Assembly: GCA_020057295.1 (NCBI GenBank)
Contig: JAGVGF010000003.1
Location: 64,001 to 128,000, forward strand
Direction of reading: 5' to 3'
From: an archaeon
Lineage (GTDB): Archaea > Nanobdellota > Nanobdellia > Woesearchaeales > UBA9642
DNA: 64,000 nt
The position numbers were made by a program, and so were the translations under genes. The notes below the pieces were generated by a model that ran no database searches, had not been told where the DNA came from, and saw nothing but the letters and a program-made list of their open reading frames with translations. Shown here one piece after another: positions 1 through 64,000 of this stretch (positions within the stretch are counted from its first letter, which is position 1; every line of letters begins with the position of its first letter).

Positions 1-1
1 G

Positions 2-508
2 ATAGCAGCATTATTGCATGACGTTCATCGTTTAATTCAATCTGAAACAGATAAGTATTGTTCTCCAAAAGATTCAATCTCTGAAATAAATAAATTTTTG
101 TTAAAAATTAGTTTGACGGAAGAGCAGAAAGAAAAAATATTATATGCTATAGAATGTCATGAGAGTTATCCTTTTGGTAAAAATTCTGTGAAGATAAAGT
201 CTATCGAAGCAAAAATATTGCAGGATGCTGATAGACTCGATGCTACCGGAGCGATAGGTGTAGCTAGATGTTTTATGTATTCTGGAAGGTATAAACAACC
301 ACTGTATGTTCCAGAAATTTCTCTTAAAGGAAAATATGATGTTTCGAAAATGACTGATCCATCAAGCATACATCATTTCTACTATAAATTACTAAAATTG
401 GGTTCTAATATGAACACTAAAACTGGTAAGAACTTGGCATCGGAAAGACATAGATTTATGGAACATTTCTTAAAAGAATTCTTCGATGAGTGGGAAGGAA
501 AGAAATAA
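2..508 (+). CDS. HD-domain phosphohydrolase (5'-partial)
   Basis: Frame open from position 2: AALLHD motif, then IECHE and LQDADRLDATGAIG motifs typical of the HD family. Confidence 0.85.
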   Translation: MAALLHDVHRLIQSETDKYCSPKDSISEINKFLLKISLTEEQKEKILYAIECHESYPFGKNSVKIKSIEAKILQDADRLDATGAIGVARCFMYSGRYKQPLYVPEISLKGKYDVSKMTDPSSIHHFYYKLLKLGSNMNTKTGKNLASERHRFMEHFLKEFFDEWEGKK

Positions 509-535
509 GTATTTTTACTTTCTCTCAACGTTGTT

Positions 536-934
536 CTAATCAAAATATCTCGGATCATCGCTTCTAACGATTTGATTACGAGATTCTTGTTTCTTTTTAA
601 TTTCAGGATTTTTCTTTTCCTGTTCAAATTTTATTTGTTTAACTTTGTTACTTATAATTTGTTCTTTAACCTTTGGCGTTTCCATGACTTGAGAATTTAT
701 TTCTAGAGCTTTTTTCATGTTTATATTTCCGCATCTTAAACAATTAAAGAAAACACCGAATTTTCCTTCTTGCATTAATAAGTATTCTCCGCACGCACAC
801 TTCATGTCTTTTAGTATAGAATCTTTGTGATCCTTACATACAGGAACTCCTTGAGAATTCTTGATAAATGCTTGTCTACCACAGAATGGGCACGAGTCTA
901 TCTTCGATTCACCATAGCGTTTTGGAATAAACAT
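536..934 (-). CDS. Zn-ribbon-containing hypothetical protein
   Basis: CPFC, CKDH, CACG and CLRC motifs; GKFGVFFNC resembles a topoisomerase-type Zn ribbon. Confidence 0.6.
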   Translation of the reverse strand: MFIPKRYGESKIDSCPFCGRQAFIKNSQGVPVCKDHKDSILKDMKCACGEYLLMQEGKFGVFFNCLRCGNINMKKALEINSQVMETPKVKEQIISNKVKQIKFEQEKKNPEIKKKQESRNQIVRSDDPRYFD

Positions 935-976
935 TATAAAAGTTCAGAGAACTTATTTATATGTTTTTGTATTGAT

Positions 977-2791
977 TTATTTTAACTTCCTTAATTCTTC
1001 AATTTCTTCTCTTATTATATTAAATCCACGTTGCCAGAATTCTTCAGATTCAACATCTATCTCTATATCTTTTAATAATTTCATTGGAGGAACGCTTCCG
1101 CCAGCACTTAATAATTTAATATATTTGTCAACAAATTTCTTTCCTTCTTTTTTATACATGTCGAATAAGGATAATACTAATAAATTACCCCATGAATAAG
1201 AATAACAATAGAATGGATGATTGAACATGTGTGCAATGTATGCCCACCCTTTATCGAATACTTCTGGTATATCCATATCTCCGAATTGTTCTACTAAAAG
1301 CTTTCTGTTTTCGACTTCTAAATCTTTAGATGTTGCTCCTGCTAGTATTTTATCATGAGCAATTTGCTCAAACAGTGTGATATATGTTTGTCTTGTTATT
1401 GTTGCAAATTGGTTGTCTAATAATTGTACTAAAACATATTTTCTCTCATTATTGTCTTTAGATTCTTTTAACAACCTATCAGCTAATAACATTTCACTAA
1501 ATACTGATGCCGTTTCACATATAGGAAGTCCAGCATGGTATTGCAGATTATTGTTTTTATTTGCAAACACGAAGTGCACAGCGTGTCCGGTCTCATGAAC
1601 CATTGTAAACAAATCTCTTAATTTATTATTATGATTTAAGAATATATAAGGTATTACATCCGTAGTTGTTGGTGAACAAAATCCTCCTCCACGCTTATTT
1701 GGTGTGGATATAGAATGTATGTGTTTTCCATCGAATATCTTTAGTGCATTATTATAAAATCTCGGATCAAATTTCTGGAAAGTTTCTAGTGTGAAATTTT
1801 TGCAATATTCATAATTGTAAAATTTTTCTTTAATTTTTACAGGTGCGTAAAGATGATATCTTGAGTAAGGATACTTTTGCCCGTCTTTAATGTTTATTGA
1901 ATATTTAAGTTTAAAATATTCTTGGAATAATTTAGTGTTTTTCTTTACAGTATTCATCATTGCATTAACTGCCTTGTCCGTAACATCATCACTAAATGTT
2001 CTTATGCTTATAGGATTTTTATATCCTCTTATTTTTACACCATCATTATACCATGATAATACTACATTTTTGTAAATTTCAGAAAGCAACGTAATATCTT
2101 GTCCGAATCTAGTGAATAGTTTATCAAAAGCCTCTTTACGAAGTTTAGGACTATCCGAATGAATATAAGACACCAGCTCTTCCATGCTTACTTTTTTCCC
2201 TTCAATCTCAAAAGAGTAGTTTGATGTTATAATATCATACATGTCAGAAAATGCTCCAGAACCCGTAACATCTTTTATGTTTATTATTTTCTCAATCTCT
2301 TCACTTTTAGTGTAAGGTTTGGATTTGCGTAATAACTCTAAATAATATTTATAATCTTGTAGATCTTTTGATTCTAGATATCTTTTAGCATCGTTATCAT
2401 TTAATGCTATAAACCATAAAGAGAAGAATATTCCATCATTAGAAAACGTACTAGCTAGCTGTTTTAATTGTGACATCTTAGCAAGGGCATCTTTATCAGT
2501 CGTATTCTCTGCGAACTTCATCTCATAATATGCGCCTATTTTACCAGCGCGAACAATTATGCTTTCTTCAAGAAGAAGTATTTTCCTAAAATCCTCAGGA
2601 TTTAAGTCTTTATTAAGCATAACTCTAAACTTTTTGAATTCTTCAACCATTCCTGTTATTTCTCTAATATGTTGATCAAAACTTTTGCCATTAAGGAGTT
2701 CTTTAAGATCCCACACATCGCCTTTAGCTTTATTGGAGCCAGAATTCGTCTTGATTATGTTTTTAGATGTCTTTGTAGATTTTTGTTTCAT
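977..2791 (-). CDS. pepF: M3 family oligoendopeptidase F
   Basis: WDL N-terminal motif, KRGGGFC, HETGHAVH (HExxH), ETASVFSE, PFYCYSY; ~600 aa. Confidence 0.9.
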   Translation of the reverse strand: MKQKSTKTSKNIIKTNSGSNKAKGDVWDLKELLNGKSFDQHIREITGMVEEFKKFRVMLNKDLNPEDFRKILLLEESIIVRAGKIGAYYEMKFAENTTDKDALAKMSQLKQLASTFSNDGIFFSLWFIALNDNDAKRYLESKDLQDYKYYLELLRKSKPYTKSEEIEKIINIKDVTGSGAFSDMYDIITSNYSFEIEGKKVSMEELVSYIHSDSPKLRKEAFDKLFTRFGQDITLLSEIYKNVVLSWYNDGVKIRGYKNPISIRTFSDDVTDKAVNAMMNTVKKNTKLFQEYFKLKYSINIKDGQKYPYSRYHLYAPVKIKEKFYNYEYCKNFTLETFQKFDPRFYNNALKIFDGKHIHSISTPNKRGGGFCSPTTTDVIPYIFLNHNNKLRDLFTMVHETGHAVHFVFANKNNNLQYHAGLPICETASVFSEMLLADRLLKESKDNNERKYVLVQLLDNQFATITRQTYITLFEQIAHDKILAGATSKDLEVENRKLLVEQFGDMDIPEVFDKGWAYIAHMFNHPFYCYSYSWGNLLVLSLFDMYKKEGKKFVDKYIKLLSAGGSVPPMKLLKDIEIDVESEEFWQRGFNIIREEIEELRKLK

Positions 2792-2860
2792 CAATTAAAA
2801 AGTATTATGCTTCTTTAAATATTTTGTTAAAAGAATAACTCTCATAATTAGAATAATCAA

Positions 2861-2933
2861 ATTTTCTCACTACGTTCGAAACTATTCCTTTTAGACTCTA
2901 AACGGAATATTCTTTCACTTCGTTCAAGGATGT
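2861..2933. repeat. REP-like palindromic element with two TCACT(A/T)CGTTC cores
   Basis: TCACTACGTTC at 2867-2877 and TCACTTCGTTC at 2915-2925, each flanked by short inverted arms, with a TATTCC..GGAATA hairpin between them; the same core recurs at 59289-59299. Confidence 0.55.
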
Positions 2934-3036
2934 TTTATCTTGGACAAAACATTTTTAAACTCTAAAGAGTTTACAACACTATAATAAGAGTTAATATTTA
3001 AGATAATATTTAAGCACATTAATGGGGGCGTTTAGT

Positions 3037-3774
3037 ATGAAACTAGTCTTAGCTGAAACAAAGCTTATCAAAGAGCCAATAACAATAATTTCTGATCTTG
3101 TTACAGAGGCAAAATTCAAGATAGGAAAGAATGGTATTGAAATGATTGCTATGGATCCAGCAAATGTTGCTATGGTAGTATTCAGATTATTGAGTTCTGC
3201 ATTTGTAGAATATACTGTCAAAGAAGAAACATCTATTGCAATAAATCTAAACAATCTTAAGCAAGTATTGCGTAGAATCAAAGGTAATGATAATTTAACA
3301 TTAGAAGTTGCAGAAAACAAGTTAAAATTGATATTGAGTGGTTCTACTGTTAGAACATTCTTTTTACCATTAATAGATCAGCAGGAAAAAGAGTATAAAG
3401 AGCCAGATTTAAAATTCAAGAGCGTAATTAAGTGTCCATCAACGATGCTTAATGATGCTATTGAAGATGTAGAGATTGTTGCAGAAAGTGTAACATTTCA
3501 ATCAGAAGATAAAAAATTCATTGTAAGCGCTTCAGGCGATTCTGGTAAAGCAACTGTAGATATCAAGGCTGAAGAAGGTGTAAATATTGAAACTACTGAA
3601 AAAGTAAAATCCAAATATTCTGTAGAGTATTTGAAGAAGATGATTCAGGGAAGTAAGATTAGTGGTCAAGTGCACATACAGTTTAGTAAGGATTATCCAT
3701 TAAAACTTGAATATAAAGAAGTAGACAAGATACAGATGGCATTCATCTTAGCACCAAGAATCGAGAACGATTAA
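3037..3774 (+). CDS. pcn: DNA polymerase sliding clamp PCNA
   Basis: AMDPANVAMV, SKYSVEYLKK, DYPLKLEY and C-terminal ILAPRIE motifs; 245 aa. Confidence 0.95.
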   Translation: MKLVLAETKLIKEPITIISDLVTEAKFKIGKNGIEMIAMDPANVAMVVFRLLSSAFVEYTVKEETSIAINLNNLKQVLRRIKGNDNLTLEVAENKLKLILSGSTVRTFFLPLIDQQEKEYKEPDLKFKSVIKCPSTMLNDAIEDVEIVAESVTFQSEDKKFIVSASGDSGKATVDIKAEEGVNIETTEKVKSKYSVEYLKKMIQGSKISGQVHIQFSKDYPLKLEYKEVDKIQMAFILAPRIEND

Positions 3775-3845
3775 ACTCGATTAATTTTTTATTCTCTATT
3801 TTATTTAATCACAACTTTTTTTAATTCTATATTATTCCATCTATT

Positions 3846-4364
3846 ATGAAGACATATTGCGAAGCTGTTAGGGGTTTACCTGAAGATAATGTTCACAGGA
3901 TTCATCATGACACGGAACACGGTTCAATGCCTGAAAGTGATGATGATATATTCAGAAGGTTAATTTTGGAAATTAATCAGGCAGGATTATCTTTTGATAT
4001 AGTTCTTAAAAAGAAGAAAACACTATATGAAGCATATCCTTCTATAGCTAAAGTTGCCAAATACACGCAAAAGGATATTAAGCGATTAATGAATAATTCT
4101 GGAATCATTAGAAATAGATTAAAAATAGAAGCCGCGATATACAATGCTAAGAAAATACAAGAATTACAAAAAGAATATGGGTCGTTGAGGAAATGGTTAG
4201 ATATAAATCATCCAAAAACTAAAGATGAATGGGTTAAATTATTCAAGAAAAATTTTAAATTTACTGGCGGAGAAATAATCAATGAATTCATGATGAGTAT
4301 ATGTTATTTGCCCGGAGCACATGTCAAAGGCTGTAAATTATATATTAACAGATTACATAAATGA
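3846..4364 (+). CDS. tag: DNA-3-methyladenine glycosylase I
   Basis: HHDTEHG, LILEINQAGLSF, GIIRNRLKI, FKFTGGEI and H-x3-C Zn motif. Confidence 0.9.
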   Translation: MKTYCEAVRGLPEDNVHRIHHDTEHGSMPESDDDIFRRLILEINQAGLSFDIVLKKKKTLYEAYPSIAKVAKYTQKDIKRLMNNSGIIRNRLKIEAAIYNAKKIQELQKEYGSLRKWLDINHPKTKDEWVKLFKKNFKFTGGEIINEFMMSICYLPGAHVKGCKLYINRLHK

Positions 4365-4437
4365 TAATTTCAATCTTGTTAGAAGATATGGTCTTATTTA
4401 TATATCGATAAGATATTATAATATTAAAGGTGAAATC

Positions 4438-5175
4438 ATGAAATATGTTGAATATATATTATTAGGCTTATTTATTGCTGTAATTATTGTTTCTGGATGT
4501 GAGAACTCTATACAGACAGACAATCCACCATTTAACGCTCCATGTACTGCCGATGCAAAACTATGTTCTGATGGTACTTCTGTTGGAAGAAATGCAACTA
4601 ATAATTGCGAATTTAATCCTTGTAACGATATAATTTTGAATGAAAAAATATATGTGAGTAATGATACAGAGCAATGTAAAGTTATTAGATTTATGTGTGT
4701 TCAAGGAAAACAACCCTTTTCAAATGAAAATGGCTGTGGATGTGAGTCTATTCCAGCAAACAATTTAACAACAGGTAAATTAAAAACTTATGAATGCATT
4801 GATCCTAGACCAATTGCGTGTACAAAAGAATATATACCTGTATGCGGAAGAACAAACATACAATGTATTACAACGCCATGTAATCCTATAGATGAAACTT
4901 ACGCAAATAAATGCGAAGCATGTTCAAATAAGCTTGTGGATTATTATATAGAAGGTGTATGTCAAAAATCCGCTAGTGAATTGGAGGGACAATGTTTAAG
5001 TGTTAATGGAAGATGGCTTTCCGAGTCAAGAGAATGTGAAGGAATATCACAAGATCATTGCGAATTTATGGGTGGACAGTTTGATGAATGTGCAAGTGCA
5101 TGTAGAAATTATCCTCCAGATGTAAACAGGGCATGCACAATGCAATGTGTTCAAACGTGTCGTTTTAAAATATAA
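4438..5175 (+). CDS. Cys-rich secreted lipoprotein with Kazal-like module
   Basis: AGGTGA SD before ATG 4438; signal peptide ending IVSGC; CTKEYIPVCG...TYANKCEAC Kazal-like segment plus other Cys clusters. Confidence 0.75.
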   Translation: MKYVEYILLGLFIAVIIVSGCENSIQTDNPPFNAPCTADAKLCSDGTSVGRNATNNCEFNPCNDIILNEKIYVSNDTEQCKVIRFMCVQGKQPFSNENGCGCESIPANNLTTGKLKTYECIDPRPIACTKEYIPVCGRTNIQCITTPCNPIDETYANKCEACSNKLVDYYIEGVCQKSASELEGQCLSVNGRWLSESRECEGISQDHCEFMGGQFDECASACRNYPPDVNRACTMQCVQTCRFKI

Positions 5176-5251
5176 TTTTTTTCTTTCTTTTCAACAAATT
5201 TATAAACTTATTATTCCATGGTTAATCTATCATTAAATCAGATGACCAGGG

Positions 5252-5506
5252 GTGGTTTTATTGGCTGAAGACAAAATTGAAAAGAATATGGCAATAGTTG
5301 GTCTTGTATTGAATGTAATAATTCTTCCAGGACTTGGAACATTAATTGGTGGCGGATCAAAGTATAGAACTCAAGGAATCTGGCAATTAATAGTTGCTAT
5401 AGTTAGCATACCATTAATGCTTTTAGTTATAGGATTCTTCTCATGGGCCGCTATGTGGATTTGGGCATTAATCACTGGAATAAAGATGATTCAAGAATCA
5501 ACTTAA
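5252..5506 (+). CDS. Small integral membrane protein
   Basis: Hydrophobic 84 aa with LNVIILPGLGTLIGG...GIWQL pattern. Confidence 0.65.
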   Translation: MVLLAEDKIEKNMAIVGLVLNVIILPGLGTLIGGGSKYRTQGIWQLIVAIVSIPLMLLVIGFFSWAAMWIWALITGIKMIQEST

Positions 5507-5572
5507 ATTTTCATTTTATTTTTCTTTTCTTCTTTCACAATCTTTAAATAACCCTATCTGATATCATATTCT

Positions 5573-6097
5573 ATGCGTAACAAGTATGTAGGAATAATTG
5601 TTGTTGGTATTTCCTTGCTTATAGGATTTTTAGTATGGTTATTCAATAAATCATTATCAACTATTGTTAACGATAGTTGTAGTCATGGTCCTACATGTCC
5701 TATGTGGGGAAGTATAAGTTTTCAGACTAATGTGGGTTTAGGATTAATGGTTTTTGTAACAGTCGTCGGTTTGTATTTAATATTTTTTGCTAAGGATGAT
5801 CCACAGATAATCAGGGAAGTTCATAGAGAAACAAAAATTGTCAAGGAACAAGTTAAGCCTCGAACTTTAAGTAAAGGGCATTATAGAGATATTTTAGAAA
5901 AATTAGAAGGTGATGATAAGAAAGTTCTTAGTTTAATTATAGATTCTGAAGGTTCTGTATTTCAATCAGAGATAGTTTCAAAAATCGGATTAACAAAAGT
6001 TAAAGTAACAAGAATTCTAGATCGATTAGAAGGTAAAGGTCTTATAGAAAGAAAGAGACGTGGAATGACTAATGTTGTTATACTAAAAAATAATTGA
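5573..6097 (+). CDS. Membrane-anchored winged-helix (MarR-like) transcriptional regulator
   Basis: Two TM helices flanking a CSHGPTCPM loop; C-terminal QSEIV..LTKVKVTRILDRLEGKGLIERKRRGMTN wHTH. Confidence 0.8.
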   Translation: MRNKYVGIIVVGISLLIGFLVWLFNKSLSTIVNDSCSHGPTCPMWGSISFQTNVGLGLMVFVTVVGLYLIFFAKDDPQIIREVHRETKIVKEQVKPRTLSKGHYRDILEKLEGDDKKVLSLIIDSEGSVFQSEIVSKIGLTKVKVTRILDRLEGKGLIERKRRGMTNVVILKNN

Positions 6098-6237
6098 TTC
6101 TTCATAATACTTATAAATGCTTATTTTATACTTAGTTCTATGCGTAACAGTTCTTGAAACTGGTTTCACTACTATGTTTATAAGGAGTTTCATTATCCTA
6201 TATACTAGAACTATTGAATTAGCTCAAGGGTGTAACT

Positions 6238-7053
6238 ATGAAAGATTTTATTATTAAGAGAAAATTTGCAGTAATACTAACATGTATATTGCTTATAGTT
6301 GGTACAACACTATATTTTACATTGGGTGCTTACAATCTTGGAGAAATGTCAATAAAAAGCGCAGCTACAATTGAAGAATTAAATGTATTACGTAATGTCC
6401 AATTGAAAGCAGCATATACTGAAGAAGGTAGTATAGATATGTTTGTTCTTGCAAGAAATAATGATCTATCTAAGATTAAACCATTACAAGGTAATTCTAT
6501 ACCCGAAATAGGTGGTATGGTTATAGGTAATGTCGAAGGATCGATGATGCAAGAAGAAAACGAGTTTAAGAATATAGGAGATACTTTAGTTGATTATGAT
6601 ATTACTTTTAGAATTGATGGAATTCTTGATAAGACAGGAACATTCATGGATGATTTTCATTTTATAAGTTCAGAAGAATACACTAAACTATCTGGTGAAG
6701 AAAATGTTTTATTTGTAAAGTTCAAAGATGCAAAAACTCCCAAACTATTTTATTTGTACGATAAGAATAATCCTTCACCAGCGAAAATATCTTTATCAGA
6801 AGGTAATATAAATTTTTACTACAAACATATTATCGGCAAAAAAATCTATTATCCTATAATCATTGGCTATGAAGAGGCTAAGATGATGCGTGAAGAAAAA
6901 TTATTCAATAAAGTAGGAGATACTCTTGAAGGATTTTTTGATAGAGATGTTATGATTGTCGGAATAACACAAAAAACAGATACGGGCTTAGATATGATGC
7001 ATGTTGTAGAAAAAGATTTTTTCGATGAATCATTAAGAGGAACATTAGTATAG
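6238..7053 (+). CDS. Membrane-anchored protein with tandem MacB-periplasmic-like repeats
   Basis: N-terminal TM; two internal repeats IG..E..MM.EE..F..(I/V)GDTL...I.GI..KT.T..D..H. Confidence 0.6.
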   Translation: MKDFIIKRKFAVILTCILLIVGTTLYFTLGAYNLGEMSIKSAATIEELNVLRNVQLKAAYTEEGSIDMFVLARNNDLSKIKPLQGNSIPEIGGMVIGNVEGSMMQEENEFKNIGDTLVDYDITFRIDGILDKTGTFMDDFHFISSEEYTKLSGEENVLFVKFKDAKTPKLFYLYDKNNPSPAKISLSEGNINFYYKHIIGKKIYYPIIIGYEEAKMMREEKLFNKVGDTLEGFFDRDVMIVGITQKTDTGLDMMHVVEKDFFDESLRGTLV

Positions 7054-7061
7054 GTGAAAAT

Positions 7062-7271
7062 ATGAAAGATATTGAATTAAAACTTAAAGGAATGCATTGC
7101 AAAAGTTGTGTGATATTAGTTAATGATGCCTTAACAGATATTAAAGGTGTAAAATCTGCAAATGCCAATTTAGAGAAGAGTAATGTAAAGATATCATTTG
7201 ATGATAATTTAGTAAAAGAAAAGCAATTGATTGACGCGATTGAAAAAGAGGGCTATAAGGTGAATAAATAA
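7062..7271 (+). CDS. copZ: Copper chaperone (HMA domain)
   Basis: GMHCKSC motif, 69 aa, immediately upstream of copA. Confidence 0.9.
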
Positions 7272-9505
7272 TGGCAAAGAAGACAGATCTTAATATTGTA
7301 GGAATGCATTGCGCAAGTTGTTCTACACTAATAAATAGAGCTTTATCGAAGACTGAAGGAATAACGGAAGCAAATGTTAATTATGCTACAGCTAAAGCAC
7401 GCGTAGTTTATGATGAAAATAAAGTCTCTGAAGAGGACTTAATAAAAATTGTTCAATCTAAAGGTTACGATGCATCTATTAGCAGTAAAAATGATGCTGT
7501 TAATAAAGAATTATCTCAGAAAAAAGAAATTGAGGAAATAAAGAATAGCTTATATTTTAGTTTAATATTTACGATTCCAGCATTTTTAATCGGAATGGTC
7601 TTAATGTCGCTTGGTGTTAATGTTCCTTACGATCTATTTATATTATTCTTACTTGCAACACCGGTTCAATTTATTGTAGCATCAGATATCTACAAAAGTG
7701 CATGGGTCGCATTAAAAAATAAGACTGCAAATATGGATTCTTTAATAGCCATAGGAACTAGTGCAGCATACTTGTTTAGTATTTATGCAATATTTTTTGA
7801 TCCTATTCTTGGTCAATATTTTGAAACATCAGCAATTCTTATAACTTTTGTAATATTTGGAAGATATCTTGAAATTAATGCTAAAGGTAAAACATCCGAG
7901 GCAATAAAGAAACTTATGGAATTATCACCAAAAATAGCGACAGTTATTAGAAAAATTAACGGAAAAAATAAAGAAATGCAGATACCTGTAGATCAAGTAG
8001 TTTTGAATGATATTATCATCGTAAAACCTGGAGAAAAAGTTCCAGTTGATGGAATCCTGTTAGAAGGATTATCTTCTGTCGATGAAAGTATGATTACAGG
8101 AGAGAGCATCCCCGTAGAAAAAAAGAAAGGAGATACAGTAATAGGCGGAACAATAAACAAACACGGAACTTTTACATTTAAGGCAACGAAAGTAGGCGAA
8201 AATACTACTCTTGCAAATATAATAAAATTAATTGAAGATGCTCAAGGAAAGAAAGCTCCAATACAAAGATTTGCGGATAATATTTCTGCATATTTTGTGC
8301 CTGTAGTAATACTTATTGCGATTGTAACATTTAGTGTGTGGTTTTTCTGGGTAGGAAAACCCATAGCATTTGCACTGATTACAGCAGTTTCAGTATTAGT
8401 AATCGCATGTCCTTGTGCTTTAGGTCTTGCAACACCTACATCAATAATTGTGGGAACAGGAAAAGGTGCGAAAGAGGGAATACTAATTAAAGGAGCAGAT
8501 TCTCTTGAAGCAGCACACAAAGTTAAATATGTTATATTTGATAAAACAGGAACTATAACTAATGGTAAACCAGAAACAACTGACGTGATATCTTTTGAGA
8601 AGAGCATATCTCAAGATTCATTACTAAAGATAGCAGCATCTATAGAAAAACCTTCAGAACATCCTCTTGCAGATGCAATAGTCAGAAAGGCAAACGAAGA
8701 AAAATTAGCTATAATAAAAATTAAGAATTTTAAAGCAATACCAGGTTATGGAATTTCTGCGAAGATATCAAGCAAGCAATATTATTTTGGAAATACTAAA
8801 TTAATGCAGAAACAAAAAATTTCTGTAAGTAAATATGAAAGCAGAATTCAAGATATTGAAGAACAAGGAAAAACTGTAATGATATTATCTAATACAAAGA
8901 AAATTCTTGGAATAATCGCTGTTGCCGATACTATTAAGGAAACATCAAAACTTGCTGTAAAACAATTACAAGATATGGGTGTTGAAGTTTATCTAATTAC
9001 AGGAGATAATGTTAGAACTGCAGGAGCAATTGCAAAGCAGGCAGGTATAAAGCAAGATAATGTATTTTCTGAAGTCCTTCCTGAAGATAAGGCAAACTAT
9101 GTGAAGAAATTGCAGGATAAAAAAGATAAAAAGGGAAATTTTGCAAAAGTTGTAATGGTTGGTGATGGTGTAAATGATGCTCCAGCACTTGCACAGGCCG
9201 ATATTGGAATTGCAATGGGATCTGGAACAGATGTTGCTATGGAGTCAGGAAATATTGTATTAATGAAAAATGACTTACTTGATGTTCCAAAAGCGATCAA
9301 GTTAAGCAAACAAACCATGACTAAAATAAAACAGAACATGTTCTGGGCATTATTTTACAATGTCTTAGGAATACCAATAGCGGCAGGAGTACTGTATCCT
9401 TTTACAGGATGGCTTCTAAGCCCTATAATCGCTGGTGGAGCAATGGCACTTTCAAGCGTTAGTGTTGTAACAAATAGTTTATTGTTAAAGAGTTCAAAAT
9501 TGTAA
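7271..9505 (+). CDS. copA: Cu(I)-exporting P1B-type ATPase
   Basis: N-terminal [40 protein letters not shown] and MALSS motifs. Confidence 0.95.
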
Positions 9506-9543
9506 ATTAATAAAAATATACATTAAGATTATAAGGTGATAAA

Positions 9544-10251
9544 ATGGTTAAAAATGAAAATTTAAATAAGAAAAAGCTTATGGCATTAAAATTTACAGAC
9601 AGCAATAAAATGTATTCTTATATGTTAGTTGCTTTCTTAGTATTATTAATATTAGATTTGATTGCATATTTTGGTTTTTTAAATAGAATTCCTGATTTTG
9701 CAAACAAATTCGGTTTCTGGATTTTTTATTTGAATATTAGTATCGTCACAATTGGTGGTTCTGTATGGTATTATGTAACTCACAAAGGTTATGTAAGCTG
9801 TATGGCTAGCATGATGATTGGAATGACTATAGGAATGCAAACTGGAATGATGATTGGAGCAGTATTCGGAGCTGTTAATGGATATTTTGTTGGTGCAATG
9901 GTCGGCATGATTCTTGGTGCATTAACAGGAGCGTTAAGCGGTAAAGATAGTATAATGGGATGGCTTCAGGGAATGATGATGGGATTAATGGGTGGAACAA
10001 TGGGTGCAATGATTACTGTAATGATGTTCACAGATAATGTATTATGGTTCATGCCATTCTATACTATACTCAATGTCTTATTGTTATTAGGATTTAATTA
10101 CATGTATTATGATGAAGTTGTAAGAGATAATAAAGAATTAATTAAAACAGATATAGATATTTTCACATTCATATCTGCATGTGTAATAGTAACTACTATC
10201 TTAACTGTTTTAATGATTTATGCACCAAAATCGGTGCTGTTCGGAGGATAA
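9544..10251 (+). CDS. Met/Gly-rich multi-pass membrane protein, probably copper-related
   Basis: Several TM segments with CMASMMIGMTIGMQTGMMIG and GMMMGLMGGTMGAM; operonic with copA. Confidence 0.65.
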   Translation: MVKNENLNKKKLMALKFTDSNKMYSYMLVAFLVLLILDLIAYFGFLNRIPDFANKFGFWIFYLNISIVTIGGSVWYYVTHKGYVSCMASMMIGMTIGMQTGMMIGAVFGAVNGYFVGAMVGMILGALTGALSGKDSIMGWLQGMMMGLMGGTMGAMITVMMFTDNVLWFMPFYTILNVLLLLGFNYMYYDEVVRDNKELIKTDIDIFTFISACVIVTTILTVLMIYAPKSVLFGG

Positions 10252-10252
10252 A

Positions 10253-10849
10253 ATGAAAGATGTTTCAAAAATAATATTAGGAATAGTTGCGAGTTTAATA
10301 GTTATATCGGTGTTAGGACTATCTGCTAAAGCTCTAGTTTCGCCGACATTCTTGTCAACAAACAACTACGGCAATAATGGTGCACAGGTATCGCAAACAC
10401 AAAATACTTTATCAGGAAATACTCAAATTAATACTCAGACATCGCCCTTAGTTCAAGGAAATGTTCAAGAGGTTTCTCTTAAAGTTGTAGGTTCATCATA
10501 TGTTTTGAATCCTTCAGTACTAAAGAAAGGAGTTCCAGTTAGAATGACCGCAGATATTAATAATATGCCTGGTTGTTCTAAAGGTTTTAGAATTCCAGAC
10601 TTTAGTGTTACAAAGTCTATCCGTCCAGGAGATACTGTTGTAGAATTTACTCCTGATAAAACAGGAACATTTACGATTGCGTGTTTTATGAATATGTACC
10701 GTGGAACATTTAGTGTTACTGATGATGGAAGTGCTCCAACTGGAGAAGCGGCAAAGCAAGCAACACAAGTTCAAGCAACAGTTGCAAAACCAAGCGGTGG
10801 CGGATGTACAATGGGTGCGGGTGGCGGTGGCTGCGGTTGTGGTGGATAA
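10253..10849 (+). CDS. Membrane-anchored CupA-like cupredoxin with Gly/Cys tail
   Basis: GGAGG SD; N-terminal TM; PGC and FTIACFMNMYRG (C-x-M-x-M); ends GGGCTMGAGGGGCGCGG. Confidence 0.75.
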   Translation: MKDVSKIILGIVASLIVISVLGLSAKALVSPTFLSTNNYGNNGAQVSQTQNTLSGNTQINTQTSPLVQGNVQEVSLKVVGSSYVLNPSVLKKGVPVRMTADINNMPGCSKGFRIPDFSVTKSIRPGDTVVEFTPDKTGTFTIACFMNMYRGTFSVTDDGSAPTGEAAKQATQVQATVAKPSGGGCTMGAGGGGCGCGG

Positions 10850-10890
10850 ATAGTTATCTAATTAATTAAATATCTTATAGGTGTGGCTAA

Positions 10891-11391
10891 ATGACTGATG
10901 ATAAAATAAGATGTGAGCTTTGTGATAGAGAATTTGCTAGTCAGGAAGCTATAGATGCACATAACAAATCTAAACATCACACTATTCACAGAGAAAAACG
11001 CAATAAATTTCCAACTATAATTATATCAGTTACAGCAATAATAATTCTTATTATAATAGGATTTGTAATATTTAGTACTACGGTTAATAAACCTATTAAT
11101 ACAAATAATACTTCCTCATCAGGCAACGTTCAAACAGCCACACTAAGTGTTTCTGGATCTAAATATATACTTGAGCCTTCTGTTTTTAAGAAAGATGTTC
11201 CTGTACAATTAACCGCAGATGTTAGTAGTATGCCTGGTTGTTCTAAATCTGTAACTATACCAACATTTGGTGTATTAAAATATGTTACGCCTAACGATAA
11301 CACCATAACATTCACACCGACAAAGGTAGGAACGTTTAGAATAGCATGTTCAATGAGCATGTATATAGGAAGTTTTACAGTTACAGAATAA
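10891..11391 (+). CDS. C2H2 zinc finger-TM-cupredoxin protein
   Basis: CELCDREFASQEAIDAHNKSKH, TM helix, PGC and FRIACSMSMYIG; paralogous to the preceding gene. Confidence 0.75.
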   Translation: MTDDKIRCELCDREFASQEAIDAHNKSKHHTIHREKRNKFPTIIISVTAIIILIIIGFVIFSTTVNKPINTNNTSSSGNVQTATLSVSGSKYILEPSVFKKDVPVQLTADVSSMPGCSKSVTIPTFGVLKYVTPNDNTITFTPTKVGTFRIACSMSMYIGSFTVTE

Positions 11392-11433
11392 TATTATAAC
11401 AAAGTAATATTAAAAAATTATAGAAAAATATTT

Positions 11434-11751
11434 TTAAGGTTTTGGTTTTTCTTCTGTCATCAAATCTTTGTAGCTTTCACTCATAGGTTCTCTTAGTTCT
11501 TCATGATTTTTTGTTTTACGTATTAACTTCTCTAATGCTATATTATGATTTGCTGAGCTATGAAGTGATACAATAAATAATCCTATTGCTCCTATTACCA
11601 TTACAATCCCGACTATAGATACTAATCCTGCGTTGGGTCCGCTTGCACCAACAACGTTTGCTGTAATGCTTGCACTGTCAGAAAAAACATATGCTGTTCC
11701 TAAAGCAAATGCACTAACACTCGCTATAATATTAAAAACTCTAACATTCAT
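11434..11751 (-). CDS. Small membrane protein
   Basis: Two hydrophobic helices with SITANVV linker; AGGTGA SD. Confidence 0.6.
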   Translation of the reverse strand: MNVRVFNIIASVSAFALGTAYVFSDSASITANVVGASGPNAGLVSIVGIVMVIGAIGLFIVSLHSSANHNIALEKLIRKTKNHEELREPMSESYKDLMTEEKPKP

Positions 11752-11797
11752 GAAATCACCTATTGTATGAATTGTTTCTAATATATAAAATTTTGGA

Positions 11798-12805
<1,008 letters not shown>

Positions 12806-12886
12806 TTAACATATTATTATATCTCCTACTATATCTCGCGTATTAGAATTTATAAATATTGTGAACGGCTGGTTGATTATGTTTTC

Positions 12887-13621
12887 TTAAGAGTATCCAC
12901 CATCAATTTTTATGGTTGTTCCGGTAATAAAACTAGAATCTTCAGAGGCTAAAAATAGTGCTAGTTTCGCAATTTCTTCTGGTCTTGCAAACCTTTTTAA
13001 TAATATTCTAGCTGTTTCTTCTTTGATGAATTCTTTTGATAATCCTTTGTTAATATCTGTATTTACCCATCCTGGAGCTATGCTATTAACAAGAATGTTT
13101 GGTGCGAGTTCTGTTGCTAAATTCTTTGTCAATGATACTACTCCTGATTTTGATGCATCATAATCCATAGAATCTGGAGCAAGGCTATCTATAGCGTTAG
13201 TAGATGAAATATTTATTATTCTTCCTCCTTTCGGAATATGTTCTAATGCGTATTTTACACATAGAAATGGCCCTATTAGATTAACTTCTAATGTTTTTTT
13301 CCATTGTTCTGCTGTTTTTTCTTTAAAAGGAATATCGTAAACAATACCTGCATTATTTACTAATACATCTATTCTTCCGTATTTTGTAACAGCCTCTTTA
13401 ATCATCTTTTGAACTTGCTTCTCATCAGAAACATCGCATTTTATTGCAATCGCATCAGAACCTAATTTTTTTATATCCTGAACGACCTGTTTTGCTTCTT
13501 TTTCTGCATTAACATAATTAACAATTATTTTAGCTCCTTCTTTCGCAAATTCTAAAGCTATTGCTTTTCCTATTCCTCTGCTTGATCCTGTTATTAATGC
13601 AATCTTATTTTTTAGTTTCAT
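12887..13621 (-). CDS. Short-chain dehydrogenase/reductase (FabG-like)
   Basis: TGSSRGIG, NNAG, YDASK catalytic motif. Confidence 0.9.
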   Translation of the reverse strand: MKLKNKIALITGSSRGIGKAIALEFAKEGAKIIVNYVNAEKEAKQVVQDIKKLGSDAIAIKCDVSDEKQVQKMIKEAVTKYGRIDVLVNNAGIVYDIPFKEKTAEQWKKTLEVNLIGPFLCVKYALEHIPKGGRIINISSTNAIDSLAPDSMDYDASKSGVVSLTKNLATELAPNILVNSIAPGWVNTDINKGLSKEFIKEETARILLKRFARPEEIAKLALFLASEDSSFITGTTIKIDGGYS

Positions 13622-13647
13622 TTGTATAATCTCACTCGCGTGTGTTG

Positions 13648-13884
13648 TTATTTCTTTTCATTTTCTTTAAATGTCTCGTTAGTTTTCTTCCAAACTTCAT
13701 CATATGTTGTTATGCCTTTCTTTATTAATATTTCAACAACCGAGTCTAGTTGTGCTCTAGTTAATGCTAACTTGTATGTATTTATGAGAAGTAATTCTTT
13801 AATTTCATCGTTGCTCATCTTATTTAATTTCTTTTCAAAATCAGTAATTTCTGAATCAATTTTCTTTTTAGAAGTTTTAGGCAT
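13648..13884 (-). CDS. Hypothetical protein
   Basis: 78-aa ORF with upstream TATA-like TTTAAAG; LIKKGITT helical motif. Confidence 0.55.
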   Translation of the reverse strand: MPKTSKKKIDSEITDFEKKLNKMSNDEIKELLLINTYKLALTRAQLDSVVEILIKKGITTYDEVWKKTNETFKENEKK

Positions 13885-13915
13885 AATAATCTAATGTTAT
13901 AGAACTTTAAAAATT

Positions 13916-15223
13916 TTATTCTTGAGGAACGATTTTATCAGAAAGTAATGAGTCTGTTAAATCATCTTTGATGTTTACACTTTTGTGCATTAGTCCTTCC
14001 AAATCTTTTTTTATTTTTCCTACTACTTCTTCATTATCTATCTTTAATATATCGATATTCTTTTGTAATTTGTCAATGTTTAACTTGTGATATTTTATTT
14101 TATCCTCTGTTGCATTGATCCAATACTGTTGTTCAGAAAGATTTAGTGATGCACTATTGTGTGTTATCTTTGCTTGTGCTCTATGTCTCTGATCTTCTAA
14201 TTTTAATATCTTAATTTGTAATGTCTTCAAGTAATCTATTGTTAATTTATCGATAGTGTTTAAACATTTATCTTTATTTTTATCTTTCAAATCGATTTTA
14301 TTATCTTGAATGGCGTTCTTTATATCTTTTAATATTTCTACTATTTGTAAATTAGAATCCTTGATTAATCCGTTCTTTATATCTTCTAAATATTCTTTAA
14401 TTATTTTCTTGTCAGGATTTAAGTAGTAATATTTTTTTAACGGTGTGTCTAAGCATGAAAAGAATTCACCTTCGACTTGTAATACTCTTTTACTTTCCAT
14501 TTCTGATTCTTCTTTTTCTTTTTTGAACGTGTCTAAAGCACGATAATCTGTTCCGGTGGTTATTGTTTTAATTCGTTCATTTAATTTGTCAAGCTTTTCC
14601 TTATGTAGTGATATTTCTCTTTCTTCCTCTAATGTTTGTCTATTGAAATCCTTTATTTTTAGAACATTACCTGTAAAATCCTTGATATCTTTTTGTATAT
14701 TTTTTAATAGTTCTATTCCGTTCTTCTCAAGCATTACTCTTATATCTATTATTAGTTCTTCTAACTCGTGTAGTTTCTTATTTGTTGTTCTTACTTCATT
14801 ATCGAAGAAATGTTGTAGTACGAATATGTTTTTTTGTATGTCGCGATTTAATTGTTCTAGATTATGTGAAAATTGTATACAATAATCGTATGTGTCTAAA
14901 TAACTTTTTGGTACATCGATAGAGCTTACAAAGTGTGAGATTCTTTTAATGTAGTTCTCACGATTACCGTCCATTATATGTATTTCCCGTTCTGGAATGT
15001 TGCTATTCATTAAATGTGCTTTATGTAACCCTCTTAATGACAATATTACTTCCTCTTTTTTGGCGCTTATATCAACAATTTTTGATGTAATACTTCTATT
15101 AATGTATCCTAAACTATCTCTTAGAATAAAATTCATATGTTTATCTATCTTTGACAAAGAAACTTCTTCTGCTTGAGGTATTTCTGTATCTTTCTTAAAC
15201 CGGTCTAGGAATCTCTTAAGCAT
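13916..15223 (-). CDS. Coiled-coil hypothetical protein
   Basis: 435-aa ORF, K/E/L-rich heptad-like pattern. Confidence 0.7.
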   Translation of the reverse strand: MLKRFLDRFKKDTEIPQAEEVSLSKIDKHMNFILRDSLGYINRSITSKIVDISAKKEEVILSLRGLHKAHLMNSNIPEREIHIMDGNRENYIKRISHFVSSIDVPKSYLDTYDYCIQFSHNLEQLNRDIQKNIFVLQHFFDNEVRTTNKKLHELEELIIDIRVMLEKNGIELLKNIQKDIKDFTGNVLKIKDFNRQTLEEEREISLHKEKLDKLNERIKTITTGTDYRALDTFKKEKEESEMESKRVLQVEGEFFSCLDTPLKKYYYLNPDKKIIKEYLEDIKNGLIKDSNLQIVEILKDIKNAIQDNKIDLKDKNKDKCLNTIDKLTIDYLKTLQIKILKLEDQRHRAQAKITHNSASLNLSEQQYWINATEDKIKYHKLNIDKLQKNIDILKIDNEEVVGKIKKDLEGLMHKSVNIKDDLTDSLLSDKIVPQE

Positions 15224-15345
15224 ATTCTAGTGATATGATAAAGATTTAAATGCTTTACTAAAACATCCTACTTGTGATACTATTTTATAGGAGAAACTTT
15301 ATAAAAGATATTAGTTGTCCATAGGCATAGTTGCGGGGTGTTTTT

Positions 15346-16017
15346 ATGCCAAGACCAGATGAATTAGTGTTAGTAGTACAAAACAACGTATTATTTAATG
15401 ATAATGACGGATATTTTGAAGGATTTATGGATGCTTCTAAAGCAGATTATATGTCAACAATTTTAAAAAATCATTCTTTTATGAGACACGATAAAGCAAG
15501 TCTTTTGGCCGGTAAATATAAGCAACCTATAGCTTATTGTGCTATTGTTAATCCTACTACTAAAAAGGTTTACGTGTATACTAGAGCTTCAGGTGCAGAA
15601 GGAGATGCTGCTAATGTTGAAAAATTATTACAAGGCAATATATCTTTTGGCGCTGGTGGTCACATGGTTGAATCAGCTAAAGGAGTTGACGTGATTGTCG
15701 ATAATAAAATAAGAGAGCTTGCTGAAGAAACAGACATACAAGGTTCTAAGCAATTCCAATTCTTCGGATATATTAATAATGATGATGATCGTAATAATGG
15801 TGTCGGTAAGGTTCATTTCGGATTAATGTATTTGGTTATTACTGATGCAACTGTTGTTAGACCACTTGATAAAGAAGCTCAAATCGGCGGGATGGTTCAT
15901 ATTAGTGATTTAGAAAGAACTATCAGAGAATCTAGAAGAAAAGGTTCTAGTGTTATAGTTGAACCATGGTCGGAAATATCTTTCGAACCTCTTATGAGAT
16001 ATTTAGGACATAAATAA
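15346..16017 (+). CDS. Predicted Nudix-family phosphoesterase (COG4112-like)
   Basis: YKQPIAY, SFGAGGHM, RELAEE, GYINND...VGKVHFG, EPWS. Confidence 0.75.
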   Translation: MPRPDELVLVVQNNVLFNDNDGYFEGFMDASKADYMSTILKNHSFMRHDKASLLAGKYKQPIAYCAIVNPTTKKVYVYTRASGAEGDAANVEKLLQGNISFGAGGHMVESAKGVDVIVDNKIRELAEETDIQGSKQFQFFGYINNDDDRNNGVGKVHFGLMYLVITDATVVRPLDKEAQIGGMVHISDLERTIRESRRKGSSVIVEPWSEISFEPLMRYLGHK

Positions 16018-16052
16018 GTATCTTTATAAAATCTTTAGTACACTTTCTTTTC

Positions 16053-16361
16053 ATGCGTACTAAAGCACCTGGTTATTTAAAAATAGCTTCTGAACGTATT
16101 AGTAAATTATTATCTGAAGCAGATTCTGGATTTAAGGAGCATCCAGAACTTAGTAAAAGATACGTTTATCTTGCAAGAAAAATATCTATGAAGTACAAAA
16201 TTAAATTTACGCCTGAGCAAAAAAAGTTGTTTTGTAAAAAATGTAATTCTTACTTAAGAAATGGTGTTAGCTCTAGAGTTAGATTAGAACATGGAAAGAT
16301 TGTGACAACATGCTTAGGTTGCGGTGCCATGAAGCGAGTTTTATATAAGAAAAAGAAATAG
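16053..16361 (+). CDS. rnp4: RNase P protein subunit Rpp21
   Basis: IASERISKL, RYVYLARKISMK, FCKKC and CLGCG Zn ribbon. Confidence 0.9.
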   Translation: MRTKAPGYLKIASERISKLLSEADSGFKEHPELSKRYVYLARKISMKYKIKFTPEQKKLFCKKCNSYLRNGVSSRVRLEHGKIVTTCLGCGAMKRVLYKKKK

Positions 16362-16426
16362 TATCACTCTCAAGTAACAACAAAATCGAAACATTTATAA
16401 ATTTAGATTTTTCACATATTTCTAGC

Positions 16427-17599
16427 ATGAGTCACAACAGATCATTTGCCTACATGTCAACCGATGAGCTTTATGTCAAGAAAGCCTTCGATGAATACAG
16501 GCTTAAATCATTGGAAGAAGGAATAGTTAGACCTATCAAAGCATATGGTTTTGATGGCTTAGATGAATCTATATTTGTTCTAAAGAACAGTTTATTGCCT
16601 GGAGCAAGAGCAAAAGCAGCAAATTATTACAAGGGACAAGTAGAAATTATTGAAAGAGAATTAAAAAAGCGTCCTTCTGAAGAAGTTTCTGCTTCATATA
16701 AAAAAATTTTAGATGTAAACATAAATCCTGCAACATTCAATGTTCTAAAAGAAGAAAGAGAAAAATTAAGAATTCAAAGAATAATGGATATGGGTTATCA
16801 GGGAGAACAATTATATCCCTCAGAGCGTTTCAGACGTTCAAGACAAAATATCGAAGACACAGTCAGCTCTGGTCTTTCCATATTTGGAAGAGCAGGAGAA
16901 TATTTTAGAAGAAATAGACTATGGTTTTCTACAGCAGCATTTTTGATAATGACTCCTATTACAATTCAGCAATATGTAGAAAAATTAGATGTGTATAATG
17001 AAGTTGCTTCTGAATATGTACAATCACATGAAGTAGGTCCTAATGCTAGAGCATTAAAAAGAGATATTCCTAGTCAATTAGAAAATGTGGTTTTAAATCT
17101 AACTCATACAAGCGAAGTAAGTATAGAACTTGATGAAGATACAGAGTTTACGATTCCAGAAAAACTTTCTGATCCACAAGCAGCAAGAATTAATATTCAT
17201 ACAATGGGTCAAATACTAAAGCAAAACATTTCACCAGAAGTTACTAATTCATATAAGACTGTTTTCGATGAAGATAAAAGACAGATATTAGCGCATGGTG
17301 CTGCTGCTAATTCTCGTTTTGAAAGTGCATACAATAGTTTAGCATTTGCATCAAATCCGCACGTATCTTATCCTGTAGAGATGGGTATAACTATTATGGG
17401 GAATTCTGAAGTTCAAAAAGCTGTAAGTGTAATGGAAAAATATATGCCCAAAGGCATTATTGAAGAGGAGAATTCAGCACATACCGATATGACTATATGG
17501 AAATGGCTTGCTAGAATCTCTGGCGGCTTGACAGTATTATTCGGCGTTAACGCTTATAGGAATCACAGAAGAAGAAAATTAATGGGAGAATATTATTAA
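16427..17599 (+). CDS. Hypothetical membrane protein
   Basis: 390-aa ORF with two predicted TM segments; TATA TTTATAAA at 16394. Confidence 0.65.
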   Translation: MSHNRSFAYMSTDELYVKKAFDEYRLKSLEEGIVRPIKAYGFDGLDESIFVLKNSLLPGARAKAANYYKGQVEIIERELKKRPSEEVSASYKKILDVNINPATFNVLKEEREKLRIQRIMDMGYQGEQLYPSERFRRSRQNIEDTVSSGLSIFGRAGEYFRRNRLWFSTAAFLIMTPITIQQYVEKLDVYNEVASEYVQSHEVGPNARALKRDIPSQLENVVLNLTHTSEVSIELDEDTEFTIPEKLSDPQAARINIHTMGQILKQNISPEVTNSYKTVFDEDKRQILAHGAAANSRFESAYNSLAFASNPHVSYPVEMGITIMGNSEVQKAVSVMEKYMPKGIIEEENSAHTDMTIWKWLARISGGLTVLFGVNAYRNHRRRKLMGEYY

Positions 17600-17613
17600 T
17601 TGGAGGGATAAAT

Positions 17614-17976
17614 ATGTTAGAAGAATTAGCTTATCATTATCATTTTACTGGAACAACTCCAGATAATGGTGTTCCACAAAATAGTGTGCCAGAACCAAGA
17701 AATTATGATTTAATAAAATCTTTGAAACATGAATTCGGAAAACTGTTGATGATTGGCGGTCTTGTAGTAGGTACAGCAACATATATTGCAATAGTTCCTA
17801 GAGATATTAATTTCTACACCGATCCTAATTACAAAATTCCAGAAAAACAGCAATTACATTTAAACGATGTAAAAACTGCAACAGGATTTGCAACAGTATC
17901 ATTAGTATCATTAATAACTGGACTGATATTATATGACTCTTCTTCAAGAAGAAGAACTGTTAAGACAAAGAGATAA
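17614..17976 (+). CDS. Small two-TM protein (paralog of 18199..18567)
   Basis: GGAGG SD; TM-YIAIVPRDINFY-loop-TM. Confidence 0.65.
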   Translation: MLEELAYHYHFTGTTPDNGVPQNSVPEPRNYDLIKSLKHEFGKLLMIGGLVVGTATYIAIVPRDINFYTDPNYKIPEKQQLHLNDVKTATGFATVSLVSLITGLILYDSSSRRRTVKTKR

Positions 17977-17990
17977 TTAAAGAGAGCAAA

Positions 17991-18206
17991 ATGACATATC
18001 ATAGAATGATAAATCCAAAATATTTAGAGATATGTGAAATTATACAATCCGATACCGGATTACTTACTAGAATAGAATATCATCCTGTAGGAACATTCGA
18101 TAGACGTGTAACACAATCCCATGGTGCAAGTTACATGCATATAAGAAGTGATTATGAAAAATTAGAATTACACAGACTAGCTAGAGAGGCAAACAAACAT
18201 GACTGA
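17991..18206 (+). CDS. Hypothetical protein
   Basis: 71-aa ORF packed between co-oriented genes, overlapping the next start. Confidence 0.5.
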   Translation: MTYHRMINPKYLEICEIIQSDTGLLTRIEYHPVGTFDRRVTQSHGASYMHIRSDYEKLELHRLAREANKHD

Positions 18207-18567
18207 ATCAAAATATTTTACAAACACTATGCCTAATGAACAGATAGAACCATTAGAGAATATTGCAAGCACATCAAGCAAGCCATCATTAACACGTAAA
18301 CAAAAAATTGGTAGATGGGGAAGAAGAATGGCTGTTGCAGGTTTATTGACTGCTACAGTTTCTTGTTTGTATGCAATAATGCCAAGAGATCCAGAATTTT
18401 ATAGTCACGATAAGTGGGTTCGAACAGAAGAAAGTCTACCATCCGCAGAAAATCAGAAGAAGGCAGCATATCTAGCTGGAGCATCAGTGCTTACAGCAAT
18501 TGCAGGATTTGCAATGGGTCTTTACAGTATCAAAGGCGAATATGAAGGTAAAAATAATCAGAGGTAA
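18199..18567 (+). CDS. Small two-TM protein (paralog of 17614..17976)
   Basis: GAGG SD; TM-LYAIMPRDPEFY-loop-TM. Confidence 0.65.
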   Translation: MTESKYFTNTMPNEQIEPLENIASTSSKPSLTRKQKIGRWGRRMAVAGLLTATVSCLYAIMPRDPEFYSHDKWVRTEESLPSAENQKKAAYLAGASVLTAIAGFAMGLYSIKGEYEGKNNQR

Positions 18568-18573
18568 ATTAAA

Positions 18574-19446
18574 ATGAACGCAGCATTTAATTTAGGACAA
18601 ACAAGTCAACCATTAGAAGTAACTTTGAAAATAGATTCAAGAGGCTTTGAGATAAAAGCTGGAAGAGAAAGGATAAGATTTGCAGAAGAACGAGAGGAAA
18701 TCGCGTCTCTAATAGGAAACTTAACCATAGAAACAGCACAAGGAGACTTAATTTATGGAACATATATTCAGCCAAGTTCAAGAAGCGTTCCCGGACTTAT
18801 TATGATAAGAGAAACACTATCTCAAAATTATCTTCGTGCACTTCTTGATTCTCCCAAGAGAAAAAAATCAGAGCTTAATCTAGAACTAATAAAATATCTA
18901 CCTGAAGATTCTCATCCCTCCGCACTTAGACAAATGCAAAGGGATTCAACTGCGAGAGTAGAGGAACGAGAAGAAGAAAGAAGAAGACTGGAAAAAGAAG
19001 ATTTTTACTTCAGACCAAACAGTAAATCTTTGATAGATAGAATGTATAAATTACCCCCTGAACCAAAATTCAGATGGGAATTGGACGCGCAAGGAAAATT
19101 TGGTGAAAGACCTGAAAAGCTTACTGAAACTCCGATTCCATCAGATAGAAAATCTTTACACAACTACAGATTTGAAAAAGATCCGACTGATTCTTCTGAA
19201 ATTTTAAAAACGGAAAGAATCTTGAAAAAACCAATAATAGACTTGACAGATTTAAGTGCTGAACTAAGAAATCTTTCAGATGAAAGAACACAAATGAAAC
19301 TCGCTCAAGCAACAGCAAGGCATATGGCTGCAAGACTTGGACTTGACAGAGCATATCAAATAAGTCAATCAGTAAGAGCAATATTTTCAGCAGATTTCTC
19401 TCAATTAAGAGAAGGAATAACCTGCACGTACAAAGTTGACCAATGA
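18574..19446 (+). CDS. Hypothetical protein
   Basis: 290-aa ORF, GAGGT SD. Confidence 0.65.
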   Translation: MNAAFNLGQTSQPLEVTLKIDSRGFEIKAGRERIRFAEEREEIASLIGNLTIETAQGDLIYGTYIQPSSRSVPGLIMIRETLSQNYLRALLDSPKRKKSELNLELIKYLPEDSHPSALRQMQRDSTARVEEREEERRRLEKEDFYFRPNSKSLIDRMYKLPPEPKFRWELDAQGKFGERPEKLTETPIPSDRKSLHNYRFEKDPTDSSEILKTERILKKPIIDLTDLSAELRNLSDERTQMKLAQATARHMAARLGLDRAYQISQSVRAIFSADFSQLREGITCTYKVDQ

Positions 19447-19451
19447 GGTAA

Positions 19452-19625
19452 ATGAAAATGAATGAAGATGATAGTAAAGATTTCGAATTTGATGAAGTTC
19501 GTGGAGAGCATGGAAGAAAGCCTAAGATGGCTATATTGAATAAGACCAAGCTTTCAAAATATGAAATGGATGATTTATTCACCGCTGAAGATGTAGATGT
19601 TGCAGCGGCAGACGAGGCAGAATGA
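19452..19625 (+). CDS. Small acidic hypothetical protein (57 aa, not in ORF track)
   Basis: GAGGT SD, ATG 19452, MKMNEDDSKDFEFDEV...ADEAE; stop overlaps next start (ATGA). Confidence 0.6.
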   Translation: MKMNEDDSKDFEFDEVRGEHGRKPKMAILNKTKLSKYEMDDLFTAEDVDVAAADEAE

Positions 19626-20050
19626 TTTTTACATTTAAACCAAGAGTTACGGAGTATTTGTTAGGTGACAGACACAAAGGTTCTGGAATAATAACACCAA
19701 ACACGCTTCAAGATTATCAAGACATATGTATAGGTTTTAGAGGAAGAGCTTCTGTGGCTTCTGAGAAAGGAAAATCTCTAATTAACGAACAATTCTACAT
19801 GCACAAAGATGGCATTGCATTAGAGGTTAGGAACGTTACACATAATAGTTTACCTTTATCTCCTAAAGATAATACTGAAAAATGTCTAATATATATTGGA
19901 TGTGTTTCTTTGTCTTTCAAATCAAGAATTTTTAAACCTGAATATTTGAATAAATTATTGGAACAATTCAATGCTGATATATCTTTAAGACCTACATATA
20001 AGACTTTAGACCAATTAACACAATTTAGAGGGATAATACCAGGTGTGTAA
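19622..20050 (+). CDS. Hypothetical protein
   Basis: 142-aa ORF, GAGG SD, ATGA coupling with upstream ORF. Confidence 0.55.
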   Translation: MIFTFKPRVTEYLLGDRHKGSGIITPNTLQDYQDICIGFRGRASVASEKGKSLINEQFYMHKDGIALEVRNVTHNSLPLSPKDNTEKCLIYIGCVSLSFKSRIFKPEYLNKLLEQFNADISLRPTYKTLDQLTQFRGIIPGV

Positions 20051-20110
20051 TTCTTTTATAAACCACATTTTTTCATAAACATTAAAAACCATCAATTATT
20101 CTCTTGTTAT

Positions 20111-20722
20111 ATGCGTAAAGTACTCTCTTCAGGGGCAGAAGCCACAATATATATTGATGGAGCAAATAAATCTCAGACTGTAGATAAGGAACGTTCTAAA
20201 AAAAATTATAGACATAATTCTATTGATGAAACACTCAGAAAAGCACGCACTAGAAAAGAATCAAAAATATTACATAGTTTAGAAAAATATGGTTTCGTTC
20301 CAAAAATTTTGAAACAAGACGAATACAATATAATTATGGAATATGTTGATGGTGTACAGTTAAAAAAAGCAATCGATAAGGATCCAAAGCTTGCTCTTCT
20401 TGTAGGTAAGAATCTTACAATTATGCATGATAATAATATTATTCACGGAGATTTAACTACTAGTAACATGTTATTAACAAAAAAAGGAAAAATCCAAAAA
20501 CTATATTTTATAGATTTTGGTCTCAGCTATACCAGCACTAGAGTTGAAGATATGGCTGTCGATATACATCTGTTTAAGCAAGCTTTAGAAAGTAAACATT
20601 ATAAAATTGCAAGTAAAGCATATATACAATTTATTAAAGGTTACAATCCAAAAAATAAAAAAGAGATTTTAGAGAGATTAGAGATTGTCGAACAACGTGG
20701 ACGCTATAAGGAGAAAACATGA
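20111..20722 (+). CDS. bud32: KEOPS complex kinase Bud32
   Basis: GAEA, HGDLTTSN, IDFGL, AVDIH, C-terminal RGRY. Confidence 0.92.
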   Translation: MRKVLSSGAEATIYIDGANKSQTVDKERSKKNYRHNSIDETLRKARTRKESKILHSLEKYGFVPKILKQDEYNIIMEYVDGVQLKKAIDKDPKLALLVGKNLTIMHDNNIIHGDLTTSNMLLTKKGKIQKLYFIDFGLSYTSTRVEDMAVDIHLFKQALESKHYKIASKAYIQFIKGYNPKNKKEILERLEIVEQRGRYKEKT

Positions 20723-22488
20723 AAAAAATATATATCACATTAATATTTTTGTTAGTATCGCTGCTAGTAACAACTTCTGGCACAGCAGCATCTTCAGGAC
20801 ATATAGGATTACTAACGGTTTCAGAATCATCATTAAATTCTTCTGACTCTAGTGTTGAAAAAGGCGGGATTGCAGATTTATATCTGGTTGTTAAACAGGG
20901 ATCTGGAAGAATATTTATCGACAGTTTTCCATTATCCAAAATCGATACTCAAATAACTATGCGTTTTGCTACAGAAATAGCTTGTGATTTATTAGAAAAG
21001 GATTGTTCAGATTACGATTTCTTTTATACAATCACTGCAAATAGTGCCATTGTGGGCGGTCCAAGTGCTGGAGCAGCGGCAACAGTATTGACTGTAGCAT
21101 TGCTTGACAATCAAGAATTATCGAATGACACTATAATGACTGGAACAATTAATTCAGGAAATCTTATCGGCCCAGTAGCTGGTGTTCCTGCTAAAGCTCT
21201 AGCAGCACAAGTTAATGGATACACGCGAGTTCTCATACCAGAGTGGGACATTGCTAATAATACTCCACAAAATCTATCTATAAGCGTTATACCAATTTCG
21301 ACACTCGAGGAAGCATTATACTATTTTACTGGAAAGAATTATAGTATTGGCGACGATGTAGTTATACATTCCAAGGAATACAGCAAAATCATGCGTGAAG
21401 TCACACTTGATTTATGTTCAAAATATGGTGCTATACAAGATGGTGTGTTAATACTTCCTAATCTTACATCATACGATATTAATTTGACTAATGAAAGTCA
21501 AGATAATTTCAAATTAGCAATAAATGCTATTAATAACGGATCTTATTATAGCGCTGCAAGTTTTTGTTTTGGTGGTAATGTAAGAATTACGAGTGCATTG
21601 TTCAAAAATTTGACAAATAATCAATTAAAGATATTATATGCTCAACAATTAGAAAATGTAAGTACTTTTGAAAGAAATTTTGATTCTAAATCTAACAAAT
21701 TATCAACTATTTCAGAACTAGAAACTTATATGATTGTTGCCGAGAGATTATATGACACTAAACAAGTTTTATCAAAGCAAGATCTTAATAATATCTCATC
21801 ATCGGATTTAGCTTATGCCCGTGAACGTTTTAGTACGGCGATTGTTTGGGAAAAATTTTCAACTATTCCTGGTCAGAAATTTGTTATGGATCAAGATTTA
21901 TTAAAAATTGCTTGTTCAAAGAAATTATCTGAAGCAGAAGAAAGAATTAATTATATGGAATTATATTTCCCTAAGAAAGATATTCGAGAAGAATTATCTA
22001 AAGCGTATAATTACTATTATCAGAAAGAATATGCACTATGTATATTTACTGCATCAAAGGTTAAGGCACAATCAGGTATAGTATTAAGTGCTATATTTGT
22101 TCCAGAAGACAATATGCAAAAATTATTGGAAGAAAAAATCAGTGCAGGAAAAAGGGCAATATCTAAACAAGAATCAGCAAATATTTTCCCAATACTTGGT
22201 TATAGTTATTATGAATATGCTAATACGTTAAAGAATACTGATCAGTATTCATCATTATTATATGCTGAATATAGTTTAGAATTGAGTAATTTAGATATGT
22301 ACTTCAAGAAAAGACCTCCCGTACAAATAATAGACACTACTAATATAAATTATGTTTACGTTTTTGCAATAGGTGCAATTGCAGGCATAATATTTACTAC
22401 AATAGTTTTCGTAATATTTAAACTAATTAGTAATTACATTAAGAACTCTTCTGTAAAAAAGAAAATTAACAAGAAACATAAAAAATAA
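20719..22488 (+). CDS. Secreted, membrane-anchored S16 (Lon-like) archaeal serine protease
   Basis: Signal peptide, GGPSAGAA catalytic Ser motif, MTGTI, GPVAGVPAK Lys, C-terminal TM. Confidence 0.85.
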   Translation: MKKIYITLIFLLVSLLVTTSGTAASSGHIGLLTVSESSLNSSDSSVEKGGIADLYLVVKQGSGRIFIDSFPLSKIDTQITMRFATEIACDLLEKDCSDYDFFYTITANSAIVGGPSAGAAATVLTVALLDNQELSNDTIMTGTINSGNLIGPVAGVPAKALAAQVNGYTRVLIPEWDIANNTPQNLSISVIPISTLEEALYYFTGKNYSIGDDVVIHSKEYSKIMREVTLDLCSKYGAIQDGVLILPNLTSYDINLTNESQDNFKLAINAINNGSYYSAASFCFGGNVRITSALFKNLTNNQLKILYAQQLENVSTFERNFDSKSNKLSTISELETYMIVAERLYDTKQVLSKQDLNNISSSDLAYARERFSTAIVWEKFSTIPGQKFVMDQDLLKIACSKKLSEAEERINYMELYFPKKDIREELSKAYNYYYQKEYALCIFTASKVKAQSGIVLSAIFVPEDNMQKLLEEKISAGKRAISKQESANIFPILGYSYYEYANTLKNTDQYSSLLYAEYSLELSNLDMYFKKRPPVQIIDTTNINYVYVFAIGAIAGIIFTTIVFVIFKLISNYIKNSSVKKKINKKHKK

Positions 22489-22494
22489 TTTTTT

Positions 22495-23973
22495 TTATCT
22501 CGAAACGTAATCTGTAATTACTTGTTCTCTTCTAGGACCTGTGGCTATGGTGTTTACTGGTAATCCTGTATACTCCGATATGAAATGTATAAAATTCTGC
22601 GCATTTGTTTCTATGTCTTTGAAACTTGTTTTTCCGTATGTATTATTAAATCCTGGTAGACTTATTATTTTTTTGCCGTTGTGTTCGTCATCAACTAGTA
22701 CATGTATTGTCTTTATTCCATCATACACATCTAATTTTGTGAATGCTAAATGTGTGAATCCAAATTTTTCATTATGTTCTTTTACAAGTGTTAAATCTAA
22801 CATTCCTATTCTTCTTGGTCTTGCAGTAGTCGCTCCGTATTCTCCGCCGTTTGTTTTATCGTCATTTACTCCGACATTTCTGAAGTATTGTCCGATTTCG
22901 AAAGGAGTTGCTGTTCCGTTATTAATCTTTTCTAGTATTAAAGAATTATCTTTTCTGTTTAATCCTAATTCTTTTCTTGTTTTTCCTCTTATATCACTAT
23001 ATTCTCCATACTCTCCTACAAACGGACCTTCTCCTACCCTGCTAGGAACTAACTTTACTACAGCAACGTAATTTCTTATGAATTTTCTTGGTATTCCTAG
23101 ACCTGTTTCTACTGATACTGTTCCACAGTTTGACGCAGTTACGTAAGGGTATGTTCCCTGATCTTTATCTAGTCCAGCACCCTGTGCTAATTCTACAATC
23201 ACATTTTTTCCTAAGTTTAGATTTTCTAAAACGAAAGTTCTAGTATCTATAACATGAGGTTTTAATTCTTGCCCCATCTTATAATAATCTTCTACTATTT
23301 TATCAACTTTTAATCCGGTTTCTTCATCGTAGTATTCTATTATTCTTTCTGATAAAAACAATTTTATATCTTCTAACTTACTTCCGCTATACTTTCCATC
23401 TTTTACTCTTTGTTTTAATTTTGGAACGAATGCTTTTGCATATTGATCAAATTCTTCTTTATCATCAAGTAATGCTTCTCTTAATGTTTCAACGTTAAAT
23501 AAATCTTGTACTCTTAACCCTGTTCTATACATTTGTCCTGCGTATGCTGGTCCTACCCCGCTTCCTGTCGTTCCTATAGGATGTCTTCTTATAGAATCTT
23601 TAATAACATCAATATATTTGTGATGCGGAAATGTTACAAAAGCTTTATCGCTTATCATTAACTTGTGTGCATCTATTTTTAATCCAGCATCTCTTAGTTG
23701 ATATATCTCTTTTAGTAATTGTTTAGGATTTATTAGAACGCCATTTCCTATTATAGAAATCATATGATCATTAATTATAGATGATGGAACTAAATGCATT
23801 ATGTATGTTTTTCCGTTAACATCTACTGTATGTCCTGCATTATCTGCGCCGTTAGTTCTTGCTCCTATACTCGCTTGCTCGCCCATTTGGTCAACTACTT
23901 TTCCTTTTCCTTCGTCTCCAAATTGGCTTCCGCCTACAACATCAATGTATCCTTGTTTGTGCTCTTGTTTCAT
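22495..23973 (-). CDS. purA: Adenylosuccinate synthetase
   Basis: QFGDEGKGK, NAGHT, IGTTGSGVGPAY, GTYPYVT, RVGEGPF, EYGATTARPRRIG, TKLD. Confidence 0.95.
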   Translation of the reverse strand: MKQEHKQGYIDVVGGSQFGDEGKGKVVDQMGEQASIGARTNGADNAGHTVDVNGKTYIMHLVPSSIINDHMISIIGNGVLINPKQLLKEIYQLRDAGLKIDAHKLMISDKAFVTFPHHKYIDVIKDSIRRHPIGTTGSGVGPAYAGQMYRTGLRVQDLFNVETLREALLDDKEEFDQYAKAFVPKLKQRVKDGKYSGSKLEDIKLFLSERIIEYYDEETGLKVDKIVEDYYKMGQELKPHVIDTRTFVLENLNLGKNVIVELAQGAGLDKDQGTYPYVTASNCGTVSVETGLGIPRKFIRNYVAVVKLVPSRVGEGPFVGEYGEYSDIRGKTRKELGLNRKDNSLILEKINNGTATPFEIGQYFRNVGVNDDKTNGGEYGATTARPRRIGMLDLTLVKEHNEKFGFTHLAFTKLDVYDGIKTIHVLVDDEHNGKKIISLPGFNNTYGKTSFKDIETNAQNFIHFISEYTGLPVNTIATGPRREQVITDYVSR

Positions 23974-24029
23974 AGTAATATCCCCCAAAGTTCATTCCTC
24001 TTTCTATTTATTAATTTATTTTTTTTGTT

Positions 24030-24138
24030 CCTCTTTTTTTTAATTATAAACCCTGGAAGGCTCTGCATTGCTGCAGAGTTTCTTCCCGGGAAAAAGAGGT
24101 GAGCATAATATTATTAGAATGAAACACCTCAAATTTCC
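24030..24138 (-). ncRNA. Candidate structured leader or small RNA upstream of purA
   Basis: GC-rich stems in AT-rich DNA: GAGGUG/CACCUC, and CCCGGGAAG-AAA-CUCUGCA-GCAA-UGCAGAG-C-CUUCCAGGG with a GNRA loop on the minus strand. Confidence 0.5.
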
Positions 24139-24160
24139 AAGATTAAAGTTATCGTAATAC

Positions 24161-24175
24161 TATTTAAAGGTTTCG
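24161..24175 (-). promoter_or_regulatory. BRE/TATA promoter for the purA leader
   Basis: Minus strand CGAAA-CC-TTTAAATA, 30 nt from TATA start to GGAAA at 24138, matching the spacing of leaderless genes in this window. Confidence 0.6.
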
Positions 24176-24284
24176 ATTGTAACTATTTAATAATGGTTAA
24201 AAAATTAAAATTTATCGTTCCAATTTGGTGACGAAAATTAAGATAATTAGTAAAATGTTTAAATTTGTTCAATAAAATAGTTTC

Positions 24285-24455
24285 ATGCGTAAAAATAATT
24301 CTAAAGAGAAAAAAATAGAGAAGAACAAGAAATCACACGAATCTTTAGACAAATTTTACTCTGATGAGCAAAAACATCGTGAAAAGATAGAAAAAATAGA
24401 AGATGAAATATTTGAACATCTAAAAAATCATACTAAAAAAGTGTTAAAAAAATAG
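24285..24455 (+). CDS. Small charged hypothetical protein (56 aa, not in ORF track)
   Basis: TTTAAAT at 24258, ATGCGT start, open to TAG 24453-24455. Confidence 0.45.
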   Translation: MRKNNSKEKKIEKNKKSHESLDKFYSDEQKHREKIEKIEDEIFEHLKNHTKKVLKK

Positions 24456-24517
24456 TTCTTCGGATATTTTACGGATAATAAGAGCAAATATTATAAAAAA
24501 ACACATAATAATATATT

Positions 24518-25183
24518 ATGCGCAGATGTTTAATTATAATTATATTCATGCTTTCAATAATTCTATCTTCTGGTATAGTTATTGCATGGACTTCTTATAC
24601 GCATGAATGGATATGTAATAAAGCAGGACTTTCTGAACTCGATTGTAAATCTGCAGATTATAATAATATAAAATCACAACACCCAGATTTAAGATCTGTT
24701 AATCATCATTGTACTAGCGATTTTGATAATTGCAATGCGAGAGTTTATGCAAGGAAATATCTTGATATTAATACTGAAGAATCTAAAGGATTCGCCGCAC
24801 ATTTATTCGCTGATAGTGTGGTTCCTGCACACTGGTATAGTCTTGACTATGATTCATGTCATAAAGTATTTGAAGATAAGGTAGAAGAAAGATTGAAGCA
24901 AGCTGAAAACGTGAAGTACTCGATACTCGGATCGACATTTGATTTTTCGTCATGGAATGTTACTATGCAGTGTGATGATAAGAAGAATAATACTATACAC
25001 TTATCCGCTGATAATCAATATATGAATCAAGTTGCAAAGTATGTTGCTGAAGAAATGCATTCTAACTATATTGAGCAGAATGTTGAAGAGTATGATTTTT
25101 CTTCAGTTGTGATTATAGTATTAGTACTATTGACGCTTGTTTTAATATTATTTCTATATACAGGTTTTAAAAATAGAAAATAA
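24518..25183 (+). CDS. Surface-anchored Zn-dependent phospholipase C/S1-P1 nuclease-fold protein
   Basis: Signal peptide then WTSYTH, NHH, HLFADSVVPAH, CHKVFE tri-zinc ligand pattern; C-terminal TM. Confidence 0.7.
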   Translation: MRRCLIIIIFMLSIILSSGIVIAWTSYTHEWICNKAGLSELDCKSADYNNIKSQHPDLRSVNHHCTSDFDNCNARVYARKYLDINTEESKGFAAHLFADSVVPAHWYSLDYDSCHKVFEDKVEERLKQAENVKYSILGSTFDFSSWNVTMQCDDKKNNTIHLSADNQYMNQVAKYVAEEMHSNYIEQNVEEYDFSSVVIIVLVLLTLVLILFLYTGFKNRK

Positions 25184-25199
25184 AAAAATAGTTATAGAT

Positions 25200-26207
25200 T
25201 TAGTTATTTTTCTTTGCAAATGTTGATGCAACTATTAATGGAAATACTAAGCTTGCTTCCGCGTGTACTTTTGCGTGAAGTCCATTAACTTTTATTTTTG
25301 TCCATGTAATCGCTTCCTGAGGTCCACCGCCTGAATCTGATGCGTCATATTCTTCTGCTGTTGTTACGTAAACTGCATAGTCAAATCCATCTCGGAAAAT
25401 ATTTGCATTCAATATATAGTGTTTTGCGATTCCTCCACCAAGCATTATTGCGCCTGCTTTTTCTGCAGATAAAGCTAAATCTATAATCTTTTTATGATCT
25501 CTAATTATATCTACATAGAAATCTTTCTTATTTTGAAGTTCATAATACATGAAATGTCCTAATGTTCCATCCGTAAATCCTGGACAAAATATAGGTATGT
25601 TGTTCTTGTATGCCCAGTACAAAACCGATTCTTCTTTTGTATCTAACCTTTCCATTTCTTTTCCAAGTTCGTAGATGAATTCAGAAGGGGTGAACGGGAT
25701 TCCTCGTGCTTTATACTTTACATAAAGTTCATCAAAGAACTTTTCTGTAAACTGTTCAAAATAGGTATATCTATCAACAGGTACAAAAATATTTCCTATG
25801 CGAGAGATGCTTTTATCAAATAATACTCTTCCAGGAATATCAAATTTTCCAACAACAAATGGTTTAAGACACTTAATTATATCTTCTTCGATTCCTCCTG
25901 CTGTTATAGATATAGCATGAATCATCTTGTGCTTAACAAGATATTTTATTATTTCTCTATTTCCAGAACTAATCATATTTGAAGTGCACGAAAGAAATAT
26001 GGTTGCATTATCTGAAATCATCTTATTTATTATGTCGATTGCCATTCCAAGATTTGTCGCTTGAATTCCCATATATTTATATGAATCCATGAATTTGTCA
26101 AAATCAAATTTTTGATCAAAATCGTATCCTTTAATTTCTGGAAATCCTTCTAAAGTATCATACCCTCGCATTTGTTGCGCCTGTTCATCTGTATTTTCAT
26201 CAGTCAT
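25200..26207 (-). CDS. dys: Deoxyhypusine synthase
   Basis: TSNMISSG, AGGIEEDIIKCL, RIGNIFVP, GGGIAKH, SDSGG.PQEAITWTK. Confidence 0.92.
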   Translation of the reverse strand: MTDENTDEQAQQMRGYDTLEGFPEIKGYDFDQKFDFDKFMDSYKYMGIQATNLGMAIDIINKMISDNATIFLSCTSNMISSGNREIIKYLVKHKMIHAISITAGGIEEDIIKCLKPFVVGKFDIPGRVLFDKSISRIGNIFVPVDRYTYFEQFTEKFFDELYVKYKARGIPFTPSEFIYELGKEMERLDTKEESVLYWAYKNNIPIFCPGFTDGTLGHFMYYELQNKKDFYVDIIRDHKKIIDLALSAEKAGAIMLGGGIAKHYILNANIFRDGFDYAVYVTTAEEYDASDSGGGPQEAITWTKIKVNGLHAKVHAEASLVFPLIVASTFAKKNN

Positions 26208-26401
26208 TGTAAATCCTCCAATATAATTTTATAATCTTTTTATAACATTTTGAATAAAAAATAAATATTTTTAATAATATTAAACAATATAGAAAAATCT
26301 AATTAGAACCTGTAATGACAATATGTTCCATAAACAAACAATTTAACCATAGAAATAGGATGATTTAACGGTTTTTAAATTTGATTAAATTTCTAGAACG
26401 C

Positions 26402-26632
26402 TTATCTTACGCTTATTAATCCTATCGTAGTCATTAATAATGTTATGGCTGCTATTAATGTAAATGCTGCAAAGAAGTACATGTATATTTCATCGGATAC
26501 CACGAATGATAATGTTAAAATATTAAATTTTTGTAAGAAAAATATCACACTTGTTATAATTCCGATTACTCCTGCAAGTAAGGCTAATGGCTCGAAGGCA
26601 CTTCTTGAACTGTTGGACATAATTCCTGTCAT
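26402..26632 (-). CDS. Small membrane protein
   Basis: Two hydrophobic helices, 76 aa. Confidence 0.55.
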   Translation of the reverse strand: MTGIMSNSSRSAFEPLALLAGVIGIITSVIFFLQKFNILTLSFVVSDEIYMYFFAAFTLIAAITLLMTTIGLISVR

Positions 26633-26735
26633 ATCTTTAATTCTATCAAATTATTATTTAAAGCTTGTGGTTTTATACATAATATTTATAAAAAGCCCTT
26701 CTTTTCTATTAGTACAACAATTGTGAGGGATTATT

Positions 26736-27203
26736 ATGGCTATTGTAGGATTTAACTTTACTAAAATTAATGCTGAGAGAAAACCTGTTACTGAACAGAA
26801 TGTGAATATTGAAAGTAATGCTGGGGTTTCTAACATTACAGAATTAAGTTCTATCGATCCTAAGAAGACTCTTATAAAATTTGATTTCAACTATTTATGT
26901 AAATTCGAGCCAGGACTCGGTAAGATAGAGATAGCTGGTGAAGTTGTTGAAATTTATGATAAAGATTTTGCAACTAAAGTTCTAGACTATTGGAAAGTTG
27001 AAAAAAAGATATATGGTGAAGTATTACAAGATGTGTTTAACAATATTCTTGCAAGATCTAATATGGAAGCAATATTTATCAGTAGAGAATTAGGCTTACC
27101 ATCACCAATACAGATGCCTAGAGTAGACTTAAAACAAGTCGAAAAAAAAGAAGAAAAACCTAAGGAAGACAAGGTTTCAAAATCAGAATCTAAGAAGAAA
27201 TAA
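26736..27203 (+). CDS. Conserved archaeal hypothetical protein
   Basis: GAGGG SD; MAIVGFNFTKINAE...SRELGLPSPIQMP pattern seen in archaeal hypotheticals. Confidence 0.7.
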   Translation: MAIVGFNFTKINAERKPVTEQNVNIESNAGVSNITELSSIDPKKTLIKFDFNYLCKFEPGLGKIEIAGEVVEIYDKDFATKVLDYWKVEKKIYGEVLQDVFNNILARSNMEAIFISRELGLPSPIQMPRVDLKQVEKKEEKPKEDKVSKSESKKK

Positions 27204-27252
27204 TTTCTGTAATTTTTAAGTATGATTCTGTAAAGAGCGTGAGGTGAAACTC

Positions 27253-28347
27253 ATGACAAAAGAAATCATAAGGAAAGAAAATGGTAAGGAAGTAGCTTAT
27301 GATAGAACATTCTTTGGAGACGTATCAAAACGCGAGCTTCATGAAAATTTGGATGGAAGCAAGGATACAAGAAATGTTTTTGGTACTCAGGTACATGTAG
27401 AAAGACAGGGATTTCTTGATAATGAAGTTAGAGGAACTGTCGATGGTGTGGAAGGTACCTTTCGTCACGGGTTCTTTGATACAAAAGATAGTCCTAGAGA
27501 GTTTATACCAGACGAGACAAAACGGAATACATCTGAGGATGATGATTCTTCTAGTTCTGATGATTATGTTCCTAGTCGAAATGATGGTTCAAGTTCTAGT
27601 ACATACAGTCATTCACAAAGTTCATCTGTTTCTACTCCTAAAAAGCATATAGAAAGAGAAATATCTTGGCATCCTATCCTTAAACTAATGGCGGCGCGTC
27701 ATCCTCACCCCTATACTCGTTTGTGTGCTGCGAAAGAAATGAAAAATCCTTACGTATTTTATATGATGGCGTTAAATGATAAGGATAATATTTATGAAGG
27801 AGTTTATGGTTTATGCAGTACGCTTGGCGTACAAGGAGAACCAACTGATGATAATTATTTTAGGACTACAACAGGACTTGTTTACAAGCTTGCACTTGAA
27901 AGAACGTTCGAGTCAAGTGTAAATACTATTCTTATAGATAGAGGTTTGTATTGGGCGAAACCAACTATTCCAGATTTAGAAAATTTAGTATCGCATGCTG
28001 TAAGTAAAGAAATCAGACTTAAATCTAAACAACTTATGTACAATAGATTTTTTTCTACTTCCTTTCCAAAACCAATCAAATTTGTTGTAAGCTTACTCGA
28101 TCCGAATAAATCAGATCATATCCCTAGACTTATTAGTGCATATAAAGGTCTTGATCCGGGAGGTTTTTTATTAGACCTAGAAGATAATTGGAAGTTTGAT
28201 TCTAAAACACTAGATCCAAATTCACATTTTGGGCGCATAATGTTAGCTTTAGAAGAAGGATGGAGAGAAGATTGTGCTAAAGGTGATCCTGAATCACATC
28301 TGAGAAGTATTATCTCTGGAGATGAGAGATATGTTCTTGAACTTTAG
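27253..28347 (+). CDS. Hypothetical protein with Ser/Asp-rich linker
   Basis: GAGGTGA SD; ~364-aa ORF. Confidence 0.65.
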   Translation: MTKEIIRKENGKEVAYDRTFFGDVSKRELHENLDGSKDTRNVFGTQVHVERQGFLDNEVRGTVDGVEGTFRHGFFDTKDSPREFIPDETKRNTSEDDDSSSSDDYVPSRNDGSSSSTYSHSQSSSVSTPKKHIEREISWHPILKLMAARHPHPYTRLCAAKEMKNPYVFYMMALNDKDNIYEGVYGLCSTLGVQGEPTDDNYFRTTTGLVYKLALERTFESSVNTILIDRGLYWAKPTIPDLENLVSHAVSKEIRLKSKQLMYNRFFSTSFPKPIKFVVSLLDPNKSDHIPRLISAYKGLDPGGFLLDLEDNWKFDSKTLDPNSHFGRIMLALEEGWREDCAKGDPESHLRSIISGDERYVLEL

Positions 28348-28500
28348 GAAATAATAACAAGCATAGTATCTATTCATAAGTAAATACTCTGTTTTTTCCT
28401 CCCTTTCAAAAATCATAACATTTATATTCTATTATCGCATATTTTTACTAATTATTGGGGTCGTTTAGAGATTTCACACTATTGATGTTGAGGTGGTTTC

Positions 28501-31125
28501 ATGGTCATTCCGGAAGTCAAATTAAAGGTTGCTGAAGCAATTCAGGATGATGTTACTAAAGGTATTGTTAGAGTTGATTCTGGATATATGAAACAAATCG
28601 GTATTCGTTCTGGTGATATTGTTGAAATTCAAGGTGGTCGAAAGACTGTTGCAATTGTTGATAGAGCATATCCTGGTGATATTGGATTAAACATTATTAG
28701 AATGGATGGTTTAATCAGAAGAAATTCTAAGACAGGAATAGGCGAAGTTGTTACTGTAAGAAAAGCTAATGTTAAAGAAGCCAAAAAGATTATTATTGCT
28801 CCAGCAAAAGAAGGCATATTAATTAGAGCAAATCCAATCATATTCAAACAAGGTTTACTTGGCAGAGCAGTTGTTAAAGGAGATATTGTTTCTTTAGGAG
28901 GAACAAGAACTAGAAGAACTGCAATGAGTCAAAGTCCGTTCTTCGATGATATTTTTAATATTGCCGGTGATGAGGCATTAATGGGTTTTGGTCTTGGTGA
29001 CCTAAAATTTATGATTGTTGATGTAAATCCTGCAAAGGAAGCTGTTATAATTACTGATTCTACTGAAGTAATATTCAATCCAGAAGCAATTCCTGAAGTT
29101 AAGGAAGATAAATTGCCAGATGTTTCTTATGAAGATATTGGTGGATTAGAAGAAGAATTAAAGAAAGTTCGTGAAATGGTCGAGTTACCGTTAAAACATC
29201 CCGAAATTTTCGAAAGATTGGGAATTGAACCACCAAAAGGAGTTCTATTACATGGTCCACCAGGAACTGGAAAAACTCTTTTAGCAAAAGCTGTTGCAAA
29301 TGAAACGCAATCAAACTTTATTCTAATTAATGGTCCAGAAATAATGAGTAAATATTATGGACAGTCAGAAGAAAATTTACGTAAAAAGTTCGAAGATGCT
29401 GAAAAGAACGCTCCTTCAATAATATTTATTGATGAAATAGATGCAATCGCATCAAAGAGAGAAGAGACACACGGTGAAGTTGAGAAACGTGTTGTTGCAC
29501 AATTACTTGCAATAATGGATGGCTTAAAATCTCGAGGAAAAGTCGTTGTTATAGCAGCATCAAATATTCCAAACGCTCTTGATCCAGCATTACGTAGACC
29601 AGGAAGATTCGATAGAGAAATAGAAATTGGCGTTCCGACAAAGGCGGGAAGACTTTCAGTTATGAAGATTCATACAAGAAATATGCCATTTAAAGGTTCA
29701 TTTCATAATGAAGTTGCACTTGATGCATTGAAACATGTTATTGAAGAAAAATCTAAGGATGGTAAGGATTCAAAAACAAAAAAGAGTTCTAAAACTGAAG
29801 TTGACAGGTTAAAGAAATTTTTAGAATCAAGCGATAAAGTTGAAAGATTGCTTAGTGAATTAAAAGCTATAGAAAATAGTGCTGAAATATGGGGTAGTAA
29901 TGATCCTAAAAGTAAATTTTTAGATATTGCTAAGAAGAAGTTAGATGATGAAATAGTAGAAATTATATGTACATTATTTGATGTAGGAATTTTGGGCAAA
30001 TCATTTTATGATGATGTTAGACAAAAAGGAGTTATTAATGATTTAAATGACATTGCGGAAATTACTTACGGATTTGTTGGCGCAGATATTGCATCATTAT
30101 GTAAAGAATCTGCAATGGTGGTTTTAAGAAAAGTTATTTCTGATTTAAACTTGCAAAGTAATGATCCGTTATCTGAAGAAATATTAGAAAAATTAATTAT
30201 TACTAAGGATGATTTCATGTCCGCATTAAAAACAGTAAGACCAAGCGCTCTAAGAGAAGTATTGATTGAAAAACCAACAACTACTTGGGAAGATATTGGC
30301 GGGGCTGATGAAGCTAAGCAAGAATTAAAAGAAGCTGTAGAATGGCCTTTGCAGAATAGTGTAGCATTCGAACGTTTAGGTATTAAACCACCAACAGGTG
30401 TATTATTATACGGTCCTCCAGGAACTGGAAAGACGCTTTTAGCGAAAGCAGTTGCTAATGAAAGTAAAGCTAACTTTATTTTGGTTAATGGTCCGGAATT
30501 AATGAGTAAATGGGTTGGAGAATCTGAAAAAGCTGTGAGAAAAATATTTGAGAAAGCAAGACAGACAAGTCCTAGCATAATATTCTTTGATGAGATTGAT
30601 AGTTTAGTTCCGAAAAGGGGCGCTAACTCGGATTCATCTGGTGTTACGGAAAAAGTTGTAAATCAATTATTAACAGAAATGAATGGGTTGCAAGAAATGA
30701 AGGATGTTGTTGTAATAGGTGCAACAAATAGGCCTGACTTACTTGATTCAGCATTATTAAGGCCTGGAAGATTTGATAGAATAGTGTTAGTTAGCGTTCC
30801 GGATGCTAAGTCACGTAAAGATATATTCAAATTACATACTAAGAGGATGCCATTATCTAAAGATGTTAAAGTTGAAGAATTAGTTTTAAAAACTGAAGGA
30901 TATGTTGGAGCAGATATTGAATCTGTATGTAGAGAAGCTGCAATGCTTGCATTAAGAGAAGATATGACTGCACGAGATGTTAAGATGAAATATTTCACTG
31001 AAGCATTAAAGAAAGTAAGACCATCAGCATCCAAGGATATTGAAAAAACATATGCAGAATTCAATGAAAACTTCAGAAAGACAAGAGCTGAAGAGATGAA
31101 AGATAAACCAAACTACTTTGGTTAA
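28501..31125 (+). CDS. cdc48: CDC48/VCP-family AAA+ ATPase
   Basis: N-domain plus two GPPGTGKT Walker A, DEID Walker B and RPGRFDR motifs. Confidence 0.96.
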
Positions 31126-31134
31126 GGTTGTTCT

Positions 31135-32442
31135 ATGAAACATGTAAAGATTCTATTAGAGAACGAACATCTTGAAGGATTATTAATTAAAGAAGATGAT
31201 AAACATTTAGCTCTCAAATTATCTAATGGATATAATATCGGAATAAGTAAAAACAGAATAAAGAAAATTGAAGACATAAATTCTCGTGAAGATTTAGTTA
31301 AAGAACAACATTCCGAAAGGGTGCATAAAGAAATAGTCCAACATGTTTCGAAAGATGCAGTCAGTGATTTGCCTAAAGTTTTAATTTTACATACTGGAGG
31401 AACTATTGCAAGTAAAGTTGATTATCAAACTGGTGCAGTAACTCCTAAATTTACTCCTGAAGAATTGAATTCTATGTTTCCAGAAATAAAAGATATTGCA
31501 AATATAGAGAGTAGATTATTTAGGAATATGGCTTCTGATGATATGAGATTTTCTCATTACAACCTTATCGCAAAAGAGATTGAGAAAGAATTAACTGAAC
31601 ATAAAGATCTAAAAGGAATCATAATTACGCAAGGAACAGACACGATACATTATACGAGTGCAGCTCTTAGCTTTATTTTTGAACATTTACAAATTCCTGT
31701 GGTTATTGTTGGTTCACAACGTAGCTCTGATCGGGGAAGTTCTGATGCGGCAATGAATTTGATTAGTGCTGTAGCATTTATTGCAAATACAAGCCTTAAA
31801 GGAGTGTTTATATGTTTTCATGAAAATATTTCAGATGAATCATGCATAATACTTAACGGTCTTAATGCTAAAAAATTGCATTCATCAAGAAGAGATGCAT
31901 TTAAGCCAGTAAATGTTCCTTCAATCGCAAGGATAGATTATAATACTAAAAATATAGAATATGTTTCAGAACATCCAGAATCATCATTAAATAGTCCAGG
32001 AAAATTAAAATTGCATTTATTTAATGAAGATTTGAAGATTGGAATGTTAGTTTCTCATCCTAATATGTTTGCTGCAGAAATAGAACCTTTCTTGAAAGGA
32101 TTTGATGGAATAATTTTACAAGGAACAGGATTATGTCATTTTCCAATAAATGAAATTGATGAATTTACGAAAGAGCACACTAAAATAAAAGATGTTTTAA
32201 CAGAATTATCTAGTAAAATTCCTGTGGTTATGAGTTTGCAAACAGTTTACGGAAGCGTAAACATGAATGTATATAGGCCAGGAAAAGCATTAATAGAAAT
32301 GGGGATTATAGGAAATTATTCTTCATTGATAACGGAAACCTCGTTCATAAAACTTTCTTGGTTGTTATCGCAAAAACTTGATCCTAAAGAATATTTTATG
32401 AAAGATTTACGAGGAGAATTCTTGGTTAAATCTGTCGAGTAA
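31135..32442 (+). CDS. gatD: Glu-tRNA(Gln) amidotransferase subunit D
   Basis: KLSNGYNIG N-domain, TGGTIASKVDY.TGAV, GTDT, GSQRSSDRGSSD, HSSRRDAF. Confidence 0.93.
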   Translation: MKHVKILLENEHLEGLLIKEDDKHLALKLSNGYNIGISKNRIKKIEDINSREDLVKEQHSERVHKEIVQHVSKDAVSDLPKVLILHTGGTIASKVDYQTGAVTPKFTPEELNSMFPEIKDIANIESRLFRNMASDDMRFSHYNLIAKEIEKELTEHKDLKGIIITQGTDTIHYTSAALSFIFEHLQIPVVIVGSQRSSDRGSSDAAMNLISAVAFIANTSLKGVFICFHENISDESCIILNGLNAKKLHSSRRDAFKPVNVPSIARIDYNTKNIEYVSEHPESSLNSPGKLKLHLFNEDLKIGMLVSHPNMFAAEIEPFLKGFDGIILQGTGLCHFPINEIDEFTKEHTKIKDVLTELSSKIPVVMSLQTVYGSVNMNVYRPGKALIEMGIIGNYSSLITETSFIKLSWLLSQKLDPKEYFMKDLRGEFLVKSVE

Positions 32443-32548
32443 TGCATAATCGCTGTAAAACATTTTTTTAAAGCGAATTAGTCTTATTTTGTCTTCTTTT
32501 ATCTAAATAGACATTTAAAATGCTTATATTACTCTATAAACGTCTTTC

Positions 32549-32673
32549 TTAGTGTTTAAATTACACTATTATATTCTCGAGTACAACAATATTTATATAT
32601 TACTTAGTGTTTACAATACAATAAGCTAATTAAAGTTTGATTAACAAAATACTAAGTGTAAAAGATACACAAA
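32549..32673 (+). promoter_or_regulatory. NAD-operon promoter with four NrtR-like operators
   Basis: TTAGTGT-N7-ACACTAT (32549), TATA TTTATATA (32592), TTAGTGT-N7-ACAATAA (32604), TTAAAGT-N7-ACAAAAT (32630), TAAGTGT-N7-ACACAAA (32653). Confidence 0.75.
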
Positions 32674-32700
32674 GGTTAATTCGAAATCAATGAGGTCAAA

Positions 32701-34080
32701 ATGAAATTAACACATCCAGAAGAAACGGATTTATACAATGAAACAATGGATAATTTAGGTCCGAAAGAAACAGAAACAGGTTATTCAGTATGGCAGGCTA
32801 TTCCACGAGATGTTAACAAATATTTCAAACCACGAGTAATGGCTGGCACTAGAGCAATACTTAGAGATTTCTTAGACAGGAGTGATGGAGGCCTGGAACT
32901 ATGCATACTACAAGATGGTATGCCCTTTCTTCCAGGAGATCCTGTCGTTCAAGTAATAGGAGAAAAAAGTCAAGCAAGAAAATTAGAAGCTAAAATTCTA
33001 TCAACATTATTCTATATGACAGAAGTAGCAACAAGAACGAAAGAGTTAATAGATTTAGTAGGCGCTGACAGATTAATAGAAGTAGGAATGAGAGGATCAG
33101 CTCCAGGCGCATGGACATACAGTGCAGAAGCATTTTTGATTGGCGGAGGAAAATTAACTTCTAACACAACACTTCGAAACGTTCCCGGATTAGTTGAAGG
33201 AAGAGATTACAAATTAGTTGGAACAACAGGACACTCACTATATATGGAATACTTAGCAGCAGGATATACACAAAAAAATACATTCAAGATAATATTAGAA
33301 AAATTTGAGAAAAATTATTCTGGAAGACCATGTTCAATATTAGTAGATACGGTTGAACCAATGCTTGGAATAAACCAAGCATTAGATGTAATTAAGGAAA
33401 GAAAAAAAATCAGCGGACAGACACACTATATAAGATTAGATTCAGGAGATTTACTCAGTCAAGCGATTTATGCACTAAGAGAAACAGTTGAAGAAATACC
33501 TGATTTCAAAGTAATAATTGAAGACGGATTAACTGCAGATAAAATAAAACATTACGAAGCAGAAATACAAAAAGCAGGCTTCGATCCAAAGAAACACATC
33601 ATATATGGTGCAGGAGGATACTTCTTTAACAACATAACAAGAGACAGTAATGGTGCATGGGCATATAAGCCATCAGTCTATAGAACAACAAATAACGGAG
33701 ACGTAGATGTAGTAAAACTTTCTGGAAATATACTAAAGCAATCATTGCCAGGTCTAATAGGAATATCTTATGATGTTCTTGGAAAGAGATTGAATGTTCA
33801 TAACAGATATGCAGCAAACAGGATTATTACAGGAGAAACTTCTCAGGCGTATCTTGACAAAAGCATTGATGAATTAAAAAATGAAGCAAAATATTACTGG
33901 GGAAAAATGCAAGATATGCCAAAGAAATGGTATGCTGCGTATGATTTAAGTGACGAATTAACACAGATGCAGCATGATGCAGTAAAAAGAACTTACGAGT
34001 TCGGATACAAAACTATTTCATCAGAAGATTCAACACAATCTAAACAGAATCTAAAATTAGTTGTAAACGATTCTGTGTGA
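32701..34080 (+). CDS. pncB: Nicotinate phosphoribosyltransferase
   Basis: TDLY, EVGMRG, TSN, GTTGHS (phospho-His site), LVDT, IRLDSGDL, YK..VKLS..K.SLPG. Confidence 0.8.
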   Translation: MKLTHPEETDLYNETMDNLGPKETETGYSVWQAIPRDVNKYFKPRVMAGTRAILRDFLDRSDGGLELCILQDGMPFLPGDPVVQVIGEKSQARKLEAKILSTLFYMTEVATRTKELIDLVGADRLIEVGMRGSAPGAWTYSAEAFLIGGGKLTSNTTLRNVPGLVEGRDYKLVGTTGHSLYMEYLAAGYTQKNTFKIILEKFEKNYSGRPCSILVDTVEPMLGINQALDVIKERKKISGQTHYIRLDSGDLLSQAIYALRETVEEIPDFKVIIEDGLTADKIKHYEAEIQKAGFDPKKHIIYGAGGYFFNNITRDSNGAWAYKPSVYRTTNNGDVDVVKLSGNILKQSLPGLIGISYDVLGKRLNVHNRYAANRIITGETSQAYLDKSIDELKNEAKYYWGKMQDMPKKWYAAYDLSDELTQMQHDAVKRTYEFGYKTISSEDSTQSKQNLKLVVNDSV

Positions 34081-34122
34081 ATATAATTTGATAATATTAT
34101 GGCTGACAAAATAACAAATAAC

Positions 34123-34143
34123 TTAGTGTTAATTTAACAATAA
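34123..34143 (+). promoter_or_regulatory. NrtR-like operator upstream of pncA
   Basis: TTAGTGT-TAATTTA-ACAATAA, same half-sites as the 32604 site. Confidence 0.7.
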
Positions 34144-34171
34144 GAAAAGAAGATTATTGGAGGAAAATAAA

Positions 34172-34858
34172 ATGAAAACAAACGACTTAAAAGAAATGAG
34201 CAAAGAAAATACATTTTTTTACATGGTAGATATGCAAAACGATTTCGTGAAACCAGGAGGAGCATTATACGTTCCAAAAGCAGAAACGCTAATATCGACG
34301 ATACAAAAATTACAAGGATATGCAAGAAAGAACGGGATAAGAGAATACGCAAGCGTTGACAATCATTTCTACAGTGATGCGGAGATATCTGATAATCCTA
34401 CATGGTCTACAACATTCCCTCCACATTGTATGGATGGAACAGTAGGACAAAAGATTGTTGATGAATTAACAATTCCAGATGTATTTCCTATTGTAAACAA
34501 GATTGATGAAAAGGGAACAAAAAACGAAATCAATATTTATGATTTAAAGAGCGGCTTAACATATAATAGAAACGTTGTTTTCAGTAAGCAATCTACAGAT
34601 GTAACGACGAATCCACATTTTGCAGCAGCGATGAGTTATCTGAAAAGCGAAGGCGTAAGAAATGTGGTAGTATATGGTGTGGCAACAGATTATTGTGTAA
34701 AAGATGCAGTATCGGGTCTTCTTGCAAATGGTCTTGACGTATTTGTTGCCCAAGATGCAATAACAGGCATAGTTCCAGAGAACTGCAAAAAAACACTGGA
34801 CGATTTCATAACAAAGAATGTCAAGCTGATACAAACTTCAGACTTGTTAAGTCAATAA
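34172..34858 (+). CDS. pncA: Nicotinamidase (isochorismatase family)
   Basis: VDMQNDF..GGAL.V, D.H, FPPHC, K, GVATDYCV. Confidence 0.88.
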   Translation: MKTNDLKEMSKENTFFYMVDMQNDFVKPGGALYVPKAETLISTIQKLQGYARKNGIREYASVDNHFYSDAEISDNPTWSTTFPPHCMDGTVGQKIVDELTIPDVFPIVNKIDEKGTKNEINIYDLKSGLTYNRNVVFSKQSTDVTTNPHFAAAMSYLKSEGVRNVVVYGVATDYCVKDAVSGLLANGLDVFVAQDAITGIVPENCKKTLDDFITKNVKLIQTSDLLSQ

Positions 34859-34876
34859 AAACTAAAGGTGATTTCA

Positions 34877-35806
34877 ATGACAAACAAAAATTTAACAAAT
34901 AAAAATTCGATGAGAAAAATAAATTTACCTCACATGAATCCTAAAATTGTAAGTGAAGAGATAGGATCATTCGTTATCGAGACAGTAAATTCTGTAAATG
35001 CATCAGGATGTGTCATAGGATTATCGGGTGGTATTGACTCTAGCACGACTGTTGCCTTAATAAAAAATGCATTCGATATCTACAACAGCAGTCATGAGAA
35101 AAAATTAGAAGTTGTAGGATACATATTGCCCTCTAAAATCAACAGCGCAAAAGATACAGAAGATGGTGTGCGTATAGCTGACATTTTGAAAGTACGTTAT
35201 GAAGTGATAAATCTTGACAGAGCTATTGAGGGATTCAAGACAACAAATCCTGAGGCATTTGAAAGAAGATATGATCAAGGAAATATGATTTCTAGAATAA
35301 GAGCAAACGTTCTATCAACAAAAGCAGCAATAGAAAATAAAATAATTGCAGGCACAGGCAATAAGGATGAAGATTTTGGTGTAGGATATTATACTTTATT
35401 TGGAGATGGAGCAGTTCATCTAAGTCCTATAGGCGGGTTATCAAAAAGACTTGTGAGACAAATGGCGGAGCATTTAGGATTGCCGAAAGATTTAGTGTAT
35501 AGAGAACCTACAGCTGGATTGGAACATGGACAAACAGATTTCACAGATTTAGGGTATAAATATGATGTTGTGGAACTAGTTACAGAAGGCATTCATCAAG
35601 GATTTAGTGTTGACGAATTGATATCTCATGAACAAATAAAACCTTTGGTCGAATCGCAGATAAAAATGCTGACGAACCCTAAATTACAAACTGTAGACGC
35701 AGTAGTTTATGATATTATGCGAAGACATGAAATCGCAAATGCAAAGGTAAAGATAATACATCCGCCAGCAGCGCCTATAACATTAGGTTATAATGGATAT
35801 AGTTAA
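34877..35806 (+). CDS. nadE: NH3-dependent NAD+ synthetase
   Basis: GLSGGIDS, GN..SRIR, GTGNKDE..GYYTLFGDG, PTAGL..GQTD; no glutaminase domain. Confidence 0.92.
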   Translation: MTNKNLTNKNSMRKINLPHMNPKIVSEEIGSFVIETVNSVNASGCVIGLSGGIDSSTTVALIKNAFDIYNSSHEKKLEVVGYILPSKINSAKDTEDGVRIADILKVRYEVINLDRAIEGFKTTNPEAFERRYDQGNMISRIRANVLSTKAAIENKIIAGTGNKDEDFGVGYYTLFGDGAVHLSPIGGLSKRLVRQMAEHLGLPKDLVYREPTAGLEHGQTDFTDLGYKYDVVELVTEGIHQGFSVDELISHEQIKPLVESQIKMLTNPKLQTVDAVVYDIMRRHEIANAKVKIIHPPAAPITLGYNGYS

Positions 35807-35822
35807 AATCGGTGTGATTAAA

Positions 35823-36869
35823 ATGAAACAAATTGAAGAGCTCGTTGGAAAAAGCTATATGACATGTTCAGCATGTATGTCTGTATGGGCTGATGGTTTG
35901 AGCTGGGCCAATGCACATACTGAAGCAGTGACAACCAAACTTTCCGAGGCAGATAATATTATTGTATTATCCTGTCAAGTTACGGATTTAGCTGTACTGA
36001 GTGATTTACGAACCATAGAAAAATATCATTCAATGTTTCCTGAGAAGAATTTTTTCATTAGCGGATGTCTGGCAAAACGCGAAGATGTTTCATTGCCAAG
36101 TTTTGCTGAAAGATTAGATACTCCGCGAGAGAATTATCAATTCATAACTAATCGTCGACTTGTGAATTTCGAAAAACCTTTTTGGACTCCAGAATTTAGT
36201 GAACAAGATTCAGACAAGGTTGATGGACATCTATTCAGAGATATGTATCCATTGCGTATAAGCAAGGGTTGTCCAAAAAAGTGTTCTTATTGTACTATAA
36301 GAATTACACGCGGAGATTTCGAGAAATTAGAAACATCACTCTTGGAGAAAGAATTCTTGAAATTTGATGATATACTATTAATTGCAGACAGCCCGACGGT
36401 TAGTCAAATCAAACAATGGTATGGCATTGCATTGAAACATCAAAAACCTTTTTCGATAAGAAATGTCGAACCTTCTGTGACTGTGGCGTGTCGTGAAGAA
36501 TTAAATGATTTGGCAGATAAAGGATTGTTAAAGGTTTATCATTCTCCTGTTCAGAGTTCAAATCCCGAAGTTTTACTAGATATGCGTCGTCCTGTAAATG
36601 CGACTTTAGAAACTATGGCTATAGCTAGTGAATTAAAAAATAAAGGTGTGTATATAGCGACTAATATCATAATCGATTATAAAAACTATTCTCAAGATTT
36701 TAGCAAGATATATGCATTGTATGATTATGTTAGTTGGAATCCTCTATGGGATGGTGTTTGGAATAGAGATAAGGCCGAGAAAAGATTTGATTTGTATATT
36801 AATTCAGGGATAGTTCCTGGAGAAGTTGAAAGAGCACTTGTAAATTGTGGAAAATCATTATCAAAATAA
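35823..36869 (+). CDS. MiaB/RimO-like radical SAM methylthiotransferase lacking a TRAM domain
   Basis: N-terminal three-Cys MTTase pattern (ACMSV, ADNIIVLSCQV, ISGCLA), ISKGCPKKCSYC..RG, HSPVQS....VL.DMRR. Confidence 0.8.
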   Translation: MKQIEELVGKSYMTCSACMSVWADGLSWANAHTEAVTTKLSEADNIIVLSCQVTDLAVLSDLRTIEKYHSMFPEKNFFISGCLAKREDVSLPSFAERLDTPRENYQFITNRRLVNFEKPFWTPEFSEQDSDKVDGHLFRDMYPLRISKGCPKKCSYCTIRITRGDFEKLETSLLEKEFLKFDDILLIADSPTVSQIKQWYGIALKHQKPFSIRNVEPSVTVACREELNDLADKGLLKVYHSPVQSSNPEVLLDMRRPVNATLETMAIASELKNKGVYIATNIIIDYKNYSQDFSKIYALYDYVSWNPLWDGVWNRDKAEKRFDLYINSGIVPGEVERALVNCGKSLSK

Positions 36870-36896
36870 AATTTAATAATTATTCGGAGGCAAAGT

Positions 36897-37901
36897 ATGA
36901 ATATAGGATTATATGGTGGAAGTTTTAATCCCGTGCATAATGCACATTTAGATATTATTAAAGATATCTTGTCAAAAAAACTCGTTGATCAAGTATGGAT
37001 TCTGCCTTGTAAGAATCATGCATTTGACAAAGAGTTGGCACCAATTGATAATCGTTTGGAAATGTTAGAGTTAGCTTTATCAGATTTAAAATCTGATTCT
37101 CATCTTCCTGTGAGAGTAGATTTGACAGAATTAGAGATGTCAGGAAAGAGTTATACTTCTGATACTGTAAAATTATTACGAGAAAAATATTCTTCTGAAA
37201 AATATAGATTTAGTTTTATTTGCGGTGCTGATGTCTTGCCCACATTTGATAAATGGCATGATGTTGAATATATTAAAAAAACCCTTCCAATAATTTTAGT
37301 CAAACGTCCAGGATACATTATTAATTCAACTATAAGAGAAAATTTGCTCCTAGATGCAATAATAGAAAATGATAGCAATATATCTTCTTCTATAATAAGA
37401 GAGCGTATAGCGTTGAATAAATCTCTCGCGGATCTTGTTCCGCAAAAAGTAGAAGAATATATAAATATTCATAAATTATACTCTAACATGGTCAGATATA
37501 CTAATCCTGCAAGTACTGTAGATTTAATAGTTCCAACACAAAAAGGAATAGTTTTCATTAAAAGAAAACATCCTCCATTCAAGGGTAAATGGGCTTTTCC
37601 AGGAGGATATCTTAACACTGATAAAGAGACTTTAGAAGAAGCAGGTGTCAGAGAGCTTTTTGAAGAAACACATCTTGTCGCAAAGCCAGAAGACTTAGTG
37701 TTGATGGGTGCATATTCTGAACCTAAACGCGATCCGCGCGGACATGTCATTGCTCATGCTTATATCGTAACAAAATTTTCTGGGACATTAAAAGCAGATG
37801 ATGATGCAGCTGAAATCGCTGTGTTTAAAATCAAACCTGAAGATTTGGCTTTTGACCATTCAAGAGTATATGATGATTACATTAAAAAATATGGTGTATA
37901 A
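36897..37901 (+). CDS. nadD: Nicotinate-nucleotide adenylyltransferase fused to a Nudix (ADP-ribose pyrophosphatase-like) domain
   Basis: GGSFNPVHNAH, SYT.DT, GAD, ISSSIIR; C-terminal WAFPGG...RELFEET and RDPR. Confidence 0.88.
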   Translation: MNIGLYGGSFNPVHNAHLDIIKDILSKKLVDQVWILPCKNHAFDKELAPIDNRLEMLELALSDLKSDSHLPVRVDLTELEMSGKSYTSDTVKLLREKYSSEKYRFSFICGADVLPTFDKWHDVEYIKKTLPIILVKRPGYIINSTIRENLLLDAIIENDSNISSSIIRERIALNKSLADLVPQKVEEYINIHKLYSNMVRYTNPASTVDLIVPTQKGIVFIKRKHPPFKGKWAFPGGYLNTDKETLEEAGVRELFEETHLVAKPEDLVLMGAYSEPKRDPRGHVIAHAYIVTKFSGTLKADDDAAEIAVFKIKPEDLAFDHSRVYDDYIKKYGV

Positions 37902-37902
37902 C

Positions 37903-38772
37903 ATGAATATAAAAAATGTTTTAATAACCACTAAGCAAACAGCCTTAGAATATTATAGGCAAAATTATGATGTTCCGGAGGAAGTAATTCCTGCTGATTT
38001 GTTAGTGTCTAAAAAGCGAGAGCATTCTGAGCATTATAATTCTATAAAAATAATTAAAGATGCTTTAGAGAAACATAACATATCTTATCATGTTGTGTAC
38101 ATGCCTTATGCTGCGCACGAGGAGTTTATTGGCAGAGATCTTGTTATAGCTGTTGGTGGCGATGGTACTGTATTAAATACGGCTAGATATATCAGAGATA
38201 ATACTCCTTTACTAACTGTGAAATCAGAAGGTGATAGTGTGGGTGCTTTGTGTACTATTAAAGCCAAAGACTTTGTTGAAACTTTTGAAAAGATACTTTC
38301 TGGAAATTTTAGGATAGAATTATGGAATAGAGCTGAAGGAAAATTTGGTAACAAAACAGACATAGCTCTTAATGAAATAGCTATAGGAACCAAACATTTT
38401 AACGGTATGGCCACTTATGAAGTAAAGTTTGGTGATAAGAAAGAAATTCAGAGAAGCAGTAAAATAATTGTCAGTACAGGTGCAGGATCAACAGGATGGT
38501 ATAATAATATTCATAACAGTAACGGCGTATTTCATCCATCAATATCGGAATTAAGGTTTACAGTATCAGAGAGTATCAAGTCGCATAATTATAAGATGTT
38601 GCATGGTCATGTCATGCCCGGAGATGTTTTAGAGATAGTGTCTTTGATGGATACTGAAGGAACTATAAGTTTTGATGGTGATAAAAATAAGCGCATGTAT
38701 AATTTTCCTATTGGTCAAAAGATTTGTATAAAAATTTCTGACAAGCCGTTACATATGATTTTTACTAAATAA
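37903..38772 (+). CDS. nadK: NAD kinase
   Basis: GGDGT, ALNE, STGAGSTGW, FDG. Confidence 0.82.
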   Translation: MNIKNVLITTKQTALEYYRQNYDVPEEVIPADLLVSKKREHSEHYNSIKIIKDALEKHNISYHVVYMPYAAHEEFIGRDLVIAVGGDGTVLNTARYIRDNTPLLTVKSEGDSVGALCTIKAKDFVETFEKILSGNFRIELWNRAEGKFGNKTDIALNEIAIGTKHFNGMATYEVKFGDKKEIQRSSKIIVSTGAGSTGWYNNIHNSNGVFHPSISELRFTVSESIKSHNYKMLHGHVMPGDVLEIVSLMDTEGTISFDGDKNKRMYNFPIGQKICIKISDKPLHMIFTK

Positions 38773-38823
38773 TAATTCAGTTTAGTTATAGTTTATTTAG
38801 CTGTATATCAAGATGAGATAAAA

Positions 38824-39285
38824 ATGAAATATATTGAATGCCCGGAAAATTATGAGAAAGAATTAAATTCGCCAGTTTCTCTCTTCATTGCTGGAGGTAT
38901 CACTGGTTGTACTAATTGGCAGAACAAATTTATTGAGCTGCTTAAAGATGAAGATGTTGTTTTATTAAATCCTAGAAGAAAGATATTCTCTGAAAATGAT
39001 CCTAGCATTTCTGAACAGCAGATACTGTGGGAACATGTTTATCTAAAAAGTGCTGATGCGACTTCTTTTTGGTTTACTCCAGAAACGTTATGTCCTATAA
39101 CTCTATTCGAGTTAGGAAAACAACTTTCATTGAACAAGCCGTTGTTTGTAGGCATACATCCTGAATATGCTAGGAAAAAGGATTTGGAGATTCAGGTGAA
39201 ACTTATAAGACCAGATATTAAGATAGTATACGATCTAGAATCTCTTTCTTCTCAAGTAAAGAACTGGCTTAAGCAAAAAATTTAG
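38824..39285 (+). CDS. Nucleoside 2-deoxyribosyltransferase-like protein
   Basis: LFIAGGI...WQ, NPRR, QILWE, CPITLFELG. Confidence 0.8.
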   Translation: MKYIECPENYEKELNSPVSLFIAGGITGCTNWQNKFIELLKDEDVVLLNPRRKIFSENDPSISEQQILWEHVYLKSADATSFWFTPETLCPITLFELGKQLSLNKPLFVGIHPEYARKKDLEIQVKLIRPDIKIVYDLESLSSQVKNWLKQKI

Positions 39286-39317
39286 ATGTACAAATTTTTA
39301 TAATTATATTCTTTTGT

Positions 39318-40817
39318 TTAATCTACTTGTTTTTTCTCTGCTGCTAGAATCATATTAGTAGGAGGATATTCTATTTTCTCTAAGTTCTTTCCGTTCATTA
39401 CGTATAAATTAACTTTTCCCGTATACATTTTATCTATAATATATTTACTACTAAATGTTTTTGAACCATTAACTACTCTATATCCGATTTTGTTCAATTT
39501 TTTTGTCCAATCACTAAAACTCCAGAATCCAAATTCTTCGTGCATTTCACTCTTCCAATTATCCGTGTAGTTCATTTTACTTATGTACTCGTATGCATTC
39601 TGTAAGGTTGTTTTGATATATGTTTTGTTTTTTATAACTGTTTTAATATAGGTTATTTTTCTCTTATTGAAATCTTTGACAAACTGGAAAAATTTATGGT
39701 ATGTTGATAGTTGGTTTATTTTTCCAGAACTTTTTCCATCTGTGCTATTTAAATCCATATAGACTATTTTCTCTCCATGTTCTGGTCCGACCACATCACG
39801 TATTATTATTCTTCCACCATCTAATAACTGGTTATGCGTATGTTCCAAAACTTTTACAAGTTCTTTTTCACCAATATATGAGTACACTTCATGAAGAACT
39901 GAAGAGTATATAAATGAATTTATAGTGTTATTCTTAAAATTCTGATCCATGATATTTCTTCTATAAAAAAACACGAAAGGATTGGAGTAATCCTGTAACT
40001 TACAATATTCGTAGAATTTTCTTGTAGCTTCAATGCCTATTATATCTGATTCTGGAAAATTCTTTGCTAACAAGTTAATCAACGCTCCAGTTCCGCATCC
40101 AACATCAACAATTTTTCCTTCGCAAATGAAAGGCTTTATATCATTAAATTTGAATTCCATATTCTGGTCCATTCCTTTAGCATATGTTCCATAATCTCTG
40201 GTGTCTGTTATATCTGCATCTTCATTTAGTAATCCGTCCGAAAATAATTCTATTATTAAATCTCCTACATTATATTCTAAGAATATGTCTTGGGTTGCTG
40301 ATGAAGCATATTTTTTCCAATTATTGTCATTTTTCCAGTTTTTTCCTGATTTAACTAATATATTGATTACCTCAAAAGGTCTTAATGTTGAATACTTATT
40401 TTTTCTTTCATCTAAAAGTTCTGCTGGTAAATTTTTGAATTTTAATTTCCTAAATTGTTTAATAACATCTGGTGTAGAACAAGCAAGTATAGTGTTTGCT
40501 GGAGTTAATTTTTCCTGTCCTTGATAGAATATCTGACTTATTATGTATTTAGCGAATTTCTCTGTCTGTTGAACATCTGGTACAGGATATATTTTAACTT
40601 CACAGCCGAGATCCCTAGATAATTTTTCTATTGCCATAGATCTTAAGTATAAAGGCACAGGATTTCTTCTGGTGTTCGAATGATTTGCCGATGTTATTGC
40701 AAATATTATTTTATCAACTTTTAATCCATCAATACCTTGATCAACTATTGATCTTAAGTAAGTGTATTGAAAATTTGTTAACATATGATGTCTTCCAGGG
40801 AATAATATGCTTACCAT
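39318..40817 (-). CDS. NadM-like nucleotidyltransferase-fold domain fused to a class I SAM-dependent methyltransferase
   Basis: N-terminal FPGRHHMLTNFQ and ITSAN.SNTRRNP; C-terminal VDVGCGTG, SSVLHEVYSY, GGRIIIRD. Confidence 0.75.
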   Translation of the reverse strand: MVSILFPGRHHMLTNFQYTYLRSIVDQGIDGLKVDKIIFAITSANHSNTRRNPVPLYLRSMAIEKLSRDLGCEVKIYPVPDVQQTEKFAKYIISQIFYQGQEKLTPANTILACSTPDVIKQFRKLKFKNLPAELLDERKNKYSTLRPFEVINILVKSGKNWKNDNNWKKYASSATQDIFLEYNVGDLIIELFSDGLLNEDADITDTRDYGTYAKGMDQNMEFKFNDIKPFICEGKIVDVGCGTGALINLLAKNFPESDIIGIEATRKFYEYCKLQDYSNPFVFFYRRNIMDQNFKNNTINSFIYSSVLHEVYSYIGEKELVKVLEHTHNQLLDGGRIIIRDVVGPEHGEKIVYMDLNSTDGKSSGKINQLSTYHKFFQFVKDFNKRKITYIKTVIKNKTYIKTTLQNAYEYISKMNYTDNWKSEMHEEFGFWSFSDWTKKLNKIGYRVVNGSKTFSSKYIIDKMYTGKVNLYVMNGKNLEKIEYPPTNMILAAEKKQVD

Positions 40818-40838
40818 ACCATTATAAAAACCTAAACA

Positions 40839-40869
40839 TTTAAATACCTTATTGTTTTATAGACATGAA
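40839..40869 (+). promoter_or_regulatory. nrtR promoter with NrtR-like operator
   Basis: TATA TTTAAATA 40839-40846 followed by TTATTGT-TTTATAG-ACATGAA 40849-40869. Confidence 0.6.
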
Positions 40870-40902
40870 GTCAAATTAAAGCTGAAAATTAAAGGTGTTG
40901 GG

Positions 40903-41562
40903 ATGGATAACGAGTTGTCTAAATATGAAAAGCCTTCTGTAACTGTAGATACGGTTATTTTTAGTATAAAAGAAAATGATTTGAAAGTTTTATTAGTAAA
41001 AAGATCTTCTTCTCCGTTTAAGGATAAGTGGGCTATTCCTGGAGGATTTGTCAAGATTGATCAATCTCTAGAAGATGCTGCAAAATTTAAATTAGAAGAA
41101 AAGACAGGCGTTAAAGATGTATATTTAGAACAATTATACTCTTTTGGCAGTCCTAAAAGAGATCCTAGGGGACGAGTTATAACAGTAACATATTTTGCAT
41201 TAATAAATTCTGATAATGTAAAGCTTAAAGGCGATGATGCTAAGTGGTTTTCCATTACTGAATTACCACAAGTTGCATTCGATCATAATACAATATTAGA
41301 TTATGCATTAAAAAGATTAAAATGGAAATTTGAGTATACCGTTGTAGCATTTTCTTTACTACCTAAAAAATTCACTATGACTCAAGTTCAAGATTTATAT
41401 GAAATTGTTTTTAATCAAAAATTTGATAAGAGAAATTTTAGAAAGAAAATTTTATCTCTTAATATCCTTGAAGAACAGGAAGTTATGAGGAACGTTTCAT
41501 TTAGACCGCCACAATTATATTCTCTAAAAGCAAATATTGGAGAGATAGTTAATATTTTGTAA
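40903..41562 (+). CDS. nrtR: Nudix-related transcriptional regulator
   Basis: Nudix fold with degenerate box (AAKFKLEEKTG), LEQLYSF..RDPR, AFDH, C-terminal wHTH FTMTQV..DKRNFRKK..RPPQLY. Confidence 0.88.
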   Translation: MDNELSKYEKPSVTVDTVIFSIKENDLKVLLVKRSSSPFKDKWAIPGGFVKIDQSLEDAAKFKLEEKTGVKDVYLEQLYSFGSPKRDPRGRVITVTYFALINSDNVKLKGDDAKWFSITELPQVAFDHNTILDYALKRLKWKFEYTVVAFSLLPKKFTMTQVQDLYEIVFNQKFDKRNFRKKILSLNILEEQEVMRNVSFRPPQLYSLKANIGEIVNIL

Positions 41563-41583
41563 ATCGCTTATTTTGTGAACATT

Positions 41584-43461
41584 ATGAATAACACTCTAGA
41601 TTATAAAAAGATTGGATTGAAGGCCGGTTTGGAGATTCATCAGCAGCTTGATACGAAGAAATTATTTTGTGATTGTCCTTCTGAAATGAGAGATGATTCT
41701 CCTGATAAGACTGTTAAAAGAGTTTTGAGAGCGATTGCTGGAGAGACAGGAGATGTTGATATTGCCGCGAAAGCAGAAATGGAAAAAGGCAAAAATTTTG
41801 TGTTCGAATATTATGATGACACAACATGTCTTGTGGAATTGGATGAAGAACCTCCACATGCGATTAATAATGATGCTTTGAATGTTGTTCTGCAATTTTC
41901 TAAAATTGTTGATGCACAAGTTGTTGATCAAGTTCATGTTATGAGAAAGACTGTTGTTGATGGAAGTAATGTTTCAGGATTTCAAAGGACAGCTCTTGTT
42001 GCAAGAAATGGAATAATGCCTGTAGATATCTCAGAAGGATCTGAGTCTAAATCGGAATCAAGAATTTTGAATGTTGCTATTGATACTTTATGTATTGAAG
42101 AGGATGCTGCTCGTATAATTAAAAGAGAAGCAGGACAAGACATTTACCGATTAGATAGACTAGGAATTCCATTAATTGAAATTGCAACAGGTCCTGACAT
42201 GAAAACTCCTAAAGAGGTCAAAGAGGTTGCTGCACACATTGGAATGTTGCTCAGAAGTACAGGAAAAGTAAAGAGAGGTTTAGGAACAATCAGACAAGAT
42301 GTGAATGTTTCTATCGAGAGTGGTGCAAGGGCAGAAATTAAAGGTGTTCAAGATTTAAGATTAATCGATACTGTTGTTGAGTTGGAAGCATTACGTCAAG
42401 TTAACATGCTTAAATTACGTGAAGAGATGCGTGTAAAAGGAATTAAAATCGAAAATTTAAATGATGAAGTTAAAGATTTTACTGAAGATTTCAGAACTGT
42501 TCAAAAAGGGTTCATAAAAACAGGAATAGATTCTGGACTTAAAATATACGGTAAATCTTACGCATTATTCAAAGGATTCTTTGGTTATGAGATAAATCCT
42601 GGCAGAAGATTTGGCACAGAATTAAGTGATAGAATTAAAGTTTTAGGATTAAACGGTCTTATTCACTCGGACGAAGTTTTAGAAAAATACGGAATAATTG
42701 ATATAGTTCAACATATTTATCATAAATGTGAATTGGGTTCAGATGATGGCATAATATTTATTCTAGGTTCTGAAGATAAATGTTTATTAGCATTCAAAAA
42801 AATTGATGATTCAATAAAATATTTTTTAGAAAAAGGTTTATCTAAAGAAGTAAGAAATGCGAAAGAAGACGGAACATCACAATTCTTAAGACCTATGCCG
42901 GGAAGTAGTAGAATGTATCCAGAAACAGATATTCCGGTAATACATCCAACATTAGAAGGTGTTGGGATGCCAGAATTAATTAAGGATAAGACAGAAAGAT
43001 TTGTTAAAGATTATGGATTACCAAAACAGGTTGCTAAAGAATTAATCTTTGAACCAAATTTCGAACTATTCGTTAAGAAATATCCTCAAATAAAGGCGGT
43101 AACTATTGCTGAAGGTTTAGATAGTATGTTAAAAGATCTTAAAACAAGATACTCCTTGGATGTTCAACCATCATTCGAACAATACGATCAAATATTTTCT
43201 AAATTAAATACGGGCGATATTGCAAAGGAAGCATTATTTGAGATTTTACTTGCTATTGGAAAAAACGAACAAGGAAAAATTATTGATTTCTCAAAATATC
43301 AAACTAATGAAGATGAAGTTATAGAATTTATTACTCGAACAATCTCTGAAAAACCTGGATTGAATAGCAATGCTATTATGGGTTTAGTAATGAAAGAATA
43401 TCGTGGAAAGTTTTCAGGACAAAAAATACTTGAATTAATTAAGAAATACAAAGGAGAATAA
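41584..43461 (+). CDS. gatE: Glu-tRNA(Gln) amidotransferase subunit E
   Basis: GLEIHQQL, DEEPPH, DGSNVSGFQRT, RLDRLGIPLIEI, RGLGTIRQDVN, RMYPETD. Confidence 0.95.
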   Translation: MNNTLDYKKIGLKAGLEIHQQLDTKKLFCDCPSEMRDDSPDKTVKRVLRAIAGETGDVDIAAKAEMEKGKNFVFEYYDDTTCLVELDEEPPHAINNDALNVVLQFSKIVDAQVVDQVHVMRKTVVDGSNVSGFQRTALVARNGIMPVDISEGSESKSESRILNVAIDTLCIEEDAARIIKREAGQDIYRLDRLGIPLIEIATGPDMKTPKEVKEVAAHIGMLLRSTGKVKRGLGTIRQDVNVSIESGARAEIKGVQDLRLIDTVVELEALRQVNMLKLREEMRVKGIKIENLNDEVKDFTEDFRTVQKGFIKTGIDSGLKIYGKSYALFKGFFGYEINPGRRFGTELSDRIKVLGLNGLIHSDEVLEKYGIIDIVQHIYHKCELGSDDGIIFILGSEDKCLLAFKKIDDSIKYFLEKGLSKEVRNAKEDGTSQFLRPMPGSSRMYPETDIPVIHPTLEGVGMPELIKDKTERFVKDYGLPKQVAKELIFEPNFELFVKKYPQIKAVTIAEGLDSMLKDLKTRYSLDVQPSFEQYDQIFSKLNTGDIAKEALFEILLAIGKNEQGKIIDFSKYQTNEDEVIEFITRTISEKPGLNSNAIMGLVMKEYRGKFSGQKILELIKKYKGE

Positions 43462-43462
43462 T

Positions 43463-44326
43463 ATGATTATTGAACTCAGCTTGATATTCGCTTTTCTTGC
43501 AATGTTTTCTTGGGGGATTGGAGATTTTCTTATACAAAAAGTTACACGAAAATTAGGCGATCTAGAGACTCTTACATGGATAGGTGTTGTAGGAAGTATA
43601 TTCTTGCTTCCTTTTGTTTGGAAAGATATAACTCTATTTTCTATTCCTGGGAATATGTTTCTAATAATAGGACTTGGCGTAATAACATTTATCGCTGCAA
43701 TACTTAATTTTGAAGCGTTGAAGAAAGGAAAGATTTCTGTTGTCGATGTAGTACTAGAAATTGAACTACCTATAACAATAGCTTTAGGATTTATATTTTT
43801 AGGAGAGACATTAACAACAATTCAGGCAATAATTATATTCTTTATATTGTGTGGAATAATATTAATAGCAACACAATCATTCAGTCACTTTAAAGCAAGA
43901 ATAGAACGAGGAGTTATAATAGCAATAATTGCATCAATATTTATGGGTGGAGTAAATTTCTTGACAGGTGTATCGGCAAAACAAATAACTCCTTTAATGG
44001 CTGTATGGGGGCCATGGGTGGTTTTTACAATAATATGTGTGATTGTGATATTGTTTAGAGAGGGTCCAAGAAATCTTATTAAAAATGCTTCAGAAAATAA
44101 AAAATTAATACTTTGGATGGGTATCATAGATACGCTCGCATGGGTATTTTATGCATTTGCAGTTCAAGATTATGAAATTTCTATAGTTACTGCAATCACA
44201 GAAAGTTATCCTGCAATAGCATTAATACTTGGTGTTTGGTTAAATAAAGAGAGAATATTATCTCATCAATGGATTGGTGCCGCTTTAGCTTTAATATGTA
44301 GTGTGCTTCTTGCCACTACACTTTAA
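43463..44326 (+). CDS. EamA/DMT family transporter
   Basis: About 10 TM helices in two EamA-like repeats (LGE.L and LNKER motifs). Confidence 0.85.
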   Translation: MIIELSLIFAFLAMFSWGIGDFLIQKVTRKLGDLETLTWIGVVGSIFLLPFVWKDITLFSIPGNMFLIIGLGVITFIAAILNFEALKKGKISVVDVVLEIELPITIALGFIFLGETLTTIQAIIIFFILCGIILIATQSFSHFKARIERGVIIAIIASIFMGGVNFLTGVSAKQITPLMAVWGPWVVFTIICVIVILFREGPRNLIKNASENKKLILWMGIIDTLAWVFYAFAVQDYEISIVTAITESYPAIALILGVWLNKERILSHQWIGAALALICSVLLATTL

Positions 44327-45154
44327 TTATACTACTCTAATATATACTGTCTTGTCTGGATGTGCTCTTTGTTCAAAACTTTTTCTTCCAATCTTTAATA
44401 ATTCATCTTCATCAGAAATACCGCTAGAATATAATTTTCCACTAACCATTAGCATATCTAATTGTTCATCAAGCGTAGATATTGGTGGTCCGAAACAATT
44501 TATAACAAGCGAACAGTTCTGCAGCACAGAAGGTAATTTTTTGTCTCCGAAAAAATATTTTACTGATCGAATATGTTCTCGTTGTATGGCTTTAAATATT
44601 TCTTTCACACATTTTAAATTATGCTCTATAAATGTTCTGTCTACATCTTTTTGAGCTAATTCTATTGATAATCTTTTAAGATCAACATATACTTTTTCGT
44701 AATCGAACATATCAATAATTATTGGCGCTTCTCCTAATTTATGACCTTGTCTTAAAGCATATTCCACAGGCACATTACTAAATCCATTTCCAATAAATGC
44801 TACTTTGCCACGTTCTGAATATAATCTTGAGGTTATTCCAGGAATTTCTTTCTCTATTTCTTCAATAGTTCTAGCAGTGATTCCTATACCACCTATCCCT
44901 TTAGATCTTTGTAATTCTTTAGCTTCCTCAACCATTATTTTATTATATTCTTCTCTCGTCATTAAATCCTTAAAATTATCATAACCCATTCCGATGCTTT
45001 CAGCTAACGTTATTAATTCAGTATCACACATATTGCACGCTCTCTGTGGACTACTAAATACTATTCCGTTAGGACTTTCATCATAACTATATCTTATACC
45101 GCTTTTAGTTGGCTGTAGAGACTCTAGAATCTTCTGTAAATCGTTTTTGTTCAT
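44327..45154 (-). CDS. Hypothetical protein, possibly Rossmann-like
   Basis: 275-aa ORF; VAFIGNGFS resembles a Gly-rich loop. Confidence 0.55.
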   Translation of the reverse strand: MNKNDLQKILESLQPTKSGIRYSYDESPNGIVFSSPQRACNMCDTELITLAESIGMGYDNFKDLMTREEYNKIMVEEAKELQRSKGIGGIGITARTIEEIEKEIPGITSRLYSERGKVAFIGNGFSNVPVEYALRQGHKLGEAPIIIDMFDYEKVYVDLKRLSIELAQKDVDRTFIEHNLKCVKEIFKAIQREHIRSVKYFFGDKKLPSVLQNCSLVINCFGPPISTLDEQLDMLMVSGKLYSSGISDEDELLKIGRKSFEQRAHPDKTVYIRVV

Positions 45155-45232
45155 TTCAGTTCTCGCGATAGTTTTTTATATCTTAGATAGGAATTCCAAA
45201 GATTTTATAAAATGTTCTATTATCCTAAATTC

Positions 45233-46366
45233 ATGGTAGAACCGTTATGTAAATATTTTGGCGAATGCGGCGGATGTGCATCTCAACAAATATCGTATGA
45301 TAAACAACTTGAGAGTAAGCAGCAGTTAGTTGCGAATAGGACAAATGTTCCACCAGAATTTGTTAAAGTTTTTTCTGATAAAGAATATCACTATAGAAAC
45401 AGGATGGATTTAGTTTTTAATCCCCGAGGGATAGGACTCAGGAAGAAAGGTGATTGGAGAACTACTATAGATATAGAGACATGTGTAATAGGTAATGAAC
45501 GTTTAAATGAACTAATAAAAGAGATTAGACAAAATTTTAGAGATGTAGATGCATTCGATATAAGAAAAAGTCAAGGAACATATAGATATGTAGTTATAAG
45601 AACTCCCGGAATAACTTCAGAAACATCCACATCATCAATATCTTTCGTTTTAAATGAGGATTCAAATAAGACAGGCGAAGCTATTGATAAAATAAAACAT
45701 TATGCGAAAATAAGTACTGCGAATAATATTATTGTCACATACGTTCCAAGACAAACGGATATGAGTATTTCAGAAGAGTTTTTCGTTGTAAAAGGAACAG
45801 ATATGTTGAAAGAAACATATCTAACAAGGGAATTTACTTATTCTGTTCAAGGATTTTTCCAAAATAACACAATCATGGCAAACAAAATGCATGAGTATGT
45901 TCGCGGTTTATGTGTAAAATATTCTGATAAGAAAATGACTTTACTTGATTTATATGCTGGTGTAGGAACTTTTGGAATTAATAACGCGGAATTATTCAAT
46001 AATGTTCATATCGTTGAATCTGACAAGCATTGTGTTGCTGCAGCAAAAATAAATATTGAAACGAATAAAACATTAAATGCTGTAATCACAGAACTTGATG
46101 CAATGCAACTAAAAAAAATTGAGCTTCCAACAAACAGCGAACTTTTCGTTATAACTGATCCTCCACGTTCAGGAATGCATCCAAAAACAATAGAACACTT
46201 GAATAAATTAAAACCGAAAGTCATAATCTATATTTCATGTAATGTTGATCAATTAGGAAAAGATTTACCTAAATTTAAGGATTATGAATTAAAATCTGTA
46301 GCCATGTTTGATTTATTTCCACAAACACCGCATGTGGAAGCGATTGTAGAATTGTTATTAAAATAG
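45233..46366 (+). CDS. RlmD/TrmA-family RNA m5U methyltransferase
   Basis: C-x5-CGGC Fe-S motif, YRNRM, GFFQNN, LDLYAGVG, DPPRSG, ISCN, DLFPQTPHVE. Confidence 0.9.
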   Translation: MVEPLCKYFGECGGCASQQISYDKQLESKQQLVANRTNVPPEFVKVFSDKEYHYRNRMDLVFNPRGIGLRKKGDWRTTIDIETCVIGNERLNELIKEIRQNFRDVDAFDIRKSQGTYRYVVIRTPGITSETSTSSISFVLNEDSNKTGEAIDKIKHYAKISTANNIIVTYVPRQTDMSISEEFFVVKGTDMLKETYLTREFTYSVQGFFQNNTIMANKMHEYVRGLCVKYSDKKMTLLDLYAGVGTFGINNAELFNNVHIVESDKHCVAAAKINIETNKTLNAVITELDAMQLKKIELPTNSELFVITDPPRSGMHPKTIEHLNKLKPKVIIYISCNVDQLGKDLPKFKDYELKSVAMFDLFPQTPHVEAIVELLLK

Positions 46367-46500
46367 ATTCGTCACTTGTTCCAGACAAAAAACCACCAAA
46401 ATATACTATCTCGTAATTTAATCAATTTATTTATCCTGTCATATTCTATGAAATGATAAACTTTATATAATTCCTAGAAGAGTGATTGTTAGGGGGTTTT

Positions 46501-49476
46501 ATGGTATATAGAATTGAAGTATTTTCAACTATTCCAGACATGCGTGCACGTGTGAGATTAAAGAAGCTTCAAGCTGAAAAATTCTTTGTTGATGCATTAG
46601 AAATTGTTGATGTATATACAATTGATAGTTCTTTAACTTTACATGAAGCTACACAAGTTGCTGACATTCTTTCTAATCCTGTAACTCAAAAAACTATTGT
46701 CAGGGCTTCAGAAGATGATACAGAGAGATTATATTCTGATTTTAATCAAGTTATAGAAATAGGATTTCTTCCGGGTGTAAAAGATAATGTCGCATCCACA
46801 GCGCGTGAAATAATACAAGATTTTTTTAAGAAAAAATTCTCTTCAGGAGAAGATGTCTACACATCACAGATGTTCTATCTTAAAGGAAATTTTTCAGATG
46901 ATATCATAAAAAAGATTGTGGATTCATTATATAATCCTTTAATCCAACGTGCCAGTGTTAAATCTATAAAGGGAAAAATATTGTTTACAGTTCCTAAAGT
47001 AAAACTTACAGTAAAACCTTCTGTAGATATTATTCCCATACTTGAAATGGATGATGAACAACTCGCAGTTCTTGGAAAACAAGGGATACTAAATCCTGAT
47101 GGTACAAGTAGAGGACCTCTTGCACTGAATCTTTCATATATGAAAGCAATTCAGTCATATTGTAAAAAAATAGGTCGTAATATAACGGATATTGAATTAG
47201 AATTTATTGCACAATCTTGGAGCGAACATTGCAAACATCCAAAATTCGCTGATCCAATCGACGAGATTCCGGAAGGTCTTTTCAAGAGATATATTAAATC
47301 TGCAACGAAAGAAATTCGTAAGGCAAAAGCTTCTGAAGATTTTTGTGTTTCTGTTTTTACAGATAATTCCGGAGCGATAGTTTTTGATGATGAATATCTT
47401 ATAACAGATAAATGTGAAACACACAATAGTCCATCAGCGTTAGATCCTTTCGGAGGATCAATAACTGGAATAGTTGGTGTAAATAGAGATACTATAGGAT
47501 TCGGTTTAGGAGCTAAGCCCATAATAAATTGTTATGGTTTTTGTTTTGCAGAACCAACAGATACTCAACCACTGTATAAGGGAAAAAACTTTACACAAAA
47601 GATGCTTTCTCCACGTAGAATAATGGAAGGTGTTATTGAAGGTGTTAATGTTGGAGGAAATTGTTCTGGAATTCCGACACCTCAAGGATTCATTCTGTTT
47701 GATAAAAGATACAAAGGAAAACCGTTAGTTTTCGTCAGAACTTTAGGCATTATACCAAGAGAGACAACTGGAAGAAAAAATTATGAAAAGAAAGCAAACG
47801 CGGGAGATTATATTGTAATGATTGGTGGACGTGTCGGAAAAGATGGTATTCATGGAGCAACATTCTCTTCCGAAGCTATGGACTCGGGAAGTCCAGCAAC
47901 AGCAGTACAGATTGGCGATCCGATAACACAGAAAAAATTTAGTGATGCAATAGTCAAAGAAGCGAGAGATTTAGAGTTATATTCTAGCATAACAGATAAT
48001 GGTGCAGGTGGATTATCAAGTTCTGTTGGTGAAATGGCAAAAGAATCAGGAGGATTTCATGTAAATCTTGAGGGTGTTCCAGTAAAATATCCTGGACTAG
48101 CTCCATGGGAGATATGGATTTCAGAATCACAAGAAAGAATGAGTGTGGCTGTTCCAAAAAATAAGTGGAACTCCTTTTTAGAATTAATGGAAATGCGTGG
48201 TGTTGAAGCAACCATCATTGGAGAGTTTACTAATTCAGGCAAATGTGTTGCCGAATATAATAATAAAAATGTTATAGATATGGATATGGAATTTGTTCAC
48301 GAGGGACTTCCTAAAACACATATTCAAACGCAACCCAAAAATGAAGTTTATGAAGAACCATCATTCGATGTCCCATCAGATTTAACACCTTCAATAAAAT
48401 CTATGTTAGCACGTAATAATATTACTAGTTATTCTTTCATATCACAACAGTATGATCATGAAGTTCAAGGAGGTTCTGTCTTAAAACCTTTACAAGGAAG
48501 AGGGTGTGTAAACGCAGATACGACAGCAGTAAGACCTTTAGTTAATTCTCAAAAGACTGCAATAATTTCTCATGGTTTGAATCCATCGTATAGTGATATA
48601 AGTACATATCATATGGTAGCATGTGCGATTGATACAGCAATAAGAAATAGTATTGCTGCAGGAGCAAATTTAAATCATTTAGCTCTGATGGATAATTTCT
48701 GTTGGTGCAGTGCTGATGATCCTGTGCGTATGGCTGAATTAAAGGATGCTGTGAAAGCATGTTATGATTATTCTATATTATACGGTACACCGTTTATTTC
48801 TGGCAAAGACAGTATGTATAATGATTTTAGGGGATTTGATCATGAAGGTAAACCAATAAAAATATCTATCCCTCCAACATTACTTGTATCCACATTAAGC
48901 GTGGTTGATGATGCAAAGAAATTAGTTTCACTAGATGCAAAAATACCAGGAGATTATGTTTATGTTTTAGGCGAAACTCGCGAAGAACTTGGTGGCTCAG
49001 AGTATTATGCTATGGTTGGTGAACAACAACGCGGAAAAGGTTATGTCGGAAATATTGTTCCTAAAGTTGATGCTACAAAAAATAAAAAATTATACGAAGC
49101 GTTAAGTAAGGCAATAACTGAAGAGATTGTTTCTTCTGCACAAAGTGTTCATCGTGGCGGAATTGCTGTAGCACTTGCTAAAACTGCATTAGGCGGAATG
49201 CTTGGAATACATATCAACTTGACATTCATTCCAGGAACTGTAAAAAGATCAGATAGCATATTATATTCAGAAAGTCAAGGAAGAATTGTTGTAACTATCG
49301 ATCCGAAAAAGAGCCAATTGTTTGAAAAAATGATGGGAGGAAATATTTTTGCTCGAATAGGAATAATAACATCAGATTCCTTATTTAAAATAACAGATAG
49401 CGCTGGAAAACTCATAATAAATACAGATATTAAAACATTACATAATGATTATACTTCGACATTTGGAGGGTATTAG
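46501..49476 (+). CDS. purL: FGAM synthase subunit PurL with extended N-terminus
   Basis: WSEHCKH, ETHNSPS, GKDGIHGATFSS, DNGAGGLSS, SESQERM, QYDHEV, ISGKDS. Confidence 0.93.
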   Translation: MVYRIEVFSTIPDMRARVRLKKLQAEKFFVDALEIVDVYTIDSSLTLHEATQVADILSNPVTQKTIVRASEDDTERLYSDFNQVIEIGFLPGVKDNVASTAREIIQDFFKKKFSSGEDVYTSQMFYLKGNFSDDIIKKIVDSLYNPLIQRASVKSIKGKILFTVPKVKLTVKPSVDIIPILEMDDEQLAVLGKQGILNPDGTSRGPLALNLSYMKAIQSYCKKIGRNITDIELEFIAQSWSEHCKHPKFADPIDEIPEGLFKRYIKSATKEIRKAKASEDFCVSVFTDNSGAIVFDDEYLITDKCETHNSPSALDPFGGSITGIVGVNRDTIGFGLGAKPIINCYGFCFAEPTDTQPLYKGKNFTQKMLSPRRIMEGVIEGVNVGGNCSGIPTPQGFILFDKRYKGKPLVFVRTLGIIPRETTGRKNYEKKANAGDYIVMIGGRVGKDGIHGATFSSEAMDSGSPATAVQIGDPITQKKFSDAIVKEARDLELYSSITDNGAGGLSSSVGEMAKESGGFHVNLEGVPVKYPGLAPWEIWISESQERMSVAVPKNKWNSFLELMEMRGVEATIIGEFTNSGKCVAEYNNKNVIDMDMEFVHEGLPKTHIQTQPKNEVYEEPSFDVPSDLTPSIKSMLARNNITSYSFISQQYDHEVQGGSVLKPLQGRGCVNADTTAVRPLVNSQKTAIISHGLNPSYSDISTYHMVACAIDTAIRNSIAAGANLNHLALMDNFCWCSADDPVRMAELKDAVKACYDYSILYGTPFISGKDSMYNDFRGFDHEGKPIKISIPPTLLVSTLSVVDDAKKLVSLDAKIPGDYVYVLGETREELGGSEYYAMVGEQQRGKGYVGNIVPKVDATKNKKLYEALSKAITEEIVSSAQSVHRGGIAVALAKTALGGMLGIHINLTFIPGTVKRSDSILYSESQGRIVVTIDPKKSQLFEKMMGGNIFARIGIITSDSLFKITDSAGKLIINTDIKTLHNDYTSTFGGY

Positions 49477-49482
49477 ATACAA

Positions 49483-50331
49483 ATGAACGAATTTCAAATC
49501 AAAAAATCTGATATGAACAAGTCTAATATAAGTAAACCTCGAGTAATAGTACTCTCAGGGTATGGCTTGAATTGTGAAGAAGAGACAAAATATGCATTCA
49601 TTAAATCTGGTGGAGACGTAGATATAATTCATATAAATGATTTAATTGCTGGTAAGACTTCGTTAAAAGATTATCAAATAATGGCTATTCCTGGAGGATT
49701 TAGTTTTGGTGACGATACTGGTTCAGGAAATGCTTTTGCAAATAGGATGAGAAATCATTTATGGCATATGATTACAGATTTCATTAAAGAAGATAAATTA
49801 GTTATCGGTATATGTAATGGATTTCAAATACTTGCCAATCTAGGATTACTTCCTGCCCTAGATAACAAGTATGGAGAGAGACAAATCGCTTTAGCACACA
49901 ACGATTCTGCAAGATACATTGATAGATGGGTCGATTTAAAATTTGAAGGTTCTAGTCCATGGATTAAAGGAATTGATGTAATTAGTGTTCCTATAGCACA
50001 TGGCGAAGGTAAATTCTTTGCAAGCGAATTAGTGATGCAACAGATTGAGCAAAAAAAATTGGTGACGGCAAGATATTTTAATGGAGAGATATGTAAATAT
50101 TCTAATCTTAATGCAAATCCAAACGGCGCGTTACATGATATTGCAGCAATAACAGATGTTTCTGGAAAAATTCTTGGAATGATGCCTCATCCCGAGAGAG
50201 CTATAGATTTCACTCAAAGACCTGATTGGACGTTAATCAAAGAACAATATAAACGTGAAGGCAAACCAATTCCTGTTCATGCTTCTGGCATAAAAATTTT
50301 TGAGAATGGAATAAAACATTTTTTACAATAA
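49483..50331 (+). CDS. purQ: FGAM synthase glutaminase subunit
   Basis: GLNCEEET, PGGFSFGD, GICNGFQ, AHGEG, NPNG, MMPHPER. Confidence 0.95.
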   Translation: MNEFQIKKSDMNKSNISKPRVIVLSGYGLNCEEETKYAFIKSGGDVDIIHINDLIAGKTSLKDYQIMAIPGGFSFGDDTGSGNAFANRMRNHLWHMITDFIKEDKLVIGICNGFQILANLGLLPALDNKYGERQIALAHNDSARYIDRWVDLKFEGSSPWIKGIDVISVPIAHGEGKFFASELVMQQIEQKKLVTARYFNGEICKYSNLNANPNGALHDIAAITDVSGKILGMMPHPERAIDFTQRPDWTLIKEQYKREGKPIPVHASGIKIFENGIKHFLQ

Positions 50332-50387
50332 ATTATATTTTAAAAATAATTTGAAATAATAATATAGAATGATGTGAAGGTGTATTG

Positions 50388-51851
50388 ATGGGAGAAATTT
50401 TAGACGAATATTTACAACAAGTTATAGGTGGAGGGGATGAAGGCTCAGCACTACTCGCAAAACTTACTTCTCCAACTCTTAAGAATTGTAAATATGTTGA
50501 TGTTGTTAAAGAAGGAATGAACGGGTTAGCTGTTCTAAATCATCTTCCCGAAGATTATTCTGTAATCGTTTATTCTATGACTGGAGACTCTTCTATTGCT
50601 GACTTAGCTGCTTACACAAAATCTGTAGTTCATAGACTTGTTGAAATATCAAAATCTTACGGTTTTATACCTTTAGCATTTGCAGATGTTGTTGATGCAA
50701 GTAAAGGAGAAAGAAAAGATATAGAAATAATTGGTCACGCCCTTAAAGAAGCTTCTGATGAACATAATTTAGCAGTACTTAATGGCGAGTTAGCAATACT
50801 TGGACCAAGAGTTAAGGGTATCGCAAATATCAATGGAACTATGATTAGCTTAGTAAAAAAATCTGAGTTACACAAAATTAGTGATTCTACATTTTTGAGC
50901 CTTGGTCAAGATAAAATTTATTTTGCTCATTTCGAACATAAAGGAAAACCTGTTTGGATAAATTCTGATGGTCAAGGAACTAAAGGAGAATTTCAAGAAA
51001 GATTAAGATGTTTTGAATTAGGATTGCTTGACTCGCTTGCAATGAAGCTAGATGATACTATAAAATATGGTGCAGAAGCTCAAGTCGTATCAGATGTAGT
51101 AGAATGGAATGGAGATGTAAATACAAAATCGTTAACGCACTCTGTATTGGAGTTATCAAAAGAGCTAGGATTATCTTACATTTTACAACTAGAACATTCT
51201 ACACATATAGAAGGACACAGTCCTAAAGCTCCTGTCTTCAATATCAGTGGATCAGTTGTAAGTCTTATAGATCAAGAGAGATTAAAAAATCCTCCAAAGC
51301 CTAAAGAAGGAGATTATCTTATAGCTATAAGAGGAAAACCTAATCCGCGATCAAACGGAATAACAGATAAAAGAAAGACAATGATAAACTTGTTTGGAGA
51401 AAATTATCATAACACTGAAATAGGCAAAATCTTTTTAGAATATCTTTCTGCACCATCTATAATTTTCTATCCACATTTTAGAGACTTAATAAACAGGAAT
51501 TTAGCAACAAGCGTATATCATATGAGTGGTGGAGCGTATAATGGTAAACTTGCAAGACCACTTGCTAAACAAGGATTGTTTGTAAAAATAGAAAATTTAT
51601 TCCAACCAGATTGGAGAGAACTAGCATTAGGTGGAGCAATGTTTACTTCTGCTCAAGTAGCTTACGCAAAATGGCCTATGGGGAATGATGGATTCGTCAC
51701 AACACAACATCCTGACGAAGTATTATCTTACTTGTCTGGTAAAGGCTTAGATGGACGAGTTGTCGGAAGATTAGAAAAAAATGCTGAAGGTAAAACAGGT
51801 GTAGAATTAACAGCATTTAATGGAGAAAAAATATATTATCCTGGAGTATGA
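50388..51851 (+). CDS. purM: Divergent AIR synthase-like protein with extra N-terminal PurM-like domain
   Basis: NSDGQGTK, DSLAMKLDD..KYGA, SNG.T..RK, HMSGGAY, WPMGN; lies between purQ and purN-like. Confidence 0.65.
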   Translation: MGEILDEYLQQVIGGGDEGSALLAKLTSPTLKNCKYVDVVKEGMNGLAVLNHLPEDYSVIVYSMTGDSSIADLAAYTKSVVHRLVEISKSYGFIPLAFADVVDASKGERKDIEIIGHALKEASDEHNLAVLNGELAILGPRVKGIANINGTMISLVKKSELHKISDSTFLSLGQDKIYFAHFEHKGKPVWINSDGQGTKGEFQERLRCFELGLLDSLAMKLDDTIKYGAEAQVVSDVVEWNGDVNTKSLTHSVLELSKELGLSYILQLEHSTHIEGHSPKAPVFNISGSVVSLIDQERLKNPPKPKEGDYLIAIRGKPNPRSNGITDKRKTMINLFGENYHNTEIGKIFLEYLSAPSIIFYPHFRDLINRNLATSVYHMSGGAYNGKLARPLAKQGLFVKIENLFQPDWRELALGGAMFTSAQVAYAKWPMGNDGFVTTQHPDEVLSYLSGKGLDGRVVGRLEKNAEGKTGVELTAFNGEKIYYPGV

Positions 51852-51852
51852 A

Positions 51853-52629
51853 ATGACTTTACAACCATTATATGATTCAAAAAAAGGAATAATGCAAGTT
51901 GCGGGATTGATGTCTGGTAGCGGAACTAATCTAAGAAGAATTATAGAACAGGAAGTATATTTAAGACAAAATAGTTCATCGCCTTATCATGTTGCAGTAA
52001 TATTTAGTGATACTCCTGAAAGCAACGCAGCAACTATAGGTAAGGAACACGATATTCCTGTAGTTGTAAATGACAAAAAATTATTTTATAAAAATAGAGG
52101 AAAACCTTTAAGAGATTTGACTGTACGTGCAGAATTTGATTCTTTGACTGTTGAAATGTTGAAACCTTACAATATTAATGTAGCCGCATATGCAGGATAT
52201 ATGTCGATAGCTACTATGCCTTTGATAAATGCCTTTTTAGGAATTAATGTACATCCTGCCGATTTATCTATATTGAACGAACAAGGAAAACCTAAATACG
52301 TAGGTGATCATGTTGTACGTGATGCAATACTTGCCGGAGAGAAAAATATTTATTCTACAACACATATTATATCGGGAGATGTGGATTGTGGACAAATACT
52401 AATGGTATCTTCTCCTATTGAAGTAATTCTAGAAAATTTTGATAGCACTGTTCCTCAGAACGTAGTTGATGCAGAGAAATCTAATCAAGATAGATTAAAG
52501 AAAGATGGGGATTGGATAATATTTCCAAAAACAATACTAGATATAGCGCAAGGAAGATTTTCTTTCTACAGAGGCGTGTTATGTTATGATGAAAAACCTG
52601 TTCCACATGGATTAAGGTTAGGAAAATAG
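51853..52629 (+). CDS. purN: GAR transformylase-like formyltransferase
   Basis: LMSGSGTN, AGYM, INVHP, TTH..VDCG.I. Confidence 0.8.
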   Translation: MTLQPLYDSKKGIMQVAGLMSGSGTNLRRIIEQEVYLRQNSSSPYHVAVIFSDTPESNAATIGKEHDIPVVVNDKKLFYKNRGKPLRDLTVRAEFDSLTVEMLKPYNINVAAYAGYMSIATMPLINAFLGINVHPADLSILNEQGKPKYVGDHVVRDAILAGEKNIYSTTHIISGDVDCGQILMVSSPIEVILENFDSTVPQNVVDAEKSNQDRLKKDGDWIIFPKTILDIAQGRFSFYRGVLCYDEKPVPHGLRLGK

Positions 52630-52668
52630 ATTTTAAATGGATTTTAAATACAACAAAAGGTGATTTGA

Positions 52669-54135
52669 TTGAATATTGAAGATATAAAAAAAACAGACAC
52701 AAAACCTTTGTTAAGGTTTCCTAAAGATTACGTCGTTAATCCAGCAACGTTAACTGCTGGACGCTATGGTACTCTCGAAATGGTAGATATATGGGGCGCA
52801 GACAGAACATTTCAATACAGTTTAAGAGTTCAAGGTCAAGCTGCAAAAACTCTTGCCAGACTTCATCCAGAAATTGTTCATCCAGCATTAGCTGACGAAA
52901 TGTTTAGGTTAGCATCTACAGAGTTTGTATCTCCTGATAGAATCAGAGAGTTAGAAGAGAAAGGTTCGCATGATGTTATTGCTATAAATACTGCTTGGGA
53001 AGAAGTATTGCCTAAAGAAGCAAGATCGCATGTTAATAAATTCAAAACAAGTGCAGACACAACTGAACCAGCAAAAGCTTTGCAATTAAAATCATCGTTA
53101 GAAGTTATTGCGCGGTCAGTAGAAAATCTTAGAGATATAGTTATAGAAAAATCTGTAAAGTGGATTGATATACCATATATGGATGTGACACATAAATATG
53201 ATGCCCTACCGACAGTTGCCGGAAGACCTTTAGCACATTATGTCGAAGCTATCAGTGAAGGTCTGGAATTTTTGAGATTTGTTTATCACCATTCTATTGT
53301 TGGCAAATGGGGCGACGCTACAGGTAATCATCATTCAGCATCAGCTGTTGGTGTAGATGGATTAAAATTACAGGAAGAGTATTGTAAAGATTTAGGTATA
53401 AAAAATAATATTGCACCTGCTCAGGTTCCATCATTAGAATATCAGGCAGATATAGTATATGCTGTAACGAGACTGTCTGAAACAATGAATAATCTTGCTA
53501 ATTTTATAGCAGATGGTAGAAGCGATGATGTGAATATATTTGTGAATCAGAGTCCAAAAAAACAGAAAGGATCATCTGCAATGCCGCATAAAGATTCGAA
53601 AAACGGTAATCCGGATTCTGAAGAACAATTTATGTCACAAAGAAATTTTTCTGTTGGAAATTTGGTTACTGCTGTGATGAATTGTGAAATGCCATATGCA
53701 AGAAATTTGGAAGCGTCTTCTAACATGCGTATAATATTAGAGGATGAATTTAAATTTTTAGATCATGTGACTAGAAGATTATCTAATATTGTTTATTGGA
53801 TTGGAATAAATGAGGAACGAAGTAGAGAACGTGTAGCAAGAAGTTATGGTGTGGTAACATCGCAGCAGGTGATGACTTATTTAACCGATGGAAGAAAGAC
53901 AAGTAATCCGATGAGTAGAAGCGAGGCACATGACTTGATGGGTAATCTAGCAACTTTAGCTTGGAGTACTAAAACGCCGTTTATAGATGTGTTATTACAA
54001 AATTCTGAAGTTACATCAAGATTAGATGAAGCAACTCTTAGAGAAATAACAGATCCTTTCAAATATGTTGGCTTAAGCAAAGAAATAGTAAGAAGTGTTG
54101 CAGAAAAATATTACGGCAAGAAAACATTAGGATAA
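52669..54135 (+). CDS. purB: Adenylosuccinate lyase
   Basis: RY...EM..IW, HDVIA, TH..A.PT, GSSAMPHK..NP signature. Confidence 0.85.
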   Translation: MNIEDIKKTDTKPLLRFPKDYVVNPATLTAGRYGTLEMVDIWGADRTFQYSLRVQGQAAKTLARLHPEIVHPALADEMFRLASTEFVSPDRIRELEEKGSHDVIAINTAWEEVLPKEARSHVNKFKTSADTTEPAKALQLKSSLEVIARSVENLRDIVIEKSVKWIDIPYMDVTHKYDALPTVAGRPLAHYVEAISEGLEFLRFVYHHSIVGKWGDATGNHHSASAVGVDGLKLQEEYCKDLGIKNNIAPAQVPSLEYQADIVYAVTRLSETMNNLANFIADGRSDDVNIFVNQSPKKQKGSSAMPHKDSKNGNPDSEEQFMSQRNFSVGNLVTAVMNCEMPYARNLEASSNMRIILEDEFKFLDHVTRRLSNIVYWIGINEERSRERVARSYGVVTSQQVMTYLTDGRKTSNPMSRSEAHDLMGNLATLAWSTKTPFIDVLLQNSEVTSRLDEATLREITDPFKYVGLSKEIVRSVAEKYYGKKTLG

Positions 54136-54211
54136 TTTTATTAATTTTTAATAATAGATTTTTTTCAATAACTTTAAAAAGTATTTCGTGTATCAAATCG
54201 TAGGTGATTTA

Positions 54212-54484
54212 ATGGCTAAAACTAAAACAAGAAATAAAGCAAAAAATGTCAAATCAAGCAAGGAAACAAGAGTATATGTTAATGTTCGTGAAGTAAATTG
54301 GGTTTTGTGTTTAATTATGTCTATAATTTTCGGATGGATTGGTGTAGACAGATTTATGATGGGAAAGATAGGTACAGGAATACTAAAACTAATTACTTTT
54401 GGTGGTTTAGGAATTTGGTGGCTAATAGATCTAATATTAATAGCTACAAAGTATCAATTCAAAAACGTACATTGGGTCGGATAA
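54212..54484 (+). CDS. TM2-domain membrane protein
   Basis: GWIGVDRF.MG..GTGILKLITFGGLGIWWLID. Confidence 0.85.
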   Translation: MAKTKTRNKAKNVKSSKETRVYVNVREVNWVLCLIMSIIFGWIGVDRFMMGKIGTGILKLITFGGLGIWWLIDLILIATKYQFKNVHWVG

Positions 54485-54496
54485 ATCGGTGATAAC

Positions 54497-54802
54497 ATGG
54501 GTATTATGAAAGAATTTAAAGAATTTTTACAAGAGTACAAAGTTACAGGTCTAGCTGTAGCATTTATTATTGGTGTTGCTGCAACTACGCTAATAACTTC
54601 ACTCGTAAATAATATAATTATGCCAATAATTACAGTATTTATCCCTGGTGGAGAATGGCAGACAGCAACATTTAACATTGGCTCAATAGTTATTGGATGG
54701 GGACCATTTTTAGCAGCAGTAATAAATTTTGTAATAATAGCGTTCGTAGTATTTATGATAGCAAAATTTGTATTAAGAGAAGAAAAAGTAGGAAAGAAAT
54801 AA
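54497..54802 (+). CDS. mscL: Large-conductance mechanosensitive channel
   Basis: MKEFKEF, LAVAFIIG.A...LITSLVNNIIMP, G.FL.AVINFVIIAF. Confidence 0.9.
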   Translation: MGIMKEFKEFLQEYKVTGLAVAFIIGVAATTLITSLVNNIIMPIITVFIPGGEWQTATFNIGSIVIGWGPFLAAVINFVIIAFVVFMIAKFVLREEKVGKK

Positions 54803-54813
54803 AGGTGATAATT

Positions 54814-55122
54814 ATGGATAAAAAAACAGGAAATACATGTGATGTTGGTGCTTACTTGAAATGGGGATTCTGGGCAATGATAGTGTTGTTTGTATTAAAC
54901 ATCGGAGTATCGTTTCTTGGACAGCCAGTGATTGGATATGTTGTAGAAGTTTTGTTGTATTTAAGCGCATTATTTGTGTTTGTAACATCTATACTATATC
55001 TTTCACCAAGTAAAGGATTTGCAATACTAGCATTAATATTTAGTAGCATACTATTCCTAGCAATGTTATTAATAGTATTAGGCGTAGTTATGAGTGCAGC
55101 ATCTGCAGGATTAGTAAGATAA
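54814..55122 (+). CDS. Membrane protein
   Basis: AGGTGA SD; three hydrophobic helices. Confidence 0.6.
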   Translation: MDKKTGNTCDVGAYLKWGFWAMIVLFVLNIGVSFLGQPVIGYVVEVLLYLSALFVFVTSILYLSPSKGFAILALIFSSILFLAMLLIVLGVVMSAASAGLVR

Positions 55123-55186
55123 TTCAAGAATTTTTTAATTTTTTTTCTTTATAATTTTTATTTAATGTCTTAATTTCTAGATTATT

Positions 55187-55525
55187 CTACTTTTTTACTA
55201 TTATAGATCCGATTCTATATATTATTATGAATTCAAAACCCCATAATAGTGGAAGCCATAATGGTATTCCAAGAAATGATGCTGTGTTCCAATATTGAAG
55301 TTTATACAATAAATCTCCACCAACTTCTAGTATTATTCCAACAATTATTCCAATAAGTAATAATAACCATTCTCTCTTATTATGTCTTACTGTAAATGTT
55401 ATTATTATACATGCAAGAAGTATTAATGTAGACCATAATTCGCTCTTCAAGACAGCTAACGTGATAAAGAATATTATTAATAGTATTAACGGGACAATAA
55501 GCTTTTTCCATAAGTCTTTAATCAT
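55187..55525 (-). CDS. Membrane protein (DUF2878-like)
   Basis: Four TM helices; GIPLWLPLLW motif. Confidence 0.6.
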   Translation of the reverse strand: MIKDLWKKLIVPLILLIIFFITLAVLKSELWSTLILLACIIITFTVRHNKREWLLLLIGIIVGIILEVGGDLLYKLQYWNTASFLGIPLWLPLLWGFEFIIIYRIGSIIVKK

Positions 55526-56583
55526 TTTGTGACCTCTTTTATGAGTTCTTCAACTTTCAAAATTATTCTGCTATTATCTTCTTTCTTATAATTCTTAAGA
55601 TTGTTATAATATTTTTCATTATGTTTTATGAAATTCTTCAATTTTTTTGTTGTTATAAAGTCGCACATGTCGCCATAACCTAATTCTTTTATTTGCATAG
55701 CATTTAATGTTTGTTCAAATGTTCCCTTGATAGGGATGGATAAAACTGGTTTGTGAAGAGATACTGCTTCACTAATAAAGCTAAATCCTCCGTTTGCTAT
55801 ACATGCTCTGCAATCTTTAAAATCTTTGAAGAATTGATCGTTATTAGTCTTTCTAAACGTGATATTCTTATCAACTTCTTCTTTTTCAAATCCGTAGACC
55901 ACAAATTGTGCCTTTACACTCTTAAGAACTCTGATAAGTTTCTTATTGGTTGAAACAGGAGACATTCCTGTGGTTTGATATACTAGGTAATAGTTTTTTC
56001 TAATGGGATTCATTTCTAATATTTGTTGACGTAATACTGGAGGATAAAGGAAAGTATATTTATGCCTTATCGGAGGATAGAAAAATGTAGTAATAACATG
56101 ATATCCTATATTGCTTGTGAATATTTTAATAAGAGCGTTCATAGTATAGTATGCTTTTTTATGCTTTTTTGGAACATCATACTTTAATTCAGTCATTGCA
56201 TGAATGTTACACACACATATTAACGGGATATTAAATAGGTTAGAAACATTTATAGTCAAATAATCACAATCTGTAACTATTACATCAGGCCTAAATTTTT
56301 TTATTATACTAAATACTGTCTTAAAATTTGAGGATTTACTAAATATTATCTTAGCATTACGTCCTATAGTTTTGTATAATTTTACAGAATTTTTATCATA
56401 TACAAATCTTAAACCTTCAAATGGAGTCACATTTTTAATGTATTTGTTCATAAATTCGCATGATCTTTTACTACCAACTATCACTTTTACATTATACTTT
56501 TTAGATAATGCTTTGATTATAGGTATGCTTCTAGTAGTATGTCCTAGACCATCACCATTTACTGCATATAATATTCTTATCAT
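55522..56583 (-). CDS. MJ1255-family GT-B glycosyltransferase
   Basis: ILYAVNGDGLGHTTRS, PDVIVTD, NGGFSFISEA, FEQ.LNA. Confidence 0.85.
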   Translation of the reverse strand: MIRILYAVNGDGLGHTTRSIPIIKALSKKYNVKVIVGSKRSCEFMNKYIKNVTPFEGLRFVYDKNSVKLYKTIGRNAKIIFSKSSNFKTVFSIIKKFRPDVIVTDCDYLTINVSNLFNIPLICVCNIHAMTELKYDVPKKHKKAYYTMNALIKIFTSNIGYHVITTFFYPPIRHKYTFLYPPVLRQQILEMNPIRKNYYLVYQTTGMSPVSTNKKLIRVLKSVKAQFVVYGFEKEEVDKNITFRKTNNDQFFKDFKDCRACIANGGFSFISEAVSLHKPVLSIPIKGTFEQTLNAMQIKELGYGDMCDFITTKKLKNFIKHNEKYYNNLKNYKKEDNSRIILKVEELIKEVTK

Positions 56584-56741
56584 TTTTGTTATATTTCTTC
56601 TTTAGCTTTGTATTTAATAAAGTTTATTGATTTATCCCGTAGTTTTTTAAAATAACTTACTTATTTATTGAGTGTATTTTTTAGAGTAGCATTTTATTTA
56701 TCTTTCACTAAATTTATTAAGTAAAAGTTATTTATAATGAC

Positions 56742-57923
56742 ATGCGAATAGCAATATTTACTGATGCATTCCTTCCGATGGGTGGAGGAATTGTAGTCTA
56801 TGTTAAAAGTGTAGCTACAAAACTTGCCCAAAGAGGACATAAGATATTCATATTCGCTCCGAAATCAGACAAAAATTTTAGGATGCCTAAACTTCATAAG
56901 AATATTAGTGTTATACAGCATCGTGGCATGAAAATGTTCTTTTATCCAGATTTTAAGTTAACTTCAATTCTAACTATAAATGATATAATGACATTTAAGA
57001 AATTAAAAATAGATTTAGTGTTCTTTCAATCACCATTTAGTATAGGTTTAAAAGGTATTTTACTTTCTAAAATTTTCAAAAAGCCATTAATCGGAGTATT
57101 TCATACTAGAATTGATACTCCAGATTATTTGTCCAATGTAAAAATTTTCTCCAAGAATAAAAAAATTTTGAAAATTGCAAGGTTATATGTTTACTCTTAT
57201 TATAATCAATCTGATCTAATATTGAGTCCTTCAAAAGATATTAAAGATGAATTATTAAAAAATAATATTAAAAGACCTGTTGTAGTAATAAACAATTTTA
57301 TCGATGATAGTTTATTATCTGATAAAGATAGCAATATCTCTATTCATCCGAATTCTTTCGTATATCTTGGAAGAATCTCTATAGAGAAAAATCTTCCTTG
57401 TTTGCTTAAAGGATTCAAAATAGTTTTACACAAAAGGCCAAGTTCGCATTTTTATTTTGTTGGTAGAGGACCTTATGTCGATAAATTAAAACATCTAATA
57501 TTACAAAACAGTCTTTCAAAGAATGTTCATATAATTGGTCCGATTGACAATAGTGTGGTTTTAGGAACAAATTTTTTAACTAAGTTTAAAGCATTTGTTA
57601 CAATGAGCAATAGTGAAGTCCAACCGCTTAGTATTTTAGAAGCAATGTTTAAAGGCGTCCCTATAATTGGTCCGGATTCTGCAGGAGTTAGAGAATTGAT
57701 AGCAAATAATGGTTTACTCGTCAAGAAAAACTCTCCTCAAGAATTATCAAAAGCGATGATAAAGATACTTGAGAACGAGAAATTACGTTTAGAATTATCA
57801 AAAAATTCAATTATTTATTCTAAAAATTTCACTTCAAAAAAGATTATCTATGATTTAGAAAAGTTATTTAATAAACAACTCAAACGCCAACCAGGCGAAT
57901 TAAATATAGAAATAGTTTCATAG
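56742..57923 (+). CDS. GT4 glycosyltransferase
   Basis: MRIAIFTDAFLP..GG, FHT, GRIS.EKN, EVQPLSILEAM. Confidence 0.88.
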   Translation: MRIAIFTDAFLPMGGGIVVYVKSVATKLAQRGHKIFIFAPKSDKNFRMPKLHKNISVIQHRGMKMFFYPDFKLTSILTINDIMTFKKLKIDLVFFQSPFSIGLKGILLSKIFKKPLIGVFHTRIDTPDYLSNVKIFSKNKKILKIARLYVYSYYNQSDLILSPSKDIKDELLKNNIKRPVVVINNFIDDSLLSDKDSNISIHPNSFVYLGRISIEKNLPCLLKGFKIVLHKRPSSHFYFVGRGPYVDKLKHLILQNSLSKNVHIIGPIDNSVVLGTNFLTKFKAFVTMSNSEVQPLSILEAMFKGVPIIGPDSAGVRELIANNGLLVKKNSPQELSKAMIKILENEKLRLELSKNSIIYSKNFTSKKIIYDLEKLFNKQLKRQPGELNIEIVS

Positions 57924-57929
57924 ATACGT

Positions 57930-58961
57930 TTATGGCGCTACTTTTTTTGAATGGTATTTACGTTTTATAGTTGTTTTAACGTCAAATCCGAATGTTGCTA
58001 ATAATAATAGTCCTACTAGCGCCCACAAAAAATCTTTCATTCTTACAAGGAATGCGAGTGCAACACCTGCACTGCCCGCAAGTCCTATAATTCTAAATGC
58101 AGATACCTGTCCTGCTTCTAATACTCCTACCGCCATTGGTACGGGGAATAATATCGCAAGTCCGATGAATGTTATTACAAAGAATAATTGTATGAATCCC
58201 ATGTCTAATCCTAACAGTGTTGTTGCTATTTTGTATTCTACAAACATTACAGCCCAACTTAACAGCGTTATTAATATAGTATATAGGAAAGTTTTTTTGT
58301 CATGTCTATAGAATTGTATCATTATTAATTCTATCTCTTCTATTTTTTTCTCAAGATTTAATATGGTCTTATTTTTAGTATTTTCTAACTTAAAGAATCT
58401 GAATATGTGTAGAAAGAAATGTTTGTCATTCAACATCTGATAATAAAACAATATAACTATAGCTAAAAATATTATTCCTCCCATAGTCATGTATATTCCC
58501 GCATCTTGAGGCACAGCATATTGTACACTAACAAGCAGCGCTCCTATAATAAATAATATTCCGCATGTTGTTGTGTCTATAATTTTATCAATCATTACAG
58601 TGCTTAATCCTTCCGTAAATTCTACATTGTGTTTTCCAAGCAATGCTGCCTGTGTCGGTTCTCCACCAACTCTTGGTCCGGGTGTGAAGAAATTAATTCC
58701 TTGACCAATAATTCTATAGATATATAACCTGAAGAAGTTTATTTTGTGACCTCGTGATCTTAATATAATATCCCATCGCCATGTTAACACAGCGAATAAA
58801 ATCATTATAGTGAAGGAGTATGCTACTAGTAACCATCCGTTAAAGTTTGAATAGAAACCTATAATATTATTTATACCATACTCTTTGATTATAATATATG
58901 TAGCAATAAGTCCCAATACTAAGAAGAATCCTACAAAAAAATTTCTCCATGACCATTTCAT
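57930..58961 (-). CDS. Lysylphosphatidylglycerol synthase TM-domain / flippase-like protein (UPF0104)
   Basis: RW..IL, N.FTP..VGGEP, P.P.AVG..EAG; multi-TM. Confidence 0.85.
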   Translation of the reverse strand: MKWSWRNFFVGFFLVLGLIATYIIIKEYGINNIIGFYSNFNGWLLVAYSFTIMILFAVLTWRWDIILRSRGHKINFFRLYIYRIIGQGINFFTPGPRVGGEPTQAALLGKHNVEFTEGLSTVMIDKIIDTTTCGILFIIGALLVSVQYAVPQDAGIYMTMGGIIFLAIVILFYYQMLNDKHFFLHIFRFFKLENTKNKTILNLEKKIEEIELIMIQFYRHDKKTFLYTILITLLSWAVMFVEYKIATTLLGLDMGFIQLFFVITFIGLAILFPVPMAVGVLEAGQVSAFRIIGLAGSAGVALAFLVRMKDFLWALVGLLLLATFGFDVKTTIKRKYHSKKVAP

Positions 58962-59047
58962 ACAATAAGACTAAAGTAAAAAGGTCTTTAAAAAGATAGT
59001 TGTTTTGGGAGTTAATAATCTCTTTTTGTGATAATTATTTCCTATCT

Positions 59048-59212
59048 TCAGTATTTTCGTTTAAAACCGCCATTTATTGAGCCAACAAAAATAGCTATGG
59101 ATTCTGGAGGTTCGCCTTTTGATTTCATGCCTTGGGCAGTAGAAACATCATCAGTTATAGTTAAGGGCTTTCCATCTCCGCTAGTGTCCCATACAAGATA
59201 TAGTTCTGTCAA
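59048..59212 (-). CDS. Small hypothetical protein
   Basis: AAGGTGA SD before TTG 59212; 54-aa ORF. Confidence 0.35.
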   Translation of the reverse strand: MTELYLVWDTSGDGKPLTITDDVSTAQGMKSKGEPPESIAIFVGSINGGFKRKY

Positions 59213-59272
59213 AATAATCACCTTCCACAATGTGTTATGTATACTTTTAGCATATATTATTTAAAAATATTA

Positions 59273-59336
59273 CGGGCGTGATGTTCAGTCACTACGTTCG
59301 GAACATCAGCCGTTCGTTTCACTACCGGGCGTGATG
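59273..59336. repeat. 11-bp duplication of the tRNA 3' end flanking a 42-bp REP-like insert
   Basis: CGGGCGTGATG at 59273-59283 and 59326-59336; TCACTACGTTC core inside a GATGTTC/GAACATC stem. Confidence 0.65.
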
Positions 59337-59400
59337 GGATTTGAACCCACGACCTAAGCATTAGGAGTGCTTCGCGCTATCCAAGCTGCGCTACGCGCCC
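59326..59400 (-). tRNA. tRNA-Arg(CCT)
   Basis: Reverse complement GGGCGCGTAGCGCAGCTTGGATAGCGCGAAGCACTCCTAATGCTTAGGTCGTGGGTTCAAATCCCATCACGCCCG folds as a cloverleaf; anticodon CCT; no intron, no encoded CCA. Confidence 0.93.
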
Positions 59401-59440
59401 ACTTTCTTAGAATGGATAGAGCTTTTAAAAAGTTTTAGAA

Positions 59441-59599
59441 TTAAATTTTTGCTATTTCAAATAGCTTTCTACTTTTTATTCTCATAAAAACTTTGCCACC
59501 TATCTTTTCTATTTGTCTATGAGTGTATATTCCATTCTCTACACGGATGTAATTCTCTACCTCTGTAGTGCCATCTCTGACAGTTTTGATAATTTCCAT
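59441..59599 (-). CDS. Small hypothetical protein (52 aa, not in ORF track)
   Basis: GGGGA SD, ATG 59599, MEIIKTVRDG...FEIAKI; upstream TTTATA. Confidence 0.45.
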   Translation of the reverse strand: MEIIKTVRDGTTEVENYIRVENGIYTHRQIEKIGGKVFMRIKSRKLFEIAKI

Positions 59600-59771
59600 A
59601 ATTTGTCCCCCAACGAATTAATAGTGTATACTATAGTTAGACCTATATAAACTTTTAGTGTATTTGTATAGTGAATACTTTAAGACGAGAAACAATATAC
59701 ATTATAGTATACCAATACCGATAAATATATAAAGAATCTTGCCCTAACTTGTCTTATTGTGGGGGTAAATT

Positions 59772-60053
59772 ATGGGTATCTTAGATGGTACTGAGTTTGA
59801 TGATGTAGTTAGGCTTCAGAAGCAACTTGCTTCAAGTATGCTTGACGATTTCGAACTAGATTCCAAAATAAAAATATTAACCATAATCGACGAAATAGCA
59901 GGCCCAGGCAGAAAAAAGATTCACACAGAAAAATTACTCATTGAAGCTGAAAATCGCGGAATGAGTGAATTCGAAGTAACTTCTATTATAGAAAAGTTAA
60001 AACGTGACGGTCTAGTAATCGAACCACAACCAGGATATTTACAAAAATATTAA
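59772..60053 (+). CDS. Stand-alone winged-helix protein resembling the MCM C-terminal domain
   Basis: SKIK.L.II.E...IIEKLKRDGLVIEPQPGY pattern. Confidence 0.65.
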   Translation: MGILDGTEFDDVVRLQKQLASSMLDDFELDSKIKILTIIDEIAGPGRKKIHTEKLLIEAENRGMSEFEVTSIIEKLKRDGLVIEPQPGYLQKY

Positions 60054-60064
60054 GCGAGTTTCTC

Positions 60065-60487
60065 ATGAAAGATTACTCTAAATTGATTTTAGAAGCAAAG
60101 AAAGCCAGAGAAAAATCTTATTCACCATATTCTAAATACAAAGTTGGCGCAGCATTACTCGCAAAAAACGGAAAAATATATGCGGGAACAAATATTGAAA
60201 ATGCAATATATCGGGGGACACACGCTGAAAAATTTGCTCTAGATACAGCTGTTTTTAACAGCGAGAGAGAATTCGAAGCTATTGCCATTGTTTCAGCAGG
60301 TGAAGATCCAGCACGTCCTTGTGGGCAATGTCTTCAAGATTTGACGGAATTCGATATCGATGGTAGAGGATCATTAATAGTAATAGTTGCAAATCTTAAA
60401 GGAAAAATAATAACATTTACGCTTGCAGAATTATTACCTCAAAGATTTGGACCAAAAAATCTCGGCATAGATGTAAAAAAATATTAA
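60065..60487 (+). CDS. cdd: Cytidine deaminase
   Basis: YSPYS.YKVGAA, NIENA, HAE, PCGQC, ELLP..F. Confidence 0.92.
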   Translation: MKDYSKLILEAKKAREKSYSPYSKYKVGAALLAKNGKIYAGTNIENAIYRGTHAEKFALDTAVFNSEREFEAIAIVSAGEDPARPCGQCLQDLTEFDIDGRGSLIVIVANLKGKIITFTLAELLPQRFGPKNLGIDVKKY

Positions 60488-60489
60488 TT

Positions 60490-63051
60490 CTACTCAAAAT
60501 TAAATTTCTCCATTAGTCTCTTTTTTACTGTAAATGTCACAATTAAGTAAATAGATACTATTCCAAATATTGTTGCGATATAATACCACGGTAATGGCTC
60601 AAATCCGAAGAATTTTCCTATTGGCAGCATAGTTATACTAAGTCCTGTTAACACAACAAGTACTGTAGTAAATATCAATGCCTTGCTTGGTCTGCTTTGT
60701 ATAAATGGTATTTTGTTAGTTCTTATTATATGTACTACTAATATTTGTGTAAACATAGATTCTATAAACCATGCTGTCTGAAATGCTGGTATAGTTGCTT
60801 TAAAGATTAAATACATCACAATAAATGTTGTAAAATCAAATATAGAGCTTATCGGACCCATAAATATCATATATCTTTTTATTGATTCAATATTCCAAGG
60901 TCTCGGTTTTTTGAGATATTCATCATCGACATTATCTGTCGGTATAGATAGTTGTGAAATATCATACATAAAATTATTTAATATTAGTTGTATTGGTAAC
61001 ATTGGAAGAAAAGGAAGAAATAGGCTCGCGCCAGCTAAACTAAACATATTACCAAAATTACTGCTCGCACCCATTCTGATATATTTTACTAAATTGCAAA
61101 ATACTTTACGCCCATCAATGATTCCGTCTTTTAATACCATTAAATTTTTGTTTAATAATATTATTCCTGCAGATTCTTTAGCAATATCTACTCCGTTATT
61201 TACACTTATGCCAACATCTGCCTTTTTTAATGTTGGCGCATCGTTAATTCCATCTCCTAGAAATCCTACCGTATGTCCATTCTTTTGTAATGCTTCAACA
61301 ACTCTCTCTTTCTGCAATGGTGCAACTCTAGTGAATACTGAAACATTTTCTACTAACGCACGCAATTCTGCATCGTTTAATTTATCAATATTTGCGCCCG
61401 TAGTATATCCTTTAATCTTTAATCCTAATTCAGTGCATATTTTTCTAGTTACTAATTCGTTATCTCCTGTTAATATTTTTACTTCCACACCCAGTTCATT
61501 TAATGCATTAATAGCATTTCTGGCGTCATGTTTTGGAGGGTCTAAGAATGCTAAATATCCTTTGAATACTAAATTAGTTTCATCTTTAAAAGTATAATTC
61601 CCTTGCTTCTTTATAGGCTTATATGCTACTGCAAGTACCCGGAAACCGTCAGCACTTAATTTTTCATATTCTATATTTGCTTTTGATAATGCACCTTTAT
61701 TAATTTTGTAAGTTCGATTATTTATTTCATATTTAGTACATCTACTCAATATTTCCTCTGGGGCTCCTTTAGATATTATAACTAAACCTTTATGCTCCTC
61801 AGATTCTATGTCTGCTACTATGGACATCATTTTTCTTGTAAAATCAAAGGGTATCTCATCAATTTTTTTAATATTTTTGAATGTTATATGTTCATGTCTT
61901 AACACTGCTTCATCCATAACATTTCGTAATCCTGTCTGATAGAAGCTATTAATGAATCCGTATTTCATTACAGTATAATCTTCGCTTCCATTAATGTCTG
62001 AATATTTTTCTAGAATTATTTTGTCTTCAGTTAATGTGCCTGTCTTATCCGTACATAATATATCCATCGCTCCAAGATTTTGTATACTTTCAAGATGTTT
62101 TACTATAACTTGTTTCTTGGACATATCTCTCGCACCTTTAGCAAGGTTTAATGTTACAAGCATTGGTAACATTTCAGGAGTCAGGCCGACAGCTACTGCT
62201 AATGAGAATAATATAGATTCTATAACGTTACCTTTCAATAATGCATTTACTGCAAATATGAATATTACTAGTATTAATACAAACTTTATCATTAACCATG
62301 TAAAATCTCTAATTCCTCTATCGAATGATGTTTCGAAATTATCTTTGGCAATATTTCTTGCTATATGACTAAATTCGGTATATTTTCCTGTTGTTAATAC
62401 TAAACATGTTGCGGAACCGCTTACAACACTGGTTCCCATAAATGCCATGTTTTGTAAATCATTTATGTTGTCTGCTTTCTGTAATGTTTCATAATGTTTC
62501 TCTACAGGAAATGCTTCCCCGGTTAGTGATGATTCATTAACAAACAAATCTTTAGAATTAATAAGTCTAACATCCGCGGGCACTATATCTCCAGCAGATA
62601 AGTCTATAATATCTCCTGGGACAAGTTCGTGAATATTTATATCCTTAACTTTTCCGTTCCTAATTACAGTAATTTTTACTCTTACTAATTCTATTAATTT
62701 GTCTATTTCTTTACTAGATCTCTGTTCTTGATAGAATTCCATGCATACACTGGTCAAGATCATTATGAATATGAATAATGCACTAAATCTTTCAGCATAA
62801 AACAGTGTGAATACTGCGATAACAATTAAAACTATTATTAATGGATTAGTGAATTTTAGCAAGAATTGTAGTATTAATGATTTTTTATCACGTTTTATAG
62901 GATCATTATAACCATATTGTTTAATTCTCTTAGCTACTTCAGAATCAGATAGTCCGTTAGTACTGCTATTGAAATTCTTTAGAACAGTATCCGCATCAGT
63001 CTTTGCATACTCGTAATACTTAGAATCTAGTCCTTGATTAATATCACTCAC
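60490..63051 (-). CDS. mgtA: Mg2+-transporting P-type ATPase
   Basis: AVGLTPEMLP, DKTGTLT, PFDF.RK.MS, GDGINDAP, SSNFGN.FS, NN.MYD. Confidence 0.92.
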   Translation of the reverse strand: MSDINQGLDSKYYEYAKTDADTVLKNFNSSTNGLSDSEVAKRIKQYGYNDPIKRDKKSLILQFLLKFTNPLIIVLIVIAVFTLFYAERFSALFIFIMILTSVCMEFYQEQRSSKEIDKLIELVRVKITVIRNGKVKDINIHELVPGDIIDLSAGDIVPADVRLINSKDLFVNESSLTGEAFPVEKHYETLQKADNINDLQNMAFMGTSVVSGSATCLVLTTGKYTEFSHIARNIAKDNFETSFDRGIRDFTWLMIKFVLILVIFIFAVNALLKGNVIESILFSLAVAVGLTPEMLPMLVTLNLAKGARDMSKKQVIVKHLESIQNLGAMDILCTDKTGTLTEDKIILEKYSDINGSEDYTVMKYGFINSFYQTGLRNVMDEAVLRHEHITFKNIKKIDEIPFDFTRKMMSIVADIESEEHKGLVIISKGAPEEILSRCTKYEINNRTYKINKGALSKANIEYEKLSADGFRVLAVAYKPIKKQGNYTFKDETNLVFKGYLAFLDPPKHDARNAINALNELGVEVKILTGDNELVTRKICTELGLKIKGYTTGANIDKLNDAELRALVENVSVFTRVAPLQKERVVEALQKNGHTVGFLGDGINDAPTLKKADVGISVNNGVDIAKESAGIILLNKNLMVLKDGIIDGRKVFCNLVKYIRMGASSNFGNMFSLAGASLFLPFLPMLPIQLILNNFMYDISQLSIPTDNVDDEYLKKPRPWNIESIKRYMIFMGPISSIFDFTTFIVMYLIFKATIPAFQTAWFIESMFTQILVVHIIRTNKIPFIQSRPSKALIFTTVLVVLTGLSITMLPIGKFFGFEPLPWYYIATIFGIVSIYLIVTFTVKKRLMEKFNFE

Positions 63052-63160
63052 TAACAGTTCACCTCTTTAATCATTTAACTAGAATGATCCTATATAAATA
63101 TTACGCCATTTCAATCATAATACGAATAAATTTATAAAACATATTTTAATTACATACTTA

Positions 63161-63655
63161 ATGAGTAATTTACATACAGCTAATGATTTTGCAAAGTGGA
63201 TGGATCCTAAAAAAAAGGAATATTATATAGATAATATTATCTTGTATGGTTCTGTGGCTTTACGTGGTGAAGGTAAAGATATCGATATAATGCTTGTACA
63301 TCATAACACTGTTTTTGAAGAAATACAAAGGATGGTGTTTGAAAGAAGGTTTAAAGATGCTTATGATGTTTTTTTGGAGATTAACAAGTTACTACAAAAA
63401 AATAATTATGCACCTATATTAGATTTATTAGAAATTGATTCTTGTAATAGGGCGTTAAGAGATGATTTGTTGCATATACGTTTCGTAGATGTAAGAGTAT
63501 TTTCTGATAAACAATTTTATGATATAGAATATTCTAGAAATATTACAAAGACTTTTTTCGAGGATGTCTTAAAATATGCGTGGACATGGAATCCTAAGAC
63601 TGAAAAATTTGATATTCCTATGCGTGATGTTTATAAGATATCTCCTGTTAAATAA
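63161..63655 (+). CDS. Nucleotidyltransferase-domain protein (Pol-beta superfamily)
   Basis: ILYGSVA..G..KDIDIM motif. Confidence 0.7.
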   Translation: MSNLHTANDFAKWMDPKKKEYYIDNIILYGSVALRGEGKDIDIMLVHHNTVFEEIQRMVFERRFKDAYDVFLEINKLLQKNNYAPILDLLEIDSCNRALRDDLLHIRFVDVRVFSDKQFYDIEYSRNITKTFFEDVLKYAWTWNPKTEKFDIPMRDVYKISPVK

Positions 63656-63672
63656 ATGTCTTAACTTAATTT

Positions 63673-64000
63673 TTAATATCCGAACAAACTTGATTGTGTA
63701 GAATTTTTTAGTATATCATCAAAGTTCTTTCCATAAACGAATAATATAGTGTCTGCAATCGGTTTTATTTGTTTGTCTATGTAATGTTCGTAGTCTGGTT
63801 TATGTGTTAATTTCTCTACAGGTTCAGGTCCTTCCACTGTTACAACATACTGTATAAAGTTTGATGTCAATTTATCTAGCATTCTTGCAGCTTTAACATG
63901 TGGAGGAGTTGTTTTTGTGTATTCATTCAATGGTTTACTTATACTCTTTCTATATATCAACAAGTCATCATATTTTCCATCCTTTAAATGTTTAATAAAT
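63673..64000 (-). CDS. polB: Family B DNA polymerase (Pol II-like), C-terminal fragment
   Basis: L.EYTKTTPPHVKAAR, IQYVVT..GPEP, DYEHYI.KQ.KPIAD; frame runs off the window end. Confidence 0.85.
   Translation of the reverse strand, partial: FIKHLKDGKYDDLLIYRKSISKPLNEYTKTTPPHVKAARMLDKLTSNFIQYVVTVEGPEPVEKLTHKPDYEHYIDKQIKPIADTILFVYGKNFDDILKNSTQSSLFGY

Follow-up and report, generated by a model that had tools for sequence, protein, structure and literature searches.

The available portions of three bodies of work describe the systems closest to the locus reported here. In bacterial NrtR regulons, the effector of NrtR is ADP-ribose, and its operators have been described with a GT-N7-AC core (Rodionov et al. 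2008, PMC2330246). Radical SAM methylthiotransferases (MTTases) fall into four clades, MiaB, MtaB, e-MtaB and RimO (PMC10702137). In phages, NAD reconstitution by NARP1, NARP2 and NARP3 has been described, together with RyDEP, an operon-embedded glycosidase (bioRxiv 10.1101/2024.02.11.579819; PMC13464706; bioRxiv 10.64898/2026.05.28.727677).

We analysed a stretch of 64,000 nucleotides (the window) from a 1.2 Mb, DPANN-type archaeal genome. ORFs and Pfam/NCBIfam matches bore out the gene order and orientations given in the original prediction for 32443-41570. The genes pncB-like, pncA, nadE, radical SAM, nadD-Nudix, nadK and NDT-like are co-oriented on the + strand in this order, and the - strand carries a NadM-like/methyltransferase fusion that diverges from nrtR. 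The radical SAM ORF start overlaps the nadE end by 14 nt, and the fusion gene converges on the NDT-like gene across a 32-nt gap. The whole island fits exactly in the gap between gatD and gatE. This flanking and the NrtR-type operators were absent from the original prediction. The likely true starts, from the sequence, are ATG 34172 (pncA), 37903 (nadK) and 40903 (nrtR), which are small corrections. The features are as follows.

31135..32442, + strand: gatD, left border (Asparaginase and GatD_N domains)
32549-32569, 32604-32624 and 32653-32673: three predicted NrtR-type operators 5' of pncB (1, 1 and 2 mismatches)
32701..34080, + strand: divergent nicotinate phosphoribosyltransferase, pncB-like (PF04095, NAPRTase, 26 bits against a cut-off of 20.8)
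34123..34143: predicted NrtR-type operator 5' of pncA (1 mismatch)
34157..34858, + strand: nicotinamidase, pncA (likely start 34172; Isochorismatase, 75.7 bits)
34868..35806, + strand: NH3-dependent NAD synthetase, nadE (NAD_synthase, 173.7 bits; TIGR00552, 163.9 against a cut-off of 63.65)
35793..36869, + strand: methylthiotransferase-like radical SAM protein without TRAM, 358 aa (UPF0004, 27.9 bits; Radical_SAM, 36.3 bits)
36897..37901, + strand: nadD (NaMN adenylyltransferase) fused to a Nudix hydrolase (TIGR00482, 147.4 against 112.45; NUDIX, 58.9 bits)
37903..38772, + strand: divergent NAD kinase, nadK (ORF opens at 37798; PF01513, NAD_kinase, 32.2 bits)
38824..39285, + strand: nucleoside 2-deoxyribosyltransferase-like (NDT-like) protein (PF15891, 57 bits against a cut-off of 30)
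39318..40817, - strand: NadM-like nucleotidyltransferase-fold domain plus class I SAM methyltransferase, 499 aa (Methyltransf_31, _11 and _25 above cut-offs)
40849..40869: weak palindrome resembling an operator, in the fusion gene-nrtR intergenic region (3 mismatches)
40903..41562, + strand: nrtR, Nudix-related ADP-ribose-responsive repressor (ORF opens at 40852; NrtR_WHD, 78.7 bits; NUDIX, 60.2 bits)
41575..43461, + strand: gatE, right border (GatB_N, 184.7 bits)

The NAD(P) route, its predicted control and its distribution

Nicotinamide or nicotinate would be converted to NAD(P) by PncA, PncB, NadD, NadE and NadK, and the Nudix domain may recycle ADP-ribose. A custom HMM search detected pncB, pncA, nadE, nadD and nadK nowhere else in the genome. 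In addition, nadD-Nudix is the sole CTP_transf_like gene of the genome, in which no NadA was found. Thus, the island is the only NAD(P) route detected in the genome. The best solved relative of the pncB-like protein is the NAPRTase 2f7f (E 1.5e-9), and its family is also present in 24 loci and in phage Phosso. NadK matches solved NAD kinases (E 1e-9). It was observed that the scores of the pncB-like and nadK products lie far under the NCBIfam equivalog cut-offs (86.8 bits for pncB-like against NF006695, cut-off 469). The pncA product is under the cut-off of NF008623 (57.9 bits), and that of nrtR is under the equivalog cut-off of NF050029 (195 bits against 400).

Operator sites were scored as mismatches to TTAGTGT-N7-ACACTAA, with the GT-N7-AC core. 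Genome-wide, all three sites that have no more than 1 mismatch fall in the island, as do 4 of the 15 that have no more than 2. The total of sites with at most 3 mismatches across the window is not above chance (11 against 5.9 expected; at least 11 in 7 of 100 shuffles). The same motif precedes pncB in six other loci, and pncA is preceded by a matching site in two. Better palindromes than that at 40849 were found at the equivalent position in two loci, one of them L021. Related loci keep operators 5' of pncB, pncA, nrtR, the radical SAM gene and the fusion gene. The region is probably an ADP-ribose-responsive, NrtR-repressed NAD(P) salvage island with predicted operators.

The gatD-gatE gap differs among relatives. 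Among 13 genomes of the genus, strong NadE was found in 3. In four relatives gatD directly adjoins gatE, in one the gap holds nrtR alone, in another nadK alone, and other genomes of the genus carry reverse transcriptase, PIN, PRTase, glycosyltransferase or AsnC regulator genes there. A related island is present in one relative, G203, and on the contig of L032 and L045. The sister island in G203 has the NDT-like gene and lacks the radical SAM and fusion genes. We consider it likely that the gap is a variable locus in the genus and that the island was wholly or partly lost in most relatives. In the phylum, most NrtR islands are without any of the three accessory genes; among 20 NrtR loci fetched from it, neither the radical SAM gene nor the NDT-like gene was found in any.

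The three accessory enzymes

Since these three enzymes also accompany NAD genes in other microbes and in giant phages, their chemistry is probably NAD-related. Gene content, operators, co-occurrence and folds were observed, and the substrates and products named for these enzymes are all what we infer. By its sequence, the radical SAM enzyme forms its own clade within the methylthiotransferase superfamily, with both Fe-S cluster sites kept and the RNA-binding TRAM domain missing. C28, C61 and C92 as well as C160, C164 and C167 are invariant in 88 sequences, and the AF2 model (pLDDT 95) has its best fold matches in MiaB, MtaB and RimO. TRAM was found in none of the family members examined, which are 327-393 aa in size. 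The family is a discrete group of methylthiotransferase-like enzymes and consists mostly of viral sequence; the closest ESM Atlas cluster is 74% viral. At least three NAD families lie inside 6 kb of the gene in 30 of 59 distinct loci, counted among loci with at least 2 kb of flank and labelled by HMMs built on the island's own proteins, with Pfam spot checks only. Its most frequent annotated neighbour is nadE, 12 times in 85 loci. On the radical SAM tree, the NAD label is clustered: it changes 11 times, compared with 29.3 on average after shuffling, and none of 500 shuffles gave so low a number. Two or more deep clades, in which the gene order is shuffled, show this linkage, and some of the contigs concerned are bacterial-type, with 49-51% GC. 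Around a relative 41-49% identical, Pfam finds PncA, a canonical NAPRTase, Nudix, NadE, NadD, NrtR and NadK. Furthermore, an NrtR operator lies directly 5' of the radical SAM gene in three loci. About half of the loci with flanks have no NAD gene and show phage-like contexts, no NAD gene lies inside 10 kb in 7 IMG/VR loci, and the radical SAM gene was found in 0 of 200 other genomes sampled. The substrate of the enzyme may be a phosphorylated small molecule from the NAD pool (candidates are NaAD, NAD and ADP-ribose) and not tRNA, and the reaction would be radical C-H sulfur or methylthio chemistry. Adenine C2 is a precedent for radical sulfur or methylthio chemistry.

The C-terminal part of the fusion is a class I SAM methyltransferase, and as a family profile, residues 30-139 match the archaeal NMN adenylyltransferase MJ0541 (1f9a) with E 9.2e-6. 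The AF2 model has a pLDDT of 92. The HxGH motif is not recognisable in the N-terminal domain, where GRHHMLT takes its place; therefore this domain may only bind nucleotide and not transfer it. We found 982 homologues in DPANN and CPR, and no viral relatives. The fusion adjoins NAD genes (nrtR, ARH or pncA) in all six loci examined, four of which had been chosen via the radical SAM gene. In the phylum sample, it is present in 2 of 200 other genomes, both NrtR-positive. The fusion, which shares the operator-bearing intergenic region with nrtR, probably binds a pyridine mono- or dinucleotide and would probably methylate it or a related metabolite.

In the NDT-like protein, the AGGI, NPxR, WE and PIxLxELG positions vary little or not at all. 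The conserved Glu of the ELG motif occupies the nucleophile position of NDT-type enzymes. Its family profile matches the solved but uncharacterised structure 4mcj (E 4.2e-13), and no characterised relatives were found by sequence. Eleven loci, DPANN ones among them, have the gene inside an NAD module, as do 29 of 76 viral loci. Of 80 viral NDT-like loci, 17 contain NAMPT-family genes and 16 contain Prs-family genes. The cultured jumbo phage Phosso has a nadE-pncB-Nudix-NMNAT-pncA-NDT cluster, and in one locus, L121, a non-homologous nucleoside hydrolase takes a similar place. Our literature search did not find this link to NAD modules. For this protein, a salvage or feeder glycosidase is a simpler explanation than a modifying enzyme. 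It would most likely act as an N-glycosidase on a nucleoside or nucleotide and feed salvage, either by freeing the pyridine base from NR, NMN or NaMN or by freeing ribose-5-phosphate for PRPP.

One pathway or separate modules

The original prediction tied the surplus genes to NAD, and the neighbourhood search it proposed agrees: their homologues are not rare beside NAD genes, as the above counts for the radical SAM, NDT-like (with Phosso) and fusion genes show. These counts contradict the idea that the accessory genes are unrelated cargo gathered in a gatD-gatE hotspot, which the unrelated genes in the gap of other genus genomes might suggest. The same families also adjoin NAD genes in unrelated loci without gatD or gatE, and we regard this idea as very improbable.

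The further claim, that the three genes form one pathway making, recycling or repairing a methylated or methylthiolated analogue of NAD or ADP-ribose, did not hold up and seems to us quite doubtful. In the window and in L021, one NrtR-linked cluster contains all three, and enzymes of these classes might in principle assemble and trim a modified nucleotide. For each pair, the homologue tables also list longest contigs of equal size, which points to contigs in common (7210, 299323 and 12607; 160124, 214906, 31788 and 10480; 16275, 18433, 34680 and 11440). However, the genes are not co-inherited. Among 33 radical SAM loci with at least two NAD families, the NDT-like gene is present in 8 and the methyltransferase in 2. 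The NDT-like gene occurs without the other two in G203 and without radical SAM in viral loci, and the fusion has no viral relative. Since the three genes occur independently of each other, we favour the view that they are recurrent but independent accessory modules of NAD islands.

Alternatively, the radical SAM protein might be a phage-derived RNA-modifying methylthiotransferase, forming for example ms2A on tRNA, with NAD clustering due to phage auxiliary gene co-transfer. The fold and both cluster motifs are as in MiaB, MtaB and RimO, and the largely viral ESM Atlas cluster and the IMG/VR loci fit a phage origin. Neighbourhoods with RtcB (8 loci), Thg1, RNA ligase and PTH2 would suit an RNA substrate; HAD_SAK_2 is also found in non-NAD contexts. 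This explanation is unlikely, because no member has the RNA-binding TRAM and the host genome already encodes a separate canonical MTTase with TRAM (23% identical). Operators directly 5' of the gene, and NAD linkage repeated in separate clades with differing gene orders and on bacterial-type contigs, also argue against it.

Comparison with known systems

The radical SAM protein shares with MiaB, MtaB, e-MtaB and RimO an N-terminal UPF0004 domain with three Cys and a CxxxCxxC motif, as given in the available text of PMC10702137. The two-domain fold is also common to both (Foldseek E 6.9e-14, TM 0.60). Unlike known MTTases, it has no TRAM, is 14-16% identical to solved MTTases, scores 72.5 bits against TIGR00089 (cut-off 251), has its own C-terminal DYVSWNPLWDG motif and has NAD salvage or phage genes, rather than translation genes, as its genomic surroundings. 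The fusion resembles NadM (MJ0541, 1f9a) over residues 30-139, including the SAxxxxTxxNP stretch. It differs in its TIGR01527 score (21.8 bits against a cut-off of 181.2) and in carrying two further parts, a class I methyltransferase and a beta-rich C-terminal region.

As in the bacterial NrtR regulons, the repressor combines Nudix and winged-helix domains, and 21-bp GT-N7-AC palindromes lie 5' of pncAB, nadDE-type genes and nrtR itself. The words 'radical' and 'methyltransferase' each occur 0 times in the available text of PMC2330246. In contrast to the regulons described there, the present island is in a DPANN-type archaeon, between gatD and gatE, with three members unnamed in that text. The phage modules NARP1, NARP2 and NARP3 similarly rebuild NAD, with NAMPT/Namat-, Prs/Adps-family, NMNAT/Nudix and PnuC-NadR genes. 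The available parts of the three phage reports mention deoxyribosyltransferase-like and radical SAM members 0 times each. RyDEP is a precedent for an accessory glycosidase that feeds NAD resynthesis from within such an operon. Unlike the NARP modules as described in these parts, the island is cellular, is predicted to be NrtR-controlled and follows the deamidated PncA/PncB/NadE route.

The NAD island and its predicted operators

The island lies in a genome of 1,201,343 bp (6 contigs, 31% G+C, completeness 100, contamination 0.46) and adjoins the archaeal markers CDC48 and GatD/GatE. The gap between gatD and gatE holds ten genes; those named here are seven on the forward strand, a 499-aa gene on the reverse strand and nrtR on the forward strand. 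The features of the window are as follows.

31135-32442, gatD
32443-41570, the island; forward genes in order: pncB-like, pncA, nadE, radical SAM, nadD-Nudix, nadK, NDT-like
32549, 32604 and 32653, three palindromes TTAGTGT-N7-ACACTAA in the 258-bp pncB leader
34123, palindrome 30 nt upstream of pncA
35793-36869 (+), radical SAM gene, 358 aa
38824-39285 (+), NDT-like gene (PF15891)
39318-40817 (-), NadM-like/methyltransferase fusion gene, 499 aa
40849, weak palindrome between the fusion gene and nrtR
40903-41562 (+), nrtR
41575-43461, gatE
59325-59401 (-), tRNA-Arg(CCT), the sole tRNA or Rfam match in the 64-kb window

The first 14 nt of the radical SAM gene overlap the 3' end of nadE. The fusion gene is convergent with the seven forward genes and divergent from nrtR, which ends 12 nt before gatE. 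ORF calling and Pfam/NCBIfam searches agreed with every domain assignment that the original prediction had made for the island, and with its statement that the Preiss-Handler set for NAD(P) is complete: PncA, PncB, NadD, NadE and NadK all exceed the Pfam cut-offs. The NCBIfam cut-offs are passed by nadD and nadE, and the pncB-like, pncA and nadK products fall below them. Divergence is marked in the pncB-like and nadK products, which lie far below the NCBIfam equivalog cut-offs; their closest solved relatives are NAPRTase and NAD kinases, respectively. We also considered nadE as a LarE-like or QueC-like gene, and this was rejected (TIGR00268, 20.8 bits, and TIGR00364, 17.6 bits, against cut-offs of about 150; TIGR00552 passes). 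HMMs built from the island proteins located every NAD gene of the genome within the island, and Pfam searches of the genome found a single CTP_transf_like gene and no NadA. Therefore, the island is the sole detectable NAD(P) route of this genome.

The nrtR product has an N-terminal Nudix-like domain (PF00293, 60.2 bits) and a C-terminal winged helix (PF21906, 78.7 bits), both above the cut-offs, and scores below the NCBIfam equivalog (NF050029, 195 bits against a cut-off of 400). According to the available text of the NrtR paper (PMC2330246), NrtR operators are 21-bp palindromes with a GT-N7-AC core, and ADP-ribose releases NrtR from DNA. The palindromes ahead of pncB and pncA are predicted operators: they have the GT-N7-AC core, precede NAD genes and are conserved in related loci. 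In a genome-wide scan, the island accounted for all three of the sites with at most one mismatch and for 4 of the 15 with at most two; at three mismatches, the raw site count of the window showed no excess over chance. In related loci, the motif lies upstream of pncB (L022, L023, L029, L032, L036, L060), pncA (L032, L034) or nrtR (L022, L023, L029, L060, L076), in the fusion/nrtR intergenic region (L021, L041), or immediately before the radical SAM gene (L034, L044, L025). The TATA-like sequence TTTATATA just upstream of operator 2 could be an archaeal promoter, which bound repressor would occlude. In kind, this is an ordinary system, a predicted NrtR regulon of NAD salvage genes, and its host is an unusual one.

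We compared the gatD-gatE gap in 12 other genomes of the genus (Pfam on 33 of 51 ORFs, with the 12-kb gap of G154 outside the scan). The gap is closed in G205, G143, G139 and G204, contains a single gene in two genomes (nrtR in G189, nadK in G177), and carries unrelated genes in G017, G201, G090 and G202. In G202 (L014, G202:C1:21500-36000), these encode a reverse transcriptase with HTH_40, PIN, GATase/PRTase, a glycosyltransferase, a histidine phosphatase and a methyltransferase. A sister island in G203 comprises pncB, pncA, Gln-type nadE, nadD-Nudix, pnuC, nadR, nadK, the NDT-like gene, aldehyde dehydrogenase, a WbsX-type glycosyltransferase and nrtR, and in a metagenomic relative (L032/L045) the island again lies between gatD and gatE. 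As remnants, the single genes of G189 and G177 point to erosion of an ancestral island and not to a recent insertion. The gap behaves as a variable hotspot, possibly with defence-type cargo in G202. A strong match to NadE (NAD synthetase) was found in 3 of the 13 genomes (G000 and the 12 others of the genus), and the remainder had weak PP-loop matches only; most members may depend on the host for NAD. This DPANN genus has NAD autonomy as an accessory trait, the island being kept, or partly or wholly lost, at one locus.

The radical SAM protein and its neighbourhoods

Of 2044 candidate sequences, 482 were homologues of the radical SAM protein at E<=0.001. The protein just exceeds the cut-off for the UPF0004 domain (PF00919, 27.9 bits against 27), and C28, C61 and C92 of this domain (the three Cys expected for an auxiliary 4Fe-4S cluster), the CxxxCxxC radical SAM motif (C160, C164, C167) and many Arg and aromatic residues are invariant in the alignment of 88 sequences. 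It misses the cut-off of the model for methylthiotransferases (MTTases), TIGR00089 (72.5 bits against 251). In its AF2 model (pLDDT 95), the top eight Foldseek matches were MiaB, MtaB and RimO (E 6.9e-14 to 1.5e-11, TMq 0.58-0.63, 14-16% identity). Pfam detects no TRAM domain in the protein, and the family profile reaches the C-terminus of its members. Full-length members are 327-393 aa long, with one of 475 aa, and none of them has room for TRAM. A profile search of 1.84 billion representatives gave 73 clusters at E<=1e-30, with a sharp drop in score to other methylthiotransferases. The genome has a second MTTase on contig 4, a canonical TRAM-containing protein of 462 aa that is 23% identical to the radical SAM protein. 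The closest ESM Atlas cluster is 74% viral, and the family has no match in INPHARED phages and no PHROGs family. Neither the radical SAM protein nor the NDT-like protein matched a PADLOC defence family; the only, weak, PADLOC matches were mad2 (methyltransferase domain, 26.5 bits) and PDC-S07 (Nudix, 31.3 bits).

Radical SAM loci were fetched from genomes (10 loci), metagenomes (80) and IMG/VR (7), and 84 were retained after six with a radical SAM protein identical to another's were dropped. Among the 59 loci flanked by at least 2 kb, 33 had at least one NAD family within 6 kb and 30 had at least three; shorter flanks gave at least one in 7 of 25. The 33 loci with at least two NAD families contained nadE (27), nrtR/Nudix (22), pncA (22), nadD (21), nadK (18), pncB (18) and pnuC (12). 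Gene order varies widely, and the commonest labelled immediate neighbour is nadE. Around a relative of 41-49% identity, Pfam identified PncA, canonical NAPRTase, Nudix, NadE, NadD, CinA, NrtR with its winged helix, and NadK. The remaining half have a phage-like appearance, with YopX, Tad4, HNH, RtcB (8 loci), Thg1, RNA ligase and PTH2, and many small ORFs without a family (one scan covered 140 of 192 ORFs). When the NAD label is mapped on an 88-row FastTree tree, most of it falls in two clades (22 of 25, including the window, and 16 of 27), between which the phage-like rows sit. The label changes 11 times against a shuffled mean of 29.3, which indicates clustering only, because kin are non-independent.

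The radical SAM gene was not found in 200 other sampled genomes of the phylum, of which 24 have NrtR. In 20 of these NrtR loci, the core pncB-pncA-nadE-Nudix-nadD-nadK recurs without the radical SAM gene. This indicates that the gene is a rare option, not a core component, of NAD islands. NadE length (short NH3-type or long Gln-type) did not track with its presence.

Other genes recur in the NAD clusters of these loci. A protein of about 90 aa, conserved and soluble (C-terminal ...AGW.V.Y..DQRDGDY..F, no Pfam/NCBIfam match), occurs in 11 loci, not in the window, and its gene frequently comes directly behind the NrtR operators, before pncB. A second, unrelated radical SAM family (MoaA/viperin-like, 290-320 aa) is found in the NAD clusters of six radical SAM loci and two NrtR loci; in L087, four consecutive radical SAM genes adjoin nadD and nadK. 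In other DPANN NrtR islands, the nadD-nadK interval holds a Ser/Thr protein kinase, a protein of about 320 aa without an assigned family and a protein of about 300 aa with a pyruvate kinase barrel match only. Pieces of the de novo route occur in such islands as well, since one NrtR island of the phylum has a quinolinate synthase, NadA (325.6 bits). Positions are listed below.

L033:5685-5969, L022:5487-5783, L076:6847-7131 and 8 more loci, the protein of about 90 aa
L076:9132-10004, L087:7440-8408, L135:5340-6218, L136:5713-6585, MoaA/viperin-like radical SAM
L121:5840-8564 (also an IU-type nucleoside hydrolase), L132:4682-8453, L133:16285-19095, nadD-nadK extras
L123:13286-14317, NadA

The methyltransferase fusion and the NDT-like protein

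The fusion has 982 homologues of about 500 aa, which are 55-70% identical across DPANN and CPR, and its profile found no viral relative in IMG/VR. The family profile matches NMN adenylyltransferase MJ0541 (1f9a) over residues 30-139 (E 9.2e-6), and the protein misses the cut-off of the NadM model TIGR01527 (21.8 bits against 181.2). The nucleotidyltransferase motif HxGH is absent from the N-terminus, which reads FPGRHHMLTNFQ. ESM Atlas searches with residues 1-205 returned only leads below 0.9. The methyltransferase domain exceeds the cut-offs of PF13847, PF08241, PF13649 and PF08242 and has a GxGxG-type SAM loop (DVGCGTG); with the whole model, Foldseek gave methyltransferase matches only, and the domain resembles small-molecule class I enzymes. 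The fusion gene is divergent from nrtR in L021 and L041, as in the window, and in L027 a methyltransferase-only form adjoins the radical SAM gene and a Nudix/NrtR fragment. Of the two copies in the phylum sample, one is located one ORF from an ADP-ribosylglycohydrolase gene (G015) and the other is beside pncA (G117); both genomes are NrtR-positive.

The NDT-like protein exceeds the Pfam gathering score of PF15891 (57 bits against 30). It has 258 homologues. Its AGGI, NPxR, WE and PIxLxELG positions are (nearly) invariant, and E96 in the PITLFELG stretch, a candidate equivalent of the catalytic Glu of NDT or DNPH1, is invariant in 31 sequences. The sole solved relative is the uncharacterised 4mcj. 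The gene occurs in 11 NAD loci of this set, mostly adjoining nadK or nadD, and also in G203, without the radical SAM gene. Its profile also hit 6 of the 200 other genomes of the phylum sample; these weak matches were rejected as paralogues (36-62 bits against 250 for the gene of the window), on contigs different from that of nrtR.

An IMG/VR search with the NDT-like protein, independent of the radical SAM gene, gave 209 relatives; 80 of them were retained, and an ORF was called in 76 of these. At least one NAD family lies within 8 kb in 29 of these 76 viral loci, and at least two in 17. NAMPT/Namat-family genes were found in 17 of the 80 loci and Prs/Adps-family genes in 16, often in the order Nudix-NAMPT-Prs-NDT; the HMMs used do not separate NARP1 enzymes from NARP2 enzymes (NAMPT from Namat, Prs from Adps). 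Five jumbo phage records, from cultured or assembled phages, also contain a relative. In Sinorhizobium phage Phosso, genes for NadE, NAPRTase, Nudix, NMNAT and a PncA-like hydrolase form a co-oriented cluster, of which the NDT-like gene is the last. Phosso is a cultured phage of 469 kb, and its module (L221, PV764938.1 260911-275285) is deamidated (Preiss-Handler type). In Tunturiibacter phage Tunturi_5, the NDT-like sequence forms the N-terminus of a 1262-aa protein labelled Nudix hydrolase in the record. In L121, the non-homologous IU-type nucleoside hydrolase occupies a position similar to that of the NDT-like gene.

The NAD-module contexts and the placement of the nucleoside hydrolase in L121 suggest that the NDT-like protein can be read, from sequence and context, as a putative feeder glycosidase. 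It could free a pyridine base for PncA/PncB or NAMPT, or ribose-5-phosphate for PRPP. In the available text of the NARP preprint, PRPP is a cost of NARP2 (bioRxiv 10.1101/2024.02.11.579819), and a glycosidase within a phage NAD operon has a precedent in RyDEP, as far as that preprint's available text describes it (bioRxiv 10.64898/2026.05.28.727677). Genes for this putative glycosidase are widespread among jumbo phages, next to NAMPT/Namat-family and Prs/Adps-family genes.

Possible substrates and relation to known NAD modules

Independent data sets supported the expected co-occurrence with NAD modules for all three accessory families. The original prediction had further joined them into one pathway for a modified nucleotide. 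A single three-enzyme pathway is unlikely, because the three families do not travel together.

For the radical SAM enzyme, we favour a phosphorylated small molecule of the NAD pool as the candidate substrate. This reading draws on the lack of TRAM, the separate canonical MTTase of the genome, the invariant Arg and aromatic residues, the placement of operators and the proximity of nadE. The enzyme may instead act on an RNA substrate, which fits the RNA-repair contexts of the phage loci. In the available text of PMC10702137, MTTases form four clades, of which RimO alone acts on a non-tRNA substrate. If the small-molecule reading is true, the TRAM-less family, with about 73 clusters at 50% identity, would be a second MTTase group with a non-tRNA substrate, possibly the first small-molecule one. 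A more specific version, to which we give little credence, is that the TRAM-less enzyme represents a fifth MTTase clade acting on a free nucleotide, placing methylthio on the adenine C2 or the pyridine of NaAD, NAD or ADP-ribose and so creating a private cofactor or signal pool. Episymbiotic archaea and giant phages would thereby keep a pool that NAD-cleaving immune enzymes would not recognise, or that could not be converted into immune signals.

NAD supply is central to conflicts between phage and host and also to those between symbiont and host. Our full-text literature search found no link of NrtR or NAD salvage to a methylthiotransferase or deoxyribosyltransferase-like gene, and supplementary tables (Table S2 of the NARP preprint) may list such neighbours. 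None of the three accessory families is mentioned in the available portions of the NrtR paper, the NARP1/NARP2 preprint, the NARP3 paper (PMC13464706) and the RyDEP preprint. The available text of a survey of NAD genes in viruses (PMC9503650) has no occurrence of 'radical SAM', 'MiaB', 'methylthio', 'deoxyribosyltransferase' or 'NDT'. The combination in the Phosso module is not among NARP1-3 as the available parts of those papers describe them. The known modules, namely the NrtR regulon, NARP1, NARP2 and NARP3, consist of classical salvage enzymes; here, three uncharacterised families repeatedly join such modules, and each of them is a testable entry to NAD-linked chemistry.

Follow-up and report, generated by a model that had tools for sequence, protein, structure and literature searches.

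A mobile, TRAM-less clade of MiaB/RimO-like radical SAM proteins associated with NAD gene islands: candidate modifiers of NAD-family adenine nucleotides

In a 64,000-nucleotide stretch of archaeal DNA (hereafter the window), a gene lying between nadE and nadD encodes a radical SAM protein that resembles the methylthiotransferases (MTTases) of the MiaB/RimO type but is devoid of a TRAM domain. An adenine-nucleotide substrate appears to be the best-supported reading of this gene. I propose, with a probability of about 0.4, that its product represents a distinct and mobile clade of radical SAM enzymes with two clusters, derived from MiaB/RimO stock, that modifies an adenine nucleotide of the NAD family. 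The grounds observed directly are the domain architecture, the invariant cluster ligands, a MiaB-like fold, a separate clade, the NAD gene context and the operator-like sites; cluster assembly, chemistry and substrate are predicted.

The coding sequence can start at either of two positions (Table 1), the ATG at 35823, which yields a protein of 348 aa, being as plausible as the upstream start since some homologues begin at the equivalent methionine. A Pfam scan of the protein retrieves Radical_SAM (PF04055, 36.3 bits, cut-off 29.5) and UPF0004 (PF00919, 27.9 bits, cut-off 27); TRAM gives no match at E ≤ 0.01. The three cysteines of the auxiliary cluster (C28, C61 and C92, numbered in the 358-aa form) and those of the CxxxCxxC motif (C160, C164 and C167) are conserved without exception across 29 aligned homologues, so that the presence of both motifs, claimed in the initial annotation, is confirmed. 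The AlphaFold model (pLDDT 92.6) is closest to MiaB (7mjy_A; Z 22.8, rmsd 3.7, 299 aligned residues, 18% identity), its residues 17–358 matching residues 16–390 of the 448-residue chain. Because this alignment ends at about residue 390, the TRAM domain of MiaB has no counterpart in the protein. Profile search and structure prediction, which had been suggested as a check, thus both uphold the earlier claim of a polypeptide that stops at about 348 aa without TRAM; the model also has a MiaB-like two-domain core, the assembly of the clusters themselves being predicted from sequence and model. Among the matches listed, 120 homologues span 203–432 aa and most measure 325–370 aa, which indicates that the whole family lacks TRAM and that this protein is not truncated. 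The family ends in a conserved short tail, DYVSWNPLWDGxW...AE.R.

Divergence from the canonical enzymes is nevertheless pronounced. The protein possesses the UPF0004 three-cysteine site, the CxxxCxxC core and a predicted MiaB/RimO-like fold, but lacks TRAM and scores 72.5 bits against the superfamily model TIGR00089, below the required 251; in place of the canonical GFPGE motif the family has IIDYK(D/N), and a stretch of some 20 aa is absent from the core. Such a departure from working MTTases could reflect another radical reaction on an NAD-related metabolite (C-methylation, thiolation without methylation, or a rearrangement), the N-terminal cluster then serving in substrate binding or electron transfer. 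The structural matches that follow MiaB and RimO, namely B12-type radical SAM methylases and AprD4, would suit this explanation, and the MoaA/viperin-like genes found beside two family members (see below) may hint at multi-step nucleotide chemistry. It is improbable, however, as the three auxiliary-cluster cysteines are invariant, just as in MTTases, and MiaB and RimO (PDB 4jc0, Z 21.3) are clearly the top structural matches, the next ones having Z values of at most 17.2.

The family comprises 482 homologues at E ≤ 0.001. In a tree built by a quick search under LG+G4, whose rows include e-MtaB, MtaB and RimO and none of MiaB, the 39 family rows occupy one side of a branch with an SH-aLRT of 100, apart from the starred clade that unites e-MtaB, MtaB and RimO. 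Equivalog scores lie far below the cut-offs for all canonical subfamilies (37–48 bits against 315–357): 48 bits for both MtaB (TIGR01579, cut-off 357) and e-MtaB (TIGR01578, cut-off 315), 46 bits for RimO (cut-off 357) and 37 bits for MiaB (TIGR01574, cut-off 355). The phylogenetic comparison called for at the outset therefore places the protein outside the e-MtaB, MtaB and RimO clades, the comparison with MiaB being by score only. Family members share 41–86% identity, with invariant active-site residues; one subclade (P0164) is without the CxxxCxxC motif. The only fusion found joins a member (P0124) to a WDGH domain (PF25311). WDGH gave no match in the genome of the window (nor did a control), no WDGH-like ORF was seen in the loci, and the literature search on this fusion returned nothing relevant. 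No long fusion (757–2160 aa) was found at E ≤ 1e-30, which is weak evidence.

These properties bear on the possibility that the protein modifies RNA without a TRAM clamp, acting on tRNA A37, on another tRNA or rRNA adenine, or on NAD-capped or ADP-ribosylated RNA within RNA-repair or RNA-protection modules of phages and archaea; NAD genes close by would then be a sign of common counter-defence surroundings. Support for this alternative comes from its kin: apart from RimO, every close structural relative that has been characterised targets adenine C2 in RNA. Chimeras made in Bacillus subtilis moreover indicate that regions other than TRAM discriminate between substrates, according to the available part of PMC2952846. 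By contrast, the same genome encodes a 462-aa paralogue with UPF0004, Radical_SAM and TRAM (PF01938) matches that groups with e-MtaB, and which probably already covers tRNA methylthiolation. The median pI of the family is 6.0, as opposed to 9.0 for 14 canonical MTTases, and no RNA-binding domain is fused to any member seen. On balance, an RNA substrate has an appreciable but minor chance of being the correct one.

The gene context points elsewhere. The gene is embedded in an island of about 9 kb, located at a variable site flanked by gatD and gatE (Table 1). The initial annotation had set it between nadE and nadD, and the TIGR00552 and TIGR00482 matches of the flanking genes confirm this position. 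The 3' end of nadE extends 14 nt into the radical SAM ORF when the latter is read from its upstream start. Judging from its translation, the NAD kinase likely starts at the methionine at 37903, right behind the nadD stop codon. The last gene of the island encodes an NrtR, which I take to be a member of the ADP-ribose-responsive repressor family.

Table 1. Genes, predicted operator sites and protein motifs of the NAD island (positions in the window)
Feature	Position	Strand	Remarks
gatD	31135..32442	+	left border of the ~9-kb NAD island
NrtR-type operator-like palindrome TAGTGT-N7-ACACTA	32550-32568	+	0 mismatches; upstream of NAPRT-like gene
NrtR-type operator-like palindrome TAGTGT-N7-ACACTA	32605-32623	+	1 mismatch; upstream of NAPRT-like gene
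NrtR-type operator-like palindrome TAGTGT-N7-ACACTA	32654-32672	+	2 mismatches; upstream of NAPRT-like gene
Nicotinate phosphoribosyltransferase-like (NAPRT-like) gene	32701..34080	+	459 aa; PF04095; NF006695 86.8 bits, below cut-off
Fourth NrtR-type box	34124..34142	+	1 mismatch; between NAPRT-like gene and pncA
Nicotinamidase PncA-like gene	34157..34858	+	isochorismatase fold
NadE, NH3-dependent NAD synthetase	34868..35806	+	TIGR00552 163.9 bits, cut-off 63.65
TRAM-less MTTase-like radical SAM gene	35793..36869	+	358 aa
Auxiliary-cluster Cys codons of radical SAM gene	35874, 35973, 36066	+	
CxxxCxxC codons of radical SAM gene	36270, 36282, 36291	+	
C-terminal motif DYVSWNPLW of radical SAM gene	36723-36749	+	family-specific
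NadD (NaMN adenylyltransferase) fused to Nudix	36897..37901	+	TIGR00482 147.4 bits, cut-off 112.45
NAD kinase ORF	37798..38772	+	
Nucleoside 2-deoxyribosyltransferase-like protein	38824..39285	+	PF15891
NMNAT-like N-terminal region fused to class I SAM methyltransferase	39318..40817	-	499 aa
NrtR (Nudix + NrtR winged-helix domain)	40852..41562	+	PF21906 78.7 bits; NF050029 195 bits, below cut-off 400
gatE	41575..43461	+	right border of the island; named by similarity to relatives' genes beside gatD

Seven matches resembling TAGTGT-N7-ACACTA are present in the window, against 3.2 expected, and four of them fall inside the island. These boxes agree with the NrtR core GT-N7-AC given in the available part of PMC2330246. 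The locus thus displays features of an NrtR regulon, an nrtR gene and palindromes with this core upstream of the operon, the sites being predicted from sequence. In three lineages (L004/L055, L030/L031 and L039), the radical SAM gene itself is immediately preceded by boxes of the NrtR type. A look-up of sequencing runs over positions 34100–38800 of the window yielded none.

The association with NAD genes recurs throughout the family. Neighbouring ORFs were clustered in an unbiased way over 105 places that carry a family gene, and all top recurrent partners proved to be NAD/ADP-ribose genes: NadE (29), Nudix/NrtR/NadD (27), NAPRT (19), PncA (16), PnuC and NADK (14 each), NadR-like (13), PF15891 (10) and Prs-like (7), counts that overstate independence because many loci are near-duplicates. 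At least one NAD gene lies within five ORFs on either side in 39 of the 104 places that have one or more neighbours, three or more kinds of NAD gene occur in 26 of the 104, and 172 of the 732 neighbouring ORFs are NAD-related. Macro, PARG, ARH, CinA and MazG are also present in NAD islands that contain the family gene. Mapped on the family tree, NAD context changes seven times, with at least three changes forced by starred branches; it appears in at least three separate branches, with differing gene sets (NAPRT/PncA or NAMPT/Prs), and is retained across reshuffled gene orders. This recurrence, together with the boxes immediately in front of the gene in the three lineages named above, argues against an RNA substrate. 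Small MoaA/viperin-like radical SAM genes adjoin the family gene in two loci (L053 and L070).

The NAD context is by no means universal. In 65 of the 104 places (about 60%) no NAD gene is nearby and the DNA is phage-like, and only one of five large viral records carrying a family gene encodes a NAPRT/NAMPT homologue anywhere. The neighbours in phage-type loci include RNA ligases (L019, L024, L045, L066 and L087), RtcB (L016, L071 and L104), HAD_SAK_2 (L069, L071, L074 and L104), RlaP (L081), Thg1 (L018 and L083), TROVE (L054) and an RF-1 domain protein (L016), and these RNA-repair neighbours fit an RNA substrate. PHROGs v4 contained no family matching any of three members at E ≤ 1e-5. Among the cultured phages of INPHARED the sole tblastn match was weak and partial (62% coverage at 25% identity), which leaves the family without an annotated homologue in that set.

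The gene is found in one of 301 genomes of the phylum, and three related genomes contain the same kind of NAD cluster without it. Since NAD clusters function in its absence, and given its rarity, the gene is not a step of NAD salvage itself; it is accessory and mobile. One could therefore ask whether it is a hitch-hiker with no functional link to its NAD neighbours, or a decaying gene, as this sporadic distribution, the variable spot that the island occupies between gatD and gatE and the loss of CxxxCxxC in one subclade might suggest. This explanation is very improbable: the active-site residues have stayed invariant among divergent members, NAD context has survived the reshuffling of gene order, and operator-like sites directly precede the gene.

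Methylthiolation of a protein, after the manner of RimO, has a slim chance of being the function. RimO is one protein-modifying member of the same fold, and the target might be an enzyme that consumes or makes NAD, or else a universal protein of the host; the stand-alone occurrence of the gene in many phage contexts would require a target common to hosts. However, no conserved partner protein is seen across contexts, and in the tree RimO has a separate clade of its own. Furthermore, RimO keeps its TRAM domain, which is adapted to S12 binding and contacts the protein substrate (PMC2952846, available part), while the present family has none.

A second radical SAM family provides an independent parallel. 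An RlmN/Cfr-like protein without the RlmN N-terminal domain is encoded next to the family gene in one locus (L027) and inside the NAD cluster of another (L039). Of 37 phage loci with this RlmN-like family, 23 carry NAD salvage genes no more than 6 kb away; in two of the loci (L133 and L159) such genes flank the RlmN-like gene on both sides. The two families did not co-occur in the five phage records tested. The RlmN-like family, like the one studied here, has lost its RNA-binding domain and is associated with NAD genes. For characterised RlmN and MiaB alike, the site of modification is adenine C2. It is conceivable, if doubtful, that these unrelated enzymes of phages and episymbiotic archaea both act on the adenine of NAD or ADP-ribose, and that the resulting 2-methylthio- or 2-methyl-NAD (or derived) nucleotides would form a private or defence-resistant pool, or that NAD-derived immune signals would be disarmed in this way.

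The proposal of a small-molecule substrate made in the initial annotation can now be divided. The link to NAD has gained from the recurrent context, the operators and the RlmN-like parallel, the choice among NAD, ATP and ADP-ribose remaining conjectural. The loss of TRAM is real, but it does not by itself point to NAD, as other TRAM-less MTTase-like groups exist outside the clade. Phages and small archaea carry the clade, whose members have lost TRAM and possess the short conserved tail in its place. In cells the gene is an optional member of an operon for NAD/ADP-ribose recycling that is predicted to be NrtR-controlled. The CxxxCxxC cluster would cleave SAM to give a 5'-deoxyadenosyl radical and the N-terminal three-cysteine cluster would carry sulfur or a methylthio group, which would be placed on a C-H, most likely that of adenine C2, in NAD, NaAD, ADP-ribose or a derivative of these, and neither on tRNA A37 nor on ribosomal protein S12. 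Known MTTases are slow enzymes with scarce macromolecular substrates, which makes modification of a millimolar NAD pool unlikely. I know of no small-molecule MTTase that has been demonstrated.

To my knowledge, every MTTase with a characterised activity modifies either tRNA A37 or ribosomal protein S12. A well-defined clade whose genomic and regulatory context points to NAD/ADP-ribose turnover is therefore a concrete candidate for new substrate chemistry in radical SAM enzymology. In the accessible portions of the NARP literature this turnover is depicted as a main point of contention between phages and the NADase defences of bacteria, and the family is likewise a candidate additional component of NAD-centred counter-defence. 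Should the small-molecule reading be true, the family would be the first methylthiotransferases to act on a small molecule, and NAD would occur naturally in a modified form; even with an RNA substrate, a TRAM-less, NrtR-regulated RNA modifier located in NAD islands would be new. Searches of the available literature combining radical SAM with NrtR, NAD salvage or phage, and for TRAM-less MTTases, found nothing describing the family. 'Radical SAM' is absent from the accessible text of the NARP papers examined (for NARP3, the abstract), 'radical' and 'MiaB' from that of PMC2330246 on NrtR regulons, and radical SAM, MiaB and NAMPT from the jumbo-phage survey PMC7824862.

Among known systems, MiaB, the tRNA i6A37 C2-methylthiotransferase (PDB 7mjv-7mjz), is the nearest in architecture, with the same three-cysteine UPF0004 site and CxxxCxxC core, and differs in its TRAM domain, its GFPGE motif and its C-terminus and gene context. 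The tRNA t6A37 methylthiotransferases MtaB and e-MtaB have the two-cluster core in common with the family but stand across a fully supported branch, and RimO, which modifies an Asp of S12, shares the fold from within its own clade and illustrates that this scaffold accepts a non-RNA substrate. An MTTase of ANME-1 does not modify F430, according to the available part of PMC10702137. RlmN and Cfr, radical SAM methylases that act on C2 or C8 of adenine in rRNA and tRNA, are a parallel case and not relatives, as they belong to another radical SAM subfamily with a methyl-Cys mechanism. Finally, the phage NAD reconstitution pathways NARP1-3 and the NrtR regulons, described in the accessible text as rebuilding NAD from nicotinamide, nicotinamide riboside or ADP-ribose, consist of the very modules that partner the gene: NAMPT/Prs/NMNAT-Nudix, PnuC with NadR-like, NAPRT/PncA/NadE, and NrtR.

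The open frame of the radical SAM gene (see table) overlaps the stop codon of an NH3-type nadE on its left, and an alternative ATG at 35823 gives the 348-aa protein described in the initial annotation. On its right lies a gene for NadD fused to a Nudix domain, so that the position between nadE and nadD was correctly read. A Pfam scan found Radical_SAM (36.3 bits) and UPF0004 (27.9 bits, barely over the cut-off of 27) and, as had been claimed, no TRAM, the usual C-terminal substrate-binding domain of methylthiotransferases (MTTases: MiaB, MtaB, e-MtaB and RimO). The NCBIfam umbrella model for MiaB/RimO fits the protein weakly (72.5 bits versus a cut-off of 251), and the subfamily equivalogs give 37-48 bits, far under all their cut-offs (315-357). 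In a collection of 5.8 billion proteins, 482 homologues were found at E<=0.001, and almost all of the 120 listed measure 325-370 aa; the missing TRAM is a trait of a real family and not a truncation. The three N-terminal cysteines (C28, C61, C92) and those of CxxxCxxC (C160, C164, C167), all six noticed at the outset, are invariant in an alignment of 29 listed homologues with 46-67% identity to the window protein, as is a family-specific C-terminal DYVSWNP.W followed by AE.R. The AlphaFold model (pLDDT 92.6, pTM 0.90) matches MiaB best (Z 22.8, rmsd 3.7), residues 17-358 aligning to chain residues 16-390 of 448, then RimO (Z 21.3), with the next families at Z 17.2 or less. Since the alignment ends before the MiaB TRAM, the model corresponds to a two-domain MTTase core in which this domain has no counterpart, and structure prediction thus agrees with the absence of TRAM.

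Coordinates of the target gene and of other features in the window and in collected gene loci (L numbers)
Feature	Sequence	Coordinates	Strand	Remark
Target radical SAM gene	window	35793-36869	+	open frame, 358 aa
NAD island (~9-kb NAD/ADP-ribose gene cluster)	window	32443-41574		separates gatD from gatE
TAGTGT-N7-ACACTA palindrome, three copies	window	32550-32672		upstream of NAPRT-like gene
TAGTGT-N7-ACACTA palindrome, fourth copy	window	34124-34142		ahead of pncA
NMNAT-like nucleotidyltransferase region fused to class I SAM methyltransferase	window	39318-40817	-	second SAM-using enzyme of the island
RlmN/Cfr-like gene	L027	763-1677		
RlmN/Cfr-like gene	L039	9226-10038		
MoaA/viperin-like gene	L053	5253-6122		directly upstream of family gene, between pncA and nadE
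MoaA/viperin-like gene	L070	7132-8001		directly upstream of family gene, between pncA and nadE
Tad4-like ORF (type I Thoeris inhibitor)	L005	1640-2044		phage-like contig, ~1 kb upstream of family gene
Phage RtcB with intein	L016	4687-6315		near family gene
IMP dehydrogenase with Hint domain	L021	10317-11813		near family gene
Inosine-uridine nucleoside hydrolase	L029	9947-10738		archaeal NAD island
RuBisCO large-subunit homologue	L029	13980-15473		archaeal NAD island

Among 1.84 billion cluster representatives searched with a profile, 73 family proteins reached E<=1e-30, set apart by a clear score gap from the next proteins (at most 114 bits). One family member, P0124 (475 aa), taken from this search, carries a C-terminal WDGH domain (PF25311, 123.9 bits), of which no further copy turned up in the collected loci and on which no literature was found. 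Another member, P0164, lacks CxxxCxxC in the alignment and, judging from its sequence, may be catalytically dead or repurposed; its divergent subclade also holds P0168, P0169, P0175 and P0184. The place of the family among MTTases was assessed by an IQ-TREE quick search (LG+G4) on 87 rows, namely 39 family members, 47 of the nearest outgroups, taken from the same search and labelled by NCBIfam, and a second MTTase encoded in the genome. The family is split from the rest by a branch with SH-aLRT 100, and e-MtaB, MtaB and RimO together make up a starred clade of their own. The phylogeny proposed in the initial annotation thus places the family outside MtaB, e-MtaB and RimO, while MiaB, which has no row in this tree, is set apart by score alone. 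RimO, the second structural match, would speak for a protein substrate, but the family lies outside the RimO rows, and such a substrate seems decidedly unlikely. In the tree, the genome's second MTTase, its other UPF0004 protein (462 aa, on G000 contig 4), falls with the e-MtaB rows, and it has a TRAM; a gene other than the target thus probably takes care of ordinary tRNA methylthiolation. Several further outgroup clusters likewise stop near position 360 of TIGR00089, and TRAM loss is therefore not unique to the target clade; the TRAM-less clusters among P0214-P0268, of 355-375 aa, or 400-440 aa with an insert, score under the TIGR00089 cut-off.

Gene neighbourhoods were compared across 104 family loci (12 species-representative genomes, 12 viral contigs, 80 metagenomes) by clustering neighbour ORFs without prior labels and naming recurrent clusters by Pfam afterwards. 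Over 105 places, the window counted, the commonest partners are all NAD or ADP-ribose genes: NadE (29), Nudix/NrtR/NadD (27), NAPRT (19), PncA (16), PnuC and NAD kinase (14 each), NadR-like (13), PF15891 (10) and Prs-like (7), followed by ADP-ribosylglycohydrolase (5+3), a second isochorismatase cluster (6) and NAMPT (4), counts that overstate independence because many loci are near-duplicates. A census with HMMs built from these clusters, on the 104 places with at least one neighbour, found a NAD gene within five ORFs on either side in 39 (at least three kinds in 26 of them) and directly adjacent in 35; 172 of the 732 neighbour ORFs are NAD-related. NAD islands further contain Macro, PARG, MazG, CinA, a nucleoside hydrolase and a form III RuBisCO-like gene, the last two of which, as found in L029, may make up a route of AMP/ribose salvage that ADP-ribose hydrolysis supplies. 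The NMNAT-like/methyltransferase fusion of the window recurs in the islands of L001, L007, L037 and L124. On a 100-member family tree, NAD context requires seven changes, of which starred branches force at least three; its occurrences are the archaeal clade, L004/L055 and, within an otherwise phage-type clade, L007, L009/L010, L065/L079 and L094, with gene sets that vary (NAPRT/PncA/NadE versus NAMPT/Prs).

The last gene of the island encodes NrtR (PF21906, 78.7 bits). The TAGTGT-N7-ACACTA palindrome has seven matches in the window with up to two mismatches (3.2 expected), four of them inside the island; published NrtR sites are described as 21-bp palindromes with a GT-N7-AC core (PMC2330246). 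With up to one mismatch, 46 boxes occur in ~1.01 Mb of collected places, and the next gene downstream is NAPRT in 12 cases, PncA in 4 and the radical SAM gene in 5 (at -118 in L004/L055, 0 in L030/L031 and -5 in L039). From these putative NrtR sites I infer that the target gene would belong to an ADP-ribose-responsive regulon. The box also marks L002-L004, L008, L028-L034, L037-L040, L053, L055, L070 and L123-L125, which are NAD islands from these archaea and from some contigs labelled bacterial, and could help to map the whole NrtR regulon.

The gatD-gatE spot is variable. The two genes are adjacent in a same-family genome (L130); among same-genus genomes, NrtR alone lies between them in L127, gatE begins ~1.3 kb after gatD in L129, and no gatE/NrtR match was found beside gatD within the short loci fetched from L126 and L128. 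The window's genome, a complete archaeal genome of 1.2 Mb, is alone among 301 of its phylum in carrying the family at E<=1e-40 (0/8 in the same genus); among the homologues listed, the closest named ones belong to Candidatus Woesearchaeota and Pacearchaeota assemblies. Of 40 relatives searched, just three have clear NadE orthologues; these genomes share the window's kind of cluster (NrtR, NAPRT, PncA, NadE, Nudix/NadD, and NADK or PF15891), and the radical SAM gene is absent from all three clusters, which indicates that the enzyme is an optional addition and not a salvage step. The nearest ESM-Atlas cluster is 74% viral by label, and the 65 places without NAD genes resemble phage DNA (small co-directional ORFs, terminase, integrases, YopX, HNH, Tad4); a search of five large viral records with the gene, over their whole length, found a NAPRT/NAMPT homologue in only one. 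The Tad4-like ORF of L005 hints at an anti-defence neighbourhood. That the enzyme has no functional link to NAD genes, as its sporadic presence would allow, is highly improbable given how often NAD genes recur beside it. RNA repair is a second recurrent theme in the places without NAD genes, with RNA ligases in five loci, HAD_SAK_2 in four, RtcB in three, Thg1 in two, and also RlaP, TROVE and an RF-1 domain protein. An RNA substrate would suit this company; with a normal e-MtaB in the genome and a family median pI of 6.0 versus 9.0 for canonical MTTases, it is somewhat doubtful.

Some NAD islands hold a second radical SAM gene, adjoining the target or inside the cluster. In L053 and L070 it is small and MoaA/viperin-like (290 aa). 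In the archaeal islands of L027 and L039 it is RlmN/Cfr-like (TIGR00048, 104.9 bits, profile positions 73-343 of 355; PDB 6fz6, E 3e-21, from chain residue 85), and these starting points indicate that the RlmN N-terminal domain is missing, while the L027 copy retains CCS...GCPVGCIFC and GGGCGQL. Large phages frequently carry this RlmN-like family: of 37 viral loci (L131-L167), many of them close kin from one metagenome, 23 show NAD salvage genes at a distance of up to 6 kb, and two more have RtcB. The gene lies between PncA and NadE in L133, and between Prs and NAMPT in L159; the two families were not seen together in five phage records tested. In RNA, adenine C2 is known to be functionalised by two types of enzyme, RlmN and MiaB. 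Both types occur in NAD salvage modules in versions that lack their RNA-binding modules, and no other single argument speaks as strongly for the adenine of a NAD-type nucleotide as the target.

The reading I favour, at a probability of about 0.4, is (methyl)thiolation of a NAD-family adenine nucleotide. The NAD context, which recurs and is putatively regulated, the RlmN-like parallel, the normal e-MtaB in the genome and the acidic pI argue for it; against it stand the optional nature of the gene and the phage copies, most without NAD neighbours and several beside RNA-repair genes. MTTases are, moreover, slow enzymes suited to scarce substrates. No small-molecule MTTase is known to date, and the ANME-1 MTTase is reported not to act on F430 (PMC10702137). 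Other radical chemistry on a NAD-related metabolite is unlikely. Full-text literature searches returned no paper that describes the target family or that places a radical SAM enzyme in NrtR regulons or in phage NAD reconstitution pathways. Against the literature covered, this is an MTTase-derived two-cluster radical SAM enzyme whose architecture and whose regulatory and genomic setting are new, and whose substrate class is probably new as well. Where canonical MTTases have a GFPGE motif, the target family has IIDYK(D/N), and it lacks a core segment of ~20 aa that canonical MTTases possess.
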